Of a stretch of 64,000 nucleotides of DNA, positions 1-64,000 are shown in pieces. This stretch comes from an uncultured Candidatus Saccharibacteria bacterium (GTDB lineage: Bacteria > Patescibacteriota > Minisyncoccia > Phycocordibacterales > GWA1-40-21). Both the position numbers and the translations under genes were made by a program. The DNA lies in the NCBI GenBank assembly GCA_964513515.1, contig CAZEMP010000003.1:40927-104926 (forward strand), read 5' to 3'. Below the pieces are notes generated by a model that was not told the origin of the DNA, did not search any database, and was given only the letters and a program-made list of their open reading frames with translations. Numbering within the stretch: position 1 is the first letter of the stretch; the number at the start of each line of letters is the position of its first letter.

Positions 1-79
1 CACATATTTTTCAGTATAGCAGAATAGACCGAACAATTACAAACATGATATACTCTTGATATTAATATTGATTAAAATT

Positions 80-799
80 ATGACAGAAGTACTTCCAGCA
101 ATAATCCCCGAATCATACGAAGATCTTGTTTACAAAATGTCTCTTGTAAAAGGGATTGTTAAGGCAGTTCAAGTAGATATTTGTGATGGAAGGTTTGTTC
201 CGTCAAAAAGTTGGCCATATGTTGGTGACGATGAAAATCATTTTGATAAAATAGTTCACAATGAAGAGGAGGGTTTTCCACTTTGGGAGAATATGGATTT
301 TGAAGCAGACTTGATGGTGGAGATGACAAGAGATATTGCAGAAAATTGGATAAAGGCTGGAGCAAAAGCAATAATACTTCATATAGAATCTTCTGATGAT
401 ATGTTGGGTATTGTAAAAGAAATTAGGAAAAATCATGGCTATTCTGATGAATCTGTTGGTATTGAGATAGGAATTGCCATAAATATAGATACTCCAAATG
501 AAGTTCTTTATGAATTCTTTGAGCCAAACACAGAAGACAGAACACTAGCCGACTTTGTGCAGTTTATGGGAATTAAAAAAATAGGATATCAAGGTCAGGA
601 GTTTGATGCTCTTGTACTTGATAAAATATCTGCATTTAGAAAAAAATATTTGAATATAAAAATCGCAGTTGATGGTGGAGTAAACTTTGATACTTATAAA
701 TATTTAATAGGCGCTGGAGCAAATAAGCTTGTTTCCGGATCCGCTATTTATGAAAGTGAGAATATAGCTGAAGCAATTAAGCTTATGCAAGGAGCTTAA
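80..799 (+). CDS. rpe: ribulose-phosphate 3-epimerase (ORF track start 56; ATG at 80 more likely)
   Basis: Motif VDICDGRFVP and overall TIM-barrel RPE-like sequence; ends TAA. Confidence 0.7.
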   Translation: MTEVLPAIIPESYEDLVYKMSLVKGIVKAVQVDICDGRFVPSKSWPYVGDDENHFDKIVHNEEEGFPLWENMDFEADLMVEMTRDIAENWIKAGAKAIILHIESSDDMLGIVKEIRKNHGYSDESVGIEIGIAINIDTPNEVLYEFFEPNTEDRTLADFVQFMGIKKIGYQGQEFDALVLDKISAFRKKYLNIKIAVDGGVNFDTYKYLIGAGANKLVSGSAIYESENIAEAIKLMQGA

Positions 800-861
800 T
801 TGCCTAAGAAAGTTTAAAGGTTGAAAGTATAAAATTATAAAGTAATAAATAAAAAAATAAA

Positions 862-1080
862 ATGAAAACAGGAATATACAAACATTATAAGACAGGGAAT
901 CTTTATAAGGTTATTGGTGTAGGTAAACACTCAGAGTCTTTAGAGGACTTAGTTTTCTATGAGGCTTTGTACGATAATAAAATGTCTAAACTTTGGGCAA
1001 GACCATTAAAAATGTTTACTGAAGAGGTTGAAAAAGATGGAAAGATGATCCCAAGGTTTACATTTGTTAAAGAAAGTTAA
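862..1080 (+). CDS. DUF1653-family small protein
   Basis: 72 aa, GIYKHYKTGNLYKVIGVGKHSESLEDLVFYEALY matches DUF1653 pattern. Confidence 0.55.
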   Translation: MKTGIYKHYKTGNLYKVIGVGKHSESLEDLVFYEALYDNKMSKLWARPLKMFTEEVEKDGKMIPRFTFVKES

Positions 1081-1081
1081 A

Positions 1082-1948
1082 ATGAAAACATTAAGACAGT
1101 ATATAAAAGAAGCGGGTGAGAAGAGGGTGGCAATAGGTCACTTTAACATTTCAAATTTAGAAACCTTACACGGAATCTTTAACGCAGCAAAGCGATTAAA
1201 TGTTCCGGTGATCATAGGTACAGCTGAAGGTGAGAGAAAATATATAGGCACCAATGAGGCAGTAGCTATGGTAAAAAGTCTGAGAGAAGAATACAGTTAT
1301 CCGATTTTTCTTAACGCTGATCATACATATACATTTGAAGGTGTAAAAGAATGTATAGATGCAGGATATGATTCAGTTATTTTTGATGGATCAAGTCTGC
1401 CCTATGAAGAAAATGTAAAGATAACAAAAAAATGTGTGGAGTATGCAAGATCTGTTAATAAAGAAGTTTTAGTTGAAGGTGAGTTAGGTTTTATCGGAGC
1501 TTCTTCAAAAGTTTTAGATAAAATTCCAGAAGGGGTAAAAATAACTGAAGAGTATTTGACCAAGCCTGATGTGGCTAAAAAATTTATTGAAGAGACCGGT
1601 ATAGATATGCTGGCTCCAGCAGTGGGTAATATTCATGGCATGTTGAAGGGTGGAATAGATCCAAGCCTCAATATTAAAAGAGTGGCCGAGATACAAAAAG
1701 TTATAAATATCCCAATGGTGCTCCACGGCGCCTCTGGTAATTCAAAAGAAGATATACAAGATGCTATAAAAAACGGTATGTCTGTAGTGCATGTAAATAC
1801 GGAAATAAGAGTTGCTTTTAAAGAGGCTCTAGAAAAAGAATTGAAAGATAAAGTAAATGAAGTAGCTCCTTATAAATATATGGAACAGACCATACAGGCT
1901 GTAGAAAAAGTTATTGAAGAAAAATTAAAAATCTTTAATTTTATTTAA
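1082..1948 (+). CDS. fba: class II fructose/tagatose-bisphosphate aldolase
   Basis: N-terminus MKTLRQYIKEAGEKRVAIGHFN and C-terminal HGASG motif typical of class II ketose-bisphosphate aldolases; ATG at 1082 avoids overlap with upstream gene. Confidence 0.8.
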   Translation: MKTLRQYIKEAGEKRVAIGHFNISNLETLHGIFNAAKRLNVPVIIGTAEGERKYIGTNEAVAMVKSLREEYSYPIFLNADHTYTFEGVKECIDAGYDSVIFDGSSLPYEENVKITKKCVEYARSVNKEVLVEGELGFIGASSKVLDKIPEGVKITEEYLTKPDVAKKFIEETGIDMLAPAVGNIHGMLKGGIDPSLNIKRVAEIQKVINIPMVLHGASGNSKEDIQDAIKNGMSVVHVNTEIRVAFKEALEKELKDKVNEVAPYKYMEQTIQAVEKVIEEKLKIFNFI

Positions 1949-1954
1949 ATAAAT

Positions 1955-3034
1955 ATGAAATCGTTAGAAATTATGGCACACGGCACAAGTTCTAGTGATG
2001 ATGCTACAAAAATAGAAAAAGAAGGCTTTAAGGCAAAGGAGGGTCGCGCCACTGTTTCTGGTGATTTGATTTTTGCTTTTGATTGGGCGACCCATCCTGA
2101 AAAAAGAAAAGGAAGTCAAAGCGAAGCCAAAATCCATGAAGGAGAAAAAGGCAGAATTATTATAATGAGTGTGCCTGAGGACAAATTAATAAATTACGCT
2201 ACTCATACTAGTATTGAAGTAGATGATGATTTGAAAGAAATAACAGGGTATTCTTCAAAATATGAATCTGGCAGGAGACAACTAGCAATTTTTGGTGAAG
2301 ATGATGTAATAAATAGAAGAAAAGAGATTGAGGAGGCCAAAAAAGAATTAAGAAAAATTAAAGATGAATTTCAAGATTTTCTTGACGAAAATAATGTAAA
2401 AATTAATCTAGATAATATTAAGAGTAATGAAGATAAAGATAATTCTAGAAAGAAATTGGCTGAATCGGTAAAACTTTTGCCTATCTCAAAGCAACTTGAG
2501 ATTTTTCAAATGACTGAAGAATTTGAGAAAAGAATGGTAGACAAAAGAAAAGATGCTGAGCCTGCTATAAATATAGAAAAAGATAATATTTTAATGAATA
2601 TATCTCCAAGTAAGGAGCTCGGTGAAAAACTTGAGGAACTTAAATTTAAAATAGAAAATTTAGATAGAATTGATTTACAAATATTTACTGAAGAAATATC
2701 AAAAATTATTATTAATAATAAAGAAAATTTTGTAATACCAGGTTTGGATGTTAAAGATGTGGTTCTATATCTACTAACTAAAACTATAGAGACTGAAGTT
2801 GTTAGTATGGTGAGATCAAGAGCCCTAGATGTAAAAAGAGTCAATGGATTTAAAATATATAATCGAGGCAACGACGAAATAAAAGAAAAAGAGATAAATA
2901 AGAGTGAGTTAAAATTAACTTTAGAAAAAGCTCTCTCTATTGTCGAATCTAAAAATTTTGATATTGGAATAGAAAATTTGAATAGATATCTTAAATTAAA
3001 TATAAAAAAATTATTAGAAGAATTGAACAAGTAA
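1955..3034 (+). CDS. hypothetical charged (K/E-rich) coiled-coil protein
   Basis: 359-aa ORF, no recognisable motif, long coiled-coil-like central region. Confidence 0.45.
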   Translation: MKSLEIMAHGTSSSDDATKIEKEGFKAKEGRATVSGDLIFAFDWATHPEKRKGSQSEAKIHEGEKGRIIIMSVPEDKLINYATHTSIEVDDDLKEITGYSSKYESGRRQLAIFGEDDVINRRKEIEEAKKELRKIKDEFQDFLDENNVKINLDNIKSNEDKDNSRKKLAESVKLLPISKQLEIFQMTEEFEKRMVDKRKDAEPAINIEKDNILMNISPSKELGEKLEELKFKIENLDRIDLQIFTEEISKIIINNKENFVIPGLDVKDVVLYLLTKTIETEVVSMVRSRALDVKRVNGFKIYNRGNDEIKEKEINKSELKLTLEKALSIVESKNFDIGIENLNRYLKLNIKKLLEELNK

Positions 3035-3252
3035 AAATCAAGATTTTAATAATAAGTGATAGTGTTTTTTATGGCCAGTATCTTGCTAATAAGCTTGTTT
3101 TATGTATAATTGACCCGGTAAAGTTTTTGTTGACGTTATTGAGAATGCTTTTTAAAGCTCGTGTTATTTATAGAAATATGGCTAAATTTTTAGAAGTAAA
3201 AGTATATAAAAACAATAACATTTTTGTCAGTAAAAATTTTCTCAGATAAAAT

Positions 3253-3936
3253 ATGATTACATTAAAAGTAGAAAAGAGAGATATAAAAGAGAATCTAGCT
3301 GAAATAAGAAAGGGCGGTAAAATACCCGCAGTTTTTTATGGTAAAAAAGAGGCGTCAACTCCAATAAAACTTTCATATGCACTTTTTGAAAAAGCTTTGA
3401 AAGAAGCTGGAGAATCGACAATATTACATCTCGAGGGAGAAGGGATTGATGTAGATGTTTTGATACATGAAGTTGACCTAGATCCAGTTACAGATAAAGC
3501 AAGACATGCAGACTTTTATGCTATTGAGAAAGGAAAGAAGCTTGAAATAAAGATTCCACTAGAATTTATCGGTGTTGCTCCTGCAGTAAAAGATTTGGGA
3601 GGTATTTTGGTAAAAGTTATGCACGAAGTTGCAATTGAGGCGTTACCAAAAGATTTACCACATAAACTTGAAGTAGATATATCAAGTTTAACAACATTTG
3701 ATAGTGTAGTAACAGCATCAAGTATAAAACTTCCAGAAGGAGTTACACTAAAAGCTAAAGCCGAAGAGGTGGTAGCTTCTGTTTATGAACCTAAAGAAGA
3801 AGTGGTTGAAACAACTCCAGTAGATCTTTCTACGATTGAAGTTGCAAAGAAAGGTAAGGAGGCAAAAGAAGGTGCGGAGGGTGCAGAAGCAACAGAAGCC
3901 CCAAAGAAAGAAGCGAAAGCAGAAACAAAGAAATAA
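3253..3936 (+). CDS. rplY: 50S ribosomal protein L25 / general stress protein Ctc
   Basis: N-terminal L25 domain (KRDIKENLAEIRKGGKIPAVFYGK) plus Ctc-type C-terminal extension. Confidence 0.8.
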   Translation: MITLKVEKRDIKENLAEIRKGGKIPAVFYGKKEASTPIKLSYALFEKALKEAGESTILHLEGEGIDVDVLIHEVDLDPVTDKARHADFYAIEKGKKLEIKIPLEFIGVAPAVKDLGGILVKVMHEVAIEALPKDLPHKLEVDISSLTTFDSVVTASSIKLPEGVTLKAKAEEVVASVYEPKEEVVETTPVDLSTIEVAKKGKEAKEGAEGAEATEAPKKEAKAETKK

Positions 3937-3940
3937 AAAA

Positions 3941-3975
3941 TTACCTCGCAAAACGCGAGGTAATTTTTTATTTTT
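3941..3975 (+). terminator. rho-independent terminator
   Basis: ttacctcgc-aaaac-gcgaggtaa hairpin followed by T-run. Confidence 0.7.
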
Positions 3976-4025
3976 GTCTATATTTTTTCGATAAAATATA
4001 GTAAAATATAAAAGTGTTTTTAAAG

Positions 4026-5387
4026 ATGAAAAGATTATTTATCGGGCTTTTTTATATTGGTTTATTGTCATTTCCGGCATTTGCAGGGGCTGTTATATGT
4101 GACTCAAATTTGGATGGTAAGACTGATCTAGAGTTGCAGGCTATATCCATTCAGTGTGATGCAGACCTTCTAGAGTTAAATAATAAGTTTAGTAGTACAA
4201 AACAATATTCGTCTGAGTTAGAAAAGGGAATTGCTGACTTAAATTATAATATTAAAAAAATACAATTAGAAATAAAAGCAAAAAACGCAAAAATCAAACA
4301 ACTTGGTGATAATATTGAAGTAAAAACAGAATATATTGGAAAGCTTTCAGATAGAATGGAAGATATAAAAAGGACTATAGGAAAGATGTTGAGAGACACA
4401 TATTCTATGGATGACGCATCAATAATTAGTGTTCTTTTGTCTAGTGAAAATTTATCACAATTTTTTATTGACACAGATAATTACGGAACAATAAATCAAA
4501 AACTTCAGGATCTTATAGAAGAACTTTCTGGCGTAAAAAAGACTTCAGAGGAGGAGAAAAAAGATTTAGAGACAAAGCAAGCAAAAGAGGCAAAATTAAA
4601 ATATGAACAAGAGCAAGCAAAGAAAAAAACTGAAAGTTATAAGACAGAAAAACAAGCAATTTTATCACTAACAAAAAATAAAGAAGCTGAATATAAAAAA
4701 CTTATTGCAGAAAAAGAAAAACTAAAGAATCAAATAAGAAATAAGCTTTACAGAACATCTGGCGGGGTAGAAATATCCTTCGGAGACGCATTAAAGATCA
4801 TACAACCATATGAAAGTACAATTGGGGTGGATTCTGCTCTGGTCCTTGCGGTATTATTTCAAGAGTCTGCGGTAGACAATACAATTGGCAAAAATATTGG
4901 TAAATGTACTTATAATCAGCCATCATCATGCATAAATGGTAAAACTGTTATGTCTGACACACAAAAACCTACTTTTTTATCTATTATGAATAACCTCGGT
5001 CTTAATCCAAATGTTATACAAGTTTCCTGTGCAATATGTAGAGATGGAAATTATGGCGGGGCTATGGGTCCAGCACAATTTATGCCAGTGACTTGGGAGG
5101 GTATATCAAAAAGGGTTTCTAATATTATTGGGGTTTCTTATCCCTCACCATTTGAGAACCTTGCCGCATTCACTGCTTCCGCAGTATTGCTTAAGGACAA
5201 TCAGGATAGATGTAAAACTGCATTTAGTAAAAGAAATGACATTTGGTCATGCGCGGCATCTAAATATTACGGAGGTTTAAGTTTAAAGGGTAGTAAACTT
5301 ACAAATTTTATGCGTTATGGCTACGGAGCGTCAGTTTTAAAAAGAGCACTACAATTTGAAAAGGATATAGAGACACTGACTTTGTAG
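4026..5387 (+). CDS. secreted coiled-coil protein with C-terminal lytic-transglycosylase (SLT)-like domain
   Basis: Signal peptide LFIGLFYIGLLSFPAFA; long K/E coiled coil; C-terminal LFQESAVDN ... GAMGPAQFMP resembles SLT catalytic ES / GLMQ motifs. Confidence 0.55.
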   Translation: MKRLFIGLFYIGLLSFPAFAGAVICDSNLDGKTDLELQAISIQCDADLLELNNKFSSTKQYSSELEKGIADLNYNIKKIQLEIKAKNAKIKQLGDNIEVKTEYIGKLSDRMEDIKRTIGKMLRDTYSMDDASIISVLLSSENLSQFFIDTDNYGTINQKLQDLIEELSGVKKTSEEEKKDLETKQAKEAKLKYEQEQAKKKTESYKTEKQAILSLTKNKEAEYKKLIAEKEKLKNQIRNKLYRTSGGVEISFGDALKIIQPYESTIGVDSALVLAVLFQESAVDNTIGKNIGKCTYNQPSSCINGKTVMSDTQKPTFLSIMNNLGLNPNVIQVSCAICRDGNYGGAMGPAQFMPVTWEGISKRVSNIIGVSYPSPFENLAAFTASAVLLKDNQDRCKTAFSKRNDIWSCAASKYYGGLSLKGSKLTNFMRYGYGASVLKRALQFEKDIETLTL

Positions 5388-5435
5388 AAGTTATTGGGTT
5401 GCTTTTTTAACCTAATTTTGTTAGTATCTCGAGTT

Positions 5436-5678
5436 ATGAAAGCAGACATACATCCAAAATATTTTACTAAAGCAAAGACCACATGTGTATGTGGGGCTAC
5501 TTATGATTTTGGTTCTACTAAAGAGACAATAAACGTAGAAATTTGTGGTAACTGCCACCCATTTTATACAGGAAATGAAAAGGTACTTGATACTGCGGGT
5601 AGAGTAGAGAAGTTTAAAGCAAGAAAAGCCGCAGGTGTCACAAAAGCAGCAAAAAAAGCTCCTAAAACAGGTAAATAA
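5436..5678 (+). CDS. rpmE: 50S ribosomal protein L31
   Basis: MKADIHPKY start, CxxC...CxxCHPFYTG zinc ribbon typical of L31. Confidence 0.85.
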   Translation: MKADIHPKYFTKAKTTCVCGATYDFGSTKETINVEICGNCHPFYTGNEKVLDTAGRVEKFKARKAAGVTKAAKKAPKTGK

Positions 5679-5690
5679 CTATTTTTAAAT

Positions 5691-5722
5691 AAAACCGAGC
5701 TTTTAAAGTTCGGTTTTATTAT
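5691..5722 (+). terminator. rho-independent terminator
   Basis: aaaaccgagc-ttttaaag-ttcggtttt hairpin plus T-run. Confidence 0.65.
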
Positions 5723-5749
5723 TTCTGCATAAAAATAATATTACTTAAA

Positions 5750-6751
5750 ATGAATACAAACCAAGAATTAATTGAAGAGTTTAGAAAAAATAGAAAAACG
5801 ACTTTTTTAGCCGAAGAGTATATTCGTCTGGAAAATGAAGAAGAATCTATAAAGAAAATGTCCGAAAAAGATCCAAGTATGTTTTCATTGGCTGAAGAAG
5901 AAATAAAAAGCATAAACGCTCAAAAAAATGATTTGTTGGAACAGATGAAAAGCATAACTTGTGCAGATGAAGAAGTGGATAAATTTCCAAATGAAGTAAT
6001 TATGGAAATTCGTGCAGGAGTAGGTGGAGAGGAAGCTGCGATTTTTGCAGAAGACTTGGCAAGAATGTATAAAAGATTTTGTGAATTAAAAGGATGGTCG
6101 TTTAATTTTGTAAACGAATCAAGGTCTGCTCAAGGTGGCTATAAAGAAGTCTCAATAGAAATCAAGGGTAAAGAAGTATATAAAGACTTGAGATTTGAAA
6201 CTGGTGTGCATCGTGTACAGAGAGTTCCAGAAACAGAAAAGTCAGGAAGGGTTCATACGTCTACCGCATCAGTGGCTATTTTACCTATTAGAAAGAAAAC
6301 AAAAATAGAAATAAAACCTTCGGATTTATTGATCGAAACTTCTCGTTCTGGTGGAGCAGGAGGACAAAACGTAAACAAGGTTGAGACAGCAGTGAGAATA
6401 GTACATATTCCAACAGGAGTTGATGTTCGTTCAACGGCCGAAAGGACACAAGGTAAAAATAAAGAGAGGGCAATGTCTATTCTTTTAGCAAAACTAGAAA
6501 TGCAAAAAGAAGAGGAGGAAGCGAAAAAATTTGCTGGAGAAAGAAAGGAACAAATAGGAACTGCCGATAGATCTGAAAAGATAAGAACATATAATATCTT
6601 ACAAGATAGAGTTACAGATCATAGAGTAAAACATTCTTGGTATAATATAGAAAATATATTGGCTGGAGATGGTATGGGAGATATTATTGATTATGTTGTT
6701 AAAAATGACTGCAAACCACAGCTAAACGATCTTGAAGATGATGATGAATAA
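5750..6751 (+). CDS. prfA: peptide chain release factor 1
   Basis: GGQ motif (SRSGGAGGQNVNKVETAVRIVHIPTG), RF1-type PET/PxT region rather than RF2 SPF. Confidence 0.9.
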   Translation: MNTNQELIEEFRKNRKTTFLAEEYIRLENEEESIKKMSEKDPSMFSLAEEEIKSINAQKNDLLEQMKSITCADEEVDKFPNEVIMEIRAGVGGEEAAIFAEDLARMYKRFCELKGWSFNFVNESRSAQGGYKEVSIEIKGKEVYKDLRFETGVHRVQRVPETEKSGRVHTSTASVAILPIRKKTKIEIKPSDLLIETSRSGGAGGQNVNKVETAVRIVHIPTGVDVRSTAERTQGKNKERAMSILLAKLEMQKEEEEAKKFAGERKEQIGTADRSEKIRTYNILQDRVTDHRVKHSWYNIENILAGDGMGDIIDYVVKNDCKPQLNDLEDDDE

Positions 6752-6805
6752 GAGCCAATAAAAGGTTGCTAAACAGACTATTTTCTGATAGACTGTTCTT
6801 CACTT

Positions 6806-7516
6806 ATGACAGAAGAAATGAAAACAAAAGGTAATGATGTAATCGATACAATGTTTAATGCAGGGGCTCATTTTGGTTACCAAAAATCAAGAAGAGACGC
6901 TTCAACATCACCATTTATTTTTGGAATAAAAAATAAAGTAGAAATAATTGATCTTGAAAAGACAAATGAACAGCTTGAGAAAGCCAAAGAGTTTGTTTTT
7001 AATCTTGCAAAATCCGGTAAACAAATGTTGTTTGTAGGAGGAAAGAGTGAGGCAAAAGTAGCAGTGAAAATTGCAGCTATGTCTATAGATATGCCATATG
7101 TCGACGGAAGATGGATTGGAGGCGCAATTACTAATTTTCCTGAAATTAAGAAAAGAATCGCTAAATTTGAAGATTTACAAAAACAAAAAGAAAAAGGAGA
7201 ATTATCTAAATATACAAAGAAAGAGAGACTTCTTATTGATAGAGAAATAGAAAATCTAGACACGATGTTTTCCGGAATAGTAAGTATGAAGGAAGCACCA
7301 AAGGCTTTGTTTGTAATAGATCCAAAAAAGGAATTTATAGCCGTTGCTGAAGCTAAGAAAGCAGGCATTCCGGTCATTGCACTTTCAAATACAGATTGCA
7401 ATATAAAGACTATAGATTTTCCTATAGTTGCGAATGACGCATCTGTCTCAAGTATTTCATTTTTTGTTACAGAAATAGCAAAAGCTTATACTGCAGGTAA
7501 GTCATCTAAGGTTTAA
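6806..7516 (+). CDS. rpsB: 30S ribosomal protein S2
   Basis: AGAHFGYQ motif, S2 family; followed by tsf as in conserved rpsB-tsf operon. Confidence 0.9.
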   Translation: MTEEMKTKGNDVIDTMFNAGAHFGYQKSRRDASTSPFIFGIKNKVEIIDLEKTNEQLEKAKEFVFNLAKSGKQMLFVGGKSEAKVAVKIAAMSIDMPYVDGRWIGGAITNFPEIKKRIAKFEDLQKQKEKGELSKYTKKERLLIDREIENLDTMFSGIVSMKEAPKALFVIDPKKEFIAVAEAKKAGIPVIALSNTDCNIKTIDFPIVANDASVSSISFFVTEIAKAYTAGKSSKV

Positions 7517-7588
7517 ATTTTTATCTTCCTTTTAATTTTTATAAAAGGAGACTGAGTTAGTTCTTATTAAAATAAATTATTTTTTGTT

Positions 7589-8197
7589 ATGGAAATATCA
7601 ATGGAACAAGTTAAGGAATTGCGTGAGAAGACAGGTATATCAATAATGCAATGTAAAAAAGCTCTTGAAGAGGCTGGTGGAGATATGAATAAAGCCATGG
7701 TTTACCTTCAGAAAAAGGGAGCAGAAACTGCAGCAAAAAAGGCTGATAGAGTCTTAAAATCAAGCAGAATAGTATCTTATGTGCACGGAGTGGGATCTGT
7801 AGGGGTTCTCGTTGAGCTTTGTAGTGAATCAGATTTCGTTTCAAAACATGAGGATTTTCAAAAACTTGCATATGATATAGCGATGCAGATAGCGGCTACA
7901 AATCCAGCATATATTAAGAAAGATGATGTATCACTTGAAGAGAGGACAAAGGTTCTCGATGCTTTTTCTCATGAAGTAAAAGATAAGCCGGAAGCAATGA
8001 GAGAAAAAATACTTAATGGTAAACTAGACGCATTCTTTAAAGATAGAATATTGGTGGAACAGGATTATATAAAGGATCCAAGTATCACAGTAAATACACT
8101 TATTCAAAACGCCATACAAAAATTTGGCGAAAAAATAGAAGTTGATAGATTTGTTCGTTTTAGTGTTGGAGAAGGTAGAAGCGCTCAGATGTGTTAG
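7589..8197 (+). CDS. tsf: elongation factor Ts
   Basis: VKELREKTGISIMQCKKALEEAGGDMNKA UBA-like N-terminus typical of EF-Ts. Confidence 0.9.
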   Translation: MEISMEQVKELREKTGISIMQCKKALEEAGGDMNKAMVYLQKKGAETAAKKADRVLKSSRIVSYVHGVGSVGVLVELCSESDFVSKHEDFQKLAYDIAMQIAATNPAYIKKDDVSLEERTKVLDAFSHEVKDKPEAMREKILNGKLDAFFKDRILVEQDYIKDPSITVNTLIQNAIQKFGEKIEVDRFVRFSVGEGRSAQMC

Positions 8198-8232
8198 TTT
8201 TGGTTAGTGATAAGTAAAGTACTTATTTTATC

Positions 8233-8598
8233 ATGATAGCAATATATTTATTTTACACATCCCTCTTGCTCTTAGTCGTTATGTTTGCGATGAAGTATTT
8301 TGGTGTATCTTTTACACATCATGAGGTTATATCGAATATTGTTGATAAAAATGACGAGCACTTTCATGAGATTTTTCATCATGGTAAAAATATTTTCTCA
8401 AAAATAAAGTTTAAAAATTTTCACAGACTTACTTTAATTGTAGCAAATTTTATAAAAGAGGAGACAATTTATTTAAAGAGAAGATTCGATAGTAAGCAAC
8501 CAGCATTTTTTTTGAGCCCACAAAAACCAAGTCATTACAATAAGAATTCTGTATCTTTTTTCTTAAGAAAAGTTTCGGAGTATAAAGATACAAAATAA
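8233..8598 (+). CDS. hypothetical membrane protein
   Basis: 121-aa ORF with N-terminal TM helix, no motif. Confidence 0.35.
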   Translation: MIAIYLFYTSLLLLVVMFAMKYFGVSFTHHEVISNIVDKNDEHFHEIFHHGKNIFSKIKFKNFHRLTLIVANFIKEETIYLKRRFDSKQPAFFLSPQKPSHYNKNSVSFFLRKVSEYKDTK

Positions 8599-8615
8599 TA
8601 ATATAATTTGTACTT

Positions 8616-8640
8616 AAAAAAGCGCTTACAGCGCTTTTTT
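8616..8640. terminator. bidirectional hairpin terminator
   Basis: aaaaa-agcgc-ttaca-gcgct-ttttt between convergent hypothetical CDS and tRNA. Confidence 0.6.
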
Positions 8641-8645
8641 AAATT

Positions 8646-8721
8646 TGGAGCCACCTCCCAGATTTGAACTGGGGACCTTCACTTTACAAAAGTGTTGCTC
8701 TACCAACTGAGCTAAGGTGGC
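8646..8721 (-). tRNA. tRNA-Thr (anticodon UGU)
   Basis: Reverse complement reads GCCACCTTAGCTCAGTTGGTAGAGCAACACTTTTGTAAAGTGAAGGTCCCCAGTTCAAATCTGGGAGGTGGCTCCA: 7-bp acceptor stem, GCTC/GAGC D-stem, anticodon loop TTTGTAA, T-arm GTTCAAATC, encoded CCA. Confidence 0.85.
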
Positions 8722-8809
8722 ATATTCTTTTGAGATATTATACATAATATTATAAAAGAATCCAGCATTAATACCACCGTTAAGTATTGCCCGTGGTATA
8801 ATAAGAGGC

Positions 8810-9217
8810 ATGAAATGTATAAACTGTAAAACAGAATTGAAGAGACGTTCCCAGATAAAATATTGTTCAAATAAATGCCAAATAGAACATCAGTATAAAA
8901 AGTACATAATTCAATGGAAAAAAGGTAAGAAAGATGGTACAAGAGGAATTTTAACTAAAAATATTTCAAAATATATAAAAAGATATTTTATAGAGAAAAA
9001 TGGAGAATCTTGCGTTTTGTGTGGTTGGAATAAAAAAAATTTATCGACAGGAAGAGTGCCGCTTGAAATCGATCATATTGATGGTGATTCAGAAAATAAT
9101 CTGGAAGAAAACTTAAAGCTTATTTGTCCAAATTGTCATTCACTTACAACAAATTTTAGGAATCTAAATAAAGGCAAAGGTAGGTTGTGGAGGAAAAATA
9201 AATATATTAGAAAGTAG
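8810..9217 (+). CDS. HNH endonuclease with N-terminal zinc ribbon
   Basis: CINCKTEL...C..C zinc ribbon; IDHIDGDSENN...LICPNCH HNH motif; extended -10 tggtataat just upstream. Confidence 0.75.
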   Translation: MKCINCKTELKRRSQIKYCSNKCQIEHQYKKYIIQWKKGKKDGTRGILTKNISKYIKRYFIEKNGESCVLCGWNKKNLSTGRVPLEIDHIDGDSENNLEENLKLICPNCHSLTTNFRNLNKGKGRLWRKNKYIRK

Positions 9218-9219
9218 TA

Positions 9220-9933
9220 CTAATTTGACCCACTAAGATTTTTAGTACTAGATGCCAATGCCTCCTTATCCCACATCTTAGTTTCCGGAATAATTTTTCG
9301 TATCTCATCTAAATTTTTTAAACCATATAAAATCTTTCCACTAACAAATAGGGCAGGTAGCTTATTTTCAATATTGTATATAGATTTTAACGTTTCTATG
9401 GTTGGTATATTAAAATCATAATCAAAAGAGTAAATTCTGATTTGCGGGTACATCTCATGAAGTTTTGTAAGAACATAACCTTGATTCTCACAGTCAAAAC
9501 ATGATCCGCTATTTGAATAGAAATAAAGTATAAATATTTGTTTGTCTTTACACTTATCACTTATTTTTTTCATAAGTAAATAGTCTTTTATTTCAAGAAG
9601 AGAATAGTAGGTTTTTAGATTTTGGAAGTCTATGTTGTTTGCACCTATTTTCTCCTCTGCATAAGCTAGTTTTTGACCAAGTTGCGCTACCTCCTTTGAT
9701 AAAGTATTGTCAGTCATGTTATTACAAGAAGATTCAGCAAGTAAGGAAAATTGAGTTTCTGAAGAAAGAATATCAAGAGATATCTTATCTCCCATAACTT
9801 TTAATTCCGATATTTTATTTGTATTAAAATAATTACTTATATATATTGCAGTTACAAATATAAAAGTAGTTATTAAAAATGTATAAAAATATTTTGACCA
9901 ATCTGTTTTTTCCCTTTCGTTTTTTATCTCCAT
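9220..9933 (-). CDS. membrane-anchored protein with thioredoxin-like CxxC (CFDC) motif
   Basis: N-terminal TM helix, FILYFYSNSGSCFDCENQGYVL resembles thioredoxin-fold active site; overlaps downstream-in-operon GT2 gene by 10 bp. Confidence 0.4.
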   Translation of the reverse strand: MEIKNEREKTDWSKYFYTFLITTFIFVTAIYISNYFNTNKISELKVMGDKISLDILSSETQFSLLAESSCNNMTDNTLSKEVAQLGQKLAYAEEKIGANNIDFQNLKTYYSLLEIKDYLLMKKISDKCKDKQIFILYFYSNSGSCFDCENQGYVLTKLHEMYPQIRIYSFDYDFNIPTIETLKSIYNIENKLPALFVSGKILYGLKNLDEIRKIIPETKMWDKEALASSTKNLSGSN

Positions 9934-11153
9934 GTTGTTGTTTTTGAAAATATAGTATTAACTACTGCGCCAACTAGCCAAAACGGAGTAATGACTGGAT
10001 ATATAAACATAAAATAAAATAGCTCAGGTTTTAATTTTAACTTCTCATTGGATAGTTTCATTGATATAAAAATCAATATTAGGCTAAAAATGAGTGTTAG
10101 CATTGCCATCACTGATAACAAGCTTGTGTTTATATAAAATAAATCAAACTCTGGTCGACTTAAAGCAAACCCCACCATTTCAAACTTTGATATTTGATCT
10201 AATATTCTATCTATATTTGAGACAATAATATTTGTTGTAAAATAAAGCGCAGAAAATACTGACAATACTCCAAAAGGAAGTATAAACATACTTAACTCTC
10301 CATATTCTCTCTTAAACAACATGTGTTTATAGTCAATCATATTTTTTATAAAACCATAAGCCCACCTTAGTCTTTGTTTATAGAGCGTTTTAATTGTATT
10401 GGGAGGAACAGTAAAAACAAATGATCTGTGGCTATTTGCAATTTTAAAGTGGTTTTCTTGCATTCTTAATGCCATTTCAAGATCTTCTGTTAGATATGCG
10501 TGTTTGTAAATACCGATTTGATCAAATACTTTTCTGCGAAATATTGTAAATGGACCAGGAGTTATATGTAGTGAATTTACATATGTTAAAATTTTTCTTA
10601 CAAAGATACTCCAATTATATTCAACATTTTGCATCTGTTGTATAACATTATTTGCTTTGTGTATTTTTATTGCCGGTACAACCGCCATTATTTTTTGATT
10701 TTCAAAATAAGGGATCATGTTTTTTAAAGCATCTTTATGTACAAAAGAATCAGCATCAAGACAGCCAACAAGATCAGATTTGCTATTTTCTATACCAAAA
10801 TTTAAGGCAGTATATTTACCACCATTTTTTTTATGATGAACTTGTACTTGAGGATTATTTTTAAAGATATTAAGAACTTTCAATGTATCGTCTGTACTGC
10901 CATCATCAATTACCATTATTATTAATTTATCTTTAGGATAGTCCAAATTTAGTAAAGAATTAACTGTGTTTATAACAGTTTTACTTTCATTCCAACAAGG
11001 AACAATTATTGTTGTGGATGGCCAGTTTTGTTTCTTTATCTCTAAATACTCTTTTTTTATATTTTCTCTTTTCTCTAAATATGTAATCAGTAAGAATATT
11101 TCAAAATATAATGAAAAAAACAAGAATATTTGCATTATTAAATCCGAAATCAT
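9924..11153 (-). CDS. processive family-2 glycosyltransferase (PgaC/IcaA/NodC-like synthase)
   Basis: DDGSTDDT, DAD, TED and QRLRWAYG (QxxRW) motifs with N- and C-terminal TM helices. Confidence 0.8.
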   Translation of the reverse strand: MISDLIMQIFLFFSLYFEIFLLITYLEKRENIKKEYLEIKKQNWPSTTIIVPCWNESKTVINTVNSLLNLDYPKDKLIIMVIDDGSTDDTLKVLNIFKNNPQVQVHHKKNGGKYTALNFGIENSKSDLVGCLDADSFVHKDALKNMIPYFENQKIMAVVPAIKIHKANNVIQQMQNVEYNWSIFVRKILTYVNSLHITPGPFTIFRRKVFDQIGIYKHAYLTEDLEMALRMQENHFKIANSHRSFVFTVPPNTIKTLYKQRLRWAYGFIKNMIDYKHMLFKREYGELSMFILPFGVLSVFSALYFTTNIIVSNIDRILDQISKFEMVGFALSRPEFDLFYINTSLLSVMAMLTLIFSLILIFISMKLSNEKLKLKPELFYFMFIYPVITPFWLVGAVVNTIFSKTTTWR

Positions 11154-11238
11154 TTCAACAATATAGCACTTTTTTTTAGTTTAGAATAGGTAGTTTGTCA
11201 GGGTTTATCTTTTTATAATTTTCTGTATAATCATAAAT

Positions 11239-12009
11239 ATGAATATAGAAGATACAGAACAGATTACTATTCATGTACATCCGATTACTCGTGTTATTAA
11301 TGACATCAATAGAATTTTCTTTGAGATGGGTTTTACGCTTATTGATGGACCAGAACTTGAAACAGAATATTATAATTTCGATGCCTTAAACGTTCCAAAA
11401 GATCATCCCGCACGTGATATGCAGGATACTTTTTGGCTAAAACCAAACAAAGATTTTTCTGGAGTAGAAAGAAGACTCATGCGCACTCACACATCTCCAA
11501 TGCAGGTTCACTTTATGGAAGAAAATAAAGATCTGCCTTTCAGGATTATTTGTCCAGGAAAAACTTACAGAAAAGAAGCTACAGATGCTACACACGAAAT
11601 ACAGTTTCAGCAATTTGAGGGTTTGTTTGTGGATAAGAATGTTTCTTTAGCTACTCTAAAATCAGTTTTAAATAAGTTTTTTGATGAATTTTTTGAAAAA
11701 GACATTGAGGTTAGATTTAGACCGAGTTATTTCCCCTTTGTTGAGCCTGGAGCAGAAATAGATATATCTTGTTTTAAATGTGCCGGCAAAAATCCTAACT
11801 GTTCTATTTGTAAGGGTACGGGTTGGGTAGAGGTTATGGGGGCAGGATTAGTACATCCAAAGGTTTTGAAAAATGTTGGAATAGATTCTAATGAATGGAA
11901 AGGTTTTGCTTTTGGTGGATCCGTAGAAAGATTGGCAATGATGAAATACGGCATAGATGATATCAGACTTTTTTATTCCGGAGATCTAAGGTTGGTTAAT
12001 CAATTCTAA
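11239..12009 (+). CDS. pheS: phenylalanine--tRNA ligase alpha subunit (short form)
   Basis: Class II aaRS core: [45 protein letters not shown]; lacks long N-terminal extension. Confidence 0.9.
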
Positions 12010-12010
12010 A

Positions 12011-13939
12011 ATGAAAGTTTCTTATAATTGGCTAAATGAATATTTGAATACAAAAGCTCCAAGTCCAGAAAAGGTTTCAGAACTTTTGACTATGCATTCA
12101 ATGGAAGTCGAGGGATTAGAAAAAGTTGGAGAAGATACGGTTTTAGATGTAAAAACTCTTCCCAATAATAATCATAGCTGTCTTTGTCATAGAGGTATTG
12201 CTCGTGAGATTGGAGCCTTAGTAAAAATTAAACCAAGCCTATATTCAAGAAATTTTATCAACTTAGAAGCTAAACCTTCAAGTGAGAGAAAGCTTACAAT
12301 CAAGATTGAAAATAAAGATCTTTGTAGAAGATATGCAGGTAGGATAATAGAGAATATAAAAGTCGGTTCCTCACCAGATTGGCTAAAAAATAAACTTGAG
12401 ACTCTTGGCCAGAGATCAATAAATAACATTGTGGATGCTACAAACTTTGTAATGCTTGAAATCGGTCAGCCATTGCATGCTTTTGATGCGGATAAAATGG
12501 ATTCAATGATAGTTGTAAAAAATGCTACAAATGGTCAGAAAATAAATACTTTAGATAAAAAAGAAGTAATCTTAGATGAAAGCGTTTTATTAATAACAGA
12601 TGGAAAAAATCCGTTAGCAATTGCTGGTGTTAAGGGAGGTAATTTTGCCGAACTTGAGGTAAATACTAAAAATATAATTTTGGAATCTGCAAATTTTAAC
12701 CCAGTTTTAATAAGAAAAACAGCACAAAAAATAAAAATACAAACCGACGCATCAAAAAGATACGAAAACGATCTTACACCAGAGCTTGTTCTTGAAGCAA
12801 TGGATATTTTGACTAGTCTCATTGTGGAAATAGCTGGAACTAAAGATACAAAGATTGGGGAAATAGTAGATAATTATCCAAACAAAGCTGAGAAAGTAAA
12901 GCTCGGTATATTAAAAGATGAAGCCGGCTCTATAATAGGAGCTGATATATCAGAATCAGACATTGAAGATGTTTTTAATAGACTTGGCTTTGATTGGTAT
13001 AAAGATAGAAATCAATTTGTGGTGAATATACCTAGTGAAAGACTAGATTTAAGAATAAAAGAAGATTTGGCAGAAGAAATAGGTAGAATATATGGATATG
13101 AAAAAATAAAGAATATATCAGTTCCTAAGATTGATAATAAACTAAAGATAGATAAAGCTTTTGTTTATAAGGAAAAAATACGAAGAGTTCTTTATGAAGA
13201 GGGTTTTTCTGAAGTAATAAATTATACTTTTACGAATAAAGGGGATATAGAAGTTGCAAATCCAATGTCACCTGACAGGAGTTTTTTGAGAACAAATCTT
13301 ACAGACGGCTTGGCTGAAGCGCTACTTTTTAACAGTAGATATTCTGAAATAGTGGAAATGCCACAGATAAAAATCTTTGAATTTGGACATGTGTTTAAAA
13401 AAAGTGGTGAAGAGAATAATTTTGTAATTGGTGTAAAAAATCCACTAGGAATTAAAAAACATAAAGAAAAAGATGTGTTGGAAAATGCACTAAAAGTTCT
13501 TTTGGAAAAGCTAAATCTTAAATTACAAAAAATAAATAAAGATGAAAATATTGCTGAGTTTAATTTTGGCAATATGATCGAAAAATTACCTGAAGCGAAT
13601 GAATATGATTTTTCTGAAGTTGGCGACAAAAATAAAAAATATAATAAAATATCTCATTTTCCATTTATGATTCGCGATATTGCTGTTTTTACAGAAGAGG
13701 GTACAAAAGCTGAAGAGGTTTTTTCTATTATAGAAAAAGAAGCAGGAAATCTTATGATAAAAAACAAACTTTTTGATGTATTTACTAAGACTTTTCCTGA
13801 TGGGTCTACAAAAACATCATACGCATATAGATTGGTATTTCAGTCGTATGAAAGGACACTCACTGATTTAGAAGTTAATAAGATAATGGAGAAAATTACG
13901 GAAAAGATGAATTCTAAAGATGGTTGGCAGGTTAGATAA
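12011..13939 (+). CDS. pheT: phenylalanine--tRNA ligase beta subunit (short form)
   Basis: MKVSYNWLNEYL start typical of PheT, B3/4 and B5 region similarity; immediately follows pheS. Confidence 0.85.
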   Translation: MKVSYNWLNEYLNTKAPSPEKVSELLTMHSMEVEGLEKVGEDTVLDVKTLPNNNHSCLCHRGIAREIGALVKIKPSLYSRNFINLEAKPSSERKLTIKIENKDLCRRYAGRIIENIKVGSSPDWLKNKLETLGQRSINNIVDATNFVMLEIGQPLHAFDADKMDSMIVVKNATNGQKINTLDKKEVILDESVLLITDGKNPLAIAGVKGGNFAELEVNTKNIILESANFNPVLIRKTAQKIKIQTDASKRYENDLTPELVLEAMDILTSLIVEIAGTKDTKIGEIVDNYPNKAEKVKLGILKDEAGSIIGADISESDIEDVFNRLGFDWYKDRNQFVVNIPSERLDLRIKEDLAEEIGRIYGYEKIKNISVPKIDNKLKIDKAFVYKEKIRRVLYEEGFSEVINYTFTNKGDIEVANPMSPDRSFLRTNLTDGLAEALLFNSRYSEIVEMPQIKIFEFGHVFKKSGEENNFVIGVKNPLGIKKHKEKDVLENALKVLLEKLNLKLQKINKDENIAEFNFGNMIEKLPEANEYDFSEVGDKNKKYNKISHFPFMIRDIAVFTEEGTKAEEVFSIIEKEAGNLMIKNKLFDVFTKTFPDGSTKTSYAYRLVFQSYERTLTDLEVNKIMEKITEKMNSKDGWQVR

Positions 13940-13948
13940 TAAAAATAT

Positions 13949-14461
13949 ATGAAACTAGTCATGTTAAATGGAAGTTCAACCTCAGGCAAAACTACCATTA
14001 TAAAGAATATAATTAAGGAGAAGAAACATTATTTTCGTATATCATACGATTCACATAAATGGTCATTTTCTCAATACCAGCCAGATAAGCATCGCTTAGA
14101 TATTCAAAAAGTTATGTTGGCTGTTGCGGAGGCGGTATTTAAGATGAAATATAATATAATCTCTGACGCAACATTATACAAAAAGTTTAGAAAAAAACTC
14201 ATAACATTAGCAAAAAAACATAAATATGAAATATTGGAAATAAATCTTGAAGCTGATTATGAAGTCTTAGCAAAAAGATTTGATGAAAGGGTTGAAAACG
14301 CCAAATTAAACCCAGAAAAGAGAATATCCAATACATCAAAAGACAGATTTAAAGAACTTCACGATATCTTTCATAAGGAAAAAAATCCATCAGCGATTAC
14401 TTTAAGAACAGATATAAAAACTGAAAAAGAAATTTTGGAGAATATATTTAAACTATTATAG
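13949..14461 (+). CDS. P-loop kinase, chloramphenicol-phosphotransferase-like (CPT) family
   Basis: MLNGSSTSGKTT Walker A at extreme N-terminus, ~170 aa, as in CPT-like AAA_33 kinases. Confidence 0.5.
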   Translation: MKLVMLNGSSTSGKTTIIKNIIKEKKHYFRISYDSHKWSFSQYQPDKHRLDIQKVMLAVAEAVFKMKYNIISDATLYKKFRKKLITLAKKHKYEILEINLEADYEVLAKRFDERVENAKLNPEKRISNTSKDRFKELHDIFHKEKNPSAITLRTDIKTEKEILENIFKLL

Positions 14462-14510
14462 AGCTTTTTACTACACAAGTATTTTGGTATACTACCTATA
14501 GTAAATTATT

Positions 14511-16802
14511 ATGAGTAATAAAAGTAATATATTAAGTTCAACAAAAAGAACACAAACTCTTCTGGGCTTACTGGCATTTTTATTATTTTTAGTCTTAATT
14601 ACCTATTATCTTACTCTAACACCTGTTAACAGAAGGATTAATGACACGATTCAATTTGCGACAGCTTTTGAACCTGCGTTAAATATATCAATTACTTATC
14701 CTAGTCAAGATAATGCGGTTGGTTTTGGTTTGGCTACTATCACCGCCACAGTGTCTGAACCCGAACGTATAACAGGGGTTAGATTTTTTATTCATTTTCC
14801 TGGTAGTGATTGTACAGATGGTCTCCCTGACGCTGATATATGTATTATTCACGACCACAATACTGGTAATTCTGATATTACAGCCGCCCCATATTCAATT
14901 ATTGCCGACAGTACACAAGTTCCTGATGGTCAATATACAATTTATGCAACTGCTTATGATAATAACGGAAATACTGCAACAGCAGAAAGAATTGTTCAAA
15001 TTCAGAATAATCCACCACCAAGTAGTGGGGGTGGAGGAGGATTTGATGAACCAGTACCACCTCCAATTGTTCCTATAGAAATAAATTTTGCAGCATCATC
15101 CACGTCGGTTAACCAGGGTTCTTCCACAAGTCTTTTTTGGGAAACTACAGGAGCAGATTCATGTAATATTACAAAAGATAATATTCAATGGGGAACAGGC
15201 ACATCGTCATCTCAGTACTCACCACCACTTTCTTCAGGTCCTATTTTTGTAACAACTAATTTTCAAATTACATGTACAAATAGTAATAACTCAGCATCAA
15301 AATCTATTGATGTATCAATTGCATTGATTAGAGTTGTAACATTAAATTTAACATCAGCTACTACGTCAGTACTATCAGGAAGTTCTACAACTATATCTTG
15401 GGATACGACAAGTGCTGACTCTTGTAATGTTTTAAAAAATGGTACTTCTTTTTCTACAGCAACATCTAGTAACGGTATAAGTTCTGGAGCACTTTCAACC
15501 ACAACAAATTTTATTGCAACATGTTTAAATAATGATAGTTCAGAAACAAAATCTATAACTATAAATATAATAGGTGAATCATTGCCACCACCTCCACCAC
15601 CAAGTAATACAGTTCAACCACCACGAAGAGGCGGACAAATAGGTGGCGGGGGCGATACAGAAGTAATGCCTATAATTATACCTACTTCAAGTACCAGCAC
15701 ATCAGATATTCAATCACCAAGCATAGTTGAATCTATTAAACAAAGTTATGATCAAGCTGTTATTGTTGTGGAAGAAGTAGTCCAGAAAGCAGCAGAAGTA
15801 GCAGAAGAATCCCTAAAAGTAACTAAAGAAATAGTAAATACTCCTACCGGCTCTGTTGTGACAAAGGCAGTTTCCACAACAGGTATAGTAGCTGGAGCCA
15901 GCGCTTCTATAGGGACAGTAGCTTTTGCAAACCCTGTAGCGATTGCCGAAATTTGGCTCATTCCTGCTAAATTATTTGGAATACTTATGGGGGCACTCGG
16001 TATTAGAAAAAAGGGTAGACAGTGGGGAACGGTATTTGATTCTGTTACAAAGAGACCTTTAGACCCTGTATATGTATCACTTATTGATACTGAAACTGAT
16101 AAAGAAATATCTGGAGCTATCACTGATATAGACGGAAGATATGGCTTTTCGGTTCTTCCAGGAAAATATAAGATTCAAGTAAAGAAAACAAACTACATTT
16201 CACCTTCAGTAATAATGAAAGGTAGATTTTCTGATGAGGTTTACAATGATCTATATTTTGGTGAAGAATTGCAAATAAAAAGTGGTGGTGAAATAATTAC
16301 AAAAAATATTCCTATGGACTCACTTTCTTTTGATTGGAATGAATTTGCAAAAACCAAGATGAATGTAAATACTTTTATAAAAACAAAAGATATACTTTGG
16401 GCAAAAATATCGAATATTTTATTTGCACTCGGTTCTATAATATCTTTAGTTGCTGTAATTGCTGCACCTGCACCTTACAATATAATCATTGCTGTATTTT
16501 ATGTTATAGCTTATATTGTCAACAATACCGTTTGGAAGACAAAAAAATCTGGTATCTTAAGGGAAAAAAAGACAAATATTCCGTTATCATTTGCAATAGT
16601 AAAAATATATAGAGAAGGCGAGACGGCTCCGGCTGTAAAAAAAATTGCAGATAAATTTGGTGCATATTATTCTTTGGTGCCAAATGGTAGATATTTCTTG
16701 GAAATAGACAAAAAGAATGATGACGCAACATATACCAATGTATTACGTACAGAAATTATGGATATAAAAAACGGTATTATCAACTCAGATTTTGAGCTAT
16801 AA
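14511..16802 (+). CDS. large cell-surface protein with tandem Ig-like repeats, Pro/Gly linkers, TM segments and CarboxypepD_reg-like domain
   Basis: N-terminal TM; two ~80-aa repeats (..SSTSVNQGSSTSLFWETTGADSCNI.. / ..TTSVLSGSSTTISWDTTSADSCNV..); PPPSSGGGGG and PPPPPPSNTVQPP linkers; ITDIDGRYGFSVLPGKYKI motif; C-terminal TM helices. Confidence 0.55.
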   Translation: MSNKSNILSSTKRTQTLLGLLAFLLFLVLITYYLTLTPVNRRINDTIQFATAFEPALNISITYPSQDNAVGFGLATITATVSEPERITGVRFFIHFPGSDCTDGLPDADICIIHDHNTGNSDITAAPYSIIADSTQVPDGQYTIYATAYDNNGNTATAERIVQIQNNPPPSSGGGGGFDEPVPPPIVPIEINFAASSTSVNQGSSTSLFWETTGADSCNITKDNIQWGTGTSSSQYSPPLSSGPIFVTTNFQITCTNSNNSASKSIDVSIALIRVVTLNLTSATTSVLSGSSTTISWDTTSADSCNVLKNGTSFSTATSSNGISSGALSTTTNFIATCLNNDSSETKSITINIIGESLPPPPPPSNTVQPPRRGGQIGGGGDTEVMPIIIPTSSTSTSDIQSPSIVESIKQSYDQAVIVVEEVVQKAAEVAEESLKVTKEIVNTPTGSVVTKAVSTTGIVAGASASIGTVAFANPVAIAEIWLIPAKLFGILMGALGIRKKGRQWGTVFDSVTKRPLDPVYVSLIDTETDKEISGAITDIDGRYGFSVLPGKYKIQVKKTNYISPSVIMKGRFSDEVYNDLYFGEELQIKSGGEIITKNIPMDSLSFDWNEFAKTKMNVNTFIKTKDILWAKISNILFALGSIISLVAVIAAPAPYNIIIAVFYVIAYIVNNTVWKTKKSGILREKKTNIPLSFAIVKIYREGETAPAVKKIADKFGAYYSLVPNGRYFLEIDKKNDDATYTNVLRTEIMDIKNGIINSDFEL

Positions 16803-16933
16803 ATTTTTGCAATAATAATCCCTATATTATAGATACTTTTTCTGCTTTTTATTCAAAATATGTGCTAATTTTGCCTTTCTTTTATATATCAAATTTGCTA
16901 TAATAGCTGTATAAAATAAAGATAAAATTACTT

Positions 16934-19039
16934 ATGGCAAAAGAAAAAGAAGTAAAGAAAGATGGTCACTATGGAGCAAGCTCGATACAGGTCCTTGAAG
17001 GGTTAGAACCGGTCAGAAAGCGCCCTGGAATGTACATTGGAACTACTGGTCCAGACGGATTACAACATCTTATAACTGAGATTTTTGACAACTCACGCGA
17101 TGAAGCAATGGGCGGTTTTTCAAATCACATTGAGGTTGTTTTATTGCCAGGAAATAGAGTGAGAATAACAGATAATGGAAGAGGTATCCCAGTAGATATT
17201 CATAAACAAACAAAAGTTTCAGCACTTGAAACTATTATGACCGTACTTCATGCCGGAGGAAAATTTGGAGGAGAAGATACCGGATATAAAGTTTCTGGAG
17301 GACTTCATGGAGTAGGAGCTTCTGTAGTAAATGCACTTTCTACTTATATGAAAGTTATTGTTCATAAAGACGGGGCTGTTTATACACAAGAATATTCAAA
17401 AGGAAAAGTAAAATTTGCTGTAAAGAAAATTGGTAAAACAGATAAACACGGAACAATAGTTACTTTTGAGCCAGATCCTGAAATTTTTAAAGAAGGAGTT
17501 GTTTTTGATTTCAACAGAGTCGTCTCTCATATGAGACAGCAAGCTTACTTGGTAAAAAGTTTGAGAATTACAGCTATAGATGCGCGAGAGGCAACAGAAA
17601 AGTTTAATGAAAATGAAGTTTTCTATTTTACAGAACTCGGTTTGGAAGCACCATCACAATCTTTCTGCTTTGAAGGAGGTTTATTGTCTTTGGTTAAGTT
17701 TTACAATCAATTCCAAAAGCCAATACATAAAAGTGTTTTTTATATTGAGAAGAAAGCAGCAGGTGTGGAGTCGGTGGAGGTTTCTTTGCAGTACGTAGAC
17801 GATATTTCTTCCAGAATGCTTGCTTTTGCAAACAATATTGAAACTCCAGAAGGAGGTACTCATGTTACTGGTTTCAAAACTTCTCTTACAAGATCTTTAA
17901 ATAGTTATGCAAGAAAAAATAATCTTACAAAAGAAAGTGAAGACAATTTTACTGGAGATGATGTACTTGAAGGTCTTACTGCTGTAGTTTCTGTTAAGAT
18001 CCGTGAAATACAGTTTGAAGGACAGACTAAAGCAAAGCTCGGGTCTGTAGAGGCACGAGGGGCAGTAGAGGAAGTCTTTGGAGAGGCTTTTGGCATGTTT
18101 CTTGAGGAAAACCCAGATGATGCAAGATCCATAATCTCTAAGGCAATTTTGGCCCTAAAAGCGAGAAAAGCTGCTAAAGCTGCAAAGGATTCTATCCTTC
18201 GTAAAGGTGCACTTGAAGGTATGACACTTCCCGGAAAGCTAGCAGACTGCCAGAGCAAAGATGCTTCAGAATCAGAGCTTATTATTGTGGAGGGAGATTC
18301 TGCAGGAGGTACCGCAAAAATGGGAAGAGATAGAAGAACGCAAGCCATCCTTCCACTTAGAGGTAAGATTTTGAATGTAGAAAGAGCAAGACTCGACAAA
18401 ATGCTTGATTCTGAACAGATTAAAAATCTCGTTGTTGCACTCGGTGCGGCTATTGGAGATACATTTGATATTGAAAAATTGAGATATCATAAAATAATTA
18501 TTGCTACCGATGCGGACGTGGACGGAGCACACATTAGAACTCTTTTGCTCACTTTGTTTTATAGATACTTTAAACCCCTCATATCCATGGGACATATCTG
18601 TATAGCCCAACCACCACTTTATAAAGTTAAAATTGGTAAGGATTTACATTATTTCTATTCTGAAGAAGAGAAGGATTCATTTTTTAAGAAATCTAAAATT
18701 TCTGATAGTGAGATAAGTGAAGAAGATTCTTCATCTGAAGAAGTGATGGCAGAAAATGCTGAAGTGGCAGAAGTGGAAGCAAAGGGCGGTGGTTCTATTA
18801 AGCTCGCTACAGGAAAAGCTCCGAAAGTTTCAGTTCAAAGATATAAAGGTTTGGGAGAAATGAACTCAGATGAGCTTTGGGAGACAACTCTAGATCCTGT
18901 AAGAAGAATGATGAAAAGAGTTACTATAGAAGATGCTCAAGAAGCAGATAAAATATTTGATATGCTTATGGGAACAGATGTTCCATCAAGAAAGGCTTTC
19001 ATACAATCAAATGCGAAGTTAGCGAATATAGATATTTAG
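16934..19039 (+). CDS. gyrB: DNA gyrase subunit B
   Basis: GHKL ATPase motifs (GLHGVGASVVNALS), TOPRIM EGDSAGG, C-terminal QRYKGLGEMN; acidic Ser/Glu-rich insertion near C-terminus. Confidence 0.95.
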   Translation: MAKEKEVKKDGHYGASSIQVLEGLEPVRKRPGMYIGTTGPDGLQHLITEIFDNSRDEAMGGFSNHIEVVLLPGNRVRITDNGRGIPVDIHKQTKVSALETIMTVLHAGGKFGGEDTGYKVSGGLHGVGASVVNALSTYMKVIVHKDGAVYTQEYSKGKVKFAVKKIGKTDKHGTIVTFEPDPEIFKEGVVFDFNRVVSHMRQQAYLVKSLRITAIDAREATEKFNENEVFYFTELGLEAPSQSFCFEGGLLSLVKFYNQFQKPIHKSVFYIEKKAAGVESVEVSLQYVDDISSRMLAFANNIETPEGGTHVTGFKTSLTRSLNSYARKNNLTKESEDNFTGDDVLEGLTAVVSVKIREIQFEGQTKAKLGSVEARGAVEEVFGEAFGMFLEENPDDARSIISKAILALKARKAAKAAKDSILRKGALEGMTLPGKLADCQSKDASESELIIVEGDSAGGTAKMGRDRRTQAILPLRGKILNVERARLDKMLDSEQIKNLVVALGAAIGDTFDIEKLRYHKIIIATDADVDGAHIRTLLLTLFYRYFKPLISMGHICIAQPPLYKVKIGKDLHYFYSEEEKDSFFKKSKISDSEISEEDSSSEEVMAENAEVAEVEAKGGGSIKLATGKAPKVSVQRYKGLGEMNSDELWETTLDPVRRMMKRVTIEDAQEADKIFDMLMGTDVPSRKAFIQSNAKLANIDI

Positions 19040-19080
19040 GCAGGAAGTAGCTCGTAGCTTCTTAACTTTTTAGAAAAATA

Positions 19081-19124
19081 CAAAGAGGGGTTTCGGCAAA
19101 GCCGAAACCCCTCTTTGTATTTTT
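19081..19124. terminator. bidirectional hairpin terminator
   Basis: caaagagggg-tttcggc-aaa-gccgaaa-cccctctttg perfect long hairpin flanked by A-run and T-run. Confidence 0.8.
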
Positions 19125-19162
19125 CTAGAAGCTAGAACCTAAAATCTAGCACCTAGTTTAGT
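19125..19162. repeat. CTAG-heptad short tandem repeat (ctagaag ctagaac ctaaaat ctagcac ctagttt)
   Basis: 7-bp periodic CTAGnnn units; related array at 28553-28630. Confidence 0.5.
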
Positions 19163-20147
19163 ATACAAACGTACTACATGATTTTGTTAGTATTGAACCA
19201 TTATTATTCACAGTGACGGTGGCTATTTTTGTTCCAGGAGAAGAATATGTTGTGGTTACTGAATTTTGATTCGAATAAAATGGATTTGATGGGTCTGATC
19301 CAGTCCAAGAGTATGAATAGTAGCCATTTCCACCAGAAACTACAGCATACCAAGTTACAGGGCTACCTACATATGATGTTTGTGGATAAGCATAACAATT
19401 TACACTTAAATTTGACCAACTATACAAAGTTCCGTATGGAAGAGTTATTGAGGGATTACTTCCATAGTTATAATTATAATTGTAAGAAGTACCTTCTATT
19501 TTAATAGGAACTGTAAGTAGGTTATTACTTTCAGAAACCTCTTCAATCATATTTAGTGGATCGGCTGTGATATATGCGTTATTTACACCTGTAGTTATTG
19601 GGCTATCAAATGTTGTTGTGAAAATAATCCTATCTCCTGGCTTTATAGAAACCTGATCTTCTGAATCGTAATAAGGAGTTGTTCTTGATGGTGTATTGAT
19701 TCTAAGTCTCCATGCACCAGTTACATTTGTTCCTATATTTTTTACTTGAAATCTAATTGCGATTTCGTCATTAAATCCTACATAATTTGTTGGAATAAAC
19801 TGTTTAGTTGTAGGATCTAGAATACCAGTACTGATAAGGGTAATCTCAAAGTCTGGATAACCTGAATATTTTTTTTGTACAGGTGAAGATACTGTTTTAT
19901 TTTCTGTTGCATTTGTAGTGTTCTCATTAGCATCATTTGCCTCTTTAGAAGATTTTTCCACGTCTGAAACAAGCATTGATGAAAGGGTGGTGGATACAAA
20001 GTTTGTACCATTACCAACCATATAGGGGATAGCCTTAAATGGAATCCATACCAAAAGTAATACTGCAAGGACAATTCCTGCTGGCATTAGTGCTGCATAG
20101 AATGATTCAAGCAACTTTTCCTTAGTTATTTTTGTGTCTTTTTCCAT
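19158..20147 (-). CDS. membrane-anchored surface protein with CARDB-like domain and Y/S/N-rich C-terminus
   Basis: N-terminal TM; EITLISTG..FQVKNIGTNVTGAWRLRI resembles CARDB; NYNYNYG and SGGNGYYSYSWTG low-complexity. Confidence 0.45.
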   Translation of the reverse strand: MEKDTKITKEKLLESFYAALMPAGIVLAVLLLVWIPFKAIPYMVGNGTNFVSTTLSSMLVSDVEKSSKEANDANENTTNATENKTVSSPVQKKYSGYPDFEITLISTGILDPTTKQFIPTNYVGFNDEIAIRFQVKNIGTNVTGAWRLRINTPSRTTPYYDSEDQVSIKPGDRIIFTTTFDSPITTGVNNAYITADPLNMIEEVSESNNLLTVPIKIEGTSYNYNYNYGSNPSITLPYGTLYSWSNLSVNCYAYPQTSYVGSPVTWYAVVSGGNGYYSYSWTGSDPSNPFYSNQNSVTTTYSSPGTKIATVTVNNNGSILTKSCSTFVY

Positions 20148-20232
20148 ATTTTTGATTAAGTTAATGAGCCACTATTGTACACTACTTGACTTTTAGTGTC
20201 AAGTTGATACAATTGTCACGAAATCCTGCATT

Positions 20233-20305
20233 TTGTCATTCCCGCGGAGGCGGGAATCTAGGTCGAATTAAATTAAACCTGGATCCCCGCGTTTGCGAGG
20301 ATGAC
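20233..20305. repeat. imperfect inverted-repeat element (copy A of palindromic element family)
   Basis: tgtcattcccgcggaggcgggaatctagg ... cctggatccccgcgtttgcgaggatgaca; arms each contain internal GC hairpin. Confidence 0.7.
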
Positions 20306-20336
20306 AATTCTAGAAATTACACACAAACGTATAAAT

Positions 20337-20969
20337 ATGATCGACAAGCATAAAAACACAGGGATCATAAGCTTAATTAGAGAAAATAAAGTGTATTTCT
20401 TTATTAATCTTTTTATTATATTGACCATGTCTTTTTCTATTTTGTATCTTCTCGGCTTAGTACCAGAGGAGTTTAAATATACTGTAGGAAGAGAACCACT
20501 TAAAGAATCTAAAGGAAATAGGACTGGAGAATTACCCCTAAGTATCAATATTCCAAATATTGGAATAGATTCTCAAATATACAATCCTGCTACAACATCA
20601 ATAGATGTTTTGGATAGCTATTTATTAAAAGGAGCTGTTAGATATCCTGGTTCTGGACTTTTGAACGGCGACGGAAATATTTTTCTTTTTGGACACAGTA
20701 CGGGTATAAGAATAGTAAACAATCAAGCATTCAAGGCTTTTAATGGTCTTAAGAATTTAAAAGGCGGAGATTTGATTTACGTTTATTCAGAAAAATATGA
20801 ATATACCTATAAAGTATTATCTGTAAAAACAATAAGTGCAGATAAAGCTTTGGTGGAGTTTAATACAGATAGCAGAATGTTAACTTTATCTACATGTGAT
20901 AGCTTTGGTGCAAAATCTGACAGAATTGTTGTACAATCTGAACTTGTGTCTAGAAAAAAGATAAATTAA
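20337..20969 (+). CDS. sortase (cysteine transpeptidase)
   Basis: N-terminal TM, LFGHSTG (His) and TLSTCD (Cys) sortase catalytic motifs; ORF-track start 20301 lies inside repeat, ATG 20337 preferred. Confidence 0.75.
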   Translation: MIDKHKNTGIISLIRENKVYFFINLFIILTMSFSILYLLGLVPEEFKYTVGREPLKESKGNRTGELPLSINIPNIGIDSQIYNPATTSIDVLDSYLLKGAVRYPGSGLLNGDGNIFLFGHSTGIRIVNNQAFKAFNGLKNLKGGDLIYVYSEKYEYTYKVLSVKTISADKALVEFNTDSRMLTLSTCDSFGAKSDRIVVQSELVSRKKIN

Positions 20970-20972
20970 AAA

Positions 20973-22721
20973 CTATTTTCTACTTACTTTTTCTTCGTTT
21001 ATTTTTTCAATAAACTCTTTCAAATCCATCTGCCCAAGCTGGCCTTTGTCGCGAGATTCTATAGATACTTTTTTAGCTTCAATGTCCTTATCTCCAATGA
21101 TTATTGTGTAAGGAATTTTATTATTTTTTGCATCTCTTATTTTTCCACCCATATTTCCTTCTCTAGTATCACAATCCACTCTAAAACCAAGATTTTTTAA
21201 TTCTTTTGCAACTTTTTCTGCATGATCATTATGATTTTCTCTGACAGGAACTATTTTTATTTGTACTGGGGAAAGCCAAAGAGGGAATGCACCGGCAAAA
21301 TGCTCTATCATTACACCCATAAATCTTTCAAGCGAGCCTGATATGGCTCTGTGTATAACGACAGGTCTTTCTAGAAGTCCTTTTTCATTTGTAAACGAAA
21401 GATCAAATCTTTCTGGTAAATTAAAATCACATTGTATTGTTGCGAGCTGTTGTTCTCGTCCGATGGCATCTTTAAACATAAAGTCGAGCTTTGGACCGTA
21501 AAATGCAGCTTCACCTTCAATTCTTTTGTAATTTAGTTTATTTTCTTTTGCAGAACTTTCTAGAGCCGACTCAGCTTTTTCCCACACTTCATCACCTCCT
21601 AAATATTTACTTTTATCATCTCCACGCACAGAAAGTCTTACCCAGTATCCGTCCATCATATTCATGGTGGTGTAAAAGTTTTTGATAATTTTTACGATTG
21701 TTCCAACTTCTTGCGAGATCTGATTTACTCTACAGAATAAATGCCCATCATCTTGAGTGATAGCCCTTACTCTTGTGAGCCCTGAAAGTTGTCCAGCTTT
21801 TTCATATCTATATACTGTAGCTGGTTCAAAATATCTGACAGGCATATCTCTGTATGAGAATTGATTGTCGCAGAATATCTGCATATGATGCGGACAGTTC
21901 ATCGGCTTCATATAGAATTCCTCATCACCTCCAGAAACTTTGAAAAGTTCATTTCCAAACTTTACTGCATGTCCTGAAGTTTCGTAAAGTGTTTTCTTTG
22001 TAATATGAGGAGTCCATACTCTGTCATAACCTTCATTTTTATGTAAATCCCAAAGATATTCTTCAATTTCTTTTCTTATTACCATTCCTTTTGGCTGCAA
22101 AAGAGGAAGTCCTGCTCCTATAAGATCTGAAATCGTAAATAGCTTTAGTTCCTTTCCAAGTTTTCTGTGATCTCTTTTTCTAGCCTCTTCTTGTTGTTTT
22201 TCATAAGCCTCAAGTTCTTCTTTAGAATTGAATGCAAGACCGTAAATTCTTGTAAGCATTTTATTTTTCTCATCTCCACGCCAATATGCACCAGCAATCC
22301 TATCTAGTTTGAAAGCGTCTTTTTTAATTTCTTTTACATCTTCAACGTGTCCTCCAGCACAGAAATCTAAAAAATCTCCAGATTTATAAGTAGTGAGCTT
22401 ATCTCCTTTATCCGCATGCTCTTTAATGAGTTCAAGTTTATAGGGATTCTTTGGAAAAATCTTTTCTGCTTCTTTTTGAGTAACTTCTGTTTTTTCAAAA
22501 CCCTTCCATTTTTTCAAAAGTTCTTTCATTTTTTGCTCAATCTTTCCTAGATCCTTGTCTGTAATAGGAGATGAAAATTCAAAGTCATAATAAAAACCAT
22601 TATCAATAGCTGGACCAATTGCCAAATGTGTATCTGGCCAAAGTTCTAATACAGATGCACCCAAAAGGTGAGCGAGAGAATGTCTTATTTGTTTTAATTT
22701 TTCTTCCATAATGTTTCTCAT
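20973..22721 (-). CDS. thrS: threonine--tRNA ligase (lacks N-terminal TGS domain)
   Basis: HSLAHLLG editing-domain motif, class II core and anticodon-binding domain; 582 aa. Confidence 0.9.
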   Translation of the reverse strand: MRNIMEEKLKQIRHSLAHLLGASVLELWPDTHLAIGPAIDNGFYYDFEFSSPITDKDLGKIEQKMKELLKKWKGFEKTEVTQKEAEKIFPKNPYKLELIKEHADKGDKLTTYKSGDFLDFCAGGHVEDVKEIKKDAFKLDRIAGAYWRGDEKNKMLTRIYGLAFNSKEELEAYEKQQEEARKRDHRKLGKELKLFTISDLIGAGLPLLQPKGMVIRKEIEEYLWDLHKNEGYDRVWTPHITKKTLYETSGHAVKFGNELFKVSGGDEEFYMKPMNCPHHMQIFCDNQFSYRDMPVRYFEPATVYRYEKAGQLSGLTRVRAITQDDGHLFCRVNQISQEVGTIVKIIKNFYTTMNMMDGYWVRLSVRGDDKSKYLGGDEVWEKAESALESSAKENKLNYKRIEGEAAFYGPKLDFMFKDAIGREQQLATIQCDFNLPERFDLSFTNEKGLLERPVVIHRAISGSLERFMGVMIEHFAGAFPLWLSPVQIKIVPVRENHNDHAEKVAKELKNLGFRVDCDTREGNMGGKIRDAKNNKIPYTIIIGDKDIEAKKVSIESRDKGQLGQMDLKEFIEKINEEKVSRK

Positions 22722-22788
22722 GTCTTTACGAGCAAAGCGAAGTAATCTAGGTTAATTTCTGGATTGCTTCGTTACACTCGCAATGACG
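22721..22788. repeat. imperfect inverted-repeat element (copy E), abutting thrS start codon
   Basis: tgtctttacgagcaaagcgaagtaatctagg ... ctggattgcttcgttacactcgcaatgacg. Confidence 0.7.
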
Positions 22789-22809
22789 TTATTCTTAATA
22801 AAATAAATA

Positions 22810-22847
22810 GCCCCGACAAAAAACGATACTTCGTTTTTTGTCGGGGC
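22810..22847. terminator. long perfect hairpin terminator (bidirectional)
   Basis: gccccgacaaaaaacga-tact-tcgttttttgtcggggc, 17-bp stem, flanked by A/T runs; downstream of dnaE. Confidence 0.75.
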
Positions 22848-22992
22848 GATTCATGACCGCGGTTCCACCCGATTTTTTACTCTTTATATAGAAATTTTTC
22901 TTACCCAAAGAAAATTATTTAGAATTTTGACGGGTATTGTGGTTGGTAGCCACTAATTTCTATATCTCTATAATAGTCAATTAGCTTTTTGA

Positions 22993-23070
22993 TGTCAAAC
23001 CCTGTAGTAGATTTTGGCATTACGCATTCGCGTTTGAAAAACAATGCCAAAATTCACTACGGGGTCAAAC
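22993..23070. repeat. distinct long inverted repeat just 3' of dnaE stop
   Basis: gtcaaaccctgtagtagattttggcatt ... aatgccaaaattcactacggggtcaaac (about 28-bp arms, 22-bp spacer). Confidence 0.65.
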
Positions 23071-23073
23071 TCA

Positions 23074-26000
23074 CTATTCAAGAACCTTCAATCTCTCAAT
23101 TATCAAGCTTACTTCACCATTTCTTTCTGAAACTTTACAAATAGCCGCAATACATTTGTCGGGCAATATAGAACTTTTGTATTGGGCATAAGTTTTTGGA
23201 AAAACCACAGCATCTATAGATCCAGTAAAATCGGCAATTTTTATGAATGCCATCGGCTCGTTATTTTTTGTCATTATCTCTCTGACCTCTTCTATAATTC
23301 CAGCAACGGGCTGTCCACCATTTACCAATTCTTTAATAGATTTAGTTTCTCCTGCCCCGTGAAGTTTTGCATTTTCTACTTCACTGGGGTCTTTAATTTT
23401 TTTAATACTTACCGGCTGTTTTTCCAAAGTTGATCTGTATTTATCGAGTGGGTGACCAGAAATATAAAGACCAAGCAATTCCTTTTCCCAAGCAAGTTTA
23501 TCTTTTACACTAGCTTTTTCAGCAGGTTCAAGATGAAATGCTTCTTTTGGTTTTTCGTTATCTGATGTTGGACCGTCAAACATTCCAAAAAGCGAATCTT
23601 GATTTTGATTATGCTTACTAACTTCTTTGTTGTATTTAAGCATATTTTCAATATTTGCTAGCATTACACCTCTATCTGCAAATTCATCTAGCGCTCCAGT
23701 TTTTATGAGCGGTTCAAGAGATCTTTTATTTAAATTTTTATCCACAATCCTTTCTAGAAAATTTGAGAGAGAAGTATATCTTCCGTTTTTCTTTCTTTCT
23801 TCAATTATTACTTTTGATATTTCATCACCGAAATTTTTTATTGTTGTAAGACCAAATCGTATTTTATCTCGATCTTCACCTGTAGAGTGTACGTCCGCAC
23901 CTTTTGTTTTTACTACTGTAAAGTCACTATAACTTTCGTTCACGCTTGGTGGTAGTACTGGTATTCCCATTTTTTTACAATCTGCAATAAATTCACCAAT
24001 TTTTTCAACATCACCAGAATCCGCAGTAAGGACAGCGGACATATAAATAGCAGGGAAGTTTGCTTTCATGTACGCAGTCTGATACGAGACACGTCCATAA
24101 CTTGCGGCATGTGCTTTGTTGAATCCATAACCCTGGAACGGCTCGAAAAGATTCCAAAGTGCTTCTGCTTTTTTCTCTGTCATACCACCATGTTTTTGTG
24201 CACCATCGACGAACTTAACATGTTGCTTTGCCATTTCTTCCGGAATCTTTTTTCCAACAGCTTTTCTAAATTTATCTACTTCACCCCAACTGTATCCAGC
24301 CACTTCGATAGCTGTCATTAAAAGATCGTCCTGATACACAAGCACTCCAAATGTCGTATCAAGAAAATCCTTCATTTTTGGATGCACAAATGTTACCGGT
24401 CTTTCGCCATGTTTTCTTGCAATATATTCGTGAATGTTATCCATCGGTCCTGGACGATAAAGAGCGACCATGACATTGATATCGTGTATTACCGTTGGCT
24501 TAAGTTCTTTAAGGGCTTTTGTCATACCCTGGCCGTTTAGTTGAAATACTCCCACAGTTTCACCTCTAGCAAGCATCTCGTACGTCCTTTTATCATTGAA
24601 AGGTATAGCCTCTATATCTATTTTTATACCCTCTATTTTTTCTACACGATTTACCGCATCAGCAAGTATGGAAAGATTTTTTATACCAAGAAAATCAAAT
24701 TTCAAAAGTCCAACACCATCTTCACCCACATCATTCATGTCATATTGGGTGATAATTTTATTTTCGCCTTTTTGATCGTACTGAAGCGGGACATAATTTA
24801 TAAGTGGAGTTGGAGCGATCACTACACCAGCAGCATGAACAGAAATGTGTCTTGCACAACCCTCAATTTTTTTTGCCATATCAATAATGGTTTTTGCATC
24901 TTTATCATTGTTGTATATATCGCGAAGATCAGCGACATCTTCCATCGCTTTATCTATTGTCATAGGGAAGCCCTGCGCTCCCATAGGTATGAGTTTGGCG
25001 ATTTTATCTGCAAGCGGAAGAGGGAAGCCCATAGCACGAGCAACATCACGGCAGGATCCGCGTGCCATCATTGTTCCGAATGTTCCTATTTGTGCTACAT
25101 TTTCTCTACCGTATTTTTTCTTTACATATTCAATAACCTCATCACGTCTATTATCCGCAAAGTCCATATCTATATCTGGAGCAGAAGGTCTTTCTGGATT
25201 TAAGAATCTTTCAAATGGCAATTTATATTCAAGCGGATTTACTTTTGTAATGCCAGTAAGATAGGTAACAATGGATCCTGCAACCGATCCTCTGATGTTT
25301 GTATAGATTCCATTTTCTGATGCATATCGTAATAGATCTGATACTACAAGGAAATATTTTGAATATGCTTTATCTTTGATAATCTTCAGCTCATATTCAA
25401 GTCTCTCTAGAATTTCTTTCGAATGAGGTAAACCCCTTTTGTCTATTCCTTCAAACGCAATTTTTCTCAATTCTTCATCATGTGTAAGTCCGTCTTCCAC
25501 AACAAAGTCTGGGAAAACCCAAGCGTCTTTACCAAGTATTATTTCCACATTGCACATATCAGCAATTTTGAGAGTGTTTTCTAGTGCTTGTGGCGTATCT
25601 TTGAAATATTTTTCTGCCGTATCAGACGATATAAAAGAAAAATCATCATTACTTTCCCTTTGTTCACGATCTGTAAAGTCGGAATGAGAATTTACTTGTA
25701 CAAGTGTGTCGCGAGCAGCCTTATCTTCCGGATGGAGATAATAAACATCGTGTGCAGCAACAAGTTCAGCATTCGTGTCTTTTGAAAGTTTTATAATTTT
25801 CTCTTTTAGTTCTATTTGACCTTCAATTTCTGGATGATGAGTTATTTCTAGAAAAAAGTTATCTATTCCATAAATTTTTATATACCAATCCAAAATATTT
25901 CTAGCTTTTTCTGTATCGCTCGTTTTTAGGGCTTGGGATATTTCTCCAGAAAAATGAGGCATAATACAGACGAGGCCTTGCGAATATTTTTCTATAAGTT

Positions 26001-26367
26001 CACGATCTATTCTTGGTTTATAATAAAAACCCTCAAGATAAGAATCTGTTACAAGCTTGATAAGGTTTTTGTATCCAGTTTCATTTTTAGCCAAAAGTAC
26101 CAAACGAGTTCTTCTATTGTCTATCCCACCTTGTTTGTCTTTTCTTGATCTTGATGAGACATAAAAATCTACTCCAATAATTGGTTTAATATTATTTTTT
26201 TTACAGGTTTGGTAGAATTCGATTGCCCCATACATATTACCAGCATCTGTCAGTGCTAGTGCTGGCATACCCATTTCTTTTGACGTTTTAACAAGCTCTT
26301 TTATTTTTGGGAGAGCATTCAAAAGAGAATAATGAGAATGAGTATGTAAATGAATAAACTTTGACAT
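23074..26367 (-). CDS. dnaE: DNA polymerase III alpha subunit
   Basis: PHP domain HLHTHSHYSLL, polymerase core and OB fold; 1097 aa. Confidence 0.95.
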   Translation of the reverse strand: MSKFIHLHTHSHYSLLNALPKIKELVKTSKEMGMPALALTDAGNMYGAIEFYQTCKKNNIKPIIGVDFYVSSRSRKDKQGGIDNRRTRLVLLAKNETGYKNLIKLVTDSYLEGFYYKPRIDRELIEKYSQGLVCIMPHFSGEISQALKTSDTEKARNILDWYIKIYGIDNFFLEITHHPEIEGQIELKEKIIKLSKDTNAELVAAHDVYYLHPEDKAARDTLVQVNSHSDFTDREQRESNDDFSFISSDTAEKYFKDTPQALENTLKIADMCNVEIILGKDAWVFPDFVVEDGLTHDEELRKIAFEGIDKRGLPHSKEILERLEYELKIIKDKAYSKYFLVVSDLLRYASENGIYTNIRGSVAGSIVTYLTGITKVNPLEYKLPFERFLNPERPSAPDIDMDFADNRRDEVIEYVKKKYGRENVAQIGTFGTMMARGSCRDVARAMGFPLPLADKIAKLIPMGAQGFPMTIDKAMEDVADLRDIYNNDKDAKTIIDMAKKIEGCARHISVHAAGVVIAPTPLINYVPLQYDQKGENKIITQYDMNDVGEDGVGLLKFDFLGIKNLSILADAVNRVEKIEGIKIDIEAIPFNDKRTYEMLARGETVGVFQLNGQGMTKALKELKPTVIHDINVMVALYRPGPMDNIHEYIARKHGERPVTFVHPKMKDFLDTTFGVLVYQDDLLMTAIEVAGYSWGEVDKFRKAVGKKIPEEMAKQHVKFVDGAQKHGGMTEKKAEALWNLFEPFQGYGFNKAHAASYGRVSYQTAYMKANFPAIYMSAVLTADSGDVEKIGEFIADCKKMGIPVLPPSVNESYSDFTVVKTKGADVHSTGEDRDKIRFGLTTIKNFGDEISKVIIEERKKNGRYTSLSNFLERIVDKNLNKRSLEPLIKTGALDEFADRGVMLANIENMLKYNKEVSKHNQNQDSLFGMFDGPTSDNEKPKEAFHLEPAEKASVKDKLAWEKELLGLYISGHPLDKYRSTLEKQPVSIKKIKDPSEVENAKLHGAGETKSIKELVNGGQPVAGIIEEVREIMTKNNEPMAFIKIADFTGSIDAVVFPKTYAQYKSSILPDKCIAAICKVSERNGEVSLIIERLKVLE

Positions 26368-26373
26368 AATGTT

Positions 26374-27024
26374 GTGTTAATATTACTTCAAAAGATGAAA
26401 AATAAAAAGTTGTCAAAAGCTATAAAATTTGTTGTGGGAATAGATGAAGTCGGAAGGGGGCCACTTGCTGGTCCGGTGGCTGTATGTGCATTTAAAATGC
26501 CGATAAATTTTAGAACAAATAAATTCGGCAAATTAAAGGATTCTAAAAAATTAACCGAAGATAAGAGAGAAGAAATTTTTGAGAAATTGAAAGAAGTAAA
26601 AAATAGAGGGGTTGTCGATTATTTTGTTTCTTACGAGAGCGCCCAAAAAATAGATAATATTGGAATAAGTAAGGCAATCAAAAATTGTTTAGAAAAATCA
26701 CTTAACAAACTTAAATTGGAACCAAATAGTTGTCTCATTTTGCTTGATGGAGGACTTAAAGCGCCAGAAATATATAAATACCAAAAGACAATAATAAAAG
26801 GAGATGAAAAAGAAAGATCTATAGCTTTTGCTTCAATCGTAGCAAAGGTTTCAAGAGATAGCCTCATGTATAAATTTTCGAAAAAATACCCGAAATATTT
26901 TTTCGATCTTCATAAGGGATATGGCACAAAAAAACATTGTGAAGCTATAGTTAAAAATGGACTTTCTTCTTTACATAGGAAAAGTTTTTGCAAATCTTTT
27001 TTATTTGACTCTTTTAATAAATAG
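26374..27024 (+). CDS. rnhB: ribonuclease HII
   Basis: GIDEVGRGPLAGPV motif. Confidence 0.9.
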   Translation: MLILLQKMKNKKLSKAIKFVVGIDEVGRGPLAGPVAVCAFKMPINFRTNKFGKLKDSKKLTEDKREEIFEKLKEVKNRGVVDYFVSYESAQKIDNIGISKAIKNCLEKSLNKLKLEPNSCLILLDGGLKAPEIYKYQKTIIKGDEKERSIAFASIVAKVSRDSLMYKFSKKYPKYFFDLHKGYGTKKHCEAIVKNGLSSLHRKSFCKSFLFDSFNK

Positions 27025-27047
27025 ACTTAATATTCTTGTGAAGTTCT

Positions 27048-27258
27048 TTTGTACAAAAAGGGGGTGATTGTCACGAAAGGCACAGAAAACTTACGGGAGC
27101 CATCACTACTTTGGATATTCGCTTTCATGGCCGTGGCTTTACCGATAGGTTGCTTTCTTTTGTTCTTGGGAAGCTTCGAGAACAAGAAAAGGCAAGAAGT
27201 ATCAGCTATGTCATAAAGCGAGAGGCGCTCCATTGTTGGAGCGCTTTCGTTTTAAATA
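27048..27258 (+). ncRNA. candidate structured noncoding RNA or highly structured rpmF leader (identity unresolved)
   Basis: GC-enriched about 200-nt segment starting GGGGGTGATTG with multiple hairpins and ending in gcgctccattgttggagcgc + T-run terminator; no credible CDS (only a 68-aa antisense ORF). Confidence 0.25.
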
Positions 27259-27321
27259 AAACAAAAGATGTGGGTTTTTAGGCTTTGCTTTTTTAATAAA
27301 ATAAGCTATACTCTTTTCACT

Positions 27322-27528
27322 ATGGTAAATCGAATGAGACATAATAGATCCCAGAGAGGAAGCACAAGATCACATCATGCGCTCTCAGGATTAGCACTTA
27401 CAAAGTGCCCAGATTGTAACGCTCCTGTTATGAGACATCAGGCATGTTCAAACTGTGGAAAATATAGAGGCAAAACAGTAATAAATTTAGAAAAAAAGAC
27501 AAAGGCTAGTAAAGTAGCAAAAAAATAA
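27322..27528 (+). CDS. rpmF: 50S ribosomal protein L32
   Basis: RSQRGSTRSHHAL...CPDC...CSNCG zinc-ribbon L32 signature; ORF-track start 27268 is upstream extension. Confidence 0.8.
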   Translation: MVNRMRHNRSQRGSTRSHHALSGLALTKCPDCNAPVMRHQACSNCGKYRGKTVINLEKKTKASKVAKK

Positions 27529-27648
27529 GAAAAGATCGAGACTCATAAAGTCTCGGTTTTTCATTATCATTACTTTGTCTTTTCTTTTTAATATTTTTGG
27601 GATACAATATAGGAAGTAATATATAAGCTTAAAAACTAAGCAAAAAAT

Positions 27649-28548
27649 ATGTCTAGCAGGCACCTTGCAAGATCAATAGTATTTCAATCCGCTTTTGAGT
27701 GGGATTTCAGAAATTCTTCTAGAGAAGAAGCCTTGTTGTCTTTAGAAAGAAACAATAAAGAATTTGGAGATGGTGATTTTGAAAAGTCTTTTTCTGAAAA
27801 TCTTCTTAAGGGTGTTATAGATAAAAAAACAGATTTAGATAATATTATTGTGAAAGCAGCGCCAGATTGGCCTATAGAGAAGATTTCTATTGCTGATAGA
27901 AATATTTTGCGCATAGGGCTTTATGAGCTTTTGTTCTCTGATAGAAAAGAAGTTCCAGCAAAAGTTGCGATCAATGAAGCTATTGAGCTTGCAAAGGCTT
28001 ATAGCGGAGAAAAAAGTGGCGGTTTTATAAATGGAGTACTGGGTACTATTTACAAAGAGCTTGGAGAGCCTGGTAAAGAAGAAGTTTCTAAAAAACATAG
28101 AGACATTCCATTTGAAAAAATGCCCATAAAACAACTCGCTGGGGCGGTCGTTTATAGCATTGAAGATGGTAATATTTATTTTGCACTCGTCCATGACATT
28201 TTTGGAAAATGGACGCTTTCTAAAGGAAAGATAGAGCCAGGGGAGGATCCAAAAGTTGGAGCAATGAGAGAAATAAAGGAAGAGATGGGTATTGATATAT
28301 CTATCGAAGATGAGCTTTTGAAAAATGAATATGTAGCCAATCATCCGCAAGAGGGTAAGATTAGAAAACAAGTAATATATTTTCTAGCCCGCGCTGAAAG
28401 AGCTGATTTGAAGCTTGGTGATAGCGGAGGACTAGACGACGCAAAATGGTTTAAACTTCAAGAAATTCAAAATCTTAATTTCTATAACGATATATTACCG
28501 ATTATTACAAAAGCGATTACCATAATAAGTAGCAAACAAAATAAATAG
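27649..28548 (+). CDS. nusB: NusB-like antitermination domain fused to C-terminal NUDIX hydrolase domain
   Basis: N-terminal ~145 aa NusB-like (ARSIVFQSAFEW...VAINEAIELAKAYSGEKSGGFINGVLG); C-terminal Nudix box GKIEPGEDPKVGAMREIKEEMGI. Confidence 0.7.
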   Translation: MSSRHLARSIVFQSAFEWDFRNSSREEALLSLERNNKEFGDGDFEKSFSENLLKGVIDKKTDLDNIIVKAAPDWPIEKISIADRNILRIGLYELLFSDRKEVPAKVAINEAIELAKAYSGEKSGGFINGVLGTIYKELGEPGKEEVSKKHRDIPFEKMPIKQLAGAVVYSIEDGNIYFALVHDIFGKWTLSKGKIEPGEDPKVGAMREIKEEMGIDISIEDELLKNEYVANHPQEGKIRKQVIYFLARAERADLKLGDSGGLDDAKWFKLQEIQNLNFYNDILPIITKAITIISSKQNK

Positions 28549-28552
28549 TTTA

Positions 28553-28630
28553 TAGTTGCTAGGTTCTAGGTTTTAGAAACATTTAAAATTTCTAACTAGA
28601 AACTAGAAGCTAAAACCTAACACCTAATTT
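28553..28630. repeat. CTAG-heptad iteron-like array arranged as inverted halves, directly upstream of rnc
   Basis: ctagttg ctaggtt ctaggtt ttagaaa ... aactaga aactaga agctaaa acctaac acctaat; right half nearly identical to 19125-19162. Confidence 0.55.
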
Positions 28631-29332
28631 ATGAAACCAGATTTTTTAGAGTTTGAAAAAAAAATAGGAATTACTTTTAAAAATAAAGATATTCTAAGAC
28701 AAGCATTTACGCACAGATCGTACCTCAATGAGCACAGAGATTCTGAGTTTGTGCACAATGAAAGATTAGAGTTTTTAGGAGATGCAGTTCTTGAACTTAT
28801 TGTTACAGAGCATCTTTATCATAAGTACCCAGATCATACAGAAGGAGAGCTAACCTCTTTTAGATCAGCTCTTGTTAATGCGATTACTCTTTCAGATGCT
28901 GCTTCAAAGATAGGTATAAATGATTATTTATTGCTTTCAAAGGGTGAATCCAAAGACACAGGACGAGCAAGACAAATAATCCTCGCCAATACTATCGAGG
29001 CTCTTATTGGTGCTATATTTCTTGATCAAGGATATGATACAGCAAAATACTTTATATCAAGAAATATTTTTAATCTTATAGAGAAGATTGTCGAGGAGAA
29101 GACTTGGCTTGATGCAAAGAGTAAGTTTCAAGAACAGGCACAAGATTATGAGAGTGTGACCCCACTTTACAAGACATTGAAAGAAGAAGGACCAGATCAT
29201 GATAAGCAATTTACAGTGGGTGTATATTTGGGTAAAAGTAAAATAGCTGAGGGTTCTGGTAAATCTAAACAAGAGGCAGAACAATCTGCGGCAGCAAATG
29301 CTTTGAATGTTAAGGGTTGGATGCTTAATTAG
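28631..29332 (+). CDS. rnc: ribonuclease III
   Basis: ERLEFLGDAVLEL RNase III signature plus C-terminal dsRBD. Confidence 0.9.
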   Translation: MKPDFLEFEKKIGITFKNKDILRQAFTHRSYLNEHRDSEFVHNERLEFLGDAVLELIVTEHLYHKYPDHTEGELTSFRSALVNAITLSDAASKIGINDYLLLSKGESKDTGRARQIILANTIEALIGAIFLDQGYDTAKYFISRNIFNLIEKIVEEKTWLDAKSKFQEQAQDYESVTPLYKTLKEEGPDHDKQFTVGVYLGKSKIAEGSGKSKQEAEQSAAANALNVKGWMLN

Positions 29333-29410
29333 AATTAAAATTACTTGTCCCGTTAGAAGTCTCATAAAATAAATTGTAGAAATAAAATATATTTAAAAAT
29401 AGGTATCAAT

Positions 29411-29764
29411 ATGAAAGAAAAATCAGATAATAAAAACTTTCTAACTGGGATGGAACAGGGTTCGGAAAGAAAACAAAGGCCAATACCAGAAGGATTAACA
29501 AAAGAAGAGATAGTGGTTTGGCATGAGGTCAATGAAATATTAGACAGATATGGCATTTCAATAAAAACACTTTCGACTGAAAAAATAGATGAAATGCTAA
29601 AGAAAAAATTTGATTTTAAAAAGGAATTGAAAGATAAAGGTATTGAGCCTCAAGAATATATATTATGGCATAGGGTTGTGGGAAGTACTTTACCAATAGC
29701 AGGAGTTACAAAGTTTGATACACTTAATCATGATATTGAGAATTTTGTAAGAACTCAATATTAA
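29411..29764 (+). CDS. hypothetical protein with internal duplication (EEIVVWHEV / QEYILWHRV)
   Basis: 117-aa ORF, no known motif. Confidence 0.4.
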   Translation: MKEKSDNKNFLTGMEQGSERKQRPIPEGLTKEEIVVWHEVNEILDRYGISIKTLSTEKIDEMLKKKFDFKKELKDKGIEPQEYILWHRVVGSTLPIAGVTKFDTLNHDIENFVRTQY

Positions 29765-29796
29765 TAACGGATAGAGATCACATTTTTATTACCAAC

Positions 29797-30102
29797 ATGG
29801 AAAAAGAAAAAGATATAATTTTATCGGCAGAACAAATAGAGCAGCAAGAAAAGCTCGATGATCTTTTTGTTTTGATAAAGGCCATTTCTAAAAGAGTCAG
29901 TTCAGATATTACAGGAGATTTTATGGAATTCCTAGATGATCATAAATTGAATCGTGAAGATTTTTATCTTGCAATGCTTTTTGTTGCAATTATTAGTGGT
30001 GGTAAATTACCCAATAAAGAGGATTACGAATCTATTGATACAAACGATGAAAAAATAGAAGCTCTGATTAGGGATTTGGCAAAAATTGAGCCAAATAAAT
30101 AA
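29797..30102 (+). CDS. hypothetical acidic protein
   Basis: 101-aa ORF followed by strong terminator. Confidence 0.4.
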   Translation: MEKEKDIILSAEQIEQQEKLDDLFVLIKAISKRVSSDITGDFMEFLDDHKLNREDFYLAMLFVAIISGGKLPNKEDYESIDTNDEKIEALIRDLAKIEPNK

Positions 30103-30115
30103 ACTTTTTTATCTT

Positions 30116-30152
30116 AAAAGGCGAGTTTCTGCAAAGCAGAAACTCGCCTTTT
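30116..30152 (+). terminator. rho-independent terminator
   Basis: aaaag-gcgagtttctgc-aaa-gcagaaactcgc-ctttt perfect hairpin. Confidence 0.8.
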
Positions 30153-30214
30153 AAAATAGGTATTAATTTGTTAAAATTAGTAAGAATTTAATAAATTATA
30201 ATTTAAACTACAGA

Positions 30215-32503
30215 ATGTATCTCAAGAGTATAGAAATATCAGGATTCAAGTCATTCGGAAAGAAATCAGTCCTCGATTTTAATGTACCTATATCTTCTAT
30301 TGTGGGTCCAAACGGTAGCGGTAAATCCAATGTTGCGGAGGCTTTTTCTTTTGTTCTTGGAGAGCAATCTATAAAGTCTTTAAGAGGTAAAAGAGCAGAA
30401 GATCTAATTTTTAATGGAGGAAAAGATGCACCTCGTTCAAATCGCGCTTCTGTAAAGCTCGTTTTTAATAATATACAAAGAATTCTTAATATAGACTTCG
30501 ATGAAGTTTCTATTGAACGTTCTGTGAATAGAGACTCTTCGAGCGAATATTCTATAAACGGAAGTGCTGTTCGTCTGAAAGATATCGTGGAGCTTCTTTC
30601 TTCTGCCCACATAGGCGCTTCTGGACACCAGATCATATCTCAAGGAGAGGCTGATAAAGTTTTGAATTCAAATATTCGTGAAAGAAGGGAAATGGTAGAA
30701 GATGCTTTGGGTTTAAAAATATTTCAAAATAAAAAAGATGAGAGTGTTCGTAAGCTCGAAAAAACAGAAGAAAATATTAAACAAGTAGAATCTTTAAGAC
30801 GAGAGATCGCGCCTCATATTCGTTTTCTTCAAAAACAAGTAGAGAAAATAGAAAAGATGCATCAGATGAAAGACGATCTTACACAAATGTATCACGACTA
30901 TTTTAGACGTGAGGAAGAATATATCAAATTTGAAAAGCAAAATATATTTAGAGATAAAAACCCTCTTATTGAAGGAAATCAAAATCTAGAAAAAGAACTT
31001 TCTTCAGCAAAGCAAGTATTGGCTAAATCTTCTTCAAAAGATTCAAGATCTGATGAAGTGGTAAAAGTAGAGGCACGATTAAAGGAGGCTCGTAGTTTGA
31101 AAGATACTATCTCAAGAAATATTGGTCGAATAGAAGGAGAAATTTCTTCACTTTTACGTTTGATTAAGAAACAAAATGAAGCAAGCAGGGCAATGTCAGC
31201 AAAGACGGTGGATTTGTCCGCTGTGGAAAATATTGCCAAGCAAATAGATCTTGAGATCAATGATGTAGAAAATATTTCTGATTTTTCAAAAGTAAAAGAG
31301 ATTTTCTTTTCAATAAAAAAGATACTTCGCGATTTTATTGAAAAAAATAGGGAAAATGAAGACAAACAAGCAACACTCGATCTTGAAAATGAAATCAAAA
31401 AACTTGAAGTTGAAAAGAAAAATCATGAAATAAAGTTAAAAGAAGCAGACAATCTTGAGACTGAGCTTTCAGAACAATATTCATTTTTGAAAAGTGATAT
31501 TGAAAAAGAGAAAGATTCAAATAGAGATGCTGAAAAATCCCTGTTTAGAATAGTGGCAGAACAAAATGAAATTAGAGGCAAATTAAACATAATCGAGAGT
31601 AGGGAATCAAGACTTAAGCATGATGAAGAAGAATTACAGAGAGAATTGCAGGAAGCTAGTATTCTTGTGGGAATTTCTGCACTTAGATACAAAGATTTCT
31701 GGCCTATGGACGCTGAAGGCAAGACTTTGGGTGTGGAGCAAATTGTAAATGAGCCAAGACAAGTTCAGGAAGATAAAAAGCGAGCAATGGAGAAAATAAA
31801 GATTCGCTTAGAAGATGCCGGTGTCTCTGGCGGAGATGATGTTGTAAAAGAGTTTAAAGAAACAACAGAAAGAGACATGTTTCTTGAAAGAGAGCTCGAG
31901 GATCTTATTAAGTCAAAGGAATCTTTGAAGAATTTAATAAAAGAATTAGAAGAAAAACTTACTACAGAATTTAGGAATGGTGTGACCAAGATAAATGTTC
32001 AATTTCAGCAATTTTTTACTGCAATGTTTGGCGGAGGTTCAGCTTCACTATCTCTTGTAAAAGAAAAGAAGAAAAAGAAATCCGATACTGACATCTCCGC
32101 TATAACTGAGATGGATGGAGAAGAGATTCAAGAGGAAGAGGAAGCTGAAGAAGGTCTTGATATTGAAGTCTCCTTACCAAAAAAGAAAATCAAAGGTTTG
32201 ATGATGCTTTCAGGAGGCGAGAGAGCCCTTACCTCTATTGCACTTCTATTTGCAATTTCACAGGTAAATCCTCCACCATTTATTATTCTTGATGAGACTG
32301 ATGCTGCGCTTGATGAGGCAAACTCCAAGAGATATGGAGACATGATTACCGAACTTTCAAAGTATTCTCAATTAATTTTAATTACCCACAATAGAGAAAC
32401 TATGTCTCGTGCCGGAGTAATATATGGAGTGACAATGGGTATGGATGGGGTATCAAGACTTCTCTCAATTCAGTTTGATGAGGCAGTGCAAGTAGCAAAA
32501 TAG
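30215..32503 (+). CDS. smc: SMC-family chromosome-partition ATPase, short form (762 aa, hinge apparently reduced)
   Basis: N-terminal Walker A GPNGSGKSN, long coiled coils, C-terminal LSGGERALTSIALLFA signature and ILDETDAALD Walker B. Confidence 0.7.
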   Translation: MYLKSIEISGFKSFGKKSVLDFNVPISSIVGPNGSGKSNVAEAFSFVLGEQSIKSLRGKRAEDLIFNGGKDAPRSNRASVKLVFNNIQRILNIDFDEVSIERSVNRDSSSEYSINGSAVRLKDIVELLSSAHIGASGHQIISQGEADKVLNSNIRERREMVEDALGLKIFQNKKDESVRKLEKTEENIKQVESLRREIAPHIRFLQKQVEKIEKMHQMKDDLTQMYHDYFRREEEYIKFEKQNIFRDKNPLIEGNQNLEKELSSAKQVLAKSSSKDSRSDEVVKVEARLKEARSLKDTISRNIGRIEGEISSLLRLIKKQNEASRAMSAKTVDLSAVENIAKQIDLEINDVENISDFSKVKEIFFSIKKILRDFIEKNRENEDKQATLDLENEIKKLEVEKKNHEIKLKEADNLETELSEQYSFLKSDIEKEKDSNRDAEKSLFRIVAEQNEIRGKLNIIESRESRLKHDEEELQRELQEASILVGISALRYKDFWPMDAEGKTLGVEQIVNEPRQVQEDKKRAMEKIKIRLEDAGVSGGDDVVKEFKETTERDMFLERELEDLIKSKESLKNLIKELEEKLTTEFRNGVTKINVQFQQFFTAMFGGGSASLSLVKEKKKKKSDTDISAITEMDGEEIQEEEEAEEGLDIEVSLPKKKIKGLMMLSGGERALTSIALLFAISQVNPPPFIILDETDAALDEANSKRYGDMITELSKYSQLILITHNRETMSRAGVIYGVTMGMDGVSRLLSIQFDEAVQVAK

Positions 32504-32540
32504 TATAAGGAGCTAGTATAAGTATAAGAAAATATAAAAG

Positions 32541-32569
32541 GGCCACTTGGAAGCCTTGCTTCCAAGTGG
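32541..32569. terminator. hairpin terminator
   Basis: gccacttggaag-ccttg-cttccaagtggc followed by tttgtgtcttt. Confidence 0.65.
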
Positions 32570-32573
32570 CTTT

Positions 32574-32610
32574 GTGTCTTTGCGAGGAGTAGAGCGACGT
32601 GGCAATCCAG
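32574..32610. repeat. solo arm of palindromic element family
   Basis: tgtctttgcgaggagtagagcgacgtggcaatccagg matches left arms of copies C/E; no right arm. Confidence 0.55.
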
Positions 32611-32701
32611 GTTTAGTTTAATTGTTGAGTGGAGTCAATCTATTTTATAAAAATGAAATGGGCTCCACGTAAACAAACGCGGAGCCCATTTTCACTCGGT
32701 G

Positions 32702-32911
32702 TTAGAGCGAGTGTTCTTTCTTTGCCTCGTCGGTAAGGATCCAACCCTTTCTCCTCAAGGACTGAAGGAGCTTGCGATCCTCCGAAATGTGACCTTCAAG
32801 GACCATCACATTTTTCTTCGGGTTATATCCCTCAAGCTCACATTCGACCTTTCTCTCGAGTACAACGTACTCTTTGAGAAGTGACGCGAGCATTTTAGGA
32901 GTCAGCTTCAT
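32702..32911 (-). CDS. hypothetical 69-aa protein in GC-elevated patch (SD-dependent start)
   Basis: ATG (MKLTPKML) preceded by AAGGAG 6 nt upstream; ORF-track version starts at TTG 32974; local GC about 47% vs about 31% background; downstream hairpin 32653-32690. Confidence 0.45.
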   Translation of the reverse strand: MKLTPKMLASLLKEYVVLERKVECELEGYNPKKNVMVLEGHISEDRKLLQSLRRKGWILTDEAKKEHSL

Positions 32912-33122
32912 CTGGAACTCCTTTTTACATAGAATCGGAGTGGGAGCGTTTCCGTAGATTGCTTCTCCCAACAATCTAGCTTTTACGTTTATCTTTATGA
33001 TAAATCTCTCCTTGTTTAATCTGGCAAATTTTTCAAAACGAGAACGACTAAAACAAAGTTAGCATATCTGAAAGTACTATTCAAATATTCTCGTATTTCC
33101 TAATAAGCTAAAAAGCTACAAG

Positions 33123-35114
33123 TTACTCTACTATTTGGTAATCCATCTGTCTTTTGTCCAAATCTGCAGATACCAATTTTATTTTTATTTTTTGCCCAAG
33201 CGAGTACACTTTTTTTGTTTTTTCTCCAATGAGTGAATATGTCTTTGCATCAAGTTTATAGAAGTCATCTCCGAGTGATGAAAGTTTTATCATACCTTCT
33301 GCTCTTGTTTCTGAATCTTCCGCATATATACCCCATTCAGTCACACCGGTGATGAGGCCATCAAAGGTTTTTCCAACTTTATCGAGCATATATTCTATCT
33401 GTTTGTATTTTTTACTATCTCGCTCTGCTTCTGAAGCTTTTATTTCTCTATCTGTGCTATGTGAGCAAGCTTTTTCATAAAATACTAAATTCTTTTCCGC
33501 AATATTTTCTTTACTTAGTATTTTTTGCAATATTCTGTGTACCAAAAGATCAGGATATCTTCTAATGGGCGAAGTGAAGTGTGCATAATATTCAAATGCT
33601 AGTCCAAAGTGTCCAATATTTTTTGTTGAATATATAGCTTTTGACATAGAACGGATAGCAGCTGTTTTCACCAGAGCTTCTTCGGCTTTTCCTTCCACTT
33701 GAGCAAAGAGAGCCTGCATATCCTTTCCGGTAACACTGCCAGTTTTTCCAATAACGAGCTCATGTCCTAATGCTTTCACAAACACCGCAAGTTCACTGAT
33801 CTTGTCTTTATCAGGAAAGTCATGTGTACGATATGGAAGAGGGAAGAGTTTGCCAGATTTTTTCTCAAATTTATACACATATTCAGCTACCTCTTTATTT
33901 GCAAGAAGCATGTATTCCTCGACAAGCTTATGAGTATCAAGTCTTTGTTTTTTGTATATTTTTATCGGTTTACCTTTTGAGTCTAATTCAAAAGCAACTT
34001 CTTCTTGTTCAAAATCTATAGCGCCTTTTTGGAATTTTTCTTTTCTAAAAAGCTTTGCGAGTTTGTTTAGGGTATTGAGCTCCTCGAAGTATTGACCAGA
34101 CTTTGCATCAAGCACTTCTTGTGCATTTTCATACGTAAATCTTTTTGCAGATTTAATAACAGATTTTCCAAACCATCTTGAATGAATCTTGGCTTTAGGA
34201 TCGATCTCAAAAATAGCGGAAAAGGCAAGTTTTTCATCTCCCTCACTCAAGCTACAAAGATTGTCAGAAAGCTCAAACGGAAGCATAGGAATAGTTCTGT
34301 CTGGAAGATACACAGAACAACCTCGCTCATAAGCTTCTTTATCGAGCTCACTTTTTTCCGTTACATAGTGAGATACATCTGCAATGTGAACTCCTATTTC
34401 ATAGTTTCCGTTTACCAATTTTTTGAAAGAAATTGCGTCATCGAAGTCCTTTGCTGTTTTTGGATCTATAGTAAAAGTAAGAGTATTTCTTAAATCTTTT
34501 CTTTTGGCGATTTCTTCTTGTGATATTTTTCTATTATGCTCAAAAACATTTTTAGACTCCTCCAATACCTTTTCAGGAAACTCAATATCAAAACCTTTAT
34601 CTATAGCAATAGAATTCATCTCAGTAGAGTTATCTCCCTTTTTTCCAAGAATATTTACAATTTCTCCTTCCGAATATCCAGGGTACGCAGTCCACTTCGT
34701 GATTTTTACTCTAACTTTATCTTCATTTTTTAATGAACCAGCTTTCTCTTTTGGTATTTTTACAGAAATTTTTACTCTTCTGTCATCAGGTATTATAATC
34801 GTACCTTTTTCAGTCACAGAAACTACACCCACAAAATAATTTTTTGCTCTAGTTATTATTTTTGCTACTTCAGCCTCATGAACACCAGATTTATTTTTTT
34901 TGAAAAGCTTTACTTCTACCTTGTCTCCAGCCATAGCTGTGGCTAGCTGTCTGGTAGGTATTTCAGCTGAAATATTATCTGTATCGGATATGAAATAGGC
35001 TATATATCCTCTTATAGCCTTTATTTTTCCTTTGATAATCTTAACTTTATGACCATTAGCCGGTTTTATGCTATTTCTCGTATCTTTTTTCCAGAATTTC
35101 TTATTTTTTTCCAT
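33123..35114 (-). CDS. rnr: ribonuclease R (RNB-family 3'-5' exoribonuclease)
   Basis: RNB motif HFGLAFEYYAHFTSPIRRYPDLLVHR, N-terminal CSD-like, C-terminal S1 domain. Confidence 0.85.
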   Translation of the reverse strand: MEKNKKFWKKDTRNSIKPANGHKVKIIKGKIKAIRGYIAYFISDTDNISAEIPTRQLATAMAGDKVEVKLFKKNKSGVHEAEVAKIITRAKNYFVGVVSVTEKGTIIIPDDRRVKISVKIPKEKAGSLKNEDKVRVKITKWTAYPGYSEGEIVNILGKKGDNSTEMNSIAIDKGFDIEFPEKVLEESKNVFEHNRKISQEEIAKRKDLRNTLTFTIDPKTAKDFDDAISFKKLVNGNYEIGVHIADVSHYVTEKSELDKEAYERGCSVYLPDRTIPMLPFELSDNLCSLSEGDEKLAFSAIFEIDPKAKIHSRWFGKSVIKSAKRFTYENAQEVLDAKSGQYFEELNTLNKLAKLFRKEKFQKGAIDFEQEEVAFELDSKGKPIKIYKKQRLDTHKLVEEYMLLANKEVAEYVYKFEKKSGKLFPLPYRTHDFPDKDKISELAVFVKALGHELVIGKTGSVTGKDMQALFAQVEGKAEEALVKTAAIRSMSKAIYSTKNIGHFGLAFEYYAHFTSPIRRYPDLLVHRILQKILSKENIAEKNLVFYEKACSHSTDREIKASEAERDSKKYKQIEYMLDKVGKTFDGLITGVTEWGIYAEDSETRAEGMIKLSSLGDDFYKLDAKTYSLIGEKTKKVYSLGQKIKIKLVSADLDKRQMDYQIVE

Positions 35115-35205
35115 TTGTATTAGTATCGTAGCAAGAAACAGTTAGTTTGTACATTTTTCTATTTTTGACTTGCAAACCTTACGCTTTCTTGTTAGGATTT
35201 GCTCC

Positions 35206-35604
35206 ATGTTAATAATCAGATTACAAAGAGTTGGAAGAGCACATGAACCAAGTTTTCGTATTGTACTTACAGATTCAAAATTTGGACCAAAGTCTGGTAA
35301 GGCCGTTGAAGTCCTTGGTTCTTACGACGCAAGAAAAGGAAAAGGTAACAATCATGTAGACGGTGAAAAAGTAAAATATTGGATTTCAAAAGGAGCTCAA
35401 GTTTCAGATACTGTCCACAATTTCCTTGTAGATCAAAAAGTTCTTACAGGAAAGAAAATAAATGTACTACCAAAGAACAAAATATTAAACGCAAAGAAAG
35501 CTAAAGAAGACGCCGCAAAAGCAGAGGAGGCTGCAAAAGCTCCAAAGCCAGCCCCAGAACCAGTGGCAGAAGCCCCTAAAGCAGAAGAGGCACCGGTGGC
35601 ATAA
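35206..35604 (+). CDS. rpsP: 30S ribosomal protein S16 with K/A/E-rich C-terminal tail
   Basis: MLIIRLQRVGRAHEPSFRIVLTDSK S16 N-terminus; ORF-track TTG start at 35170 rejected for ATG 35206. Confidence 0.85.
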   Translation: MLIIRLQRVGRAHEPSFRIVLTDSKFGPKSGKAVEVLGSYDARKGKGNNHVDGEKVKYWISKGAQVSDTVHNFLVDQKVLTGKKINVLPKNKILNAKKAKEDAAKAEEAAKAPKPAPEPVAEAPKAEEAPVA

Positions 35605-35747
35605 ACAAAGAAAAAAACAAAAAACTTCCTAAAGGAAGTTTTTTGTTTGCCAACAATTTTTAATATGATAAACTTTGAGCAGGCAGTATTTTATCATTTA
35701 CCGGTCGAACTGCTACGAATATCAAAATCAGAATTACAATTATAAAC

Positions 35748-36086
35748 ATGCAAGAAAACGACACAAAATTCTTAGAACTCGTTATTAAGTCTTTGGTTGA
35801 TGCCCCAGAAAAGGTAAAGATCACAAGAACTGTAGATGAGATGGGTGTATTACTAACTCTTGTTGTAGACAATGCCGATATGGGCAAAGTCATCGGAAGA
35901 TCAGGTAATACAGCAAAAGCTATAAGAACACTTCTAAGAGTTGTTGGAATGAAAAACAATTCAAGAGTTAATTTGAAGATCAATGAACCAGAAGGAGCAG
36001 AACCAAGAGCTCCAAGAATGGCCACTCTTTCAAAGGAACCTGTTCAGAAAACAGTAGACGAAGCGATGGCAGATTTGAAATTATAA
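35748..36086 (+). CDS. KH-domain RNA-binding protein (KhpA/YlqC-like)
   Basis: VIGRSGNTAKAIRTLL KH GxxG motif; position between rpsP and trmD as in conserved operon. Confidence 0.7.
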   Translation: MQENDTKFLELVIKSLVDAPEKVKITRTVDEMGVLLTLVVDNADMGKVIGRSGNTAKAIRTLLRVVGMKNNSRVNLKINEPEGAEPRAPRMATLSKEPVQKTVDEAMADLKL

Positions 36087-36097
36087 TTTCAAAAATA

Positions 36098-36126
36098 TAA
36101 AAGCGCGCCCTCTGGGCGCGCTTTTA
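36098..36126 (+). terminator. hairpin terminator
   Basis: aaaagcgcgccc-tct-gggcgcgctttt. Confidence 0.7.
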
Positions 36127-36171
36127 TATTGATTGTATTTTAAGGTTTTTTATTGTATTTTGAAGCTGTAT

Positions 36172-36840
36172 ATGAATTTCCACATAATCACATTATTTCC
36201 TGATGCGTTCACCTCATATCTCAATGAGTCTATTTTGGCAAGAGCGATAAAAGAAAAGAAAATTAAAGTTTCTTTTTATAATCCTCGTGACTTTGCGAAG
36301 GTTACAAAAGCTCAAAAATCAAAAGATAAGCCATATAAAAGGGTAGATGATATTCCATACGGTGGTGGACCAGGTATGGTAATGCAAGCAGAGCCGGTAC
36401 TTAGGGCTATAGAAAAAGCTCTTAAAAAATCAAAGAAAGGTAAAACTAAAATAATTTTCCTTACACCAAAAGGAAAACAATTTGATACAGAATATGCAAA
36501 AAACTCAGCAAAAAAATATACAGATATAATAATTATTTCTGGTAGATATGAAGGAATAGATGAGAGAGTCAATAAAATATTCAAGACGGACAAAATTTCC
36601 GTAGGAAATTTTGTTCTAACAGGCGGAGAGCTTCCTTCAATGATAATTATGGATTCTGTATCACGTCAGATAAATGGAGTACTAGGAAACAAAGCTTCAC
36701 TTGAAGAGGAAAGAGTTTCAAGCTCTGAAGTATATACGAGACCAGAAGTTTTAGAATATAAAGGTAAAAAATATAGAGTACCCAAAGTATTACTTTCAGG
36801 AAATCATAAACTGATAGATGAATGGAGAAAAAGTAAATAG
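36172..36840 (+). CDS. trmD: tRNA (guanine37-N1)-methyltransferase
   Basis: MNFHIITLFPDAF start, SPOUT-fold GGELPSMIIMDSVSRQ motif. Confidence 0.9.
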   Translation: MNFHIITLFPDAFTSYLNESILARAIKEKKIKVSFYNPRDFAKVTKAQKSKDKPYKRVDDIPYGGGPGMVMQAEPVLRAIEKALKKSKKGKTKIIFLTPKGKQFDTEYAKNSAKKYTDIIIISGRYEGIDERVNKIFKTDKISVGNFVLTGGELPSMIIMDSVSRQINGVLGNKASLEEERVSSSEVYTRPEVLEYKGKKYRVPKVLLSGNHKLIDEWRKSK

Positions 36841-36863
36841 AAAATGATATAATCATTTTCACC

Positions 36864-38534
36864 ATGACTCAAAAAGATGCACTCGACATATTGAAGATGG
36901 GATACAACTGTTACATCACAGGTGCAGCAGGTTCTGGTAAAACACATCTACTAAATGAATATATAAAATTCCTTAAAAATAAAGGAGTTGAAGCCGGTAT
37001 TACAGCATCTACCGGTATTGCAGCGACTCATATGGGCGGTACGACTATTCATTCTTGGAGCGGGCTTGGTATTCGTGATGAGCTTACAGAATACGATCTT
37101 GAAGATCTAGAAAGTAAAAAATATCTCCATGATAGATTTAAAAATACCGATGTCCTCATCATAGACGAGGTTTCAATGCTCCATCATTTTCGTCTGGACT
37201 TAATAGAGAAAATCGCAAGACATTTAAAAAGGAACCAACTTCCGTTTGGTGGCATGCAAGTTATTCTTTGCGGAGATTTTTTCCAGCTTCCACCAGTATC
37301 AAGAATGGGCGAAAGAGAAGCACTTTTTTCTTATAAATCAGAAATTTGGAAAAATCTCAATTTGAAAATCTGTTATTTGGAGGAGCAATATAGACATAAG
37401 GATAATATTTTCATAAAAATTCTCAACGGCATACGCGGGAACAATATGAGTGAAGAATCTTTATCTCATCTAAGAGGAAGACATAATGCAAAATTAAAAG
37501 AAGGATTGGAACCAACAAAACTCCATACTCATAATATAAATGTTGATACTATAAACGATGGAGAATTAAACAGTCTTCCTGGTCAGATTTTTACATATCA
37601 GATGGAAGATAAAGGAAGAAAGGCCCTTGTAGATGCACTGAAAAAAAGCTGTCTTGCACCCGAATTATTGCGTTTAAAAGTTGGTGCAAGGGTGATGTTT
37701 GTTAAAAATAATTTTGATGGGGGCTATGCAAATGGAACTCTTGGAAAGATAATAGAATGTTCAAATTATGGCCCCAAAGTATTGCTTACTTCGGGGAAAA
37801 TAATTATTCCAGAAAAAGTCTCTTGGGTTATAGAAGAAGATGGAAAAGTAAAAGCCACTATCACTCAATATCCGCTTCGTTTGGCTTGGGCCATCACTGT
37901 ACATAAAAGCCAAGGAATGAGCTTAGATGCAGTTGAGGTAGATCTTTCAAAATCTTTTGAAAAGGGAATGGGTTACGTTGCTCTTTCTCGTGTAAGGACA
38001 CTAGACGGACTCAGACTTATCGGTATGAACAAGAACGCCTTAGAAGTGAGCGAAGATATTATGTTGTATGATGAGGATCTTAAAGAAATGTCTGATCAAG
38101 ACAAATCCTGGCTATATTCCATGTCTGATACTGAAATAAAGAAAAAACAAGAAGAGTTTTTGAAGAAAGTTGCACCGCCCGAAGGTACAAAAATTGATAA
38201 AAAGAAAAAAAGTAGAATTTCACCAATTGAGGAAACAAAAAATATGCTCAAGCAAGAAATGGGGCTAAAGGAAATGTTGGAAATAAAAGGTGTAAAAATT
38301 GGAACACTACTTGATCATATAGAGAAGATTATTGTAGATGAACCAGATTTTAATATTGCTCATTTGAAAAAGGAAGTGCCAACTGGAAAATATAAAAAAA
38401 TATGGATGGTATTTCGTGAACTTTATGGAGAGAATCGTGATTTTCTGCTTTCTCCAATAAAAAATAAGCTTGGATCAGCTTATACATATGAGGAGCTAAG
38501 AATTGTAAGACTTTTTGTGAAGAGAAATCTTTGA
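36864..38534 (+). CDS. Pif1/RecD-family ATP-dependent DNA helicase with C-terminal extension
   Basis: Walker A GAAGSGKTH, motif ILCGDFFQLPPV, LAWAITVHKSQGMSLD; about 120-aa uncharacterised C-terminal tail. Confidence 0.75.
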   Translation: MTQKDALDILKMGYNCYITGAAGSGKTHLLNEYIKFLKNKGVEAGITASTGIAATHMGGTTIHSWSGLGIRDELTEYDLEDLESKKYLHDRFKNTDVLIIDEVSMLHHFRLDLIEKIARHLKRNQLPFGGMQVILCGDFFQLPPVSRMGEREALFSYKSEIWKNLNLKICYLEEQYRHKDNIFIKILNGIRGNNMSEESLSHLRGRHNAKLKEGLEPTKLHTHNINVDTINDGELNSLPGQIFTYQMEDKGRKALVDALKKSCLAPELLRLKVGARVMFVKNNFDGGYANGTLGKIIECSNYGPKVLLTSGKIIIPEKVSWVIEEDGKVKATITQYPLRLAWAITVHKSQGMSLDAVEVDLSKSFEKGMGYVALSRVRTLDGLRLIGMNKNALEVSEDIMLYDEDLKEMSDQDKSWLYSMSDTEIKKKQEEFLKKVAPPEGTKIDKKKKSRISPIEETKNMLKQEMGLKEMLEIKGVKIGTLLDHIEKIIVDEPDFNIAHLKKEVPTGKYKKIWMVFRELYGENRDFLLSPIKNKLGSAYTYEELRIVRLFVKRNL

Positions 38535-38570
38535 AATTATCTGTTATAATATTCCTATATGGAACAAGTG
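38490..38570. repeat. about 80-bp unit U (3' end of Pif1 CDS + -10/leaderless start region), intact copy
   Basis: gagctaagaattgtaagactttttgtgaagagaaatctttgaaattatctgttataatattcctatatggaacaag; second split copy at 40484-40520 + 40956-40993. Confidence 0.7.
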
Positions 38571-40463
38571 AACGATAATTTAGATACACCTCAAACGTCT
38601 AAATTTATAAAGTGGTATTTATTAGCCTCAATTATATTTTCTTTTACACAAATAATTCTGAATCTCTTTTTTTATTATCATAAAGTTCCTAGTTTTTTAA
38701 TGATTTTATGGTACACAATAAATTTTATATGGTTAGTTTTTAATATAGTTACTATCACGATAATATTTGTAAAGAAATTTAAAAAGAAGTATCTTGTTGT
38801 TCCAATTCTATATTTCTTAGAAAATCTTATTATTCCAATTGCAGTGATTGTAGCTACTATATTATACATTAATTTTTTAGGCATTGTTGAGCTAACTAAT
38901 AATGAAACATTACTAATTGCTATCACAATTTCTTCAGTTTTTTATTTAGGAATGACAATACTATCATGTCTGTTTATTTTTACATTACAAAAAAATAGTT
39001 TATTGTTATGGATAATCGGAGGAGTTGCTTTAGTATCTGTGGTTACGATTATTTTCCCGGTAATAAAATATTTTTCAAAGGATATAAATCAAGAGAAAAA
39101 ATATATTCAAACATCGGTAGAGACTATAAAAAGATCTTTGGCTGGTCCATCTCCAACTAAAAAAGATTGGGCAATTTATACAAATTTAGATTATAAATTT
39201 TCTATCGAGTATCCATGGGAATATGAAGCAGAAAATTATTATCCAGGTGGTACTTATATGAGTACATATGAAATTAATACCATAGATCTACCCACATTGG
39301 ATCCAGATAAGAAAATTTACCTTACTTTAATGACTTTCAGTGATACAAGTGTAAATGATTACAAAAAAAATTGGGAATATGTTGGTGGCAAACCAGAGGA
39401 GCTTCGTTTTTATTATTCACTCCCAAAAATGCGAGAGGCAATCACTTTATCTTTAGGACAATCTTGCCAGGTATTAGATGAAAATAATATTCGTTATTCA
39501 GAAGCGCCAAGTCGTCCTTGTACGGTGACTTCGATAGATGGACAAGTAGCACTTCAGATTATGCCAGCCCCATATTCTATTGATACTTATATAACTTACT
39601 TTATTCCAAGGGAAGATTCGATGTGGTTAGAAATTCGTAAGATTCCAAGTAGTTACAGTGATGAAGTAATGAATACCCTAAAACTTGAATCATTAACAGC
39701 ATCTCAAAATGTACAACAGTTAATTCAGCCGGTTTTAGTAAAAGATTTACAAGAAGAAACTTTAAAACAATTGGGGTGGTCATGGTATGGCCCAACTCCT
39801 GTTTATGGTTCCATTTTAGATTGGGCTGATATAAACACTCTTGAAATATACAAAGGTACTCCGTATGTTAAAGATAAAAATGGAGTATATAGTTCATATT
39901 TTGGTGGAATATCAAGAATGGAAGGAGCTGATCCAAATACATTTATTGTTTATAGTTATGAACTTGCAAAAGACAAAAATCATATCTACATTACTGGAGT
40001 AACAGAATATCCTCAGGATCTAGATGTGCCAACATTTCAAAAAGTTGGTGCGAATTATTTTAAAGATAAAAACTTAGTTTATTTAGGAGATGTAATTTTT
40101 GAAAAAAAATACAACCAGTTATCACATTGGCGTCTAGAAAAAATTTTGGAATTACATGCACCAACTTTTCAATATTTGAATATTTGTGGTTGTGTTGAAA
40201 AATCTTGTACTTTTTACACTAAAGATAAACAAGGTGTGTATTGTGGTTATGATAATAATTTTGAAAAAATTCAAGGAGCAGATTCTTCGACCTTTGAGTA
40301 TGTCGAATCATATTCTCCAGGTGAAATGTTAAATTCTGGTATCGCAAAGGATAAATTTTGTGTATATAACGGTGGCGAAAAAGTTGTTGATGCAAATAAT
40401 GTATGTATAAATCCTAGTACCTGTACAAGTGATAATTTGGTCGCCGGCTGTGGATTAAAATAA
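38559..40463 (+). CDS. polytopic membrane protein with C-terminal DKNYY-type repeats
   Basis: About 6 N-terminal TM helices; repeats DKNGVYSSYFGG / KDKNHIYITG / KDKNLVYLGD / KDKQGVYCGYD / KDKFCVYNGG resemble DKNYY family repeats. Confidence 0.55.
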   Translation: MEQVNDNLDTPQTSKFIKWYLLASIIFSFTQIILNLFFYYHKVPSFLMILWYTINFIWLVFNIVTITIIFVKKFKKKYLVVPILYFLENLIIPIAVIVATILYINFLGIVELTNNETLLIAITISSVFYLGMTILSCLFIFTLQKNSLLLWIIGGVALVSVVTIIFPVIKYFSKDINQEKKYIQTSVETIKRSLAGPSPTKKDWAIYTNLDYKFSIEYPWEYEAENYYPGGTYMSTYEINTIDLPTLDPDKKIYLTLMTFSDTSVNDYKKNWEYVGGKPEELRFYYSLPKMREAITLSLGQSCQVLDENNIRYSEAPSRPCTVTSIDGQVALQIMPAPYSIDTYITYFIPREDSMWLEIRKIPSSYSDEVMNTLKLESLTASQNVQQLIQPVLVKDLQEETLKQLGWSWYGPTPVYGSILDWADINTLEIYKGTPYVKDKNGVYSSYFGGISRMEGADPNTFIVYSYELAKDKNHIYITGVTEYPQDLDVPTFQKVGANYFKDKNLVYLGDVIFEKKYNQLSHWRLEKILELHAPTFQYLNICGCVEKSCTFYTKDKQGVYCGYDNNFEKIQGADSSTFEYVESYSPGEMLNSGIAKDKFCVYNGGEKVVDANNVCINPSTCTSDNLVAGCGLK

Positions 40464-40483
40464 ATTATTACTGTCACCTCTTA

Positions 40484-40520
40484 AGAGTTGAGAATTGTAA
40501 GACTTTTTGTGAAGAGGAAT
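40484..40520. repeat. copy 2a of unit U (duplicate of Pif1 3' end, noncoding here)
   Basis: gagttgagaattgtaagactttttgtgaagaggaat: 33/36 identity to 38494-38529. Confidence 0.7.
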
Positions 40521-40601
40521 TTATAATTAAATAAAAAGAGACCCGCCGTCTGCTCATAGTCGTAGATATTTTCCTTGACTAGATAGCGCGGCGGGCCTTT
40601 T

Positions 40602-40871
40602 TTACTTTTTTGAGAACAGGAGGATGTCGGCATATTCGCCTTTTTTCTCCTCCGATTTCGGGCAGTCATGCCAGAAACCGGCATGTTTATATCCCAAAGG
40701 TGCTTCATCGGGACCAGGGCTCTCCACATTGTTAAGGCATCTTGCTGTTCTCGTGACAAACGTCCGGTGGCCTTTTGAGATCAGCGTTTTGATCTTGGCC
40801 AACATCGCTCTTGCCTTGGCGGGGCTTTTGGGAAACTGCACTCCAACCAAGATGCTCTCTGACTCAGACAT
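40602..40871 (-). CDS. hypothetical 90-aa protein in GC-rich insert (SD-dependent)
   Basis: AAGGAGG 6 nt upstream of ATG (MSESESIL...); local GC >50%; large GC hairpin 40541-40596 adjacent. Confidence 0.45.
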   Translation of the reverse strand: MSESESILVGVQFPKSPAKARAMLAKIKTLISKGHRTFVTRTARCLNNVESPGPDEAPLGYKHAGFWHDCPKSEEKKGEYADILLFSKK

Positions 40872-40955
40872 ATACACCTCCTTGAGTTCTTTAAAAATAC
40901 TACTTTATTACTAAACTTTTGTCTATCGAATGATTTTTTATAATTTCTTATATAA

Positions 40956-40993
40956 CAAATCTTTTGCTATAATACTCTAATATGGAACAAGAA
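40956..40993. repeat. copy 2b of unit U (promoter/start region, now serving xfp)
   Basis: aaatcttttgctataatactctaatatggaacaag vs aaatctttga...tataatattcctatatggaacaag. Confidence 0.65.
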
Positions 40994-43330
40994 TTGGAGA
41001 ATATTAAAAAGTATGTTCGCGCAGCGAACTATCTTTCTGTTGGTCAGATCTATTTACAAAATAATTTTCTATTAAAGGACAAATTAAAATTTGATGACAT
41101 CAAGACTAGACTTTTAGGACATTGGGGAACATGTCCAGGTGTTAATTTTACATATGGCTGTTTAAACAATTTGATCATAAAAACAAATGCAAATATGATG
41201 TTTGTGCTCGGTCCAGGTCATGGTTTTCCTGCGATACAGTCAAACGTATTTTTAGAAGGAACTCTCAGTAAATATTATAAAGAAGCAGAGAAGAATGAAT
41301 CTGGTATAGCTTATATTACAAAGAATTTTAGCTGGCCTTATGGTTTTCCTAGCCACTCTAGTCCGGCAACCCCCGGGGTTATTCTTGAGGGAGGAGAGCT
41401 AGGATACTCACTTTCTACTTCATACGGAGCAGTTTTGGACAATCCAGACCTTATTGTAGCATGTCTTGTTGGTGATGGTGAAGCAGAGACAGCGGCTCTT
41501 GCTACATCATGGCATTTGAATAAATTTATTGATCCAGCAAAAAACGGTGTCGTACTTCCTATACTTCATTTAAATGGATACAAAATTTCTGGGCCAACTA
41601 TCTTTGGAAGAATGAAAAATTCAGATCTCAAATCTTTATTTAAAGGTTATGGTTACGAGCCCATTATTGTGGAAGGACATTCTGATAAAGTGTATGAGAA
41701 AATGGTAAAGGCACTAGACGAAGCCTATGCATCAATAAAAGCAATTCAAAAAGAGGCAAGAGAGAATCCGGATAAGCCACGAGAAGATTATTACAGATTT
41801 CCAATGATTGTTTTAAAAACTCCTAAAGGTTGGACCGGTATTAAGAGTTTGAAGGATGAAAAAATCGAGGGGAACTTTTTGTCTCATCAGGTTGTGGGTA
41901 AAGAAATGAAAACTGACAAAACTGAATTGAAAGCTTTGAATAAATGGATGAGATCTTATAAGTTTGATGAACTTTTTGATTCAACAAATGGTTTTATAAA
42001 AGATATTGAAGATAACATTCCAAAAGAAGGTTATAGAATGGGAGACAATCAAGTTGCATTTGGTATTAAAAAAGGGGATCGCTCTCGAGATTTAAATTTA
42101 CCAAAACCAGAAGACTTTGAGACAAAAGTCGGAGATACTGCTGGCTCAATGTACAAAATCGGCGCATATTTTGCAGAGGTAGTAAAATTAAATCAAGAAA
42201 AAAGAAACTTTAGATTATTCTCACCAGACGAGACATATTCAAATCGTCTTCAAGATATGTTTAAGTACACAACTCGTGCATTCACAGGAAAACTTGAGTC
42301 ATGGGATAAAGATATGTCACGTGATGGAAGAGTGATAGAAATGCTTTCTGAAAATTCATTACAAGGACTTGCACAAGGTTATGTCATAACTGGACGATAT
42401 GGTGTCTTTGCTTCATATGAATCTTTTCTTGAAATAGTTTCTAGTATGACCGAGCAATATAGCAAGTTTTTAAAAACAGCCAGAAAGACAGAGTGGCGCG
42501 GAGACATACCATCTCTCAATTATATTGTGTCTTCAACTGGATGGAGACAGGAACATAATGGATTCTCACATCAAAATCCAGGTTTTATAGACGGCTTATT
42601 GCAAAAAAATAATGATTTTACGAATGTATATTTTCCAGCCGATGCAAATGAGGCAGTTCTTATAGCTGAAAAATGTTTGTCTTCCAAGAACGAAATAAAT
42701 GTAATTGTTGCGGAGAAAACCTTTGAACCAACATGGCTTACAATGCAAGAAGCAAAATTGGAAGTTGAAAACGGTTTATCTGTTTGGAAGTTTGCATCTG
42801 ACGAGAATCCTGACATTGTAATCGCTGGTTGTGGGCAATATTTAACTAAGGAAGCTCTAGCCGCAGTTCAATTATTAAAAGAGGAAGTTGATAATGCAAA
42901 AATACGATTTATAAATATTGTAGAGCTTTCTCCAAACAGTGTTGGACATTCAAAGCGGATTACTCAATCAGAGTTTGAAAAATATTTTACAAAAGATAAA
43001 CCGGTTATATTTAATTTTCATGGATACCCAGAAACTTTAAAACAAATAATTTTTGATTACCAAAATGCCTTAGGAAGGATTTCTGTATTTGGATATATGG
43101 AAAGTGGATCAACTACGACACCACTTGATCTTCATATAAGAAATAAGACAGATAGATATAGTTTGCTTATAGAAGCAGTAGAAAAACTATCAAAAAGTGG
43201 AGTAGTGGCTCAGGATAAGGCCTTGAAAATAGTAGAGAAGTATAAGCATAAAATAAAAGATCATAAAGATTATATTATGAGAGTGGGGGATGATCCAGAA
43301 GAAATTTTGAATTGGAAATGGAAGAAGTAG
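40982..43330 (+). CDS. xfp: xylulose-5-phosphate/fructose-6-phosphate phosphoketolase
   Basis: LLGHWGTCPGVNFTYGCLN signature, TPP-binding regions, 782 aa. Confidence 0.9.
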   Translation: MEQELENIKKYVRAANYLSVGQIYLQNNFLLKDKLKFDDIKTRLLGHWGTCPGVNFTYGCLNNLIIKTNANMMFVLGPGHGFPAIQSNVFLEGTLSKYYKEAEKNESGIAYITKNFSWPYGFPSHSSPATPGVILEGGELGYSLSTSYGAVLDNPDLIVACLVGDGEAETAALATSWHLNKFIDPAKNGVVLPILHLNGYKISGPTIFGRMKNSDLKSLFKGYGYEPIIVEGHSDKVYEKMVKALDEAYASIKAIQKEARENPDKPREDYYRFPMIVLKTPKGWTGIKSLKDEKIEGNFLSHQVVGKEMKTDKTELKALNKWMRSYKFDELFDSTNGFIKDIEDNIPKEGYRMGDNQVAFGIKKGDRSRDLNLPKPEDFETKVGDTAGSMYKIGAYFAEVVKLNQEKRNFRLFSPDETYSNRLQDMFKYTTRAFTGKLESWDKDMSRDGRVIEMLSENSLQGLAQGYVITGRYGVFASYESFLEIVSSMTEQYSKFLKTARKTEWRGDIPSLNYIVSSTGWRQEHNGFSHQNPGFIDGLLQKNNDFTNVYFPADANEAVLIAEKCLSSKNEINVIVAEKTFEPTWLTMQEAKLEVENGLSVWKFASDENPDIVIAGCGQYLTKEALAAVQLLKEEVDNAKIRFINIVELSPNSVGHSKRITQSEFEKYFTKDKPVIFNFHGYPETLKQIIFDYQNALGRISVFGYMESGSTTTPLDLHIRNKTDRYSLLIEAVEKLSKSGVVAQDKALKIVEKYKHKIKDHKDYIMRVGDDPEEILNWKWKK

Positions 43331-43350
43331 TAAAAAGTTTTGTCTAAAAT

Positions 43351-44532
43351 ATGAATAAATACTTAATTGTAAATACAGGCTCTGTTTCTGCAAAATACGC
43401 AATATATTCTGAAAAATCAGAGTTATTTTTTGGACACTTTGAAATAGAAGTTGGTAAAGCAATAGCTACTTTTTATAAAGATGGAGATAAATCAAAATCG
43501 GAAACTATAAGTATAAGTGATCAAATATTTAAAAATTCTTTAGAATTTTTTATTGATGAAGCTATAAAAAATAATATTATAAAAAGTAAGAATGATATTT
43601 TTTCTATAGGTATTAGAATAGTTTCTCCAGGAACTTATTTTCAATCTGATAGAATTATTGATACTTCTTTTATATTGAAAATAACGAAAGAAAAAGATGA
43701 AGCGCCACGCCATATACCAGGTACTTTAAGAGAAATAGGCGAGATAAGAAAAATTTTTAAAGTGACCCCTATTATCGGTATATCAGATAGTGCTTTTCAT
43801 AATAATGTTCCAGATTTTGTTAAACACTATGCAATACCAAAGAAAATAGCAAAAGACTTGGACATATATCATTTTGGATATCACGGTATTTCAATAAGGT
43901 CCATCATTAAGAAATTATCAAGTAAAAAGAAACTTCCTAAAAGGATAGTCGTCTGTCATCTCGGTGGTGGTTTGAGTGTAGTTGCAGTTCGAGACGGTAA
44001 AACTTTTGATACATCAATGGGATATTCGCCTCTTGAGGGTCTTGTAATGTCCACTCGCGTAGGAAATATAGATCCAGTTGCCGTTATACATCTTGGACAA
44101 AAATTAGGTAAAAATAATAAAGAGTTAGAAGCATATTTTAACAATGAATGTGGACTTTTAGGGCTTTCTGGAAAAAGTTCTGATGTTCGAGATCTGATAG
44201 AGCTTGAAAAAGATGGGCATGAGGATTCCAGGCTTGCGCTTGAGAAATTTGTAATGAGTATTAAAAAATATATTGGTTCATATATTGCAGAAATGGGCGG
44301 TATAGATACTTTAGTATTTTCCGGAACGATAGGGGAAAGATCATTTATTATGCGAGATAGGATTTGTGATGGTTTGGAATCATTGGGAATCAAGATAAAC
44401 AAAAGAGTAAATAATAAAACAGTTGGTATTGATAGGAAAATAAGCACTTTGTTCTCAAAAGTTGAAGTTTTAGTTGTTTGTACAGAAGAGATGAAGGATA
44501 TGGCAGAAAGATTAAATCAGTTTAAAGTATAA
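43351..44532 (+). CDS. ackA: acetate kinase
   Basis: MNKYLIVNTGSVSAKYAIY N-terminus; VVCHLGGGLSVVAVRDGK; ASKHA fold; follows xfp. Confidence 0.9.
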   Translation: MNKYLIVNTGSVSAKYAIYSEKSELFFGHFEIEVGKAIATFYKDGDKSKSETISISDQIFKNSLEFFIDEAIKNNIIKSKNDIFSIGIRIVSPGTYFQSDRIIDTSFILKITKEKDEAPRHIPGTLREIGEIRKIFKVTPIIGISDSAFHNNVPDFVKHYAIPKKIAKDLDIYHFGYHGISIRSIIKKLSSKKKLPKRIVVCHLGGGLSVVAVRDGKTFDTSMGYSPLEGLVMSTRVGNIDPVAVIHLGQKLGKNNKELEAYFNNECGLLGLSGKSSDVRDLIELEKDGHEDSRLALEKFVMSIKKYIGSYIAEMGGIDTLVFSGTIGERSFIMRDRICDGLESLGIKINKRVNNKTVGIDRKISTLFSKVEVLVVCTEEMKDMAERLNQFKV

Positions 44533-44629
44533 GTATATAGTTTAAATAAAATATAAATAACAAAATACTCACTCAGAGGCTTTGCCACTAAGTGAGTATT
44601 TTGTTTAAAAAGTCATTACTACAAACTAC

Positions 44630-44923
44630 TTAATAAGATGTAGCAATTCTCTTCATCATTTCTATTTCAAGAGCGTTCAATTTTTCTATAGAAATATGAT
44701 GAACATTCATATGTTGTCTCATGTATTGTAGACCTTTTACTAATTCATTTGTATCTATACCGGCATCTTTATATTTTTCCTCACTCATATCACCTCTAAA
44801 AATTCCCTCGACTATATCCAGTTCTTTTGTGGTAAATCGATGAGTACTATAAAGTGTACTTCTAACTTTTTTCCACTCCTCTTTTGTTACTCTTGGTTTT
44901 GGACTATCAAAAAATATTCCCAT
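44630..44923 (-). CDS. hypothetical protein
   Basis: 97-aa ORF, no motif. Confidence 0.35.
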   Translation of the reverse strand: MGIFFDSPKPRVTKEEWKKVRSTLYSTHRFTTKELDIVEGIFRGDMSEEKYKDAGIDTNELVKGLQYMRQHMNVHHISIEKLNALEIEMMKRIATSY

Positions 44924-45065
44924 AATTTAAATGTAAAGTTAAAAATGAAAAATGTAAAAATAAAATCATTTTATATCATCACAATTACTTGATATTGTAT
45001 CATTTATAAAATACAAATCAAAAGGTTGGTTTTTCCTTATACTTATACTAAATACTTATACTACT

Positions 45066-46166
45066 TTACTGATATTGAATATATATCGGTTGAGGAGTGA
45101 GCTCTAGTATTTCTTCTGGAGCCATCATTCCAAGACTCGGTTTCCATAGATCGTTTCTATAAAAGAGTTTAAACCCAGTAAATTGTACTGGTTCTTTATA
45201 AATATATTTTTTATATGAACTTAATTTATCAGATTTTTGACCCCATCCATCCATATGCATGACTATTTGTACTTCGGGCACAGTTTTTATAAGTTTATAG
45301 TTAGTGACCATCTCTTGTAAGTAGCGATGTATGATAAAAATTTTTGGTGTAAGATTATTTTCTTTTACTAATTGTGCTAAATAATCAGTAGCATAATTTA
45401 TCTCCTCCGCATCATAATTTCCAACATGAATTCCTGGAAGTCTCCCATTTTTCATGGAAAATTCAGGATCTATAGCCAAATGTACTTGAGGCATTTTTAA
45501 ATATTTTTCCAACAATGGTAGTTCTTCCTGAATTGTACTTTGACCTATTTGTATATCAAGAAAAACAATAGCATTTATTTTTTCAGCCATTGTCAATATT
45601 TTATTTATTTCAGTTTCTGGCATTCTGAGCCTATATTTTCCTTCTTCACCCGGTCTTGCCTGGGCTGTTACGGCAATATAATGTAAAGCGGGAACAGCTT
45701 GCGTATTTGGATCGGCAATGTTCCATTTTTGCACTTCAGCATCCAATTTTGCCAACATTTCTTCTTCTGGATATTCACCAAGTACACCCATAGATTTTGA
45801 CAGTAAGTTCCCATAGTATGCTATTACTCTTTTAAATGGCAATATTGCTCCAGCATTTGGATAAACAGTTTTTACCGGCCATAAAGCAGGCTTTGTAGAA
45901 GATGATACTGATGTCGTGCTAACCTTGGTTGTTGTAGTTGAAAACATTGTTGAAGTAGCAATATGTGCAAGCAAATTCAACCTCATATCATAATCTTCTT
46001 TGTCTAATGGTGGCAATTTTATGACAAAGTTATTTATCAAACGTCCGCTCCCATCTAATTTAAAAGAAATAGTTTTACTAAAAACAAAACCAGAGAGTAT
46101 CACCAAAAGTAAAACTACAGAAGTTATATATAGATGAATTTTTTTATTATCAACCACCTTTCTCAT
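45066..46166 (-). CDS. hypothetical exported/membrane-anchored protein, possibly TIM-barrel glycoside-hydrolase-like
   Basis: N-terminal TM, S/T-rich linker, about 270-aa globular domain with alternating beta/alpha pattern; no firm motif. Confidence 0.35.
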   Translation of the reverse strand: MRKVVDNKKIHLYITSVVLLLVILSGFVFSKTISFKLDGSGRLINNFVIKLPPLDKEDYDMRLNLLAHIATSTMFSTTTTKVSTTSVSSSTKPALWPVKTVYPNAGAILPFKRVIAYYGNLLSKSMGVLGEYPEEEMLAKLDAEVQKWNIADPNTQAVPALHYIAVTAQARPGEEGKYRLRMPETEINKILTMAEKINAIVFLDIQIGQSTIQEELPLLEKYLKMPQVHLAIDPEFSMKNGRLPGIHVGNYDAEEINYATDYLAQLVKENNLTPKIFIIHRYLQEMVTNYKLIKTVPEVQIVMHMDGWGQKSDKLSSYKKYIYKEPVQFTGFKLFYRNDLWKPSLGMMAPEEILELTPQPIYIQYQ

Positions 46167-46233
46167 GGTTTTATTTTAACATAGTAAAACACTCTAACAA
46201 AAGTTAGATTAGCAAATTATAAAATTAAATATT

Positions 46234-47451
46234 TCAAAAAATATTTTTCCACCAAGGAATCTTATTATTAATACTGTATATTTTTGAATAAGGATTGTTT
46301 TTATCAACTAATTGATCAGTAAATATTTTACTAGCAATATAGCTATAGGTGAGACCGTTTCCAGAAAAACCAAATGCATAAAAGATATTTTCACCATTTG
46401 CCTGCCCGGCCAGGGTTTCACCTATACAAGCTATTTTATTTACTGGTTCTGATATGGATCCGGACCAATGACGTACTTCCTCAAAGTCATTATTTTTAAA
46501 TAATTCTTTCGTATAATCTTTTATAACTTTTGAACCCAGCTCATGATCTATTTTAAGAGCGCTCAAATTGTCGTTCCCACCAATTATTAGACGGTCAAAA
46601 TCTGCTTTACTGTCTATCCTAAAATAATGATATGGTTTTAATGTATCCTCATACGTACCTTCACGCATAATATTTTTAGGAATTTTATATTCCACAACAT
46701 ATGAGCGGTACATATTGTATTTACGCTCGAGATGCGGTGGTTTTCCAAATGGCATATAGGTAGCTGAAAAAACTTTCTTTGCTTTTATGCCCGGCACATT
46801 TTCGATTTCAACAAGAACGCCTTCTTTTTCCTTTTTTAAGTTCAAGACTTTTGCATTTTCAGAAATTATAGCTCCATTTTTTACAGCTATTTGTGCAAGG
46901 GAATTGACATATTTTAATGCATGAAATTTTGCCTGATTAAATATTTCAATATAGCCAAAGCTATTAAATTTTAGCTTGTTATCCTTTTTATACTCAGCAT
47001 TTACTCCAAGACTTTTATATTTCTCAGTGAGTTTTAAAAGTAATTTTTCTTCCTTTTTTGAATTTGCATAAATATAGTTTGAACAACGTTCAAACTCACA
47101 CTCTATTTTTTCTGAAATTATTATCTTTTCAATCTCATCAATTGCATTTTGATGAGATTTAAAAATCTCTCGCGCCGTATCTTTACTATATAAACTAACA
47201 AGCTTACTGGGAGCAGTATCTAATATTTGAGTTAAAAATCCTGTGGTTGCGCAAGTAACAAACTCTCCGATCTCGTTTTTTTCTAGCAGTATAGGATTTA
47301 TTCCTTCTTTGGCTAATAAGTATGCACTTGTTATACCAGTGATACCACCACCAATTATTAATACGCCAGTTTTACTCGGTAGAGAAATAGGTGAGTAAAT
47401 TGCATGTTCTACACCCTCATGCCATATTTCATAATTTTCCTCACGAATCAT
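46234..47451 (-). CDS. FAD-dependent oxidoreductase (DAO family)
   Basis: GVLIIGGGITGITSAYLLAKEG Rossmann dinucleotide motif; ORF-track start 47496 overlaps upstream gene, ATG 47451 preferred. Confidence 0.7.
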   Translation of the reverse strand: MIREENYEIWHEGVEHAIYSPISLPSKTGVLIIGGGITGITSAYLLAKEGINPILLEKNEIGEFVTCATTGFLTQILDTAPSKLVSLYSKDTAREIFKSHQNAIDEIEKIIISEKIECEFERCSNYIYANSKKEEKLLLKLTEKYKSLGVNAEYKKDNKLKFNSFGYIEIFNQAKFHALKYVNSLAQIAVKNGAIISENAKVLNLKKEKEGVLVEIENVPGIKAKKVFSATYMPFGKPPHLERKYNMYRSYVVEYKIPKNIMREGTYEDTLKPYHYFRIDSKADFDRLIIGGNDNLSALKIDHELGSKVIKDYTKELFKNNDFEEVRHWSGSISEPVNKIACIGETLAGQANGENIFYAFGFSGNGLTYSYIASKIFTDQLVDKNNPYSKIYSINNKIPWWKNIF

Positions 47452-47942
47452 TATTTTACAATTATCTGAGCTTTCATAGATGGGTGAATGGAGCAAATAT
47501 AATCAAATGCTCCGGCTGTATTAAAGGTGAAAGAAAACGTTCCTCCTCTACTCATAACCGGACTTTTAAGCCCACTTAAATTATTTCCAACGACATCGTG
47601 TGGAGCAGAATCGTTGTTTGTCCAAACAACAGTGTCGCCTTTATTTATAATTAAAGATTTTGGATTAAAAGCAAAATTAACTATCGATACTTTATACGTT
47701 TTTGCTTCCACAATCTCAGTAGTTGGGGCTGGTTCCGTTTCTGTATTCACTACAGGGGTGGTATTTATAGGTGATTTCTCTGTTTGTGAATTTTGTGTTT
47801 GTTCTTTTGTTAAGGTCTCTGCTTGATCGACAGATGTTTGTCCACCACTCTCTTTTTGAACCTCAGATGGTTTAATAAAATAAAGTGCGCCAGAAATAAT
47901 TATTACAGCAATTAAAACATATATACTAATTTTATTATTCAT
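47451..47942 (-). CDS. secreted cupredoxin (blue-copper, plastocyanin/amicyanin-like)
   Basis: N-terminal TM/signal; copper ligands in APHDV ... YICSIHPSMKAQIIV (His, Cys, His, Met). Confidence 0.65.
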   Translation of the reverse strand: MNNKISIYVLIAVIIISGALYFIKPSEVQKESGGQTSVDQAETLTKEQTQNSQTEKSPINTTPVVNTETEPAPTTEIVEAKTYKVSIVNFAFNPKSLIINKGDTVVWTNNDSAPHDVVGNNLSGLKSPVMSRGGTFSFTFNTAGAFDYICSIHPSMKAQIIVK

Positions 47943-47978
47943 TTTTTTAAAATTAATTTTAATAATGTAAACGTAAAC

Positions 47979-48200
47979 TTAAATATATAATATAAAACCG
48001 AGTATCACATGAATTAGAACTAAAACAGAAAGTATCAGAGCGTTCAACTTATGGTATTTGAGCATGTCCGATCTTCCGTGTGTAAGCTTGTATCCCAAGT
48101 ACAATTGATAAATAAAACTAATAAGCGTTATTATATCGAGCCAAAATATTAAAGGTTTACCGATTATTATAAAAAACATAATGACAATTATATCATTCAA
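47979..48200 (-). CDS. small hydrophobic membrane protein
   Basis: 73 aa, two predicted TM helices. Confidence 0.3.
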   Translation of the reverse strand: MNDIIVIMFFIIIGKPLIFWLDIITLISFIYQLYLGYKLTHGRSDMLKYHKLNALILSVLVLIHVILGFILYI

Positions 48201-48415
48201 GTTTTATGTTTGCCAATATTATTCTTTTAGTATATGATTGTTTACACTATGGCAAAAAGAATGGCAGTAAATACTAAAAATAAGGCTTCTCGTTCTAAAA
48301 AAACGAGTAAGAGGCTAGCAATAAAAAATGCAAGAATTGCAGCTCGAAAAAGAATTATTAAATAATGTTTAAAAATTACTCCTTAATGGAGTAGTTTTTA
48401 ATTATAAATAACACA

Positions 48416-48808
48416 ATGACATATACTTGGTATTCACAATTGATTAAACCTTTTTTTGCACCACCTGCTTGGATATTTGGTCCGGTATGGTCAGTTTTAT
48501 ATGTTTTAATAACAATATCTTTTGGATATGTTTTCTACCTTTATTTTAAAGGCAGAATACCTTTTATTGTCCTTCTTCCATTTATATTTAATCTTATTTT
48601 TAATTTTGCTTTTACGCCCCTTCAGTTTGGCTTACAAAATAATTTTTTAGCTGCTATTGATATAGTCTTGGTTTTGGGAACACTTATTTGGTCTGTTTAT
48701 GGAATATTGCCTTATGCTTCTTGGGTTACATATATAAACATACCTTATTTACTTTGGGTATCCTTTGCTACAATTTTACAACTTACAATTACTTGGTTGA
48801 ACAGATAG
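48416..48808 (+). CDS. tspO: TspO/MBR-family tryptophan-rich sensory protein
   Basis: PPAWIFGPVWSVLYVL motif and 5-TM architecture. Confidence 0.75.
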   Translation: MTYTWYSQLIKPFFAPPAWIFGPVWSVLYVLITISFGYVFYLYFKGRIPFIVLLPFIFNLIFNFAFTPLQFGLQNNFLAAIDIVLVLGTLIWSVYGILPYASWVTYINIPYLLWVSFATILQLTITWLNR

Positions 48809-48882
48809 TATAAGTAATTTTCCTTTTTTATTTAAACAATAAAAATGCTATAATTGTCGTATTAATATAATGTATAAAAATT

Positions 48883-49263
48883 ATGACAGAACAACCTAAC
48901 AGTGGAGAAGGATTAATGAAGCTGATGAGTGAAAAGCTTGATATATCTGAAAAAAATGCACAGATTACTAAAGAGGTAATAGATGAGGCAGAATCAATAA
49001 TGAAGATAGGACATATTGAGGCTGTACTTAAACATATTTCTGATTTTTGTGAATCTGAAAAATTGACAAGTGAAAATGTTAATGAAGTTATAAATTTACT
49101 CATTGTTATATTTAAAGCTTACCCAGAGTCAGAAGATTTTTTTAAGAAAAATTTAAAGGAAGCAATCGATAAACGTGGTATTCCAAATAAAAAAATTGAT
49201 ATAGACAAAATGAATCCTTTAGAAAAAATAGGATATTTTTTCCTTGATTTACAAAATGAATAA
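48883..49263 (+). CDS. hypothetical acidic helical protein, paralog family member 1
   Basis: Shares KAYPESEDFFKKNLKEAID motif with next two ORFs. Confidence 0.45.
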   Translation: MTEQPNSGEGLMKLMSEKLDISEKNAQITKEVIDEAESIMKIGHIEAVLKHISDFCESEKLTSENVNEVINLLIVIFKAYPESEDFFKKNLKEAIDKRGIPNKKIDIDKMNPLEKIGYFFLDLQNE

Positions 49264-49290
49264 TAATTTATAGTTAAAATTTATATAAAT

Positions 49291-49986
49291 ATGAATGAAA
49301 AAGAACCAAAAGATATAATAGATGAACTGTCCCCAGAGGAGCGTGTCTCAAGATTTAATAAGATCATGGGAATAGAACCTGAAAGAAAAAATAAAAGTGT
49401 TGAATCTGTAGATATAGGTGCTTTAGTTGTTGGAGTTGAGCTATTGATTATTAATTCGGTATTAAAAAACAATATAGATATTGCTCTAACGGGGCTTCAA
49501 AAATTAATTTCTAAATATCCTGAACTTAATATCAGAGATATGATAAAGGATAAGGTTGAAAGTCTAATTGATTGGCCAAGGTTAAATGTGGAACAAAAAA
49601 ATGGTCCAATAAAGGTTCTAGAGGATGTTGATTCAGATAATAGATTCAAAATTCTCGGTGAACTTAGAAACGCTTGTATCGCAGAAGGAATATACGGTAA
49701 AGAGTCAGAAGTCGCTCTTAAGGCGAGGCAATTGATAGAAGAATTAAGAGCGGATTTTTTGATTGCCAAATATTATGATAATGCTGAAAATATCAATAAT
49801 ATTTTAGCAAAATTTAGAGCTAAATTGGATAAATCTCCATCATTAAAAAAGAGCATTAAGGAGGAGATTGAAAAACTACTAAAAGACATTGATGGAAAAA
49901 TGCAGGATGAAACCCTTGCTGATGAGGAAAAGATTAATTTTCAAAACAGAAAATACTTTTTAATAGAACAGTTGGAAAATTTATAA
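49291..49986 (+). CDS. hypothetical acidic helical protein, paralog family member 2
   Basis: KYPELNIRDMIKDKVESLID ... ELRNACIAEGIYGKE. Confidence 0.45.
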   Translation: MNEKEPKDIIDELSPEERVSRFNKIMGIEPERKNKSVESVDIGALVVGVELLIINSVLKNNIDIALTGLQKLISKYPELNIRDMIKDKVESLIDWPRLNVEQKNGPIKVLEDVDSDNRFKILGELRNACIAEGIYGKESEVALKARQLIEELRADFLIAKYYDNAENINNILAKFRAKLDKSPSLKKSIKEEIEKLLKDIDGKMQDETLADEEKINFQNRKYFLIEQLENL

Positions 49987-50002
49987 TATTTCCTCATTAA
50001 TT

Positions 50003-50491
50003 ATGGAAGGTGAATTTGAAAAATTTGATCCACAAGACAAAATAAATGATATAAACGCAAATCGTGACAGATTATTACTTCCCAACGAACGCTTTATGAA
50101 GAAGCCTACTCGGGACAATAAGTCTCTCTTGAAAAAAGAAGGCAACACTCTTTATAGTAATAAATATAAAAGATTCATGTCAGATCAAGAATTAGAAGAT
50201 GAGTTTAATATACGCTTATTTATTTCTATGTGTTTAGAAAAAAAACAAGTAGAAGCGATTATTCTTGAATTGAAAGTATTGATAGAAAAACAACCACAAT
50301 TAAGACTTAAAGACGATATTAAAGAGGAAATCGACAGGCTTATAAATGAGACTCAACAGGAAATTGATACAACATTGAGAAAAAACCCACATTCTGAAAT
50401 AACCCCATCAATGAGAAAAGAAACATTAATGGAGCTCAAGAAAGCCTGTATAAAAGCTAAAATATATGGAGAACCTAAAAAAAGAAAATAA
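50003..50491 (+). CDS. hypothetical acidic helical protein, paralog family member 3
   Basis: KQPQLRLKDDIKEEIDRLIN ... ELKKACIKAKIYGEP. Confidence 0.45.
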   Translation: MEGEFEKFDPQDKINDINANRDRLLLPNERFMKKPTRDNKSLLKKEGNTLYSNKYKRFMSDQELEDEFNIRLFISMCLEKKQVEAIILELKVLIEKQPQLRLKDDIKEEIDRLINETQQEIDTTLRKNPHSEITPSMRKETLMELKKACIKAKIYGEPKKRK

Positions 50492-51680
50492 CCCAAAACC
50501 GAGACTTTTCGGATTACCTAGAAATGTTTTTTTTCTAGGCATTACTAGTTTTTTTAATGATTTTTCTTCCGAAATGGTTTTTTCTGTTTTTCCAGCCTTT
50601 TTTACCTCGGTGCTTAATACGGGCGCAGCATCTATAGGCTTTGTTGACGGAATTGCCGAAGGATTTTCAAATTTTTTCAAAATATACTCTGGCAATCTTT
50701 CTGACAGACTTCAGAGGAGAAAGCCTTTTGTTGTTGTTGGTTATATTCTCTCCACGCTTACTAGACCATTTTATATGTTCACATACACAGTACCTGGCGC
50801 ACTTGGACTACGTGTGCTCGATAGAATAGGAAAAGGTCTTCGTGATGCACCTCGCGATAGTATACTTTCTCTTTCTTCTCCTAGGAACGAATTAGGAAGA
50901 TCGTTTGGTTATCATAGGGCTATGGATACAATGGGCTCTATATTAGGACCTTTGGCTGCGTATTTTATACTTAAGTATCTTCCTTTAAATTTTAATGCCG
51001 TATTTTTGACCGCATTTCTGGCCGGAACAGTTACTATTTTTACATTCTTTTTCATATCAGATATTGTCTTATCGCAGCCATCTGTGAAAAAAAATAATAT
51101 CCTATCTGCTTTCAAAAATCTTTCTCTTCAATTTAAGTTATTTATATTGTCTATTTTTATTCTCTCTGTCGGTAGTTTGCCAGTAGTGGTAGTTTTACTG
51201 AAAGTCCAATCAATTGGTCTTTTGATTGCTAACATTCCTCTTTTTTATATGATTTATAATCTTTCTTTTGTGGTTTTTTCAACGATTGCTGGAAAGATGA
51301 GTGATAGTTTTGGCTCAAGGAAAATTATATTTTCAGGTTACACAATCTTGCTTATAAGTTATTTTTTTATAGGTATTGCAAACACACCATTAGCGCTTTC
51401 ATTTGGTTTTTTGTTATTTGGCCTTTTTCCTGCACTCACCGATGGTGTTCAACGCTCTTTTGCATCACAAATGTCAGAAGATGATATGCGTGGAAGCGCA
51501 TTAGGACTGCTTAATGCATCTGTGGGTATGGGTATTATTATAGCTGGAATAGGCGGAGGTTATCTTTGGCAGACTTTTGGTCCAACATTTACATTTTTTA
51601 TTTCCGGAACAATTATAATTATCGGTTTATCTTTATTTTTCATTTCTTCTATGAAGAGATTTAGGGTACAATCAAACTAA
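50466..51680 (+). CDS. MFS transporter
   Basis: 12 predicted TM helices, MFS-like GxLxDRxGRRK-type loop (LSDRLQRRKPF). Confidence 0.7.
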   Translation: MENLKKENNPKPRLFGLPRNVFFLGITSFFNDFSSEMVFSVFPAFFTSVLNTGAASIGFVDGIAEGFSNFFKIYSGNLSDRLQRRKPFVVVGYILSTLTRPFYMFTYTVPGALGLRVLDRIGKGLRDAPRDSILSLSSPRNELGRSFGYHRAMDTMGSILGPLAAYFILKYLPLNFNAVFLTAFLAGTVTIFTFFFISDIVLSQPSVKKNNILSAFKNLSLQFKLFILSIFILSVGSLPVVVVLLKVQSIGLLIANIPLFYMIYNLSFVVFSTIAGKMSDSFGSRKIIFSGYTILLISYFFIGIANTPLALSFGFLLFGLFPALTDGVQRSFASQMSEDDMRGSALGLLNASVGMGIIIAGIGGGYLWQTFGPTFTFFISGTIIIIGLSLFFISSMKRFRVQSN

Positions 51681-51682
51681 CA

Positions 51683-52390
51683 ATGAAATTAATTTTTTTA
51701 GATACAGAAACAACAGGAATAGAAATAGGTAAGGATAGGCTTTGTCAAATCTGCTATAAATACGCAGATGAAGTGAAAGCCGGATATTTTAAACCACCAC
51801 TACCTATGTCTGTGAAAGCTATGAGTGTTACTCATATCACAAACAAAATGCTTGAAGATAAGCAAGATTTTTCTAGTAGCGAAATGTTCAAGGAGTTGAA
51901 AAATCTTTTGAAAGACGGAATACTCGTGGCTCATAATGCACGTTTTGATATTTCCATGCTCGAATCAGAAGGTCTTAAAGTGCCAAAGTTTATATGTACC
52001 TTAAGAGTGGCGAGATTTTTGGATAAAGAAAATAAAATCCCAGAGCACAATCTACAATTTTTGAGATATTATCTAGATCTTAATATTGATGCTCATGCCC
52101 ATGACGCAAAAGATGATGTGAAAGTACTACACGCACTTTTTTATAGACTTTTAGATAAGATAAAAGAAGAAACAAAGGATGAGGATAAGGCAATAGAGAA
52201 AATGGTAGAGATCTCTGCAACTCCAACTTTATTTACAAAATTTAGCTTTGGCAAGTATAAAGATAAAACTGTAGAAGAGGTTTTTAAGAATGATAAAAAA
52301 TATTTAGAGTGGATGCTTGGCGAAAAGCTTAAAAATGAAGCTGGGGAAGAGGACTGGATTTATACTTTAAAATACTATTTAAATAAATAA
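51683..52390 (+). CDS. DEDDh 3'-5' exonuclease (DnaQ/epsilon-like)
   Basis: FLDTETTG (Exo I), LVAHNARFDISML (Exo II), HDAKDDVKVLHALF (Exo III). Confidence 0.8.
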   Translation: MKLIFLDTETTGIEIGKDRLCQICYKYADEVKAGYFKPPLPMSVKAMSVTHITNKMLEDKQDFSSSEMFKELKNLLKDGILVAHNARFDISMLESEGLKVPKFICTLRVARFLDKENKIPEHNLQFLRYYLDLNIDAHAHDAKDDVKVLHALFYRLLDKIKEETKDEDKAIEKMVEISATPTLFTKFSFGKYKDKTVEEVFKNDKKYLEWMLGEKLKNEAGEEDWIYTLKYYLNK

Positions 52391-52446
52391 TGACATTTTA
52401 AAATTTTTCTGTTAATCTTAATTATAGAAGGTCTTATGGAGGCGGC

Positions 52447-52617
52447 ATGTCTAAGTTAGATGATTCTATTTTTTGTGGCTGTGTTTGCCACAAGAATAAA
52501 GCCATAAAACATTGCATGCCGTGCTGTCAGCAATGTTTTAAGTGCTTTAAAAACATTAAGTTCGAACATTGGGAAAGTCACAACAAGACTTGTCCCAAAG
52601 TAGAGCCCTCACCTTAA
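52447..52617 (+). CDS. unannotated cysteine-rich 56-aa protein (11 Cys, 5 His)
   Basis: GGAGG SD 6 nt upstream of ATG; MSKLDDSIFCGCVCHKNKAIKHCMPCCQQCFKCFKNIKFEHWESHNKTCPKVEPSP; terminator immediately downstream; below ORF-track 60-aa cutoff. Confidence 0.5.
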   Translation: MSKLDDSIFCGCVCHKNKAIKHCMPCCQQCFKCFKNIKFEHWESHNKTCPKVEPSP

Positions 52618-52640
52618 AAGGAGGGCTTTCACTTTTCTTT
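52603..52640 (+). terminator. rho-independent terminator
   Basis: agccctc-(loop)-gagggct followed by ttcacttttcttt. Confidence 0.55.
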
Positions 52641-52675
52641 CATTTTATACAAAAATAATGTAATCTAGAGCATCT

Positions 52676-54127
52676 ATGGCTGATCACGGCGAGATTATAT
52701 TAAAATTTGAGGAAGTGTCTTTTGAATTTGGACACAATAAACCCATTCTTAATGAGGTAGATTTTACTGTACGTCGTGGAGCAAAGATCACTCTTATGGG
52801 TCAAAACGGCTCGGGAAAGAGTACTATTTTTAATCTTATAACTGGGCACTACAAACCAGAATCTGGAAAAGTACATATACAAAATAAGTTAACAATAGCC
52901 ACAGCGAAACAGGTTATTCCAAGATCGGATTTACATTTAACCGTAAAAGAATTTTTTGAAAAATGTTTTAAACATAAAGTTTATGATATTGAGCCAAAAA
53001 TTAAAGAGGTGCTTGATGTTGTAAATCTTAAGGCACCACTTGATAGGGAGGTAAAAACTTTTTCTGGAGGTCAGCAGGCAAGACTTCTTCTTGCTTCAGC
53101 ACTTATTCAAGATCCAGATCTTTTACTTTTAGATGAGCCGACAAACAATTTGGATAAGGCTGGTATCGCACATCTTACACAATTCTTAGTTGAATATAAG
53201 AAAACCTGTATTGTGATTTCTCACGATGCGGAATTTTTGAATGCTTTTACTCATGGTGTCTTATATTTGGATGTTCATACAAAAAAGATAGAGCAATATG
53301 TTGGAGACTATTTTGATGTTCGTGATCAGATTACGGCAAGAATAGAGAAGGAAAATATGAAAAATGCTCAACTGGCTAAAGAGATTCAAGAAAACAAAGA
53401 CAAAGCAAACTTTTTTGCCATGAAAGGAGGTCAGATGAGACTTGTAGCAAAGAGAATGAGAGAAAAAGCTGAAGAACTTGAAGAAGAGAAAGTAGATGTG
53501 AGAAGGGAGGATAGGACCATAAAGCCATTTAAAATACCAGCTCAATATGTACTTGGAGAAATTTTACACATTTCAGAGTTTGTGATTTTTAAGAATCATA
53601 AAAAAGTTGCTCGAAAGGCGAATATTTCTTTAAAGAAGAAACAGCATTTACTACTCACTGGTCCAAACGGCATAGGAAAGTCTACTTTGCTTGAATCACT
53701 TGCAAAAGGTGAAGCTAAGGGCGCAAAGATAGCAGACGGAGTAAAAGTCGGATATTATAGACAGGATTTCTCAACGCTCAATTTTGAAGACACTGTTTTT
53801 GATTCTTTGATGTCTGTGATGGATAAGCACATAGAACAAGAGATGAGAAATGTGGCTGCAGGATTTTTAATAACAGGTGATATGGTTTATACAAAAATCG
53901 GTAGTCTTTCAGAAGGACAAAAAGGACTTGTGGCTTTGGCCAGACTTGTTTTACAGAAGCCTGGACTTTTAATTTTAGATGAACCGACAAATCATATGAA
54001 CTTTCGCCATTTACCTGTTATAGCAAAAGCTCTAAGTGAATATGAAGGAGCAATGATACTCGTAAGCCACGTACCAGAATTTGTAAAACAAATAAGGATT
54101 GATGAAACTTTTGATTTGGAGAAATAA
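52676..54127 (+). CDS. ABC-F family ATPase (tandem NBDs, no TM domain)
   Basis: Two Walker A (GQNGSGKST, GPNGIGKST), two signatures (LSGGQQARLLLA, LSEGQKGLVALA), inter-domain linker. Confidence 0.8.
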   Translation: MADHGEIILKFEEVSFEFGHNKPILNEVDFTVRRGAKITLMGQNGSGKSTIFNLITGHYKPESGKVHIQNKLTIATAKQVIPRSDLHLTVKEFFEKCFKHKVYDIEPKIKEVLDVVNLKAPLDREVKTFSGGQQARLLLASALIQDPDLLLLDEPTNNLDKAGIAHLTQFLVEYKKTCIVISHDAEFLNAFTHGVLYLDVHTKKIEQYVGDYFDVRDQITARIEKENMKNAQLAKEIQENKDKANFFAMKGGQMRLVAKRMREKAEELEEEKVDVRREDRTIKPFKIPAQYVLGEILHISEFVIFKNHKKVARKANISLKKKQHLLLTGPNGIGKSTLLESLAKGEAKGAKIADGVKVGYYRQDFSTLNFEDTVFDSLMSVMDKHIEQEMRNVAAGFLITGDMVYTKIGSLSEGQKGLVALARLVLQKPGLLILDEPTNHMNFRHLPVIAKALSEYEGAMILVSHVPEFVKQIRIDETFDLEK

Positions 54128-54155
54128 TGAAAATTAACTCATAATATCTATATTA

Positions 54156-54183
54156 TTGACATAACTAAATAAAATGTTAGAAT
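54156..54183 (+). promoter_or_regulatory. sigma70-like promoter TTGACA-16-TAGAAT driving GC-rich island
   Basis: ttgacataactaaataaaatgttagaat; near-consensus hexamers. Confidence 0.55.
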
Positions 54184-54193
54184 CCAAAAAGAT

Positions 54194-54219
54194 GTGTAAT
54201 CCCAGATCGGGATTATAAT
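54194..54219. promoter_or_regulatory. operator-like palindrome TAATCCC-agatc-GGGATTA overlapping a TATAAT
   Basis: gtgtaatcccagatcgggattataat between promoter and SD of XRE-HTH gene. Confidence 0.45.
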
Positions 54220-54247
54220 TGTTGTTTGAAAGGAGGTTGAACAAAAG

Positions 54248-55063
54248 ATGTCCAATAAGTCCCCGCCGAAGAAAGAAGTGTTTGGGGGTTACTTGAAAGA
54301 GTGCCTCCAGCATTTCACTAACTGTTTCAATTCACAGATAGTGAAAGGGTCAAAAAAAGCAAATATGACCAGGAGACCTATAGCTGACTTCTGTGGTGTA
54401 AAAACCTCGGCAGTAGCCACATGGTTCAGGTCTCAAAATCCACCTGTTGGGGAAGTGCTCATTAAGTTGATGTGCTATCTCGACATGATTGGATACCGAG
54501 TGATGGAGTTGGAAAAACTCGGTCGTGGTCATATGATCAGGCGGAATTTCATGGAGCTAGTTGGCTTCGGAATTCTGTCTGGTCCGAAGGCTGCTGAGCT
54601 TATCGGTAAGGTCTCTGCCCCGGGTTTGTATCAAGTATTTTGGGGTAGAGAGGGCCTTAGCGGTCAGAAGCAGCAGTTGATGTGGGACATTTGGAAAGTA
54701 CATCGGGAGGTGTTAGAGAAAAAAAAGGAAGAGTCGTGGCGATTGTATCGTCCCAGATTTTCTCTGAGGGCTATTCCCAAAGAAAAAAAATCTGGGCAAC
54801 AGGTGTTGACTTCTAAAGCTGCTGTTATACCACCTAATGGTGAAAAAACAGCAGTACCTGTTGGGCCGATCTTTCGCCAGAAAGCGGCGGTCAACATCAT
54901 GGAAGGATTATTGTGCTTGTTCAGGGAGGGTATGTTTGAAAACCTCTCGGAAAGTGAGCTCAAGATCCTGAAAGAGTCACCAGCCATGAAGACGTTCTTT
55001 GACCTTTCAGCTCGTTTGGGCTTGTTATGCTCAAAGCTGGATCGGCGGTTGGTGAAACGTTGA
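54248..55063 (+). CDS. XRE-type helix-turn-helix protein with uncharacterised C-terminal domain (GC-rich island ORF A)
   Basis: AAAGGAGG SD; HTH RRPIADFCGVKTSAVATWFRSQNPPVGEVLIKL; about 48-50% GC. Confidence 0.5.
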   Translation: MSNKSPPKKEVFGGYLKECLQHFTNCFNSQIVKGSKKANMTRRPIADFCGVKTSAVATWFRSQNPPVGEVLIKLMCYLDMIGYRVMELEKLGRGHMIRRNFMELVGFGILSGPKAAELIGKVSAPGLYQVFWGREGLSGQKQQLMWDIWKVHREVLEKKKEESWRLYRPRFSLRAIPKEKKSGQQVLTSKAAVIPPNGEKTAVPVGPIFRQKAAVNIMEGLLCLFREGMFENLSESELKILKESPAMKTFFDLSARLGLLCSKLDRRLVKR

Positions 55064-55368
55064 TGATGATCGAGGAGGTCAGTGGAAAGACCATGCCAAG
55101 TAACGAGAGTTATGAAGCAATGGTTGAAAAGGTTATACCGGAAGGTCCTCACGGACCATACGGTGTTGCCCGATCGGAAAAATTGGACGGATCAATTACT
55201 TTCTCGCTAAACAAACCAGTTTGGCAAGAAATTTATCCGCCCGATTCTGGGACAATAGTGATATTGTCTCAAATCCGAAAGAAACGTGCTGGTTGGCGTG
55301 CCAACTATGCACGCTTCGTGACGCCCGATGATGTAACGAAAAGTAAGCTTGGAGGATGGTACAAATAA
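55063..55368 (+). CDS. hypothetical protein (island ORF B), translationally coupled to ORF A
   Basis: ATG overlaps ORF A stop (TGATG); alternative SD-led start MPSNESYE; ORF-track start 55027. Confidence 0.4.
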   Translation: MMIEEVSGKTMPSNESYEAMVEKVIPEGPHGPYGVARSEKLDGSITFSLNKPVWQEIYPPDSGTIVILSQIRKKRAGWRANYARFVTPDDVTKSKLGGWYK

Positions 55369-55447
55369 GTAAAACGTGATGGATGATTTATCAACCAGTC
55401 ATGTTTATGAACATCAACCAGAAGTTTAAGGAGCAAGGAGAAACAGC

Positions 55448-56224
55448 ATGAAGATCGTGAAAGTGCAGTTGAAGGATCTGAAGACGAACCTGTTCGTTCG
55501 ACAGGCGCTCAACCAAGACCACGCGCTTCGTCTGGCCGAGCTGATCGATGCGGGGGTGAAGCTCCCGCCGATCTTGATCACGGATCAGAGGGTCGTCATC
55601 GACGGCCGCCATCGCATCGAGGGGTACGATCTCAACAAGGTCCTCGAAGTCGAGGCCGAGGTCATCCACGTCGACAGCCAGGCCGACATGATCGCGAGGG
55701 CCTTCCTGGCCAACGTCGGAGGCGCGCTGCCGCCGACGAAGGAGGACTTGGAGCACACGGTGAAGACCATGCTCGAGCTCGGCGAGAGCAAGAAGAGCAT
55801 CGCGGAACGGCTGAAGCTCCCGATGGGCTTGGCTCGGAAGTACGTCAATTCCGTGCAGGCACGCATGATGCACGCGAAAAACGAGCGGGCCATCTCGGCC
55901 GTCTTGAACGGCGGGATGAGCGTGGCCAAGGCCGTGGAGTTGCACGGGGCGGACATGGCCGCGGTGAAGCACAAGCTCGGCGGCGGTCGCAAGCCGAAAA
56001 AGGGCATCCAGGAGATGCACCGGGCGCTCACCCAGACCCAGAAGTCCTTCGGTTCGAAGAATGCCGCGCTCTTGCGCAGCCTTCTCGAGAAGTACGAGGA
56101 CGGTGAGGTCTCGGCCAAGCAGGTCCAGGAGATCATCGAGCACCTCGAAGACCTCCAGCGCGGGCAGGCCCGCAACCTGGCCGACTGGAAGAAGCGGTTC
56201 AACGGGCTGTTCAAGAAAGCCTAG
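55448..56224 (+). CDS. ParB-like nuclease (ParB/Srx N-domain) + HTH protein (island ORF C)
   Basis: LPPILITDQRVVIDGRHRIEG ParB-box-like; HTH SIAERLKLPMGLARKYV; about 63% GC; AAGGAG SD. Confidence 0.6.
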   Translation: MKIVKVQLKDLKTNLFVRQALNQDHALRLAELIDAGVKLPPILITDQRVVIDGRHRIEGYDLNKVLEVEAEVIHVDSQADMIARAFLANVGGALPPTKEDLEHTVKTMLELGESKKSIAERLKLPMGLARKYVNSVQARMMHAKNERAISAVLNGGMSVAKAVELHGADMAAVKHKLGGGRKPKKGIQEMHRALTQTQKSFGSKNAALLRSLLEKYEDGEVSAKQVQEIIEHLEDLQRGQARNLADWKKRFNGLFKKA

Positions 56225-56241
56225 TTCAACCACTGAAATAC

Positions 56242-56283
56242 AAATGCCCCGGACGCGCTTGCGCGTCCGGGGCATTCTTTTTA
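56242..56283 (+). terminator. GC-rich hairpin terminator ending the island
   Basis: aaatgccccggacgcgc-tt-gcgcgtccggggcattt + ctttttta. Confidence 0.8.
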
Positions 56284-56490
56284 TACTTTATTTTTATAAA
56301 AATTCACAACCATTTGACAAAAATGACTTTATTTGCTACTATCAATAAGTAAATAAATCTCACTTAGAGATTATCTCACTGATTAAGCGTAAGAACACAT
56401 GTCGCCGAATCCGTGCGACATTTTTACATTTAATAATACAACCTATTTTAAATAGGTCTAATAAATCTTTAGTTACAAAATTTCTAGTAT

Positions 56491-56562
56491 TGTCATCCTC
56501 GCGGATGCGGGGATCCAGAATTAATATAATCTGGATTGCCACGCTTTGCTCGCAATGACACA
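56491..56562. repeat. imperfect inverted-repeat element (copy B, hybrid arms)
   Basis: tgtcatcctcgcggatgcggggatccag ... ctggattgccacgctttgctcgcaatgacaca. Confidence 0.7.
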
Positions 56563-56596
56563 AGGGAAATTGTGCGATTAAGATTAAAATAATAAT

Positions 56597-58003
56597 ATGC
56601 GTAAGATAGTAAGAAAGGTTGCGCCTTTTGATAGATTTGATCATAAGAAGTCTAGAAAGCCAGCAAGTCATAGAAGTGATAGTAGAAGTGAAGTAAAAAC
56701 TCACGGTAGTTTTAGTAATGCGGGTTCTAGTACAAGATCTGCACATTCCGGAAGCTCATCTTTTGGAAGTCAAAGTGGTCCTAGAAGACCAGCGTTCGGT
56801 GGAGGTAATAGATTTGGAGGAGATAGAAGACCTTCATTTGCAGGTAGATCTCGTTTTGGTGGAAGAGGTGGATTTTCAAATTCACGTAGAAGTAACAAGG
56901 GTTCAGATATTCATTTTTCAAAATTTATAAATAAGGCAATAATCACAGAAGAGACAACTAAGTTTGTGCCGGACCATCTTTTTAAAGATTTTAATATTGA
57001 TGATAGATTGAAAGCAAATATTTTTGCAAAAGGTTACAACGAACCAACCCCTATTCAAGATAAAATAATTCCACATGTTTTGCGTGGATCTGATGTTGTG
57101 GGTATTGCAAATACAGGAACTGGTAAAACAGCAGCCTTCCTCATACCTCTTATTCAGAAGGTTTTGATGAATCCTAAAGAAGAAATACTTATTGTTGTTC
57201 CAACAAGAGAGCTTGCTCAGCAAATAGAAGCCGAACTCAAAGGTTTTACTGAAGGTATGAAAATATTTTCTGTATGCTGTGTTGGAGGTGCACCAATCGG
57301 AAGACAATTATCTATGCTTAGATACTGGAACAATTTTATAATTGGTACACCAGGAAGATTGAAAGATTTGGTAAATAGAAAAGCACTCAATCTTAGACCG
57401 TTTTCTACCATAGTACTTGATGAGGCAGATAGAATGCTTGATATGGGATTCATCGCAGATATGAAGCTGATCATGTCTCAAATGTCAGCGAAGAGACATA
57501 CACTATTCTTCTCAGCTACTGTTTCTCGCGAAGTTGAGAAATTAATTCAAGATTTTTTGAAAGAGCCAGTTACTGTATCTGTAAAAACAGGAGATACTTC
57601 AAAATCTGTTGATCAGGACGTTGTGAGAACAAATGGAAAAGAAAAAATAGATGTTTTACATGAACTTTTGAATAATCCAGAGTTAAGCAAGGTGCTTATT
57701 TTCGGAAGAACAAAACATGGAGTAGAAAGATTATCCAGAACTTTAGAGGATAGAGGTTTTAAAGCCGATTCTATTCATGGAGATAAGAATCAAGGTGCAA
57801 GACAAAGAGCTCTTGGAAAGTTTAAAGATGATCATATTCAAATACTTGTTGCTACAGACGTAGCCGCTCGTGGTCTTGATATACCAGATGTAACTCACGT
57901 TATAAACTATGACATTCCTGCTACTTATGAAGACTATGTTCACAGAATAGGTAGAACAGGTCGTGCAAATAAGAAAGGAAAGGCTTTAACTTTCATTGGC
58001 TAA
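56597..58003 (+). CDS. DEAD-box ATP-dependent RNA helicase with N-terminal R/S/G-rich disordered region
   Basis: Q motif, AQTGTGKT-like (ANTGTGKT), VLDEADRMLDMGF, SAT, HRIGRTGRA motifs. Confidence 0.9.
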   Translation: MRKIVRKVAPFDRFDHKKSRKPASHRSDSRSEVKTHGSFSNAGSSTRSAHSGSSSFGSQSGPRRPAFGGGNRFGGDRRPSFAGRSRFGGRGGFSNSRRSNKGSDIHFSKFINKAIITEETTKFVPDHLFKDFNIDDRLKANIFAKGYNEPTPIQDKIIPHVLRGSDVVGIANTGTGKTAAFLIPLIQKVLMNPKEEILIVVPTRELAQQIEAELKGFTEGMKIFSVCCVGGAPIGRQLSMLRYWNNFIIGTPGRLKDLVNRKALNLRPFSTIVLDEADRMLDMGFIADMKLIMSQMSAKRHTLFFSATVSREVEKLIQDFLKEPVTVSVKTGDTSKSVDQDVVRTNGKEKIDVLHELLNNPELSKVLIFGRTKHGVERLSRTLEDRGFKADSIHGDKNQGARQRALGKFKDDHIQILVATDVAARGLDIPDVTHVINYDIPATYEDYVHRIGRTGRANKKGKALTFIG

Positions 58004-58093
58004 AAGCTAGTTTTTATCGACTTGCCTAATATAATATAAGTTTGTACAATTATAGACGTATAAAGGTCGTTTTAATTATTTAATTAAAAAACA

Positions 58094-58306
58094 ATGACAA
58101 AACTTAATTGGTTAGATTGGACAGCACTTGTCCTTGTAACTGTTGGAGGTTTGAATTGGGGACTAGAAGCTTTGAATTGGAACTTGGTTGATGCACTTTT
58201 TGGTGCTGAATCAATGCTTTCAACAGCTGTTTACGCTCTTGTAGGGCTATCAGCTCTATACATGATATATTTGTCAAAGAGACTTATGTCAGATTCATCA
58301 ATGTAA
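58094..58306 (+). CDS. DUF378-family small membrane protein
   Basis: GGLNWGLEALNWNLVDALFG matches DUF378 pattern. Confidence 0.6.
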   Translation: MTKLNWLDWTALVLVTVGGLNWGLEALNWNLVDALFGAESMLSTAVYALVGLSALYMIYLSKRLMSDSSM

Positions 58307-58325
58307 TTTCATTGAGATCTAAAAC

Positions 58326-58364
58326 AAAAAACTATTTACCAACGGTAAGTAGTTTTTTGTTTTG
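58326..58364 (+). terminator. rho-independent terminator
   Basis: aaaaactatttacc-aacg-gtaagtagtttttt. Confidence 0.65.
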
Positions 58365-58399
58365 AACTTGGTAAGATGTATGAATTACATAAAGTTGAA

Positions 58400-58476
58400 T
58401 GTCTTTGCGAGTATAACGAAGCAATCCAGGCTAATTAAACCTTACTCTGGATTGCCACGCTACGCTCGCAAAGACG
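58400..58476. repeat. imperfect inverted-repeat element (copy C)
   Basis: tgtctttgcgagtataacgaagcaatccagg ... ctggattgccacgctacgctcgcaaagacg. Confidence 0.7.
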
Positions 58477-58497
58477 TAATATAAAAAACGTAAACAG

Positions 58498-59268
58498 ATG
58501 AAAAATTTTATTTCTGAAATAACAGCAGAAGATTTAAAGAAGGAATTAGGTTTTTTTGCTGATTTTGAAAAAGCAAATATTTTACAAAGATTTTTCAAAA
58601 CCGGAAAAGATCAATATGGAGAAGGAGATATTTTTTTGGGTATAGTTGTACCAAATACAAGGAAAGTTGCTAGAAAGTTTACAGGATTATCCTTAGGGGA
58701 AATTAAGAAACTTCTATATTCAAAAATACACGAAGAGAGACTTTGTGCTTTATTAATACTAGTTGATAAGTTCACTATAGTGAACTTGAGAGAACAAAAA
58801 AAGATTTTTGATTTTTATATAAAAAATGCCAAACAAGTAAATAATTGGGACCTTGTTGATCTTTCAGCACCAAAGATAGTTGGGGATTATTTACTCAATA
58901 AGCCTAAAAATCCCATTAGAACTAACGCGGCAAGCACTACTTCTAACGGGACAGGTATTTTATATAAGCTTGCAAAGTCTAAAAATCTTTGGGAGAAAAG
59001 AATTTCTATAATATCTACACTGACTTTTATTAAAAACGGTAAATATAAAGATACTTTAAAAATTGCAGAAATTTTAATGCTAGATAAACATGATTTAATA
59101 CATAAAGCGGTTGGGTGGATGTTGCGAGAAGTGGGGAAGAAGTCATTAAAAGATGAAGAACTTTTTCTTAAAAAATATTACAAAAAAATGCCAAGAACTA
59201 TGCTTCGTTATGCAATAGAAAGATTTTCTGAAGATAAGAGGCTACAATATTTAAAAAATCATATTTAA
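58498..59268 (+). CDS. DNA alkylation repair protein (AlkC/AlkD-like HEAT-repeat glycosylase family)
   Basis: NNWDLVDLSAPKIVG and HKAVGWMLREVGKK motifs typical of DNA_alkylation family. Confidence 0.65.
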   Translation: MKNFISEITAEDLKKELGFFADFEKANILQRFFKTGKDQYGEGDIFLGIVVPNTRKVARKFTGLSLGEIKKLLYSKIHEERLCALLILVDKFTIVNLREQKKIFDFYIKNAKQVNNWDLVDLSAPKIVGDYLLNKPKNPIRTNAASTTSNGTGILYKLAKSKNLWEKRISIISTLTFIKNGKYKDTLKIAEILMLDKHDLIHKAVGWMLREVGKKSLKDEELFLKKYYKKMPRTMLRYAIERFSEDKRLQYLKNHI

Positions 59269-59280
59269 TGAAAATAAGAA

Positions 59281-59307
59281 GGGCCCCACACACGTGTGTG
59301 GGGCCCC
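59281..59307. terminator. perfect GC palindrome hairpin
   Basis: gggccccacacac-gtgtgtggggccc. Confidence 0.6.
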
Positions 59308-59431
59308 GCAAGCAAAAGAGAGGCTAGGTTCTTATTCTGTCTCAAGCCGTCACATAGTGACGGGAGAGCCAATTACCCCTTTATGGAACAACTGTGTTCC
59401 AACCTATTCTTTGCTTGCTGTGCGAATGAAC

Positions 59432-59695
59432 TTACTTCTTTTGCTTCTTGAGCTCCGCGAGCTTCGCCTCGATCATCGCGAAGTGCTCCTGCGTGAGCTC
59501 CTTCATGATTTCGAGATAGATCTCGAGGATCTCGATCTTGTTTAGGGGAGAACTCAACTTGTGTCTGTCGTTGAACCCTTTCTCCTCCTGACCCAAGCCA
59601 CGGAGTAGGTCGTTGCGATCGAAATGCAGACCTTTGTCCCTCAGCTTGTCTTTGATGAACGCACGATACAGCTCATTTTGTCTTGCCGGGTCCAT
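59432..59695 (-). CDS. hypothetical 87-aa helical protein in GC-elevated patch (SD-dependent)
   Basis: AAGGAGG SD 4-5 nt upstream of ATG (MDPARQNELYRAF...); ORF-track start 59788 extends into AT-rich DNA; patch GC about 52%. Confidence 0.45.
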   Translation of the reverse strand: MDPARQNELYRAFIKDKLRDKGLHFDRNDLLRGLGQEEKGFNDRHKLSSPLNKIEILEIYLEIMKELTQEHFAMIEAKLAELKKQKK

Positions 59696-59810
59696 GAACC
59701 CTCCTTGCAACACAGAGTATGGTATTTTTACGAAACACCACATTCTGTTCCAAACTGAATTATACCACTTATTATAATAAGTGGTCAATAGAAATAAAAA
59801 TCCCTATTAA

Positions 59811-62288
59811 TTAAGAAACTTTAGTCGATAGAGTATTATTATCAATAGAAAAACTTATAACTTTTCCAGGAACAGCCTCACCTTTAAGAATTAGATTTGC
59901 AATATTGCCCTCTACAGAATCTTGAATAAATCTATTCATTGGTCTTGCACCGAAGGCTTTGTTTGATCCATTTTTTACAATATATTCTATGAGCTCATCT
60001 GATATTTTTAGTGCTAGTCCTTTTTCTGTCATTCTTGCAGCAACTTTTGCTAGCATTATTTTTGCAATTTGCTTCAAGTCCTCATTTTCCAGTGGTCTAA
60101 ATATAATTGTTGAATCAAAGCGGTTTATAAGCTCTGGTTTGAATAATCCTTTTCCAATTATTTCTGCCAAAATCTCTTCCATTGAATCTTTTGGATTTTT
60201 ACCAGCATTTACCATAGAAAATATTGTATCTGCAGCTGCGTTTGAAGTGGCTATAAACATAATATTTCTTGTATTTATTTTTTGCCCAGTCATATCAGAG
60301 AAAAATCCTTCATCAAGTATTTGTAAGAACAAATTCAAAACATCTTTATTTGTTTTTTCAAATTCATCCAAAAGTATCACACCGTATTGTTTTTCACGTA
60401 TCATGTTTGAAAGGACACCAGGTTTGCCAGAAGTAAAAGAACCGATAAGTTTGTCCATTGCATCATCAGATTGGTATTCAGACATATCGAGTCTCATCAT
60501 ATTATCTTCGCTTCCAAAAAATACATAAGCCAAAGCCTTTGCAGTTTCTGTTTTACCTACACCAGTAGGACCGAGGAACAAGTAGGAGCCAATAGGTTTG
60601 TTTGGATTTCTCACCCCTGTTCTTGCTCTTCTTAGAGAACCACTTAATGCGACCAATGCATCTTTCTGCCCCACAACTCTCTTACTCAATAGTTTTTCAA
60701 GGTTTTGTAGTTTTTCTTTTTCCTTCGGGGCAATTTTGCCGCTTGTAGGGATACTAGTTTTTTGTTCTATGTATTCAAGTACCTCATTTTTTCCAATCAA
60801 ATTATAATGATTTCTTTTTGCCCAAGGACAAATTTCATTCAATAAATCCATAGCTTTGTCTGAAGTCACACCATTAGAAAAGTAATAGCTAGCACTATTT
60901 GCAAGTTCTTTTATGGCTTGATATGTAAAAAATATTTCATAATCATTTTCAGAATCCAATGCCGCGGAATATATTATCTGTGTTATTTCTTCATTGTTTA
61001 ACGGTCGCACTTGTACAACCTCAAAATCGTTCATAAGTACTTTGTCTGTCTCAAAATGTTGATGAAAATCAGATATGTTTACAAGGGCAACTACCTGTAT
61101 ACCAGAATGGGAAATGAAAGGTTCGATAAGATTTGTAAAATTACCACCAAGACTTTCTGCGTGTTTAAATAGCTCTGTAAAATTGTCTATTATTAAAATA
61201 ATATTTCCAGCATTTGCTACCTCAATAAATATTTTACTAATCTGGTTCTCTAGTGAACTCTTATCTTTACATGCAGCAATGATTAAGTTTGATATTAAAA
61301 GTATAGGTTTTTTATTCTGAAGTGCAGAAGCTACATTTTTGTTTTTTATATTTCTACAAAGACTCCAAATAACCTGCATCTTTTCTTGTCCGGGCTCACC
61401 AACAAGCATTGCATTTGAACCGATAGATTTGGATAGGGCATTTTCTATTTGGCCGATCTCTGCTTCTCTCGTCGTAAAGGACATTGCAAGAGAGGTAACT
61501 TCAATATCGCCCAAAAGTTTTCTGCTATATTTATCTAACAAAAATGTTTGCCCAAAGGACCAGTCATCTGCCAGATTTTTTATTCTAGCTAAAGCTTCTG
61601 GTCTCCACCACTCAGAGTTATACTCTCTTGTTTCAATCTCATATATGACCCAATCTATTGCTCCCAAGAACTCTTTATCTGTTATACCTCTATCATTCAA
61701 AAACTTTGTAAAATCTTTTTTTATTGAGTATAAATATTTCGCAATATCCTTTATTTTCAGGATCACATCTTCTGCTTTTGGGATTTCTTCTCCAGAAATT
61801 ATTTTTTGCGACTTATAAAAGGACTTAATGTCTTTGTTGTTTATACCAAGTCTTAACAATATTTTTTTGCCAATATTTGAATCTAGAAAACCGTGTAATA
61901 TATCTTTGTTTCTACTTGCATAAAGTATTCTTCCTGCAGAAAATGTAAAAAGATCATCTTTCCTATAGTTATTTTTTGTTACTTTTTCAAAATAGTATGT
62001 AGAGGAGAAATAAAACCCAACTAATTGTGAATATATGTAAATGCCAAAATTTAAAATTATGACACCCACAGCTCTGCTCACTAAGTCATAATTGTCTACA
62101 AAATTCTTAAACCCAGTCAGTAAAGGAAGATTTTTTGTAAAATAGAAAAAAAGTAATACAAAAAATAGTACAGATATTATAGTTTTTGATATTTTTGAAA
62201 GTCTTTCTCTAAAGTCTACCGATACTAAAGATTCAGTTGCAAGGACATTGTATATAGAACTTTGTTTTAAATATTCATTAATGCTCAT
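59811..62288 (-). CDS. membrane-anchored Clp/Hsp100-family AAA+ ATPase with degenerate D1 and intact D2
   Basis: N-terminal TM helices; D1 Walker A degenerate (GEPGQEKM); D2 GPTGVGKTETAKALA, ILLDEFEKT, sensor-2 GARPMNR. Confidence 0.7.
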   Translation of the reverse strand: MSINEYLKQSSIYNVLATESLVSVDFRERLSKISKTIISVLFFVLLFFYFTKNLPLLTGFKNFVDNYDLVSRAVGVIILNFGIYIYSQLVGFYFSSTYYFEKVTKNNYRKDDLFTFSAGRILYASRNKDILHGFLDSNIGKKILLRLGINNKDIKSFYKSQKIISGEEIPKAEDVILKIKDIAKYLYSIKKDFTKFLNDRGITDKEFLGAIDWVIYEIETREYNSEWWRPEALARIKNLADDWSFGQTFLLDKYSRKLLGDIEVTSLAMSFTTREAEIGQIENALSKSIGSNAMLVGEPGQEKMQVIWSLCRNIKNKNVASALQNKKPILLISNLIIAACKDKSSLENQISKIFIEVANAGNIILIIDNFTELFKHAESLGGNFTNLIEPFISHSGIQVVALVNISDFHQHFETDKVLMNDFEVVQVRPLNNEEITQIIYSAALDSENDYEIFFTYQAIKELANSASYYFSNGVTSDKAMDLLNEICPWAKRNHYNLIGKNEVLEYIEQKTSIPTSGKIAPKEKEKLQNLEKLLSKRVVGQKDALVALSGSLRRARTGVRNPNKPIGSYLFLGPTGVGKTETAKALAYVFFGSEDNMMRLDMSEYQSDDAMDKLIGSFTSGKPGVLSNMIREKQYGVILLDEFEKTNKDVLNLFLQILDEGFFSDMTGQKINTRNIMFIATSNAAADTIFSMVNAGKNPKDSMEEILAEIIGKGLFKPELINRFDSTIIFRPLENEDLKQIAKIMLAKVAARMTEKGLALKISDELIEYIVKNGSNKAFGARPMNRFIQDSVEGNIANLILKGEAVPGKVISFSIDNNTLSTKVS

Positions 62289-62297
62289 ATGTTTTAT

Positions 62298-62690
62298 TTA
62301 AGAAAAAATTATCAATACTATACCGTAAATAACAAGAAACAATATAAAAAGTGGTAATAATAACCAAACTATCAAAGAAATTGGTAATAGTACTATGTAG
62401 GCTATACAAAAAAGTAGACCCACAATTATTACCACAGATCTTAAAAGTACACCCACGATCCTCATGAGGGTATTTGAAATAAATGTAAACAAATATATCT
62501 TAATGTTGAAACTTTCTGGATAATTGTCGGCCAATCTCTTCCATGGAGTGAAAAAGTTTCCTAAAAGGCTTCTAATTGAGAAAAAATTAAATAAAAATAC
62601 CAAAATATTTTTCCAAAAAGAAAAAGTAGTTATAAGTGCTCGGCCATAATGCCATTTTAAATAGCCAACAAAAGCTTTTAAAAATTCCAT
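62298..62690 (-). CDS. hypothetical polytopic small membrane protein
   Basis: 130 aa, about 4 TM helices. Confidence 0.35.
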   Translation of the reverse strand: MEFLKAFVGYLKWHYGRALITTFSFWKNILVFLFNFFSIRSLLGNFFTPWKRLADNYPESFNIKIYLFTFISNTLMRIVGVLLRSVVIIVGLLFCIAYIVLLPISLIVWLLLPLFILFLVIYGIVLIIFS

Positions 62691-62708
62691 ACCTAAATTG
62701 TAACATTA

Positions 62709-62785
62709 TGTGTCATTCCCGTGAAGACGGGAATCTAGGTTGTGTTGAATTAATTCTGGTTTCCCACCTGCGCGAGAATGACACA
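62709..62785. repeat. imperfect inverted-repeat element (copy D)
   Basis: tgtgtcattcccgtgaagacgggaatctagg ... ctggtttcccacctgcgcgagaatgacaca. Confidence 0.7.
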
Positions 62786-62830
62786 GGAAGTTTATAGTGT
62801 GTTTTATATTTGTATTATATAATATAAAGT

Positions 62831-63910
62831 ATGATTTTTTTGCATAGAAATTATAAAAAGGTATTAGTTGTAGGCCTTTTTCTATCATTATCTGTTTTTT
62901 CTAATGTAGCAAAAGCTAATACTATTACTGATGATTTTTCATATTTTTTCAATTTTATTAATAAAAATATTATCGGTCAGGTAAAAAAAGATTTTTGCAG
63001 AAACTATATCTTATCTGTTTCAAGCGGGGAGTGGAAAGAGAGTGAATTTAGAACAAAACTTGGAAAAAGGGTCTGTACTTCTTATAGTGTCCCAAGTGGA
63101 ACTTCTGGAAAAATAAATCAATTACCAGTACAGCCCATAAACGGCAATACATCGGTATCTAAAGCCGAAAGTTTGAGTACTTCATCGATAAATAATCCTA
63201 CGCCAGATGTTTATGCTCCAAATTTAAATGTAGTCAGTTCCGATCTTGATGGTAGTAAGATTTTATATCTAACTAATATAGAAAGAAAAAATAATGATCC
63301 TAGTCTTGTTAATTTAAAAGAAAATAGTCTTTTAAAAAAGATTGCCGCTATAAGAGTTAAGGATATGTTTGATTATCAATATTTTGAACACAATTCTCCA
63401 ACAGGGGACAATGCTTCGAAGGAAGCGGAAAAGAATGGTTACACTTATATAACTATTGGTGAAAATATAGCTCTGGGTAACTTTGAAGGACCTTCCGGTC
63501 TCGTGAAGGCTTGGATGGATAGTCCAGGACATAGGGCAAATATTTTAAATAAAAATTATACAGAAATAGGTGTATATCAAATGAAAGGTATATATAATGG
63601 TCAAAGTGTTTGGATAGCAGCACAGATTTTTGGTAAACCAATTGCGGGATGTATAGCACCAGACCCACTCTTAAGAGATAAGATTAATAAATATAAAATT
63701 TCAGCCGATAGTATGTTTGCAAGTATATCTTCTATAGAAACACAATTAAAGGTGCTCGCATCTTCTGATGTTCAAGCTTACAATATAAAAGTTGCAGAAT
63801 TAAATACTTTGGCTGGTTTATATAATAATCTTGCTTCAGAAATAAAAATATTGGTAGCACAATACAATAATCAAGTCTCAATATATAATTCTTGTATTAA
63901 AACTATATAG
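62831..63910 (+). CDS. secreted CAP/SCP/PR-1-domain protein (YkwD-like)
   Basis: Signal peptide; GENIALGNFEGPSGLVKAWMDSPGHRANIL CAP motif; TATAAT 6 nt upstream of ATG suggests leaderless mRNA. Confidence 0.7.
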   Translation: MIFLHRNYKKVLVVGLFLSLSVFSNVAKANTITDDFSYFFNFINKNIIGQVKKDFCRNYILSVSSGEWKESEFRTKLGKRVCTSYSVPSGTSGKINQLPVQPINGNTSVSKAESLSTSSINNPTPDVYAPNLNVVSSDLDGSKILYLTNIERKNNDPSLVNLKENSLLKKIAAIRVKDMFDYQYFEHNSPTGDNASKEAEKNGYTYITIGENIALGNFEGPSGLVKAWMDSPGHRANILNKNYTEIGVYQMKGIYNGQSVWIAAQIFGKPIAGCIAPDPLLRDKINKYKISADSMFASISSIETQLKVLASSDVQAYNIKVAELNTLAGLYNNLASEIKILVAQYNNQVSIYNSCIKTI

Positions 63911-64000
63911 AAATAGGGGTTTTGACGATAAAACAAATATATGTTACTCTGCATCTAGACGGGAGTGTGCTGGCATTACCCGGCAGTCAAGTGCATCCCG

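Follow-up and report, generated by a model that had tools for sequence, protein, structure and literature searches.

The repeats distributed over the 64-kb stretch of DNA analysed here (the window) are probably tail-to-tail dimers of CGTC/TGTC-tagged REPs of the NTS/SRM class, with an Ssn-type nuclease as partner, in a Paceibacterota-like Patescibacteria genome. The arms belong to the CGTC/TGTC-tagged REPs, which are the same thing as NTS/SRM, a class that is widespread and already described. The NTS/SRM-Ssn repeat-nuclease system, explained in 2025, is now placed in Patescibacteria, with its repeats in an ultra-small genome.

Anatomy and folding of the arms

The window was searched with an HMM built from the arms. 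This search revealed 11 arms and no more (E-values 6e-7 to 3e-3; the next match had E = 15), arranged as five tail-to-tail dimers (A-E) and one solo arm, and the pattern TGTCWTN{16,26}ATCYAG gave 9 matches against 0.49 +/- 0.66 expected from 100 shuffles. The result is in accordance with an earlier sequence-only reading, which had listed five inverted-repeat copies and a solo arm, with two arm flavours, all in intergenic DNA. Both flavours were recovered. In type 1 (5-6 of the 11 arms) a TGTC tag is followed by an 8-bp stem that starts AT and closes a 4-nt loop, and the tail is CCA/CTA; type 2 (also 5-6 arms) keeps tag and tail, and its GAG…CGAA core is enclosed by no more than a short outer stem. 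The features are listed below.

Dimer A, 20234..20306: type 1/type 1, tags outward, spacer TCGAATTAAATTAAA(C); between a CARDB gene (minus) and a sortase gene (plus)
Arm A_L, 20234..20262, plus: type 1, TGTC-ATTCCCGC-GGAG-GCGGGAAT-CTAGG
Arm A_R, 20278..20306, minus: type 1, TGTC-ATCCTCGC-AAAC-GCGGGGAT-CCAGG
thrS gene, 20973..22721, minus
Dimer B, 22721..22788: type 2/type 2, 6-nt spacer; T-box terminator on one side, thrS ATG (22721) on the other
Arm B_L, 22721..22751, plus: type 2, outer stem TTAC/GTAA, tail CTAGG
Arm B_R, 22758..22788, minus: type 2, CGTCATTGCGAGTGTAACGAAGCAATCCAGA
Solo arm, 32575..32611, plus: type 2, long class (TGTCTTTGCGAGGAGTAGAGCGACGTGGCAATCCAGG), then a spacer-like remnant (GTTTAGTTTAATTG); after the SMC terminator
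Dimer C, 56491..56560: hybrid, left arm type 1 and right arm type 2, 10-nt spacer; upstream of a DEAD-box helicase gene
Arm C_L, 56491..56519, plus: type 1, TGTCATCCTCGCGGATGCGGGGATCCAGA
Arm C_R, 56530..56560, minus: type 2, TGTCATTGCGAGCAAAGCGTGGCAATCCAGA; top HMM match (E 6e-7)
Dimer D, 58400..58476: type 2/type 2, arms 58400-58430 (plus) and 58446-58476 (minus); terminator of a 70-aa ORF (58094..58306) on one side, DNA-alkylation-repair gene (ATG 58498) on the other
Dimer E, 62711..62783: type 1/type 1, arms 62711-62739 (plus) and 62755-62783 (minus), spacer TTGTGTTGAATTAATT; 130-aa ORF (minus) on one side, CAP-domain gene (plus) on the other

Every copy is intergenic. The spacers measured 6-15 nt and not the 12-17 bp given previously, and the type-1/type-2 hybrid, which had been taken to be copy B, is the copy then placed at 56491-56562 (C), a heterodimer. 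A copy does lie inside the thrS leader as claimed, abutting the start codon; it is the one at 22721-22788 and not the one at 62709. The window copies share about 71-83% identity pairwise (78% between dimers A and E), and A_R and C_L have the 5' flank TTCTAG(A/T)AT in common. A promoter-like site was seen at 20186-20213, directly upstream of dimer A, and a sub-threshold T-box upstream of copy B. The Rfam scan of the window returned one tRNA at the gathering threshold and nothing else, with only chance-level miRNA-like matches on the repeats. The spurious ORFs expected across the elements are present, for instance 20186..20353 and 58362..58484.

The terminal tag is unpaired in 11/11 arms and reads TGTC in nine and CGTC in two; the tail is CCA in eight and CTA in three. 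All arms share an AT/TT stem start and the tail ATC(C/T)AG, and GTC and ATC are universal except in E_R, which has AAC instead of ATC. The type-1 stem of 8 bp with its 4-nt loop has E_R as its exception, with 7 predicted pairs; type-2 arms have an outer stem of 4-5 bp around an interior of 10-18 nt. That each arm is a hairpin held for type 1, where four of the six arms folded singly gave -6.2 to -8.9 kcal/mol (A_L -8.9 with the 8-bp stem and 4-nt loop, A_R -6.2, C_L -6.4; E_R was weak at -1.8), and failed for the type-2 arms and the solo arm, which folded singly no better than shuffles. Folding of each copy as a whole gave long hairpins, with z from -2.6 to -7.1. Dimer A as ssDNA reached -20.3 kcal/mol (z -4.7), dimer B z -4.0, and dimer D was the strongest at -21 to -22.5 kcal/mol (z -7). 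Dimer C was the weakest (z -2.6); its arms are inverted repeats of each other only at tag and tail.

The type-1 hairpin is kept by selection. Covariation was analysed on arms picked solely by tag, tail and ssn adjacency, together with the type-1 arms of the window. In this set 97% of cells were paired, against 18-40% in slid controls, and double-sided changes numbered 48, against 9.0 +/- 2.4 in shuffles (0/500 as high). A compensatory change was also present in the type-2 arm B_L relative to the usual TTGC/GCAA outer stem.

The arms were then compared with the published definitions. A_L differs from the NTS consensus CGTCATTCCCGCGMAVGCGGGAATCYRG by 2 mismatches in 28 positions, and E_L and E_R by 3 and 4 respectively. 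The SRM pattern HGTCWYN(0-2)YYVSBRHN(0-5)WNVSBRGN(0-2)RNCYNB (PMC11893778) fits three arms exactly, A_R and C_L among them, and fits none of the type-2 arms. CGTC REPs are defined by a CGTC tag (TGTC/CCTC allowed), an 8-9 bp stem starting AT, a 4-5 nt loop and a CCA tail; they are repeated, mainly intergenic and mostly head-to-head dimers with frequent heterodimers, and their superfamily takes in the Rickettsia RPE-6/RPE-4 and Wolbachia CGTC-4 repeats (PMC3733652). The label "MITE/REP-like" therefore stands in its REP part, the elements being CGTC/TGTC REPs, and is MITE-like by analogy only, in polarity, unit copying and presence/absence.

Copies in relatives and the bracketed ssn gene

The distribution of the dimers was followed in relatives with ~80% nucleotide identity to the window. 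Copies C and D are absent at the orthologous sites of relative L270, the rpmE-prfA interval of relative L288 holds a dimer whose counterpart site in the window is empty, and in relative L252 a copy not shared by the window lies upstream of dnaE. This insertion polymorphism between close relatives makes the elements usable as lineage markers. One near relative has two nearly identical copies (L252 and L270) with their flanks in common too, which implies recent copying in the lineage. Dimer E is 91% identical to a copy in the MAG CAIJUJ01, with an identical spacer, and the spacer family TTRWRTTRAAYTAATT is common to Saccharibacteria, Vogelbacteria and near relatives. In the Saccharibacteria locus L294, one arm is identical to the first 30 nt of B_R, and the solo arm has its counterpart in the long arm of a type-2 dimer that joins a short and a long arm. 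The dimer is copied as one whole unit, and the spacers belong to a common family.

Arms of these kinds were found on contigs with 30-72% GC, viral contigs included. Patescibacteria loci carry the repeats in co-directional, divergent and convergent gene contexts, and no recurring neighbour gene emerged across 61 genome loci with arms; neighbour clustering around the arms in viral loci was swamped by high-GC shadow ORFs. A check for target-site duplications had been suggested, and neither a direct repeat nor a duplication was present at the borders of A-E or at the filled L288 site.

The gene that such arms bracket elsewhere is ssn, taken here as a ~95-aa single-domain GIY-YIG single-strand DNase gene of the cd10448 type. 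Among 80 metagenome loci, 77 were evaluable; a tags-out SRM arm lies no more than 150 bp away in 49/77 and on both sides in 25/77, with a median gap from arm tail to ssn of 18 nt on the 5' side and 10 nt on the 3' side. In four viral loci (L176, L140, L184, L175) ssn is bracketed by tags-out arms too, and locus L229 consists of an arm, a 19-codon ssn remnant and a second arm and is a deletion intermediate. Ssn homologues occur under the NCBI names Patescibacteria, Woesebacteria and Moranbacteria, and TGTC-tagged arms bracket them. Directly upstream of ssn in L423/L424 lies a dimer with the spacer AATTAAATTCA, and one arm of the Patescibacteria ssn contig L421 is identical to A_L of the window. 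The polarity of the dimers is that of the arms bracketing ssn, which suggests that the dimers are miniature, non-autonomous versions of an arm-ssn-arm unit from which ssn is missing.

Six-frame regex, tblastn (best E 0.58) and Pfam on 58 ORFs revealed neither ssn nor another GIY-YIG gene in the 64-kb window. Among near relatives a GIY-YIG gene was seen only in L288, and it encodes an 89-aa PF01541 protein homologous to Ssn (hhalign 97%). This protein was rejected as the partner nuclease of the lineage, as it has no flanking arms, is without the Ssn C-terminus KKWxRxWKLxLIExxNPxWxDL and has UPF0213 1zg2 as its nearest PDB entry.

Proposed mode of action and competing explanations

The Ssn nuclease (GIY-YIG) binds and cuts NTS solely as ssDNA, upstream of the tag, with RNA and dsDNA not acted on; it reduces transformation by DNA flanked with NTS, and ssn is encoded by 81% of SRM-rich genomes (PMC11893778). 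Binding and cleavage on ssDNA are established for the Neisseria and Wolbachia enzymes only (PMC11893778). The emphasis that had been placed on transcript folding is not borne out by the literature. Each arm is an oriented single-strand recognition module, having an unpaired 5' (Y)GTC tag, a hairpin whose first stem pairs are A-T and T-A, and a tail with C first (CCAG/CTAG), and the copied unit consists of a pair of arms whose tags point outward and whose tails point inward, around a short AT-rich spacer. In the mechanism proposed by extension from the published enzymes, the sense arm may fold in the host once the DNA is single-stranded, during replication or during uptake in natural transformation. 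A ~95-aa Ssn-family GIY-YIG nuclease would then bind the hairpin and the C after it, and its nick is predicted to fall a few nucleotides 5' of the tag. Because a sense arm sits on the 5' side of each dimer strand, cutting just outside the element could occur on either of them. As a consequence, incoming or exposed ssDNA might be cut beside the repeats and recombination modulated as in Neisseria, and/or the repeats themselves might spread. Incidental effects on adjacent genes may also arise, because the hairpins sit in 5' leaders, the thrS leader among them. As for ssn, it would lie outside the 64-kb window or have been lost.

The loss of ssn is central to the alternative that the dimers are fossils or orphans of a past invasion, decaying in a genome that now has no Ssn, with incidental effects only. 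The failure to find ssn within 64 kb is consistent with this, as are the mutual identity of the copies of just about 71-83%, the solo arm, the weak arm E_R (-1.8 kcal/mol) and the hybrid with its poor arm-arm pairing. The near-identical, flank-sharing copies of L252 and L270 imply recent copying instead, type-1 hairpins are intact in 4/6, Patescibacteria possess ssn genes with matching arms, and the 81% share of SRM-rich genomes encoding ssn (PMC11893778) points the same way; the orphan explanation is thus considered unlikely. In another explanation the repeats are host cis-acting sequences with no dedicated nuclease, acting either as RNA hairpins, at 3' ends or in 5' leaders, that adjust translation or the stability of the mRNA, or as palindromes bound by proteins. 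Such roles have been proposed for E. coli REPs. The positions of the repeats agree with it: every copy lies between genes, the gap from the end of the dimer to the longest-ORF start of a gene is 0-48 nt for four dimers, and B lies within the thrS leader downstream of the T-box-like terminator. The reported overlap of copy A with the sortase start also fits, and holds for the longest ORF, whose ATG (20301) is inside the right arm, but not for the gene as called on ENA contig k139_494986 of assembly ERZ27284378, a contig identical to the window; that gene begins at 20427, 121 nt downstream. Many REPs are moreover transcribed according to Di Nocera et al. (PMC3733652). Against these points, the adjacent genes are unrelated, with no recurrent neighbour at 61 loci, the copies are not kept at orthologous sites in the ~80%-identity relatives, the same arms occur in 30-72% GC contigs, viral ones included, and RNA is not a substrate of Ssn (PMC11893778). 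The repeats are not terminators themselves, given the canonical ones that adjoin the solo arm and dimers B and D. As the sole account of the repeats this explanation has a low probability, and an effect on adjacent genes could coexist with the Ssn explanation.

Two explanations that call for a transposase were also weighed. The first takes the dimers as REPINs moved by a RAYT, a Y1 HUH transposase of the IS200/IS605 type. REPINs have the same architecture of two inverted REPs with a short spacer folding as a long hairpin (PMC3116915), and in a Woesebacteria genome (L422) ssn has a weak Y1_Tnp gene at a distance of 3.6 kb; the Y1_Tnp gene has no adjoining arms. All window arms carry the tag (C/T)GTC and not GTAG/GTGG, the bracketed gene in the 77 evaluable loci is the GIY-YIG ssn, Di Nocera et al. 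saw no tyrosine transposase flanked by CGTC repeats (PMC3733652), and Pfam on the window ORFs revealed no transposase, neither Y1_Tnp nor DDE. Mobilisation by a RAYT is therefore regarded as very improbable. The same lack of a transposase in the window bears on the second explanation, in which the elements would be classical MITEs with TIRs and target-site duplications, derived by deletion from a DDE-type insertion sequence. The inverted termini TGTCAT...ATGACA, the size of ~70 bp, the intergenic location and the presence/absence among relatives are all MITE-like. This explanation is nevertheless given hardly any weight, since none of the five copies is flanked by a direct repeat, the arms of the hybrid copy C differ internally and are not mutual inverted repeats, and each type-1 arm forms a hairpin by itself and varies in a compensatory way, which is unexpected for a TIR. 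The autonomous-looking relative, the sole longer unit with the same termini, carries the ssn nuclease and not a transposase.

Type-2 arms, significance and comparison with known systems

The type-2 consensus is (C/T)GTC(A/T)TTGCGAG, then C-GNA-G or a longer mini-hairpin, then CGAAGCAATCCAG. This form is very widespread (contigs of 30-72% GC), and in Patescibacteria type-2 and classical Ssn-type arms share spacers and form hybrid dimers. No gene bracketed by type-2 arms was present among the loci examined; a viral scan with GCAATCCAGN{295,325}CTGGATTGC gave 36 matches, all by chance and inside phage genes. The peptides that type-2 arms can encode are missing from the lists of intragenic repeats in the supplement of Di Nocera et al. 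(PMC3733652). One joint reading, offered tentatively, is that type 2 may form a bipartite-hairpin class of its own, very widespread and apparently not described before. The shared spacers and hybrid dimers would imply either one machinery for both arm classes or a second, unrecognised nuclease specificity. Patescibacteria have reduced genomes, and Saccharibacteria are their cultivated members. Because Saccharibacteria are naturally competent and Patescibacteria genomes are reduced, repeat-nuclease pairs could, within this tentative reading, be a main control on recombination of incoming ssDNA; it is equally conceivable that Ssn drives a new GIY-YIG-based form of single-strand transposition.

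The repeats matter for annotation, as they account for spurious ORFs and mis-called starts, with the sortase ATG within an arm and the thrS start abutting one. Saccharibacteria are naturally competent and genetically tractable (PMC10633639), and the Neisseria result, in which Ssn cuts NTS-flanked incoming ssDNA and transformation falls, is directly testable in them. The type-2 arms and hybrid dimers point to a specificity so far undescribed. In the literature, CGTC REPs are reported from five phyla, Patescibacteria not among them (Di Nocera 2013, PMC3733652), and Patescibacteria are mentioned neither there nor by Chenal 2025 (PMC11893778). A full-text search gave no paper linking Patescibacteria with REPs or MITEs; searches with the repeat DNA strings returned primer noise only, and those with arm-encoded peptides returned nothing.

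The elements were finally compared with the known systems. Like the Correia/NEMIS MITEs they are small, non-coding, intergenic, polymorphic inverted repeats which may sit in 5' leaders and yield spurious ORFs; they differ in having neither target-site duplication nor a DDE parent insertion sequence, and in arms that are mixable autonomous hairpin modules, as in copy C. The REPIN-RAYT system (PMC3116915) is alike in that two inverted REPs with a short spacer replicate, solo REPs are remnants, a single-copy cognate gene is bracketed by the repeats and recognition is as a single-strand hairpin. It differs in its GTAG tag and Y1 HUH transposase in place of CGTC/TGTC and a GIY-YIG nickase, and no RAYT association was found here. 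The Neisseria NTS (extended dRS3 repeat) and SRM (PMC11893778) share with the window type-1 arms the oriented GTC tag, the hairpin starting ATTCCC and the C after the palindrome, and are likewise multi-copy and intergenic. The Neisseria tag is CGTC, while the window has TGTC, as do most Patescibacteria copies, and unlike the Neisseria NTS the window elements are compact dimers with a conserved AT-rich spacer. Their type-2 arms fall outside the SRM pattern, ssn was not found within the window, and the host is a candidate-phyla-radiation bacterium, a group without mention in that study. Among the CGTC REPs (PMC3733652), the window type-2 arms differ by their 4-5 bp outer stem around GAG-(C-GNA-G)-CGAA, which is beyond the 8-9 bp stem and 4-5 nt loop of that definition. 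The CGTC-1 REPs, with an unpaired CGTC/TGTC tag, an 8-bp stem having A-T/T-A first, a 4-nt loop and a ~3-nt CCA-like tail, equal the window type 1, and the head-to-head dimers and mixed-arm heterodimers of the CGTC REPs are like the dimers of the window.

Anatomy and placement of the repeat family

The six sites were read and their arms aligned, giving a single family in a window of 33.8% G+C. All arms begin with (T/C)GTC(A/T)T and end with ATC(C/T)AG(G/A), and all five dimers have tails inward and tags outward. An HMM built from the arms detected exactly 11 arms in the window (E 6e-7 to 3e-3; next match E=15), which is in accordance with the five full copies and one solo arm of the sequence-only reading. 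The pattern with tag and tail alone gave 9 matches against 0.49 +/- 0.66 in shuffles. The ENA metagenome contig L001 and the window are identical (100%) over dimers A and B.

Inverted-repeat elements of the window (_L, left arm, plus strand; _R, right arm, minus strand)
20234-20306: dimer A; A_L and A_R type 1; flanked by genes for a CARDB-domain protein (minus strand) and a sortase
22721-22788: dimer B; B_L and B_R type 2; abuts the thrS ATG at 22721, downstream of a terminator and a probable T-box
32575-32611: solo arm; type 2; after the SMC terminator
56491-56560: dimer C, hybrid; C_L type 1, C_R type 2; 5' of a DEAD-box helicase gene
58400-58476: dimer D; D_L and D_R type 2; flanked by the terminator of a 70-aa ORF and by a DNA-alkylation-repair gene
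62711-62783: dimer E; E_L and E_R type 1; flanked by a hypothetical and a CAP-domain gene

All copies are intergenic, as had been claimed. The hybrid of both types is copy C and not B, and the dimer at the thrS start is B and not E, which had been placed there. The claimed overlap of A with the sortase start stands for the longest ORF, beginning within the right arm (ATG 20301), but not for the gene call on an identical contig, beginning at 20427. The target-site duplications suggested for checking were not seen, as no direct repeats border any copy. Pfam search of 58 window ORFs revealed no transposase, Y1_Tnp or GIY-YIG domain and one HNH endonuclease gene.

The type-1 arms have the layout TGTC + ATTCCCGC-GGAG-GCGGGAAT + CTAGG, with an 8-bp stem and 4-nt loop. 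On DNA folding four of them gave -6.2 to -8.9 kcal/mol, while E_R was weak. A_L differs from the Neisseria NTS consensus at 2 positions, and three window arms match the related SRM pattern exactly. In many IMG/VR contigs (viral loci such as L166, L156, L240 and L155) single type-1 arms lie directly 5' of same-orientation ORFs with the tail CCAGGAG about 8-12 nt ahead of the ATG, so the same tail also forms a Shine-Dalgarno-like sequence.

The type-2 arms retain tag and tail, with pairing limited to (A)TTGC/GCAA(T) around the core GAG-N5-CG(A/T)(A/G); none in the window matches the SRM pattern. In isolation they fold no better than shuffles, hence the proposal that every arm is its own small hairpin survives for four of the type-1 arms only. 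Among 56 distinct type-2 arms from elsewhere, most have C-GNA-G (CGAAG, CGCAG, CGGAG, CGTAG) as the variable insert and the others a longer self-complementary piece, e.g. CCGCGCCTTGCGCGG or GCCCTTGGGGC; inner stems of at least 4 bp occurred in 4 cases against 0.4 in shuffles. Because of this excess, the C-GNA-G inserts and a compensatory change in the B_L outer stem (TTAC/GTAA), we infer that type 2 is a bipartite hairpin whose internal loop is purine-rich. Mini-hairpins of the d(GCGAAGC) GNA type are unusually stable, and the energy model would miss such stability. Whole dimers fold into long hairpins, with z from -7 (D) to -2.6 (hybrid C).

Upstream of thrS a sub-threshold T-box match (22839-23068, minus strand; local search, 33.2 bits against the Rfam gathering score of 93, E 9e-6) has a perfect AAUCGGGUGGAACCGCG box, a terminator (22847-22810) and a promoter-like site (22998-22970), and is probably a divergent T-box leader. 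The insertion of dimer B separates this terminator from the thrS start codon. Other repeats were also observed. A second, short CTAG-rich repeat (CTAGAAGCTAGAACCTAAAATCTAGCACCTAG-like) occurs at 19129-19163, 28593-28630 and, inverted, 28556-28580, beside the gyrB/CARDB terminator and just 5' of an RNase III gene. The motif AGTATAAGTATAAG follows SMC (32515-32528, plus strand) and a 366-aa ORF (45036-45049, minus strand), both copies belonging to 39-nt stretches that match at 85% in inverted orientation. A DKNYY-family gene (38559..40463) has a 45-nt direct repeat, 84% identical, on its two sides (38484-38528 and 40476-40520), the first copy at the 3' end of a PIF1-like helicase gene and the second just after the DKNYY gene; it looks as if this gene was inserted with target duplication.

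Association of the arms with ssn

In scans of viral contigs both arm types proved extremely widespread, with at least 120 loci per scan on contigs of 30 to 72% G+C. Among the viral loci listed, typical genes for Ssn, a small GIY-YIG ssDNA nuclease, are bordered directly by an arm on each side (+ arm, gene, - arm) in L176, L140, L184 and L175, and L229 holds a 19-codon ssn remnant between two arms. The strict published SRM pattern was then applied to 80 metagenome loci retrieved with the Ssn alignment A5, of which 77 were evaluable. A tags-out arm lay within 150 bp of ssn in 49 of these 77, on both sides in 25, and the median distance of the arm tail was 18 nt from the ssn start and 10 nt from its stop. 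The arms are thus associated with ssn in the tags-out polarity. The hairpin is itself under selection: in arms chosen by tag, tail and position only, the 8 bp were paired in 97% of cells, falling to 18-40% when the partner was slid, and double-sided changes numbered 48 against 9.0 +/- 2.4 in shuffles. The window dimers have exactly the polarity of the ssn-bracketing arms with the gene missing, which supports their being miniature, non-autonomous relatives of arm-ssn-arm units.

Composite arrangements also adjoin ssn. In L377 (metagenome, 29% GC) one arm is nested inside the loop of another 5' of ssn, and in L229, L313, L321 and L322 whole or half arms are arrayed in tandem, e.g. TGTCATTCCCGCTTCGCCT x4.

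Relatives and mobility in Patescibacteria

In one scan of the genome collection, a pattern specific for the dimer matched 61 loci, around half of them in MAGs of Patescibacteria (Saccharibacteria, Paceibacterota, Nomura-, Taylor- and Vogelbacteria) and the others mainly in Proteobacteria. The tag is TGTC in most Patescibacteria copies and CGTC in most proteobacterial ones. In that collection, which lacks the source genome, the nearest relatives share about 80% nucleotide identity with the window; they are MAG JBDRJU01 and a Candidatus Paceibacterota MAG. Copies from different Patescibacteria classes share the spacer family TTRWRTTRAAYTAATT, which type-2 dimers use too, the spacer of dimer E is identical in MAG CAIJUJ01, and locus L294 has a left arm identical to B_R and a right arm resembling the window solo arm. 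Recurrent spacers with matching arms therefore make the whole dimer the unit copied. Relatives are polymorphic for insertions: in contig L288 a dimer separates the rpmE terminator from the prfA ATG, a site that is empty in the window, L270 is without copies C and D, and L252 has a copy 5' of dnaE where the window has none. The L252 and L270 contigs, of one genome, have 12-13 nt of flank in common on each side.

Other differences between relatives were observed. Against L270 (6501-6607), the window (58004-58400) has about 390 bp extra between the helicase and alkylation-repair genes, holding a 70-aa membrane-protein-like ORF (58094..58306, GGLNWGL motif), its terminator and dimer D. The window and L288 also differ in small stand-alone nuclease genes: the HNH endonuclease ORF (8810-9217, plus strand, beside a tRNA at 8649-8721) is missing in L288, which has an 89-aa UPF0213-like GIY-YIG gene (1488-1757) flanked by pheS and a glycosyltransferase gene; the window has no more than 85 bp at this place (11153-11239).

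An AT-rich Ssn query gave 7,678 homologues, some of which carry the NCBI names Patescibacteria group, Candidatus Woesebacteria (complete genome CP065002.1) and Candidatus Moranbacteria. On the contigs of these, ssn is bracketed by TGTC-tagged arms; L423/L424 have a dimer with spacer AATTAAATTCA just 5' of ssn, and one arm of L421 is identical to A_L. The nuclease-repeat pair is therefore present in the lineage. In CP065002.1 a gene with a weak Y1_Tnp (IS200/RAYT-like) match (L422, 13935-14600) lies 3.6 kb from ssn, and the arm HMM found no arms adjoining it. L423 (18400-18880) also carries a second, UPF0213-like GIY-YIG gene (94 aa) directly after a tRNA-like sequence, whose 3' end (…CCTGCCTCCCCAGCCA) is repeated after the gene; this arrangement points to integration of a separate small element at a tRNA gene.

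Possible mechanism and comparison with known systems

An Ssn encoded elsewhere in the genome may act on the window copies. Each dimer strand would present one sense arm, placing the cuts just outside the element; by analogy with published work (PMC11893778), the enzyme would bind ssDNA only, cleave on the 5' side of the tag and influence transformation. The dimers may have derived from arm-ssn-arm units by deletion, and effects on thrS and other leaders would be incidental. The family had been read as MITE/REP-like. As a classical MITE it fails, having neither target-site duplications nor a transposase in the window, and as a REPIN of the RAYT kind it fails in both tag and associated gene. A role purely in host regulation fits poorly with the lack of orthologous conservation of the copies and with the cross-phylum spread of the arms. 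Alternatively, though less probably, the copies are orphans in a genome that lost ssn.

The anatomy of the window elements matches that of two published systems, in stem and loop for the type-1 arms. The CGTC-tagged REPs of Di Nocera et al. have an unpaired CGTC tag (often TGTC), a stem of 8-9 bp with A-T/T-A as its first two pairs, a loop of 4-5 nt and a CCA tail; they form mostly head-to-head dimers, frequently heterodimers, with no known transposase (PMC3733652). Chenal et al. found the Neisseria version, NTS (CGTCATTCCCGCGMAVGCGGGAATCYRG), and the related SRM motifs spatially associated with ssn, whose 94-aa single-domain GIY-YIG product binds the hairpin as ssDNA only, cleaves a few nucleotides 5' of the tag and reduces transformation by NTS-flanked DNA (PMC11893778). 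A literature search for Patescibacteria linked to REPs or MITEs found nothing. Saccharibacteria are naturally competent (PMC10633639), so a function of the Neisseria type is testable there. The window elements are a known element kind in a host group mentioned by neither PMC3733652 nor PMC11893778; the type-2 arms, the hybrid dimers with type 2 and their partner may be the new part.

Follow-up and report, generated by a model that had tools for sequence, protein, structure and literature searches.

Introduction

Among the closest known counterparts of the arrangement reported here is the microcin H47 island of E. coli, a small, integrase-less island with extensive imperfect direct repeats, in which hybrid attachment sites arise at several segments of identity, and whose excision and integration have been demonstrated experimentally and are RecA-independent (PMC3191183, PMC5426353). 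Another is homology-facilitated illegitimate recombination (HFIR) with its orphaned 3' gene ends, as described for Acinetobacter, S. pneumoniae and P. stutzeri and for T6SS effector-immunity arrays and Rhs loci (PMC5361080).

Here we describe a locus in a Patescibacteria MAG at which a single gene, coding for a DKNYY membrane protein, lies between two copies of a direct repeat (U) at the junction of a pif1-like helicase gene and the phosphoketolase gene xfp. The window, i.e. the whole stretch of DNA that was analysed, comprises 64,000 nucleotides. We regard it as probable that the DKNYY gene was inserted with a duplication of the junction, and that the repeats later recombined with functional pif1-xfp junction alleles.

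Results

The features of the locus are compiled in Table 1. A direct duplication of about 80 bp around the DKNYY gene had been noticed in the initial annotation, and it is indeed present, with boundaries that differ by a few bases. U1 (38493-38568) aligns without gaps to U2 (40485-40526 and 40958-40991) when the intervening 430 nt (40527-40956) are taken out, with 63 of 76 positions matching, namely 36/42 in the pif1 portion and 27/34 in the promoter/start portion. A repeat search returned 38484-38528 versus 40476-40520 (45 nt, 84%) and 38534-38568 versus 40957-40991 (35 nt, 80%), and on weak similarity U1 may reach leftward to 38484. The similarity is above chance: the exact core of 26/26 nt (38499-38524 and 40491-40516) has a blastn-short E-value of 4e-8 in the whole window, the left and right junctions resemble each other at p = 0.0005 in a shuffle test, and pattern searches find each half of U exactly twice in the 64 kb, where shuffles expect 0. 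The motif aaatcttt at 40957, listed in the initial annotation as part of the second copy, aligns with the post-stop spacer of copy 1 and not with the pif1 coding end.

Table 1. Features of the pif1-xfp region, in window coordinates
Feature	Position	Strand	Basis or remarks
pif1-like helicase gene, 556 aa	36864..38534	+	Pfam PIF1 (E 7e-38), HTH_40, Pif1_2B
Repeat copy U1	38493..38568	+	pif1 codons ELRIVRLFVKRNL* at 38493-38534, 24-nt spacer, ATGGAACAAG at 38559-38568
DKNYY membrane-protein gene, inserted cargo, 634 aa	38559..40463	+	Pfam DKNYY, 55.4 bits (cut-off 25)
Cargo 3' flank, right-hand illegitimate junction	40464..40484	+	TAA-ATTATTACTGTCACCTCTTAA; common to L082
Repeat copy U2a, non-functional pif1 relic (last 13 codons and stop)	40485..40526	+	Open frame kept; aligns to pif1 3' ends of relatives at 80-91%
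GC-rich segment, 430 bp, hot-spot cargo	40527..40956	.	Composition (43.5% GC); between relic stop and xfp promoter
Long G+C-rich stem-loop with A-run and T-run at its flanks	40534..40603	.	RNA fold -31.7 kcal/mol, z = -4.2
ORF91, probably 89 aa from ATG 40871	40602..40877	-	Strong AAGGAGGTG ribosome-binding site 5' of start; called as gene in L001
Repeat copy U2b, promoter/start of xfp itself	40957..40991	+	Spacer with extended -10 box TGCTATAAT at 40965-40973; ATGGAACAAG at 40982-40991
xfp phosphoketolase gene, 782 aa	40982..43330	+	Pfam XFP_N, XFP, XFP_C
Acetate kinase gene, downstream of xfp	43351-44532		Acetate_kinase

U1 thus starts as the 3' end of the intact pif1 gene, of which it contains the final 13 codons and the stop, and continues through a spacer with the extended -10 box TGTTATAAT (38542-38550) into ATGGAACAAG. 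Both DKNYY (38559) and xfp (40982) begin with this ATGGAACAAG, in each case 8 nt downstream of a TGnTATAAT box, which bears out the earlier observation of a common -10 box and common start codons. Judged from the consensus, these are predicted extended -10 promoters with leaderless starts; a sigma-70 scan that requires a -35 box does not flag them. The U-DKNYY-U arrangement is not an assembly artefact, because an independent ENA contig (L001) is 100% identical across 38472-43643, and because a diverged Logan contig (L082) has both junctions as well.

The DKNYY protein has, according to a hydropathy scan, a multi-pass hydrophobic N-terminal region at about residues 16-174, followed by C-terminal DKNYY repeats. 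Owing to an in-frame stop at 38547, the ATG at 38559 is the earliest possible start, and as the sole possible start codon lies within the duplicated unit, DKNYY uses a copy of the xfp promoter together with the first 3-4 codons of xfp (its start codon and first 3 codons are xfp-derived). The capture of the xfp promoter and start that the initial annotation had proposed is thereby supported. In L082, the shared start stretch extends to 13 nt, ATGGAACAAGAAT, and equals the xfp allele of the window and that of no other relative; as the fusion carries the lineage's own allele, it arose in the lineage of the window. With a GC content of 29.9% (GC3 18.9%), the cargo gene differs from its neighbours (GC 35%, GC3 25-27%). 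Its 3' flank contains a near-palindrome, TCACCTCTTAAGAGTTGA, which is not conserved in L082. A donor context for DKNYY was not found, the next homologue being 40% identical and in an unrelated context (L083).

The flanking genes are housekeeping genes, and in relatives pif1 is preceded by rnr-rpsP-khpA-trmD. The DKNYY gene is absent from the pif1-xfp site in all 11 relatives. In two close relatives, L003 and L086, pif1 directly precedes xfp, as anticipated in the initial annotation: the pif1 stop is followed by 24 nt with TG(G/T)TATAAT and then by the xfp ATG. U1 matches these empty-site junctions, and the layout TTGTTATAAT-N6-8-ATG 5' of xfp recurs in L003, L004, L005, L006, L008, L009 and L086. 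Among relatives, the spacer is hypervariable, ranges from 24 to 1395 nt and contains unrelated cargo, such as a 103-aa ORF, a 197-aa membrane protein, a 198-aa ORF with a 101-aa ORF, an ArsR-like HTH protein or a 190-aa repeat protein. As relatives hold other small cargo genes there, the pif1-xfp junction qualifies as a hot spot for insertions. The Pif1 proteins of L085 and L086, which belong to the nearest lineage, are 99.6% identical, but what lies downstream of the gene is unlike in the two; they differ at 10 positions in the last 76 nt of pif1 versus 32/1595 elsewhere, and exchange breakpoints therefore fall in the pif1 3' end. No relative above 92% Pif1 identity was present in the databases searched, so that phylogenies of the left versus the right side have no resolving power. 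Two metagenome scans returned nothing.

Neither a transposase nor terminal inverted repeats are present at the DKNYY insertion. A site-specific integration of a degenerate, cis-mobilisable island into the pif1 3' end, with U1 and U2 as attL and attR and an integrase acting in trans, appears to us hardly credible. Islands and prophages are classically recognised by direct repeats at the 3' end of a gene, for which the element brings a replacement end with synonymous changes, and the repeats at pif1 with their identical core of 26 nt are in keeping with this; but no recombinase is encoded in the interval between the repeats or in the roughly 8 kb to either side, and there is no tRNA in the region and no match to Rfam. 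In addition, the repeat includes the promoter and first codons of the neighbouring gene and thus is chromosomal junction DNA rather than a dedicated attP, and the other cargoes at the hot spot are not flanked by U-like repeats.

The second copy of U had been described as split by about 435 bp containing a GC-rich insert. The intervening segment measures 430 bp and fills precisely the interval from the relic stop (40524-40526) to the promoter spacer. It is more readily interpreted as the usual cargo in the spacer of a native pif1-xfp junction allele than as DNA that was inserted into copy 2 at a later time, because relatives have their own cargo at the same position. DNA similar to it was not found among 80 related loci, all of which also lack DKNYY and ORF91. 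Its stem-loop, which is matched in folding by 0/200 shuffles, is consistent with a predicted bidirectional intrinsic terminator for the DKNYY transcript and ORF91. ORF91 itself (GC 49%, GC3 58%) is a member of a small uncharacterised family: 9 homologues with 36-50% identity and the conserved motif CLN..ESPxPD..GFxHDC were obtained with HMMER, whereas a word-based search returns only ORF91, and there is no match to Pfam, phage or plasmid sequences.

L082 (82% identical at the amino acid and 85% at the nucleotide level) agrees with the window in the 5' fusion as well as in the 3' flank, and hence shares both insertion junctions. Between the two DKNYY genes, dS is 0.46 and dN 0.09 (dN/dS about 0.2), values that indicate a functional gene under purifying selection and an old split. 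In Logan contigs (k=31), every 31-mer is distinct (PMC12424806). In L082, the 30 nt at one contig end and the 30 nt at the other have 4 nt in common, and when joined they rebuild a contiguous U. From these contig ends, L082 appears to hold an uninterrupted exact repeat of 56 nt that bounds a unique segment. The rebuilt cassette-linked repeat is identical to U1 at 54/55 positions and to U2 at 45/55.

The relic U2a still reads ELRIVRLFVKRNL* in frame, and all six differences to U1 within its 42 nt are synonymous, which has a probability of about 1e-4 by chance in simulations. This argues for another functional pif1-xfp junction allele, joined via homologous recombination, as the source of the right-hand copy, and against the decay of a duplicate formed in situ. 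An in-situ duplicative insertion, or a tandem duplication with gene replacement, followed by vertical descent and independent decay without later recombination, and with the GC-rich segment inserted later into copy 2, would be the simplest history, and it would suit both the lineage's own start allele and the apparently unsplit copy 2 in L082. It nevertheless is very improbable: at a dS of 0.46, a neutral 42-nt relic should show several changes of frame or residue, a perfect 56-nt repeat in L082 would be most unexpected, and U2 is far more distant from the cassette-linked allele than U1. The segmental duplication considered in the initial annotation is, if combined with neutral decay, contradicted by the relic.

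Discussion

We propose that one cargo gene, DKNYY, entered a Paceibacteria-type (Patescibacteria) chromosome at the junction of pif1 and xfp, which is very short, and that this insertion duplicated some 76-85 nt of the target, i.e. the 13 last pif1 codons with the stop, the extended -10 box and the first 10-13 nt of xfp. The pif1 3' end would thereby have stayed intact and xfp would have retained its own promoter copy, while the cargo gained the xfp start codon through an in-frame fusion and came under the control of the other copy, probably with expression from a leaderless mRNA. This fusion is old, as it is common to the strain with the dS of 0.46. The repeat copies would then not have decayed independently but recombined with functional junction alleles: from within the 26-nt core onward, the right-hand copy resembles the native junction of a different allele (last pif1 codons, stop, terminator, ORF91 cargo, xfp promoter, xfp), and this stretch has probably been joined to the cassette through homologous recombination. 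What fits less well is the left part of the relic, GAGTTGAGAATTG, which is intact in the window and 7 nt shorter and altered in L082. After a crossover in the core, this part is expected to be cassette-borne and neutral; its intactness concerns only 6 codons, and an illegitimate join at AAGAG fits it about equally.

As candidate routes, a RecA-type excision and reintegration of a 2-kb circle (Campbell), a double-crossover import of linear DNA, and an anchor-plus-illegitimate join come into consideration; the route is one that we infer, and Campbell-type reintegration, double-crossover exchange and HFIR cannot be told apart. In the strict Campbell version, which we regard as less likely than not, the flanking repeats recombine and release a putative circle of about 2 kb with DKNYY and one U. 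One homologous crossover then integrates it at the pif1-xfp junctions of related strains, each integration yielding two reciprocal chimeric U copies, and the window would result from such an event in a genome that had the GC-rich ORF91 cargo at its junction beforehand. The topology of the product is precisely the predicted one and both junctions are conserved in two diverged strains; downstream of the core, U1 matches the L082 cassette-linked allele at 54/55 positions, and U2 is a different, intact pif1 terminus followed by native-type spacer cargo. Repeated cycles would also account for relics that look freshly derived from a functional pif1, and the H47 island provides a precedent (PMC3191183, PMC5426353). 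However, perfect identity over only 26-56 nt is a poor substrate for RecA-dependent recombination. The same product would also arise from linear DNA by a double crossover, which is how DNA is usually incorporated once taken up, and the first formation of U-DKNYY-U is not explained. The repeats show allele mosaicism as expected from recombination at U; the single crossover considered in the initial annotation is one of several homology-based routes to this product.

HFIR appears rather unlikely to us. In this process, incoming pif1-U-DKNYY DNA anchors on the resident pif1, and an illegitimate join, for which the microhomology AAGAG may have served, links its non-homologous end to a point within the 3' end of that gene. 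Everything in the resident from the last 13 pif1 codons and the stop onward, with spacer cargo, promoter and xfp, would be pushed downstream as an orphaned remnant. This would explain why the relic is an intact pif1 terminus over its whole length, the left 6 codons included, and differs only synonymously, and why terminator and native-type cargo follow directly; the 7-nt offset of the relic start between the window and L082 could reflect independent joins, and orphaned 3' ends from HFIR-like events are known for T6SS effector and Rhs loci (PMC5361080). Yet the two strains agree in the cargo 3' flank as far as TCTTAA, so that independent joins would need one donor end point, and the donor must already have DKNYY fused to the xfp start, which moves the origin problem back. 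Compared with homologous exchange, HFIR is also rarer by orders of magnitude (as cited in PMC5361080).

Insertion with junction duplication and later homologous exchange would make this locus, a single membrane-protein gene gained in a tiny-genome bacterium, a tidy but ordinary case of recombination-driven gene gain. Like the H47 island, it consists of a small cargo unit with imperfect direct repeats and no recombinase of its own, with identity segments in the repeats where exchange can occur and with hybrid repeat sequences. Unlike that experimentally characterised island, the cassette is known from sequence alone, comprises a single cargo gene in a Patescibacteria MAG, and has a repeat that is the target's duplicated gene end, promoter and start codon. 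With Campbell-type integration it has in common that direct repeats flank the insert and are single-copy at empty sites, and that the copies look chimeric of two alleles; the circle however is putative, the stretches of homology are very short, with 26 exact nt in the window and about 56 nt in L082, and the model leaves the first origin of a U-bearing circle unaccounted for.

As in HFIR systems, a conserved upstream anchor gene is followed by new cargo, and the 3' end of the resident gene has been moved away and persists as a remnant. There, toxin C-termini and immunity genes are what remains, and they have a selective role, whereas here the remnant consists of 42 nt from a helicase gene, for which no role is obvious, and the locus additionally duplicates the promoter and start of the neighbouring gene. 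It also resembles the flexible genomic islets between core genes, which are exchanged by homologous recombination in their flanks, as the pif1-xfp cargo differs in nearly every relative and mosaic breakpoints lie in the flanking pif1 3' end. In contrast to such islets, the pif1-xfp hot spot is only about 24 nt wide when empty, its cargoes are single small genes, and one of them, DKNYY, is fused to the start codon of the downstream gene.

The duplicated pif1-xfp junction

The DKNYY membrane-protein gene is bounded by two copies of a unit, U, which spans the junction of pif1 and xfp: U1 precedes the gene, and U2 follows it, split into a pif1 relic (U2a) and an xfp promoter and start (U2b). Such a flanking duplication had been claimed in the initial annotation, and it is confirmed with minor coordinate corrections. 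A repeat search returned a left pair (38484-38528 and 40476-40520, 45 nt, 84%) and a right pair (38534-38568 and 40957-40991, 35 nt, 80%), and when the intervening 430 bp are taken out, U1 aligns without gaps to 40485-40526 plus 40958-40991 with 63/76 identities, 36/42 in the pif1 part and 27/34 in the promoter/start part, the duplication length being 76-85 nt. The alignment contains an exact core (38499-38524 and 40491-40516, 26/26), which in a blastn-short self-comparison of the whole 64-kb window is the sole strong off-diagonal match of the region (E 4e-8). Each half of U occurs exactly twice in the window by pattern search, where shuffles expect no occurrence, and the similarity between the sequence following the pif1 stop and that preceding xfp is above chance in a shuffle test (p = 0.0005). 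A chance or convergent similarity of promoters is ruled out by the exact core together with the colinearity of the halves, and an assembly artefact by two other contigs: L001, an independent ENA contig of ERZ27284378, is 100% identical over 38472-43643, and the diverged Logan contig L082 carries the same junctions. The start of L001, a MEGAHIT k139 contig, lies 21 nt before U1. A mixture of strains in that sample, or a recombination breakpoint within the 3' end of pif1, might have caused the contig to break there, as might equally a coverage effect. A 9-nt sequence, TTTATAATT, flanks the 430-bp segment on either side, which was regarded as no more than AT-rich DNA would show by chance.

Features of the pif1-xfp region (window coordinates)
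Feature	Coordinates	Strand	Remarks
pif1-like helicase gene	36864-38534		followed by a 24-nt spacer
U1	38493-38568		last 13 pif1 codons (ELRIVRLFVKRNL) and stop, spacer, ATGGAACAAG
-10 box in U1 spacer	38542-38550		TGTTATAAT, extended -10 consensus
DKNYY-family gene	38559-40463		634 aa
Non-coding and small-ORF sequence	between DKNYY gene and xfp		518 nt
U2a	40485-40526		pif1 relic
GC-rich segment	40527-40956		430 bp
Stem-loop	40534-40603		strong, straight after relic stop; -31.7 kcal/mol, z -4.2
ORF91	40602-40877	-	GC 49%, GC3 58%; ~90-aa protein family; homologues P0016-P0024
U2b	40957-40991		xfp promoter/start
-10 box before xfp	40965-40973		TGCTATAAT
xfp phosphoketolase gene	40982-43330		acetate kinase next downstream

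In U1, ATGGAACAAG begins 8 nt past the TGTTATAAT box, and the DKNYY gene cannot start before its ATG, given an in-frame stop at 38547. The layout at xfp is the same, and in neither case do the 8 nt between box and ATG contain a Shine-Dalgarno sequence. A leaderless layout was defined as TGnTATAAT 5-9 nt upstream of a start codon without Shine-Dalgarno, and layouts of this type are present at 38542-38561 and 40965-40984. A generic sigma-70 scan, which needs a -35 box, did not call the promoter sites of DKNYY and xfp. As the arrangement TTGTTATAAT-N6-8-ATG recurs upstream of xfp in seven relatives, and as a -10-like box also lies 4-9 nt ahead of about 20 further long ORFs of the window, we infer leaderless transcripts. 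Since the duplicated target includes promoter and start codon, the cargo would be expressed from the duplicated promoter as an in-frame fusion. In the window generally, a TAnAAT box lies 4-9 nt before many long ORFs with no room for a Shine-Dalgarno sequence (for example 8810, 11239, 16934, 35748, 45590(-), 46166(-), 56597, 62690(-) and 62831), and this suggests that leaderless transcription may be widespread in this genome.

The junction in related genomes

A Pif1 protein scan with one genome per species yielded 80 loci, all from Paceibacterota/Patescibacteria MAGs, none of the relatives being above about 88-92% protein identity. In the ten closest loci (L002-L009, L020, L057; Pif1 84-88% identical), the order rnr-trmD-pif1-xfp-ackA is kept, and the pif1-xfp gap measures 24, 123, 173, 540, 630, 673, 701, 732, 1295 or 1395 nt. 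The initial annotation had proposed a comparison with relatives in which pif1 is directly followed by xfp, and two loci have this arrangement, each holding a single U. L003 is an empty site that reads ...GAAGAGAAATTTATAA-AATTGTTTGGTATAATATCTGTAT-ATGCAACAAG, and L086, from the closest Pif1 lineage found (92% identity), is a second one, with exactly the same spacer as U1, AAATTATCTGTTATAATATT. The duplication claim would have been refuted by relatives that all carry DKNYY at the site without flanking repeats, and this is not the case: no relative has DKNYY or ORF91 there by tblastn and blastn of the related loci. Instead, the gaps hold unrelated small cargo, namely a 103-aa ORF (L004), a 197-aa membrane protein (L005), a 198-aa ORF plus a 101-aa ORF (L006), an ArsR-type HTH protein (L007), a 190-aa GDVSNI-repeat protein (L008, L020) and a 189-aa ORF plus a GDVSNI-repeat protein (L057), which marks the pif1-xfp junction as an insertion hot spot.

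A significant flanking duplication was found by shuffle test only in the window, and around the cargo of none of nine relatives; decayed promoter copies that seemed visible in L004 and L008 failed this test. The ArsR-like cargo of L007 is flanked by a 29-nt perfect direct repeat (4862-4890 and 5283-5311 in L007 coordinates). This repeat, CAAATCATTCGCTAAAAAAGGCGAATGAT, is itself a hairpin and differs from U; the L007 gene is a second repeat-bounded cargo at the hot spot. Two DNA patterns returned neither closer relatives nor empty sites with the MEQE allele from JGI metagenomes.

Two further observations concern the same loci. The xfp identity to the window is 75-81% in all ten, and ackA downstream of it falls into two allele classes, with 72-78% identity in L003, L004, L005 and L007 and 44-49% in L002, L006, L008, L009, L020 and L057, which suggests that part of the clade had its ackA replaced by a xenologue. 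In the long-read MAG locus L020 (10001-11672), the alignments of pif1 and rnr with the window proteins break into several frame-shifted pieces, which are probably due to homopolymer sequencing errors and not a sign of pseudogenes.

The DKNYY gene and the diverged cassette L082

The DKNYY protein matches Pfam PF13644 in three stretches with 55.4 bits against a cut-off of 25 (E 1.3e-14). The gene has 29.9% GC and 18.9% GC3, its neighbours being higher (35% and 25-27%). In a search of 5.8 billion proteins, just two meaningful homologues were found: P0003 (40% identity), which lies in an unrelated context on L083, and P0002 (82% identity), which is encoded on L082, a Logan contig of 2003 nt from the reads SRR22387851. 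No donor context was found for DKNYY. L082 begins TCTGTTATAATATTCCTATATGGAACAAGAATACGAT... and finishes ...TAAATTATTACTGTCATATCTTAATAATCGCAAGACATTTGTGAAGAGAAATCTTTAAAATTATCTG, and it has the 5' fusion and the 3' flank as in the window, followed by a pif1 relic. As both are shared, the insertion is older than the split of the two strains. The DKNYY genes of window and L082 differ with dS 0.46 and dN 0.09, values that show purifying selection on the gene and an old split. The L082 fusion shares 13 nt, ATGGAACAAGAAT, with the window xfp, and 0/11 relatives have this allele; hence this lineage itself fused DKNYY to the xfp start, using junction DNA of its own.

Logan contigs are built on a de Bruijn graph (k=31) that contains each 31-mer once (PMC12424806). 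The first 30 nt of L082 and its last 30 nt share an overlap, TCTG, by which they rebuild a contiguous U. Just ahead of the last 30-mer stands an A in place of the T of pif1, and the first 30-mer stops one base short of where the cargo ceases to match the window xfp. We take this 2-nt offset to mean that the L082 strain's own xfp, which is not among the observed sequences, already differs there. The contig ends are as would be expected from a unique segment between 56-nt exact repeats, and they are compatible with U-DKNYY-U in the chromosome as well as with a circle beside an empty site; judged from them, copy 2 appears to be unsplit in the L082 strain. A search for the host contigs of this strain via Pif1 homologues and cluster members returned as nearest Pif1 those of L084, L085 and L086 (92%), a different lineage.

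ORF91 and the GC-rich segment

Many genes of this genome look leaderless; ORF91, the small ORF within the segment that splits U2, is clearly foreign in composition and has a strong ribosome-binding site, AAGGAGGTG. Its family is rare and uncharacterised, with nine cluster representatives among 1.84 billion proteins (HMMER) and the conserved motif CLN..ESPxPD..GFxHDC. There was no Pfam match even at E<=10 and no phage or plasmid match by tblastn, the contigs bearing homologues are too short to inform on context, and the idea that ORF91 is a GNAT fragment is unsupported. The segment lies between pif1 stop and xfp promoter, which is the position of the cargo in L004, L005, L006 and L009. Elsewhere in the window, about 900 bp at 55400-56300 have 56-65% GC within a genome of 34% GC, with long ORFs overlapping on opposite strands (55391-56275 (-), 55448-56224 (+)), none of which has a Pfam match; the stretch may be of foreign origin or a compositional oddity.

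Origin of the two copies

How did the two copies come to differ? The simplest history would be an in-situ duplication alone, followed by neutral decay, and at a dS of 0.46 between the cassette lineages, a neutral relic should have acquired several non-synonymous or frame-breaking changes, as are present in the left part of the L082 relic. The 42-nt relic of the window differs from U1 at six positions, and 6/6 differences are synonymous (CTA>TTG, AGA>AGG, CTT>TTA, TGA>TAA), while six random substitutions spared both peptide and stop in only about 1/10,000 simulations. Moreover, right of the core, U1 matches the cassette-linked repeat of L082 at 54/55 positions and U2 at 45/55; left of the core there are just six relic codons, which do not resemble the L082 relic. 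The synonymous pattern and the similarities right of the core disfavour duplication with neutral decay, and U1 and U2 are most likely not independently decaying duplicates. In the simplest reading, the sequence from within the core rightward would be the native junction of another allele (pif1 end, spacer cargo, xfp), joined to the cassette via homologous recombination. Independent support for exchange at the pif1 3' end comes from the two Logan strains L085 and L086, whose Pif1 proteins are 99.6% identical and whose downstream content is different, one being an empty pif1-xfp site. Their differences cluster in the last 76 nt of pif1 (10, versus 32 in the other 1595) and in a few internal patches, which points to recombination tracts.

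Such a product can be compared with the known classes of integrated elements. For an integrase island, repeats over the 3' end of the target and a restored frame are present, with pif1 intact via U1 and the displaced terminus at U2a; no recombinase was found in or next to the element, as the repeats enclose only DKNYY and ORF91, neither with a recombinase domain, nor among the genes that flank it out to about 8 kb in either direction (RNase R-like, S16, KhpA, TrmD, Pif1, XFP, acetate kinase, DAO oxidoreductase), and no tRNA lies nearby. For a transposon or IS, there is neither a transposase domain nor an inverted repeat pairing the insert ends, and the duplication is far longer than a target-site duplication of 2-15 bp. 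For an integron cassette, there is no integrase nearby and no structured element in 38000-41500, where Rfam gave 0 matches at E<=1; a palindrome at 40465-40500 is not conserved in L082.

The interpretation given in the initial annotation is supported in part, the Campbell-type integration that it named first being one of three homology-based routes. A reintegration of an excised 2-kb circle agrees with repeats that correspond to the single-copy sequence of the empty sites. Reciprocal chimeras would fit the unequal similarity of U1 and U2 to the L082 allele right of the core, U2 being a different, intact allele; left of the core they could be read over only six codons. A linear DNA import by double crossover, with one crossover in U, would yield the same product, and so would homology-facilitated illegitimate recombination (HFIR) anchored on pif1. 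HFIR would also account for the intact left six relic codons, and a displaced resident-type pif1 terminus is present, but it needs an identical donor end point in both strains, and a possible AAGAG microhomology shows up only against relatives' alleles. All three routes yield the observed product and are inseparable here. The first U-DKNYY-U could have arisen by a template switch, or from DNA captured at a tandem-duplication joint.

A more far-reaching reading, which we regard as improbable, is that the junction is an integrase-free "promoter-trap" cassette site of a Paceibacteria clade, where single genes bounded by U as a leaderless promoter and ATG module excise as circles and are brought back into related genomes by the host's homologous recombination at U. 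If true, the site would supply promoter and start codon, and the cargo would be expressed on arrival. Such a promoter-trap site would operate like an integron, but would use RecA and about 30-60 nt of homology where an integron relies on IntI and attC.

Significance and comparison with known systems

Among the Patescibacteria (CPR bacteria), genomes are tiny and recognisable mobile elements few, and gene gain is therefore poorly documented. The locus provides a case of such gain at base-pair resolution, in which a 24-nt intergenic junction serves repeatedly as insertion hot spot, a cargo gene was putatively made expressible by duplication of the neighbour's promoter and start codon, and the allele mosaic of the repeat copies probably records homologous exchange between strains. 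It is useful as a worked example and cautions annotators about relic gene ends and duplicated promoters.

No new mechanism is revealed, and the locus is a fresh example of known processes in a little-studied phylum. Its closest documented analogues include Campbell integration, flexible islets exchanged via conserved flanks, the microcin H47 island, which lacks an integrase and combines imperfect direct repeats with hybrid attachment sites (PMC3191183, PMC5426353), and HFIR, which has been proposed to leave orphaned 3' ends at T6SS and Rhs loci (PMC5361080). What the pif1-xfp locus adds to these systems is that the duplicated target takes in the promoter and start codon of the neighbouring gene.

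Follow-up and report, generated by a model that had tools for sequence, protein, structure and literature searches.

Gene organization at the helicase-xfp locus

The window is a stretch of 64,000 nucleotides of contig CAZEMP010000003.1, from an uncultured Candidatus Saccharibacteria bacterium whose genome has 34% GC. The GC content of the window is 33.8%. The closest relatives of its genes, including those for the phosphoketolase, acetate kinase and a Pif1-like helicase, are found in metagenome-assembled genomes labelled Paceibacteria, Minisyncoccia, Patescibacteria and similar. We have examined a short GC-rich segment that is surrounded by genes for the Pif1-like helicase, a DKNYY protein, phosphoketolase (xfp) and acetate kinase. 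The features of the locus are as follows.

38484–38568, plus strand: unit U copy 1, intact, in which the final 15 codons of the helicase gene are followed by a TATAAT box and ATGGAACAAG; it now drives the 634-aa DKNYY gene and not xfp
38559–40463, plus strand: gene for a 634-aa membrane/DKNYY-domain protein between the two copies of unit U (Pfam DKNYY, 1.3e-14)
40476–40526, plus strand: unit U copy 2, left half, a non-coding remnant of the 3' end of the Pif1-like helicase gene, 84% identical to 38484–38528
40527–40949, no strand assigned: the whole insertion relative to the ancestral helicase-xfp junction, approximately 423 bp, from alignment to the junction of a related locus (L026)
40534–40603, no single strand: bidirectional intrinsic terminator hairpin with a CCCGCCG/CGGCGGG stem, flanked by an A-run and, at the opposite side, a T-run
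40602–40871, minus strand: protein-coding gene ORF89 of a rare orphan family, 89 aa plus stop codon, from its translation, homologues, codon-position bias and GC3
40877–40883, minus strand: Shine-Dalgarno (SD) sequence AAGGAGG, followed by TGTAT and then ATG
40897–40925, minus strand: candidate sigma-70-type promoter of ORF89, TAGACA, a 17-nt spacer and TAGTAT, from a consensus scan only
40957–40991, plus strand: unit U copy 2, right half, the xfp promoter and start ATGGAACAAG, with the −10 sequence TATAAT at 40968–40973; 80% identical to 38533–38567
40982–43330, plus strand: phosphoketolase gene xfp, the divergent neighbor of ORF89, with XFP_N, XFP and XFP_C domains; relatives are 74–87% identical

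Extent of the insertion and integrity of the assembly

In one related locus (L026) the helicase stop codon and the start of xfp are separated by just 25 bp, and the sequence runs uninterrupted as ...AAGAGAAATTTATAA-AATTGTTTGG-TATAAT-ATCTGTAT-ATG. This junction aligns to both sides of the segment, at positions 40483–40526 and 40950–41040 of the window, with 8 nt (ATTTATAA) ambiguous at the edges. The insert therefore occupies positions 40527–40949, and its insertion into the ancestral junction is real. The first-pass annotation had described a GC-rich insert of about 350 bp. GC-rich it is, but its size on alignment to L026 is approximately 423 bp. This slightly exceeds the GC-rich core because the AT-rich part that bears the promoter is included. 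The right edge is uncertain by some tens of bases, as the sequence there is AT-rich.

The ends of the insert do not form an inverted repeat with one another, and their comparison revealed no clear target-site duplication. The only direct repeat found there is 8–9 nt long and consists of A and T alone, and could have arisen by chance. Given this AT-only repeat and the lack of terminal inverted repeats, a MITE or insertion sequence was ruled out. Neither the ORFs of the window nor a repeat scan provided a recombinase, integrase, att-like repeats or other mobile-element genes adjoining the insert.

The composition of the DNA changes abruptly at both edges, which is what one would see if reads of a higher-GC organism had been joined into the contig, and the possibility of such a chimera had been raised at the outset. 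Two independent assemblies are, however, 100% identical across both junctions. The ORF89 protein is called on two contigs besides that of the window, in the independent ENA metagenome assemblies ERZ27284378 and ERZ27284376, with identical sequence through both junctions and native genes on either side. These two contigs, L001 (5172 bp) and L002 (1372 bp), are 100% identical to positions 38472–43643 and 39941–41312 of the window respectively, and both cross the two edges of the GC-rich segment into the native genes. Moreover, the edges of the insert correspond to the two halves of a recognizable ancestral junction. We therefore regard an assembly chimera as highly improbable.

The insert had also been placed within the second copy of a duplicated unit, termed U. 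The duplication is real, and copy 2 is split around the insert into two parts (40476–40526 and 40957–40991). The left half translates as TS-stop-ELRIVRLFVKRNL-stop, where the true end of the helicase gene is TYEELRIVRLFVKRNL-stop, and the right half is homologous to the regions upstream of xfp in the relatives. Direct reading of the helicase ends of the two copies reveals six nucleotide differences in the last 14 codons, all of which are synonymous. Copy 2 therefore appears to have diverged while it was still coding. This suggests that it came from the helicase allele of another lineage by recombination, rather than by duplication in place and subsequent drift. If so, the duplicated junction, with one copy that differs at synonymous positions only, is a record of recombination with the allele of another lineage. 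The 634-aa DKNYY gene between the two copies is compositionally native (codon-usage z = +0.4), and was absent from the loci of the relatives when the related xfp loci were compared.

The helicase-xfp junction in related genomes

We used the phosphoketolase to fetch 25 related loci for comparison. The helicase is located directly upstream of xfp in nine of them, and is 84–96% identical where it can be compared (in L024 it is a short fragment). The distance from the end of the helicase gene to xfp in these nine syntenic relatives ranges from 25 to 1391 bp. L026, with its uninterrupted 25 bp, lies at the lower end of this range. The other eight have 174–1391 bp of unrelated cargo at this position, examples of which are a 197-aa membrane protein, a 97-aa HTH-like protein and repeat-rich proteins of around 190 aa. 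None of the 25 loci has a homologue of ORF89 at a distance of up to 6 kb from xfp. As judged by comparison of these loci, the helicase-xfp site is evidently a hypervariable hot spot of gene gain and loss. The comparison provides a precise map of such a spot in reduced genomes, with different cargo in eight out of nine relatives.

ORF89 and its expression signals

The minus-strand reading frame had been reported as 90 aa long. Its translation is exactly as was given then, but the protein is 89 aa in length from the ATG, or 91 aa from a GTG codon further upstream. Similarly the SD sequence AAGGAGG is present as described, but its spacer (TGTAT) is 5 nt and not 6 nt. The putative promoter upstream matches the consensus at 9/12 positions. 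This was the one site found by the scan, compared with 2.5 expected in shuffled sequences, and we assign it to ORF89 tentatively.

A large GC hairpin followed by a T-run had been seen beside the ORF. We find in addition that the pairing extends from 40534 to 40603, and that the hairpin works as a terminator both ways. The folding free energy is −31.7 kcal/mol for the plus strand and −33.1 kcal/mol for the minus strand (z = −5.6 and −6.2 respectively), and 0/200 shuffled sequences were as stable. On the plus strand the stem is followed by CUUUUUU and on the minus strand by CUCUUUUU, so that a GC-rich stem with a T-run, characteristic of an intrinsic (Rho-independent) terminator, is present on both strands. 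Flanked by an A-run and a T-run, the hairpin can therefore be read as an intrinsic terminator from either side. A simple terminator scanner missed it because the loop and stem are larger than the limits of the scanner. The hairpin directly follows the stop codon of ORF89 and lies 71 nt past that of the convergent 634-aa gene; it reads as a terminator common to the two genes.

From this arrangement we would expect transcription of ORF89 to start from its own promoter, within the 110-bp divergent region that it has in common with xfp. It would end at the bidirectional hairpin, which would also be the end point for the 634-aa gene, and the canonical AAGGAGG would direct translation. In this way ORF89 may be expressed in its present host.

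Base composition and Shine-Dalgarno usage in the window

A local GC content above 50% against a background near 30% had been noted for this segment, and our measurements agree. GC content lies between 0.51 and 0.54 in 100-nt windows from 40650 to 40850, compared with a mean of 0.338 for the window, and the GC-rich core extends from approximately 40541 to 40883. ORF89 itself has GC = 0.496 and GC3 = 0.578. For the native genes (n = 50) GC3 = 0.229 ± 0.027 with a maximum of 0.283, giving z = 13 for ORF89, and the highest GC3 among 1374 native windows of 90 codons is 0.40. The synonymous codon log-likelihood of ORF89 is similarly displaced from that of the native genes (z = −11.4). By contrast GC1 and GC2 fall inside the native range, and the excess of GC is therefore confined to synonymous sites. 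ORF89 is compositionally foreign.

Native genes of the window also differ in the signals at their starts. We examined the 22 nt before each start codon, and 61 of the 65 ORFs listed have no SD-like motif there. Only a single compositionally native gene (at 35206) has even AGGA, and many have TATAAT located 8–15 nt before the ATG. Strong SD sequences are found in the window only before GC-rich ORFs, in cassettes at 32.7, 40.6, 54.2–56.2 and 59.4 kb. The GC-rich ORFs other than ORF89 are the following.

32702–32911, minus strand: 69 aa, GC3 0.59, codon z −10.0, SD AAGGAG
54248–55063, plus strand: 271 aa, GC3 0.51, codon z −10.0, SD AAGGAGG
55448–56224, plus strand: 258 aa, ParB-like, GC3 0.90, codon z −21.2, SD AAGGAG
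59432–59695, minus strand: 87 aa, GC3 0.74, codon z −14.5, SD AAGGAGG

The second and third of these lie within one larger GC-rich island (54.2–56.3 kb). Among its products are a ParB-like protein of phage type (phrog_1033, 4.6e-8) and another that is weakly HTH-like. The segment had been counted as one of four similar small foreign cassettes. They are indeed alike in architecture, each having SD-led ORFs that are rich in GC3, but common descent is not borne out; when compared among themselves the cassettes have no similarity at the level of either DNA or protein. Taken with the widely differing GC3 of their ORFs this points to several donors. Native genes without SD sequences thus stand against a strong SD on every compositionally foreign ORF, and this raises the question of whether imported genes are translated in such a host, and whether they are favored or handicapped.

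The ORF89 protein family

A word-indexed search of 5.8 billion clusters with ORF89 returned only the protein itself. When 1.84 billion representatives were searched exhaustively with phmmer, nine further proteins of 81–174 aa were revealed, aligning end to end with 36–50% identity (E = 3.8e-18 to 2.5e-4), and two profile searches bring the family to approximately 21 clusters among some 15 billion proteins. All of these clusters are unnamed or called hypothetical, and none has a Pfam domain. The family is recognized by the motifs V.FPK.P, G[YH]..F.T.T..CLN.VESP.PD, G[WY], F.HDC and Y.DI.LF, and family alignments show that ORF89 retains all the invariant and near-invariant residues. A lack of conservation had been named as grounds for dismissing the ORF; it is conserved as a protein across these clusters. 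A search for related loci using a four-sequence family alignment returned one metagenome locus.

Two members (L028 and L036) are similar enough for comparison codon by codon. Over 95 codons with 79 identical residues, the differences at codon positions 1, 2 and 3 number 9, 9 and 51. Such dominance of the third position is the recognized signature of purifying selection on the protein. Taken with the family alignments, this comparison indicates that ORF89 is a real protein-coding gene.

These data also bear upon a quite different explanation of the segment, that it is a gene for a structured non-coding RNA, or else an RNA that regulates xfp in cis, with the ORF a by-product of its GC richness. 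GC-rich islands in AT-rich genomes are often RNA genes, and this had been our first suspicion. The whole 376-nt segment does fold with z of about −3.8 on both strands. This is, however, due to the terminator hairpin, and for the ORF region alone the folding is unremarkable (z = −1.5). Rfam gave nothing at gathering thresholds and nothing at E ≤ 10 bar one noise hit, and ARAGORN found nothing there. The homologues are conserved at the level of amino acids, with change dominated by third positions. An RNA gene was rejected as a candidate, and we give this explanation almost no weight.

The genomic context can be read for eleven members of the family. In these eleven there is no neighbor conserved across the family as a whole, and no operon partner or toxin-antitoxin-like pairing. 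Downstream hairpins lie beside family members, and each looks like the member's own terminator. Eight of the eleven members have an SD-like motif, which their neighbors mostly lack, and most members are richer in GC than their surroundings. High GC and an SD sequence could therefore be traits of the family rather than marks of recent transfer.

One clade of moderate GC content (L028, L029, L036 and L043) is syntenic, with the order RNase Y, prephenate dehydratase, HU, variable genes, family gene, LAGLIDADG-like ORF and trypsin-like protease. The family gene in this clade has GC3 = 0.55–0.58 (0.45 in L036), like that of the core genes, and it is therefore a resident there. In three low-GC hosts the family gene looks foreign, with a GC3 above that of the host: 0.58 compared with 0.23 in the window, 0.46 with 0.24 in L038 and 0.62 with 0.33 in L039.

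Origin of the segment

Taken together, the data make it likely that the segment is a self-contained cassette of one gene, moron-like in kind and gained by horizontal transfer, located at the helicase-xfp hot spot of a low-GC Patescibacterium. Promoter, SD sequence, ORF and terminator would have been put as one unit between genes that lie next to each other in relatives. The first-pass annotation had interpreted the segment as a foreign cassette, and the comparative data agree: the L026 junction is uninterrupted, there is other cargo in eight relatives, and codon usage and the SD sequence are both foreign. The event itself would be of a well-known kind, the ordinary horizontal gain of a small ORFan in a variable intergenic site.

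The donor was probably another Patescibacterium of moderate GC content, and the cassette would have entered by recombination at the hot spot. A high-GC donor had been envisaged originally, but none was found. The family is compositionally at home in mid-GC lineages, with GC3 = 0.5–0.58, and the donor therefore need not have had a high GC content. The phmmer search of 1.84 billion representatives revealed no donor or near-identical copy of ORF89, the closest homologue being 50% identical. The simplest reading of the distribution of GC3 among hosts would be repeated transfer from lineages of moderate GC into those of low GC. This fits published work on Patescibacteria (PMC12455944), in which most individual gene transfers detected are from one Patescibacterium to another.

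The main rival is that ORF89 belongs to an old native Patescibacterial family. Selection would then have maintained the high GC and the SD sequence, perhaps because SD-dependent translation is strong or can be regulated in genomes whose other genes are initiated without an SD, and the patchy distribution would result from frequent loss. Three observations could be explained well in this way. The family gene is richer in GC than the rest of the locus in six of seven loci, with host GC ranging from 0.34 to 0.56; the SD-like motif accompanies family members and not the neighboring genes; and conserved synteny in one clade indicates vertical inheritance. Yet in that mid-GC clade the GC3 of the family gene equals that of the RNase Y and trypsin-like genes, so no special excess of GC is needed there, and in the window the excess is at synonymous sites while GC1 and GC2 are native. 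Nor would a native gene account readily for its absence from the loci of 25 relatives and, beyond about 21 clusters, from the protein collection, or for three unrelated ORFs in the same window with the same foreign signature. We consider a native origin unlikely, and horizontal acquisition explains the data better.

The remaining explanation is that the segment was left behind by a phage or plasmid, either as a true moron or as a fragment of an element once integrated at the hot spot. The architecture is moron-like, and there is the island with the phage-type ParB-like protein elsewhere in the window. Against this, neither ORF89 nor its family has a match in IMG/VR, INPHARED phages, PLSDB plasmids or PHROGs; tblastn searches of INPHARED and PLSDB and scans of IMG/VR with the family and with the ParB-like and HTH proteins gave no match. 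The insert has no adjoining integrase, att-like repeats or mobile-element genes, and the members of the family sit among housekeeping genes. We think such an origin rather improbable.

Comparison with known systems

Morons are defined (PMC3594210) as transcription units in their own right that spread by horizontal transfer. The acquired cassette resembles a phage moron of that description in having one small ORF with a promoter-like site, an SD sequence and a factor-independent terminator, in lying between genes that are adjacent in relatives (helicase and xfp, 25 bp apart in L026), and in a composition unlike that of its flanks (GC3 0.578 compared with 0.229 ± 0.027). It differs in its location outside any phage or prophage, among chromosomal housekeeping and metabolic neighbors and without viral or PHROG homologues, and in having no known role in lysogenic conversion.

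A closer parallel is provided by the genomic islets and single transferred genes of Patescibacteria (PMC12455944). Common to both are an unusual composition, the lack of a counterpart in relatives, a position in a variable region and a likely Patescibacterial source; ORF89 is not found at the orthologous position in relatives, and its codon usage is atypical for the host. The cassette is, however, far smaller than the islands called by island-prediction tools, and it consists of one ORFan whose expression signals are complete and portable, and differ in kind from the SD-less starts of its host. We would class it among the individually transferred genes or genomic islets, at a hot spot of the chromosome.

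A single small ORF with an imperfect palindrome of about 60 nt, at a site where the cargo varies by strain, is also reminiscent of an integron gene cassette. The core sites of attC are RYYYAAC and GTTRRRY. Inspection of the flanks of the palindrome revealed an A-run and a T-run in place of these sequences. Moreover there is no integrase-like ORF here and no attI, and a promoter region of its own sets the cassette apart from those of integrons, which usually lack a promoter. An integron cassette was ruled out, with no integrase nearby and no attC core.

ORF89 has the character of the ORFan or FESNov-type families (PMC10849945), being conserved, under purifying selection, found only in metagenomes and devoid of a Pfam domain. 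It differs from these in the extreme rarity of its family.

Predicted structure and properties of the protein

Searches of Pfam, NCBIfam, PHROGs and PADLOC with ORF89 and its family gave nothing below E = 0.04, and a sequence profile search of the PDB gave a best E = 0.11, making no assignment. AlphaFold2 modeled ORF89 from 17 sequences with pLDDT = 71. A better model was obtained for a family member (P0011, 20 sequences), with pLDDT = 87.5 and pTM = 0.77, in which the order of elements is beta-alpha-beta-beta-alpha-beta. Foldseek comparison of the P0011 model with the PDB gave no match (best E = 0.21, TM ≤ 0.35), and that of the ORF89 model with BFVD gave a best E = 0.17. A dark-matter protein whose family has a confidently predicted fold unmatched in the PDB is a possible target for structural and functional study.

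The product of ORF89 would be a soluble (GRAVY −0.5), basic (pI 9.4) 89-aa alpha/beta protein, the fold being taken from the model of the family member. Cys45, Asn47, Asp55, Asp69 and Asp82 are conserved, as are His68 and Cys70 in most members. Our best guess is that ORF89 acts as a non-essential accessory factor, most plausibly a small protein that binds a ligand, metal ion or nucleic acid.

It is conceivable, though we would regard it as a long shot, that ORF89 may be the first member noticed of a structurally new family of small proteins, one that is passed between Patescibacteria in the form of a complete plug-in expression unit and keeps a canonical SD in genomes that are otherwise SD-less. 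The family would then serve naturally to probe, or might even regulate, SD-dependent translation in such bacteria. The SD-led, autoregulated rpsU (bS21) gene of Bacteroidia has a comparable logic. The contrast in SD usage and the unmatched fold are the parts of this work most deserving of pursuit.

One further member of the family (P0003) has an N-terminal extension that we considered as a possible fused ribbon-helix-helix domain. Pfam gave no support for this, and the extension looks rather like a partial repeat of the N-terminal motif of the family itself.

The duplicated helicase-xfp junction and its cargo

A junction made up of the end of the helicase gene, a promoter and ATGGAACAAG is present in two copies, which flank a gene for a 634-aa DKNYY protein.

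38484-38568: duplicated junction, first copy
40476-40526 plus 40957-40991: duplicated junction, second copy, in two parts
38559-40463: enclosed DKNYY gene

The composition of the DKNYY gene is native, and the promoter of the phosphoketolase gene xfp, together with the first three xfp codons (MEQ), now belongs to it. The second helicase remnant is non-coding, and it differs from the first copy at synonymous sites only. Synonymous-only divergence in a non-coding remnant points to recombination with an allele of another lineage. The recombination possibly took the form of Campbell-type integration of a circle.

The interval between helicase and xfp is occupied by differing cargo in 8 of the 9 syntenic relatives among the related xfp loci (L003-L027). 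A 190-aa protein built of GDVSxI(x)GD-type repeats is cargo common to two of them, L010 and L027. Examples of cargo upstream of xfp are as follows.

L010, 849-2240
L027, 5327-6001

Translation starts of the native genes

The SD motif is absent in 61 of the 65 ORFs of the window, and the native genes are essentially SD-less. In many of them TATAAT lies just 8-15 nt 5′ of the ATG.

8810, 11239, 36864, 38559, 40982, 47979, 50003, 62831: examples of native gene starts from the survey across the window

This spacing suggests that leaderless or very-short-leader mRNAs are the usual mode of translation start in this organism.

SD-led cassettes and a larger island

Further GC-rich, SD-led sequences occur in the window.

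32640-32960 (−): second cassette, 69-aa ORF 32702-32911
59285-59710 (−): third cassette, 87-aa ORF 59432-59695
54230-56350: larger foreign island, with 271-aa, 113-aa and 258-aa ORFs

The 69-aa ORF is preceded by AAGGAG (GC3 0.59, codon z = −10), and a GC hairpin terminator of 15 bp, perfectly paired, lies behind it (−27 kcal/mol, z = −6.8); searches of Pfam and PHROG gave no match. The 87-aa ORF has AAGGAGG on its 5′ side (GC3 0.74, codon z = −14.5), and about 100 nt of GC-rich untranslated sequence and then a GGGGCCCCACACACGTGTGTGGGGCCC hairpin on its 3′ side. A family search with it found no match.

In the larger island the 271-aa protein is SD-led with a weak HTH_3 match, and the 258-aa protein is SD-led and ParB-like (phrog_1033, 4.6e-8). 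No close relatives were found in IMG/VR. The GC3 of the ParB-like protein, 0.90, implies a putative donor far higher in GC than that of ORF89, the 89-aa gene of the insert that splits the second junction.

Relatives of ORF89

The family gene and its terminator form a conserved block between L028 and L036 (78% identity) with divergent flanking sequence on both sides. A separate conserved element of ~70 nt is directly upstream in L036 and about 1.4 kb away in L028. The 130-aa member P0018 (L043, 6576-6968) has lost the usual C-terminus and carries an unrelated tail, and the HDC motif of the family is replaced by SGC; it is probably a decaying copy inside the syntenic clade. tRNA genes adjoin two family members, tRNA-Gly directly 3′ of the terminator in L036 (755-826) and tRNA-Glu ~300 nt upstream in L042 (117-189).

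Intergenic sequences

The intergenic stretch 27030-27260, between the RNase HII and L32 genes, is GC-enriched (~0.47). An Rfam search of it, with the threshold relaxed to E ≤ 1, found nothing. The stretch could be an undescribed RNA or leader. A 68-aa minus-strand ORF within it (GC3 0.49) is probably spurious.

GC-rich palindromic repeats, of types TGTCATTCCCGCGGAGGCGGGAATC... and CTGGATTGCTTCG...GCAATGAC, are dispersed through intergenic regions of the window.

20234-20306
62711-62783
56479-56530
22759-22809 / 58379-58429
about 32570-32607

They look like REP/MITE-type elements, and some adjoin foreign islands.
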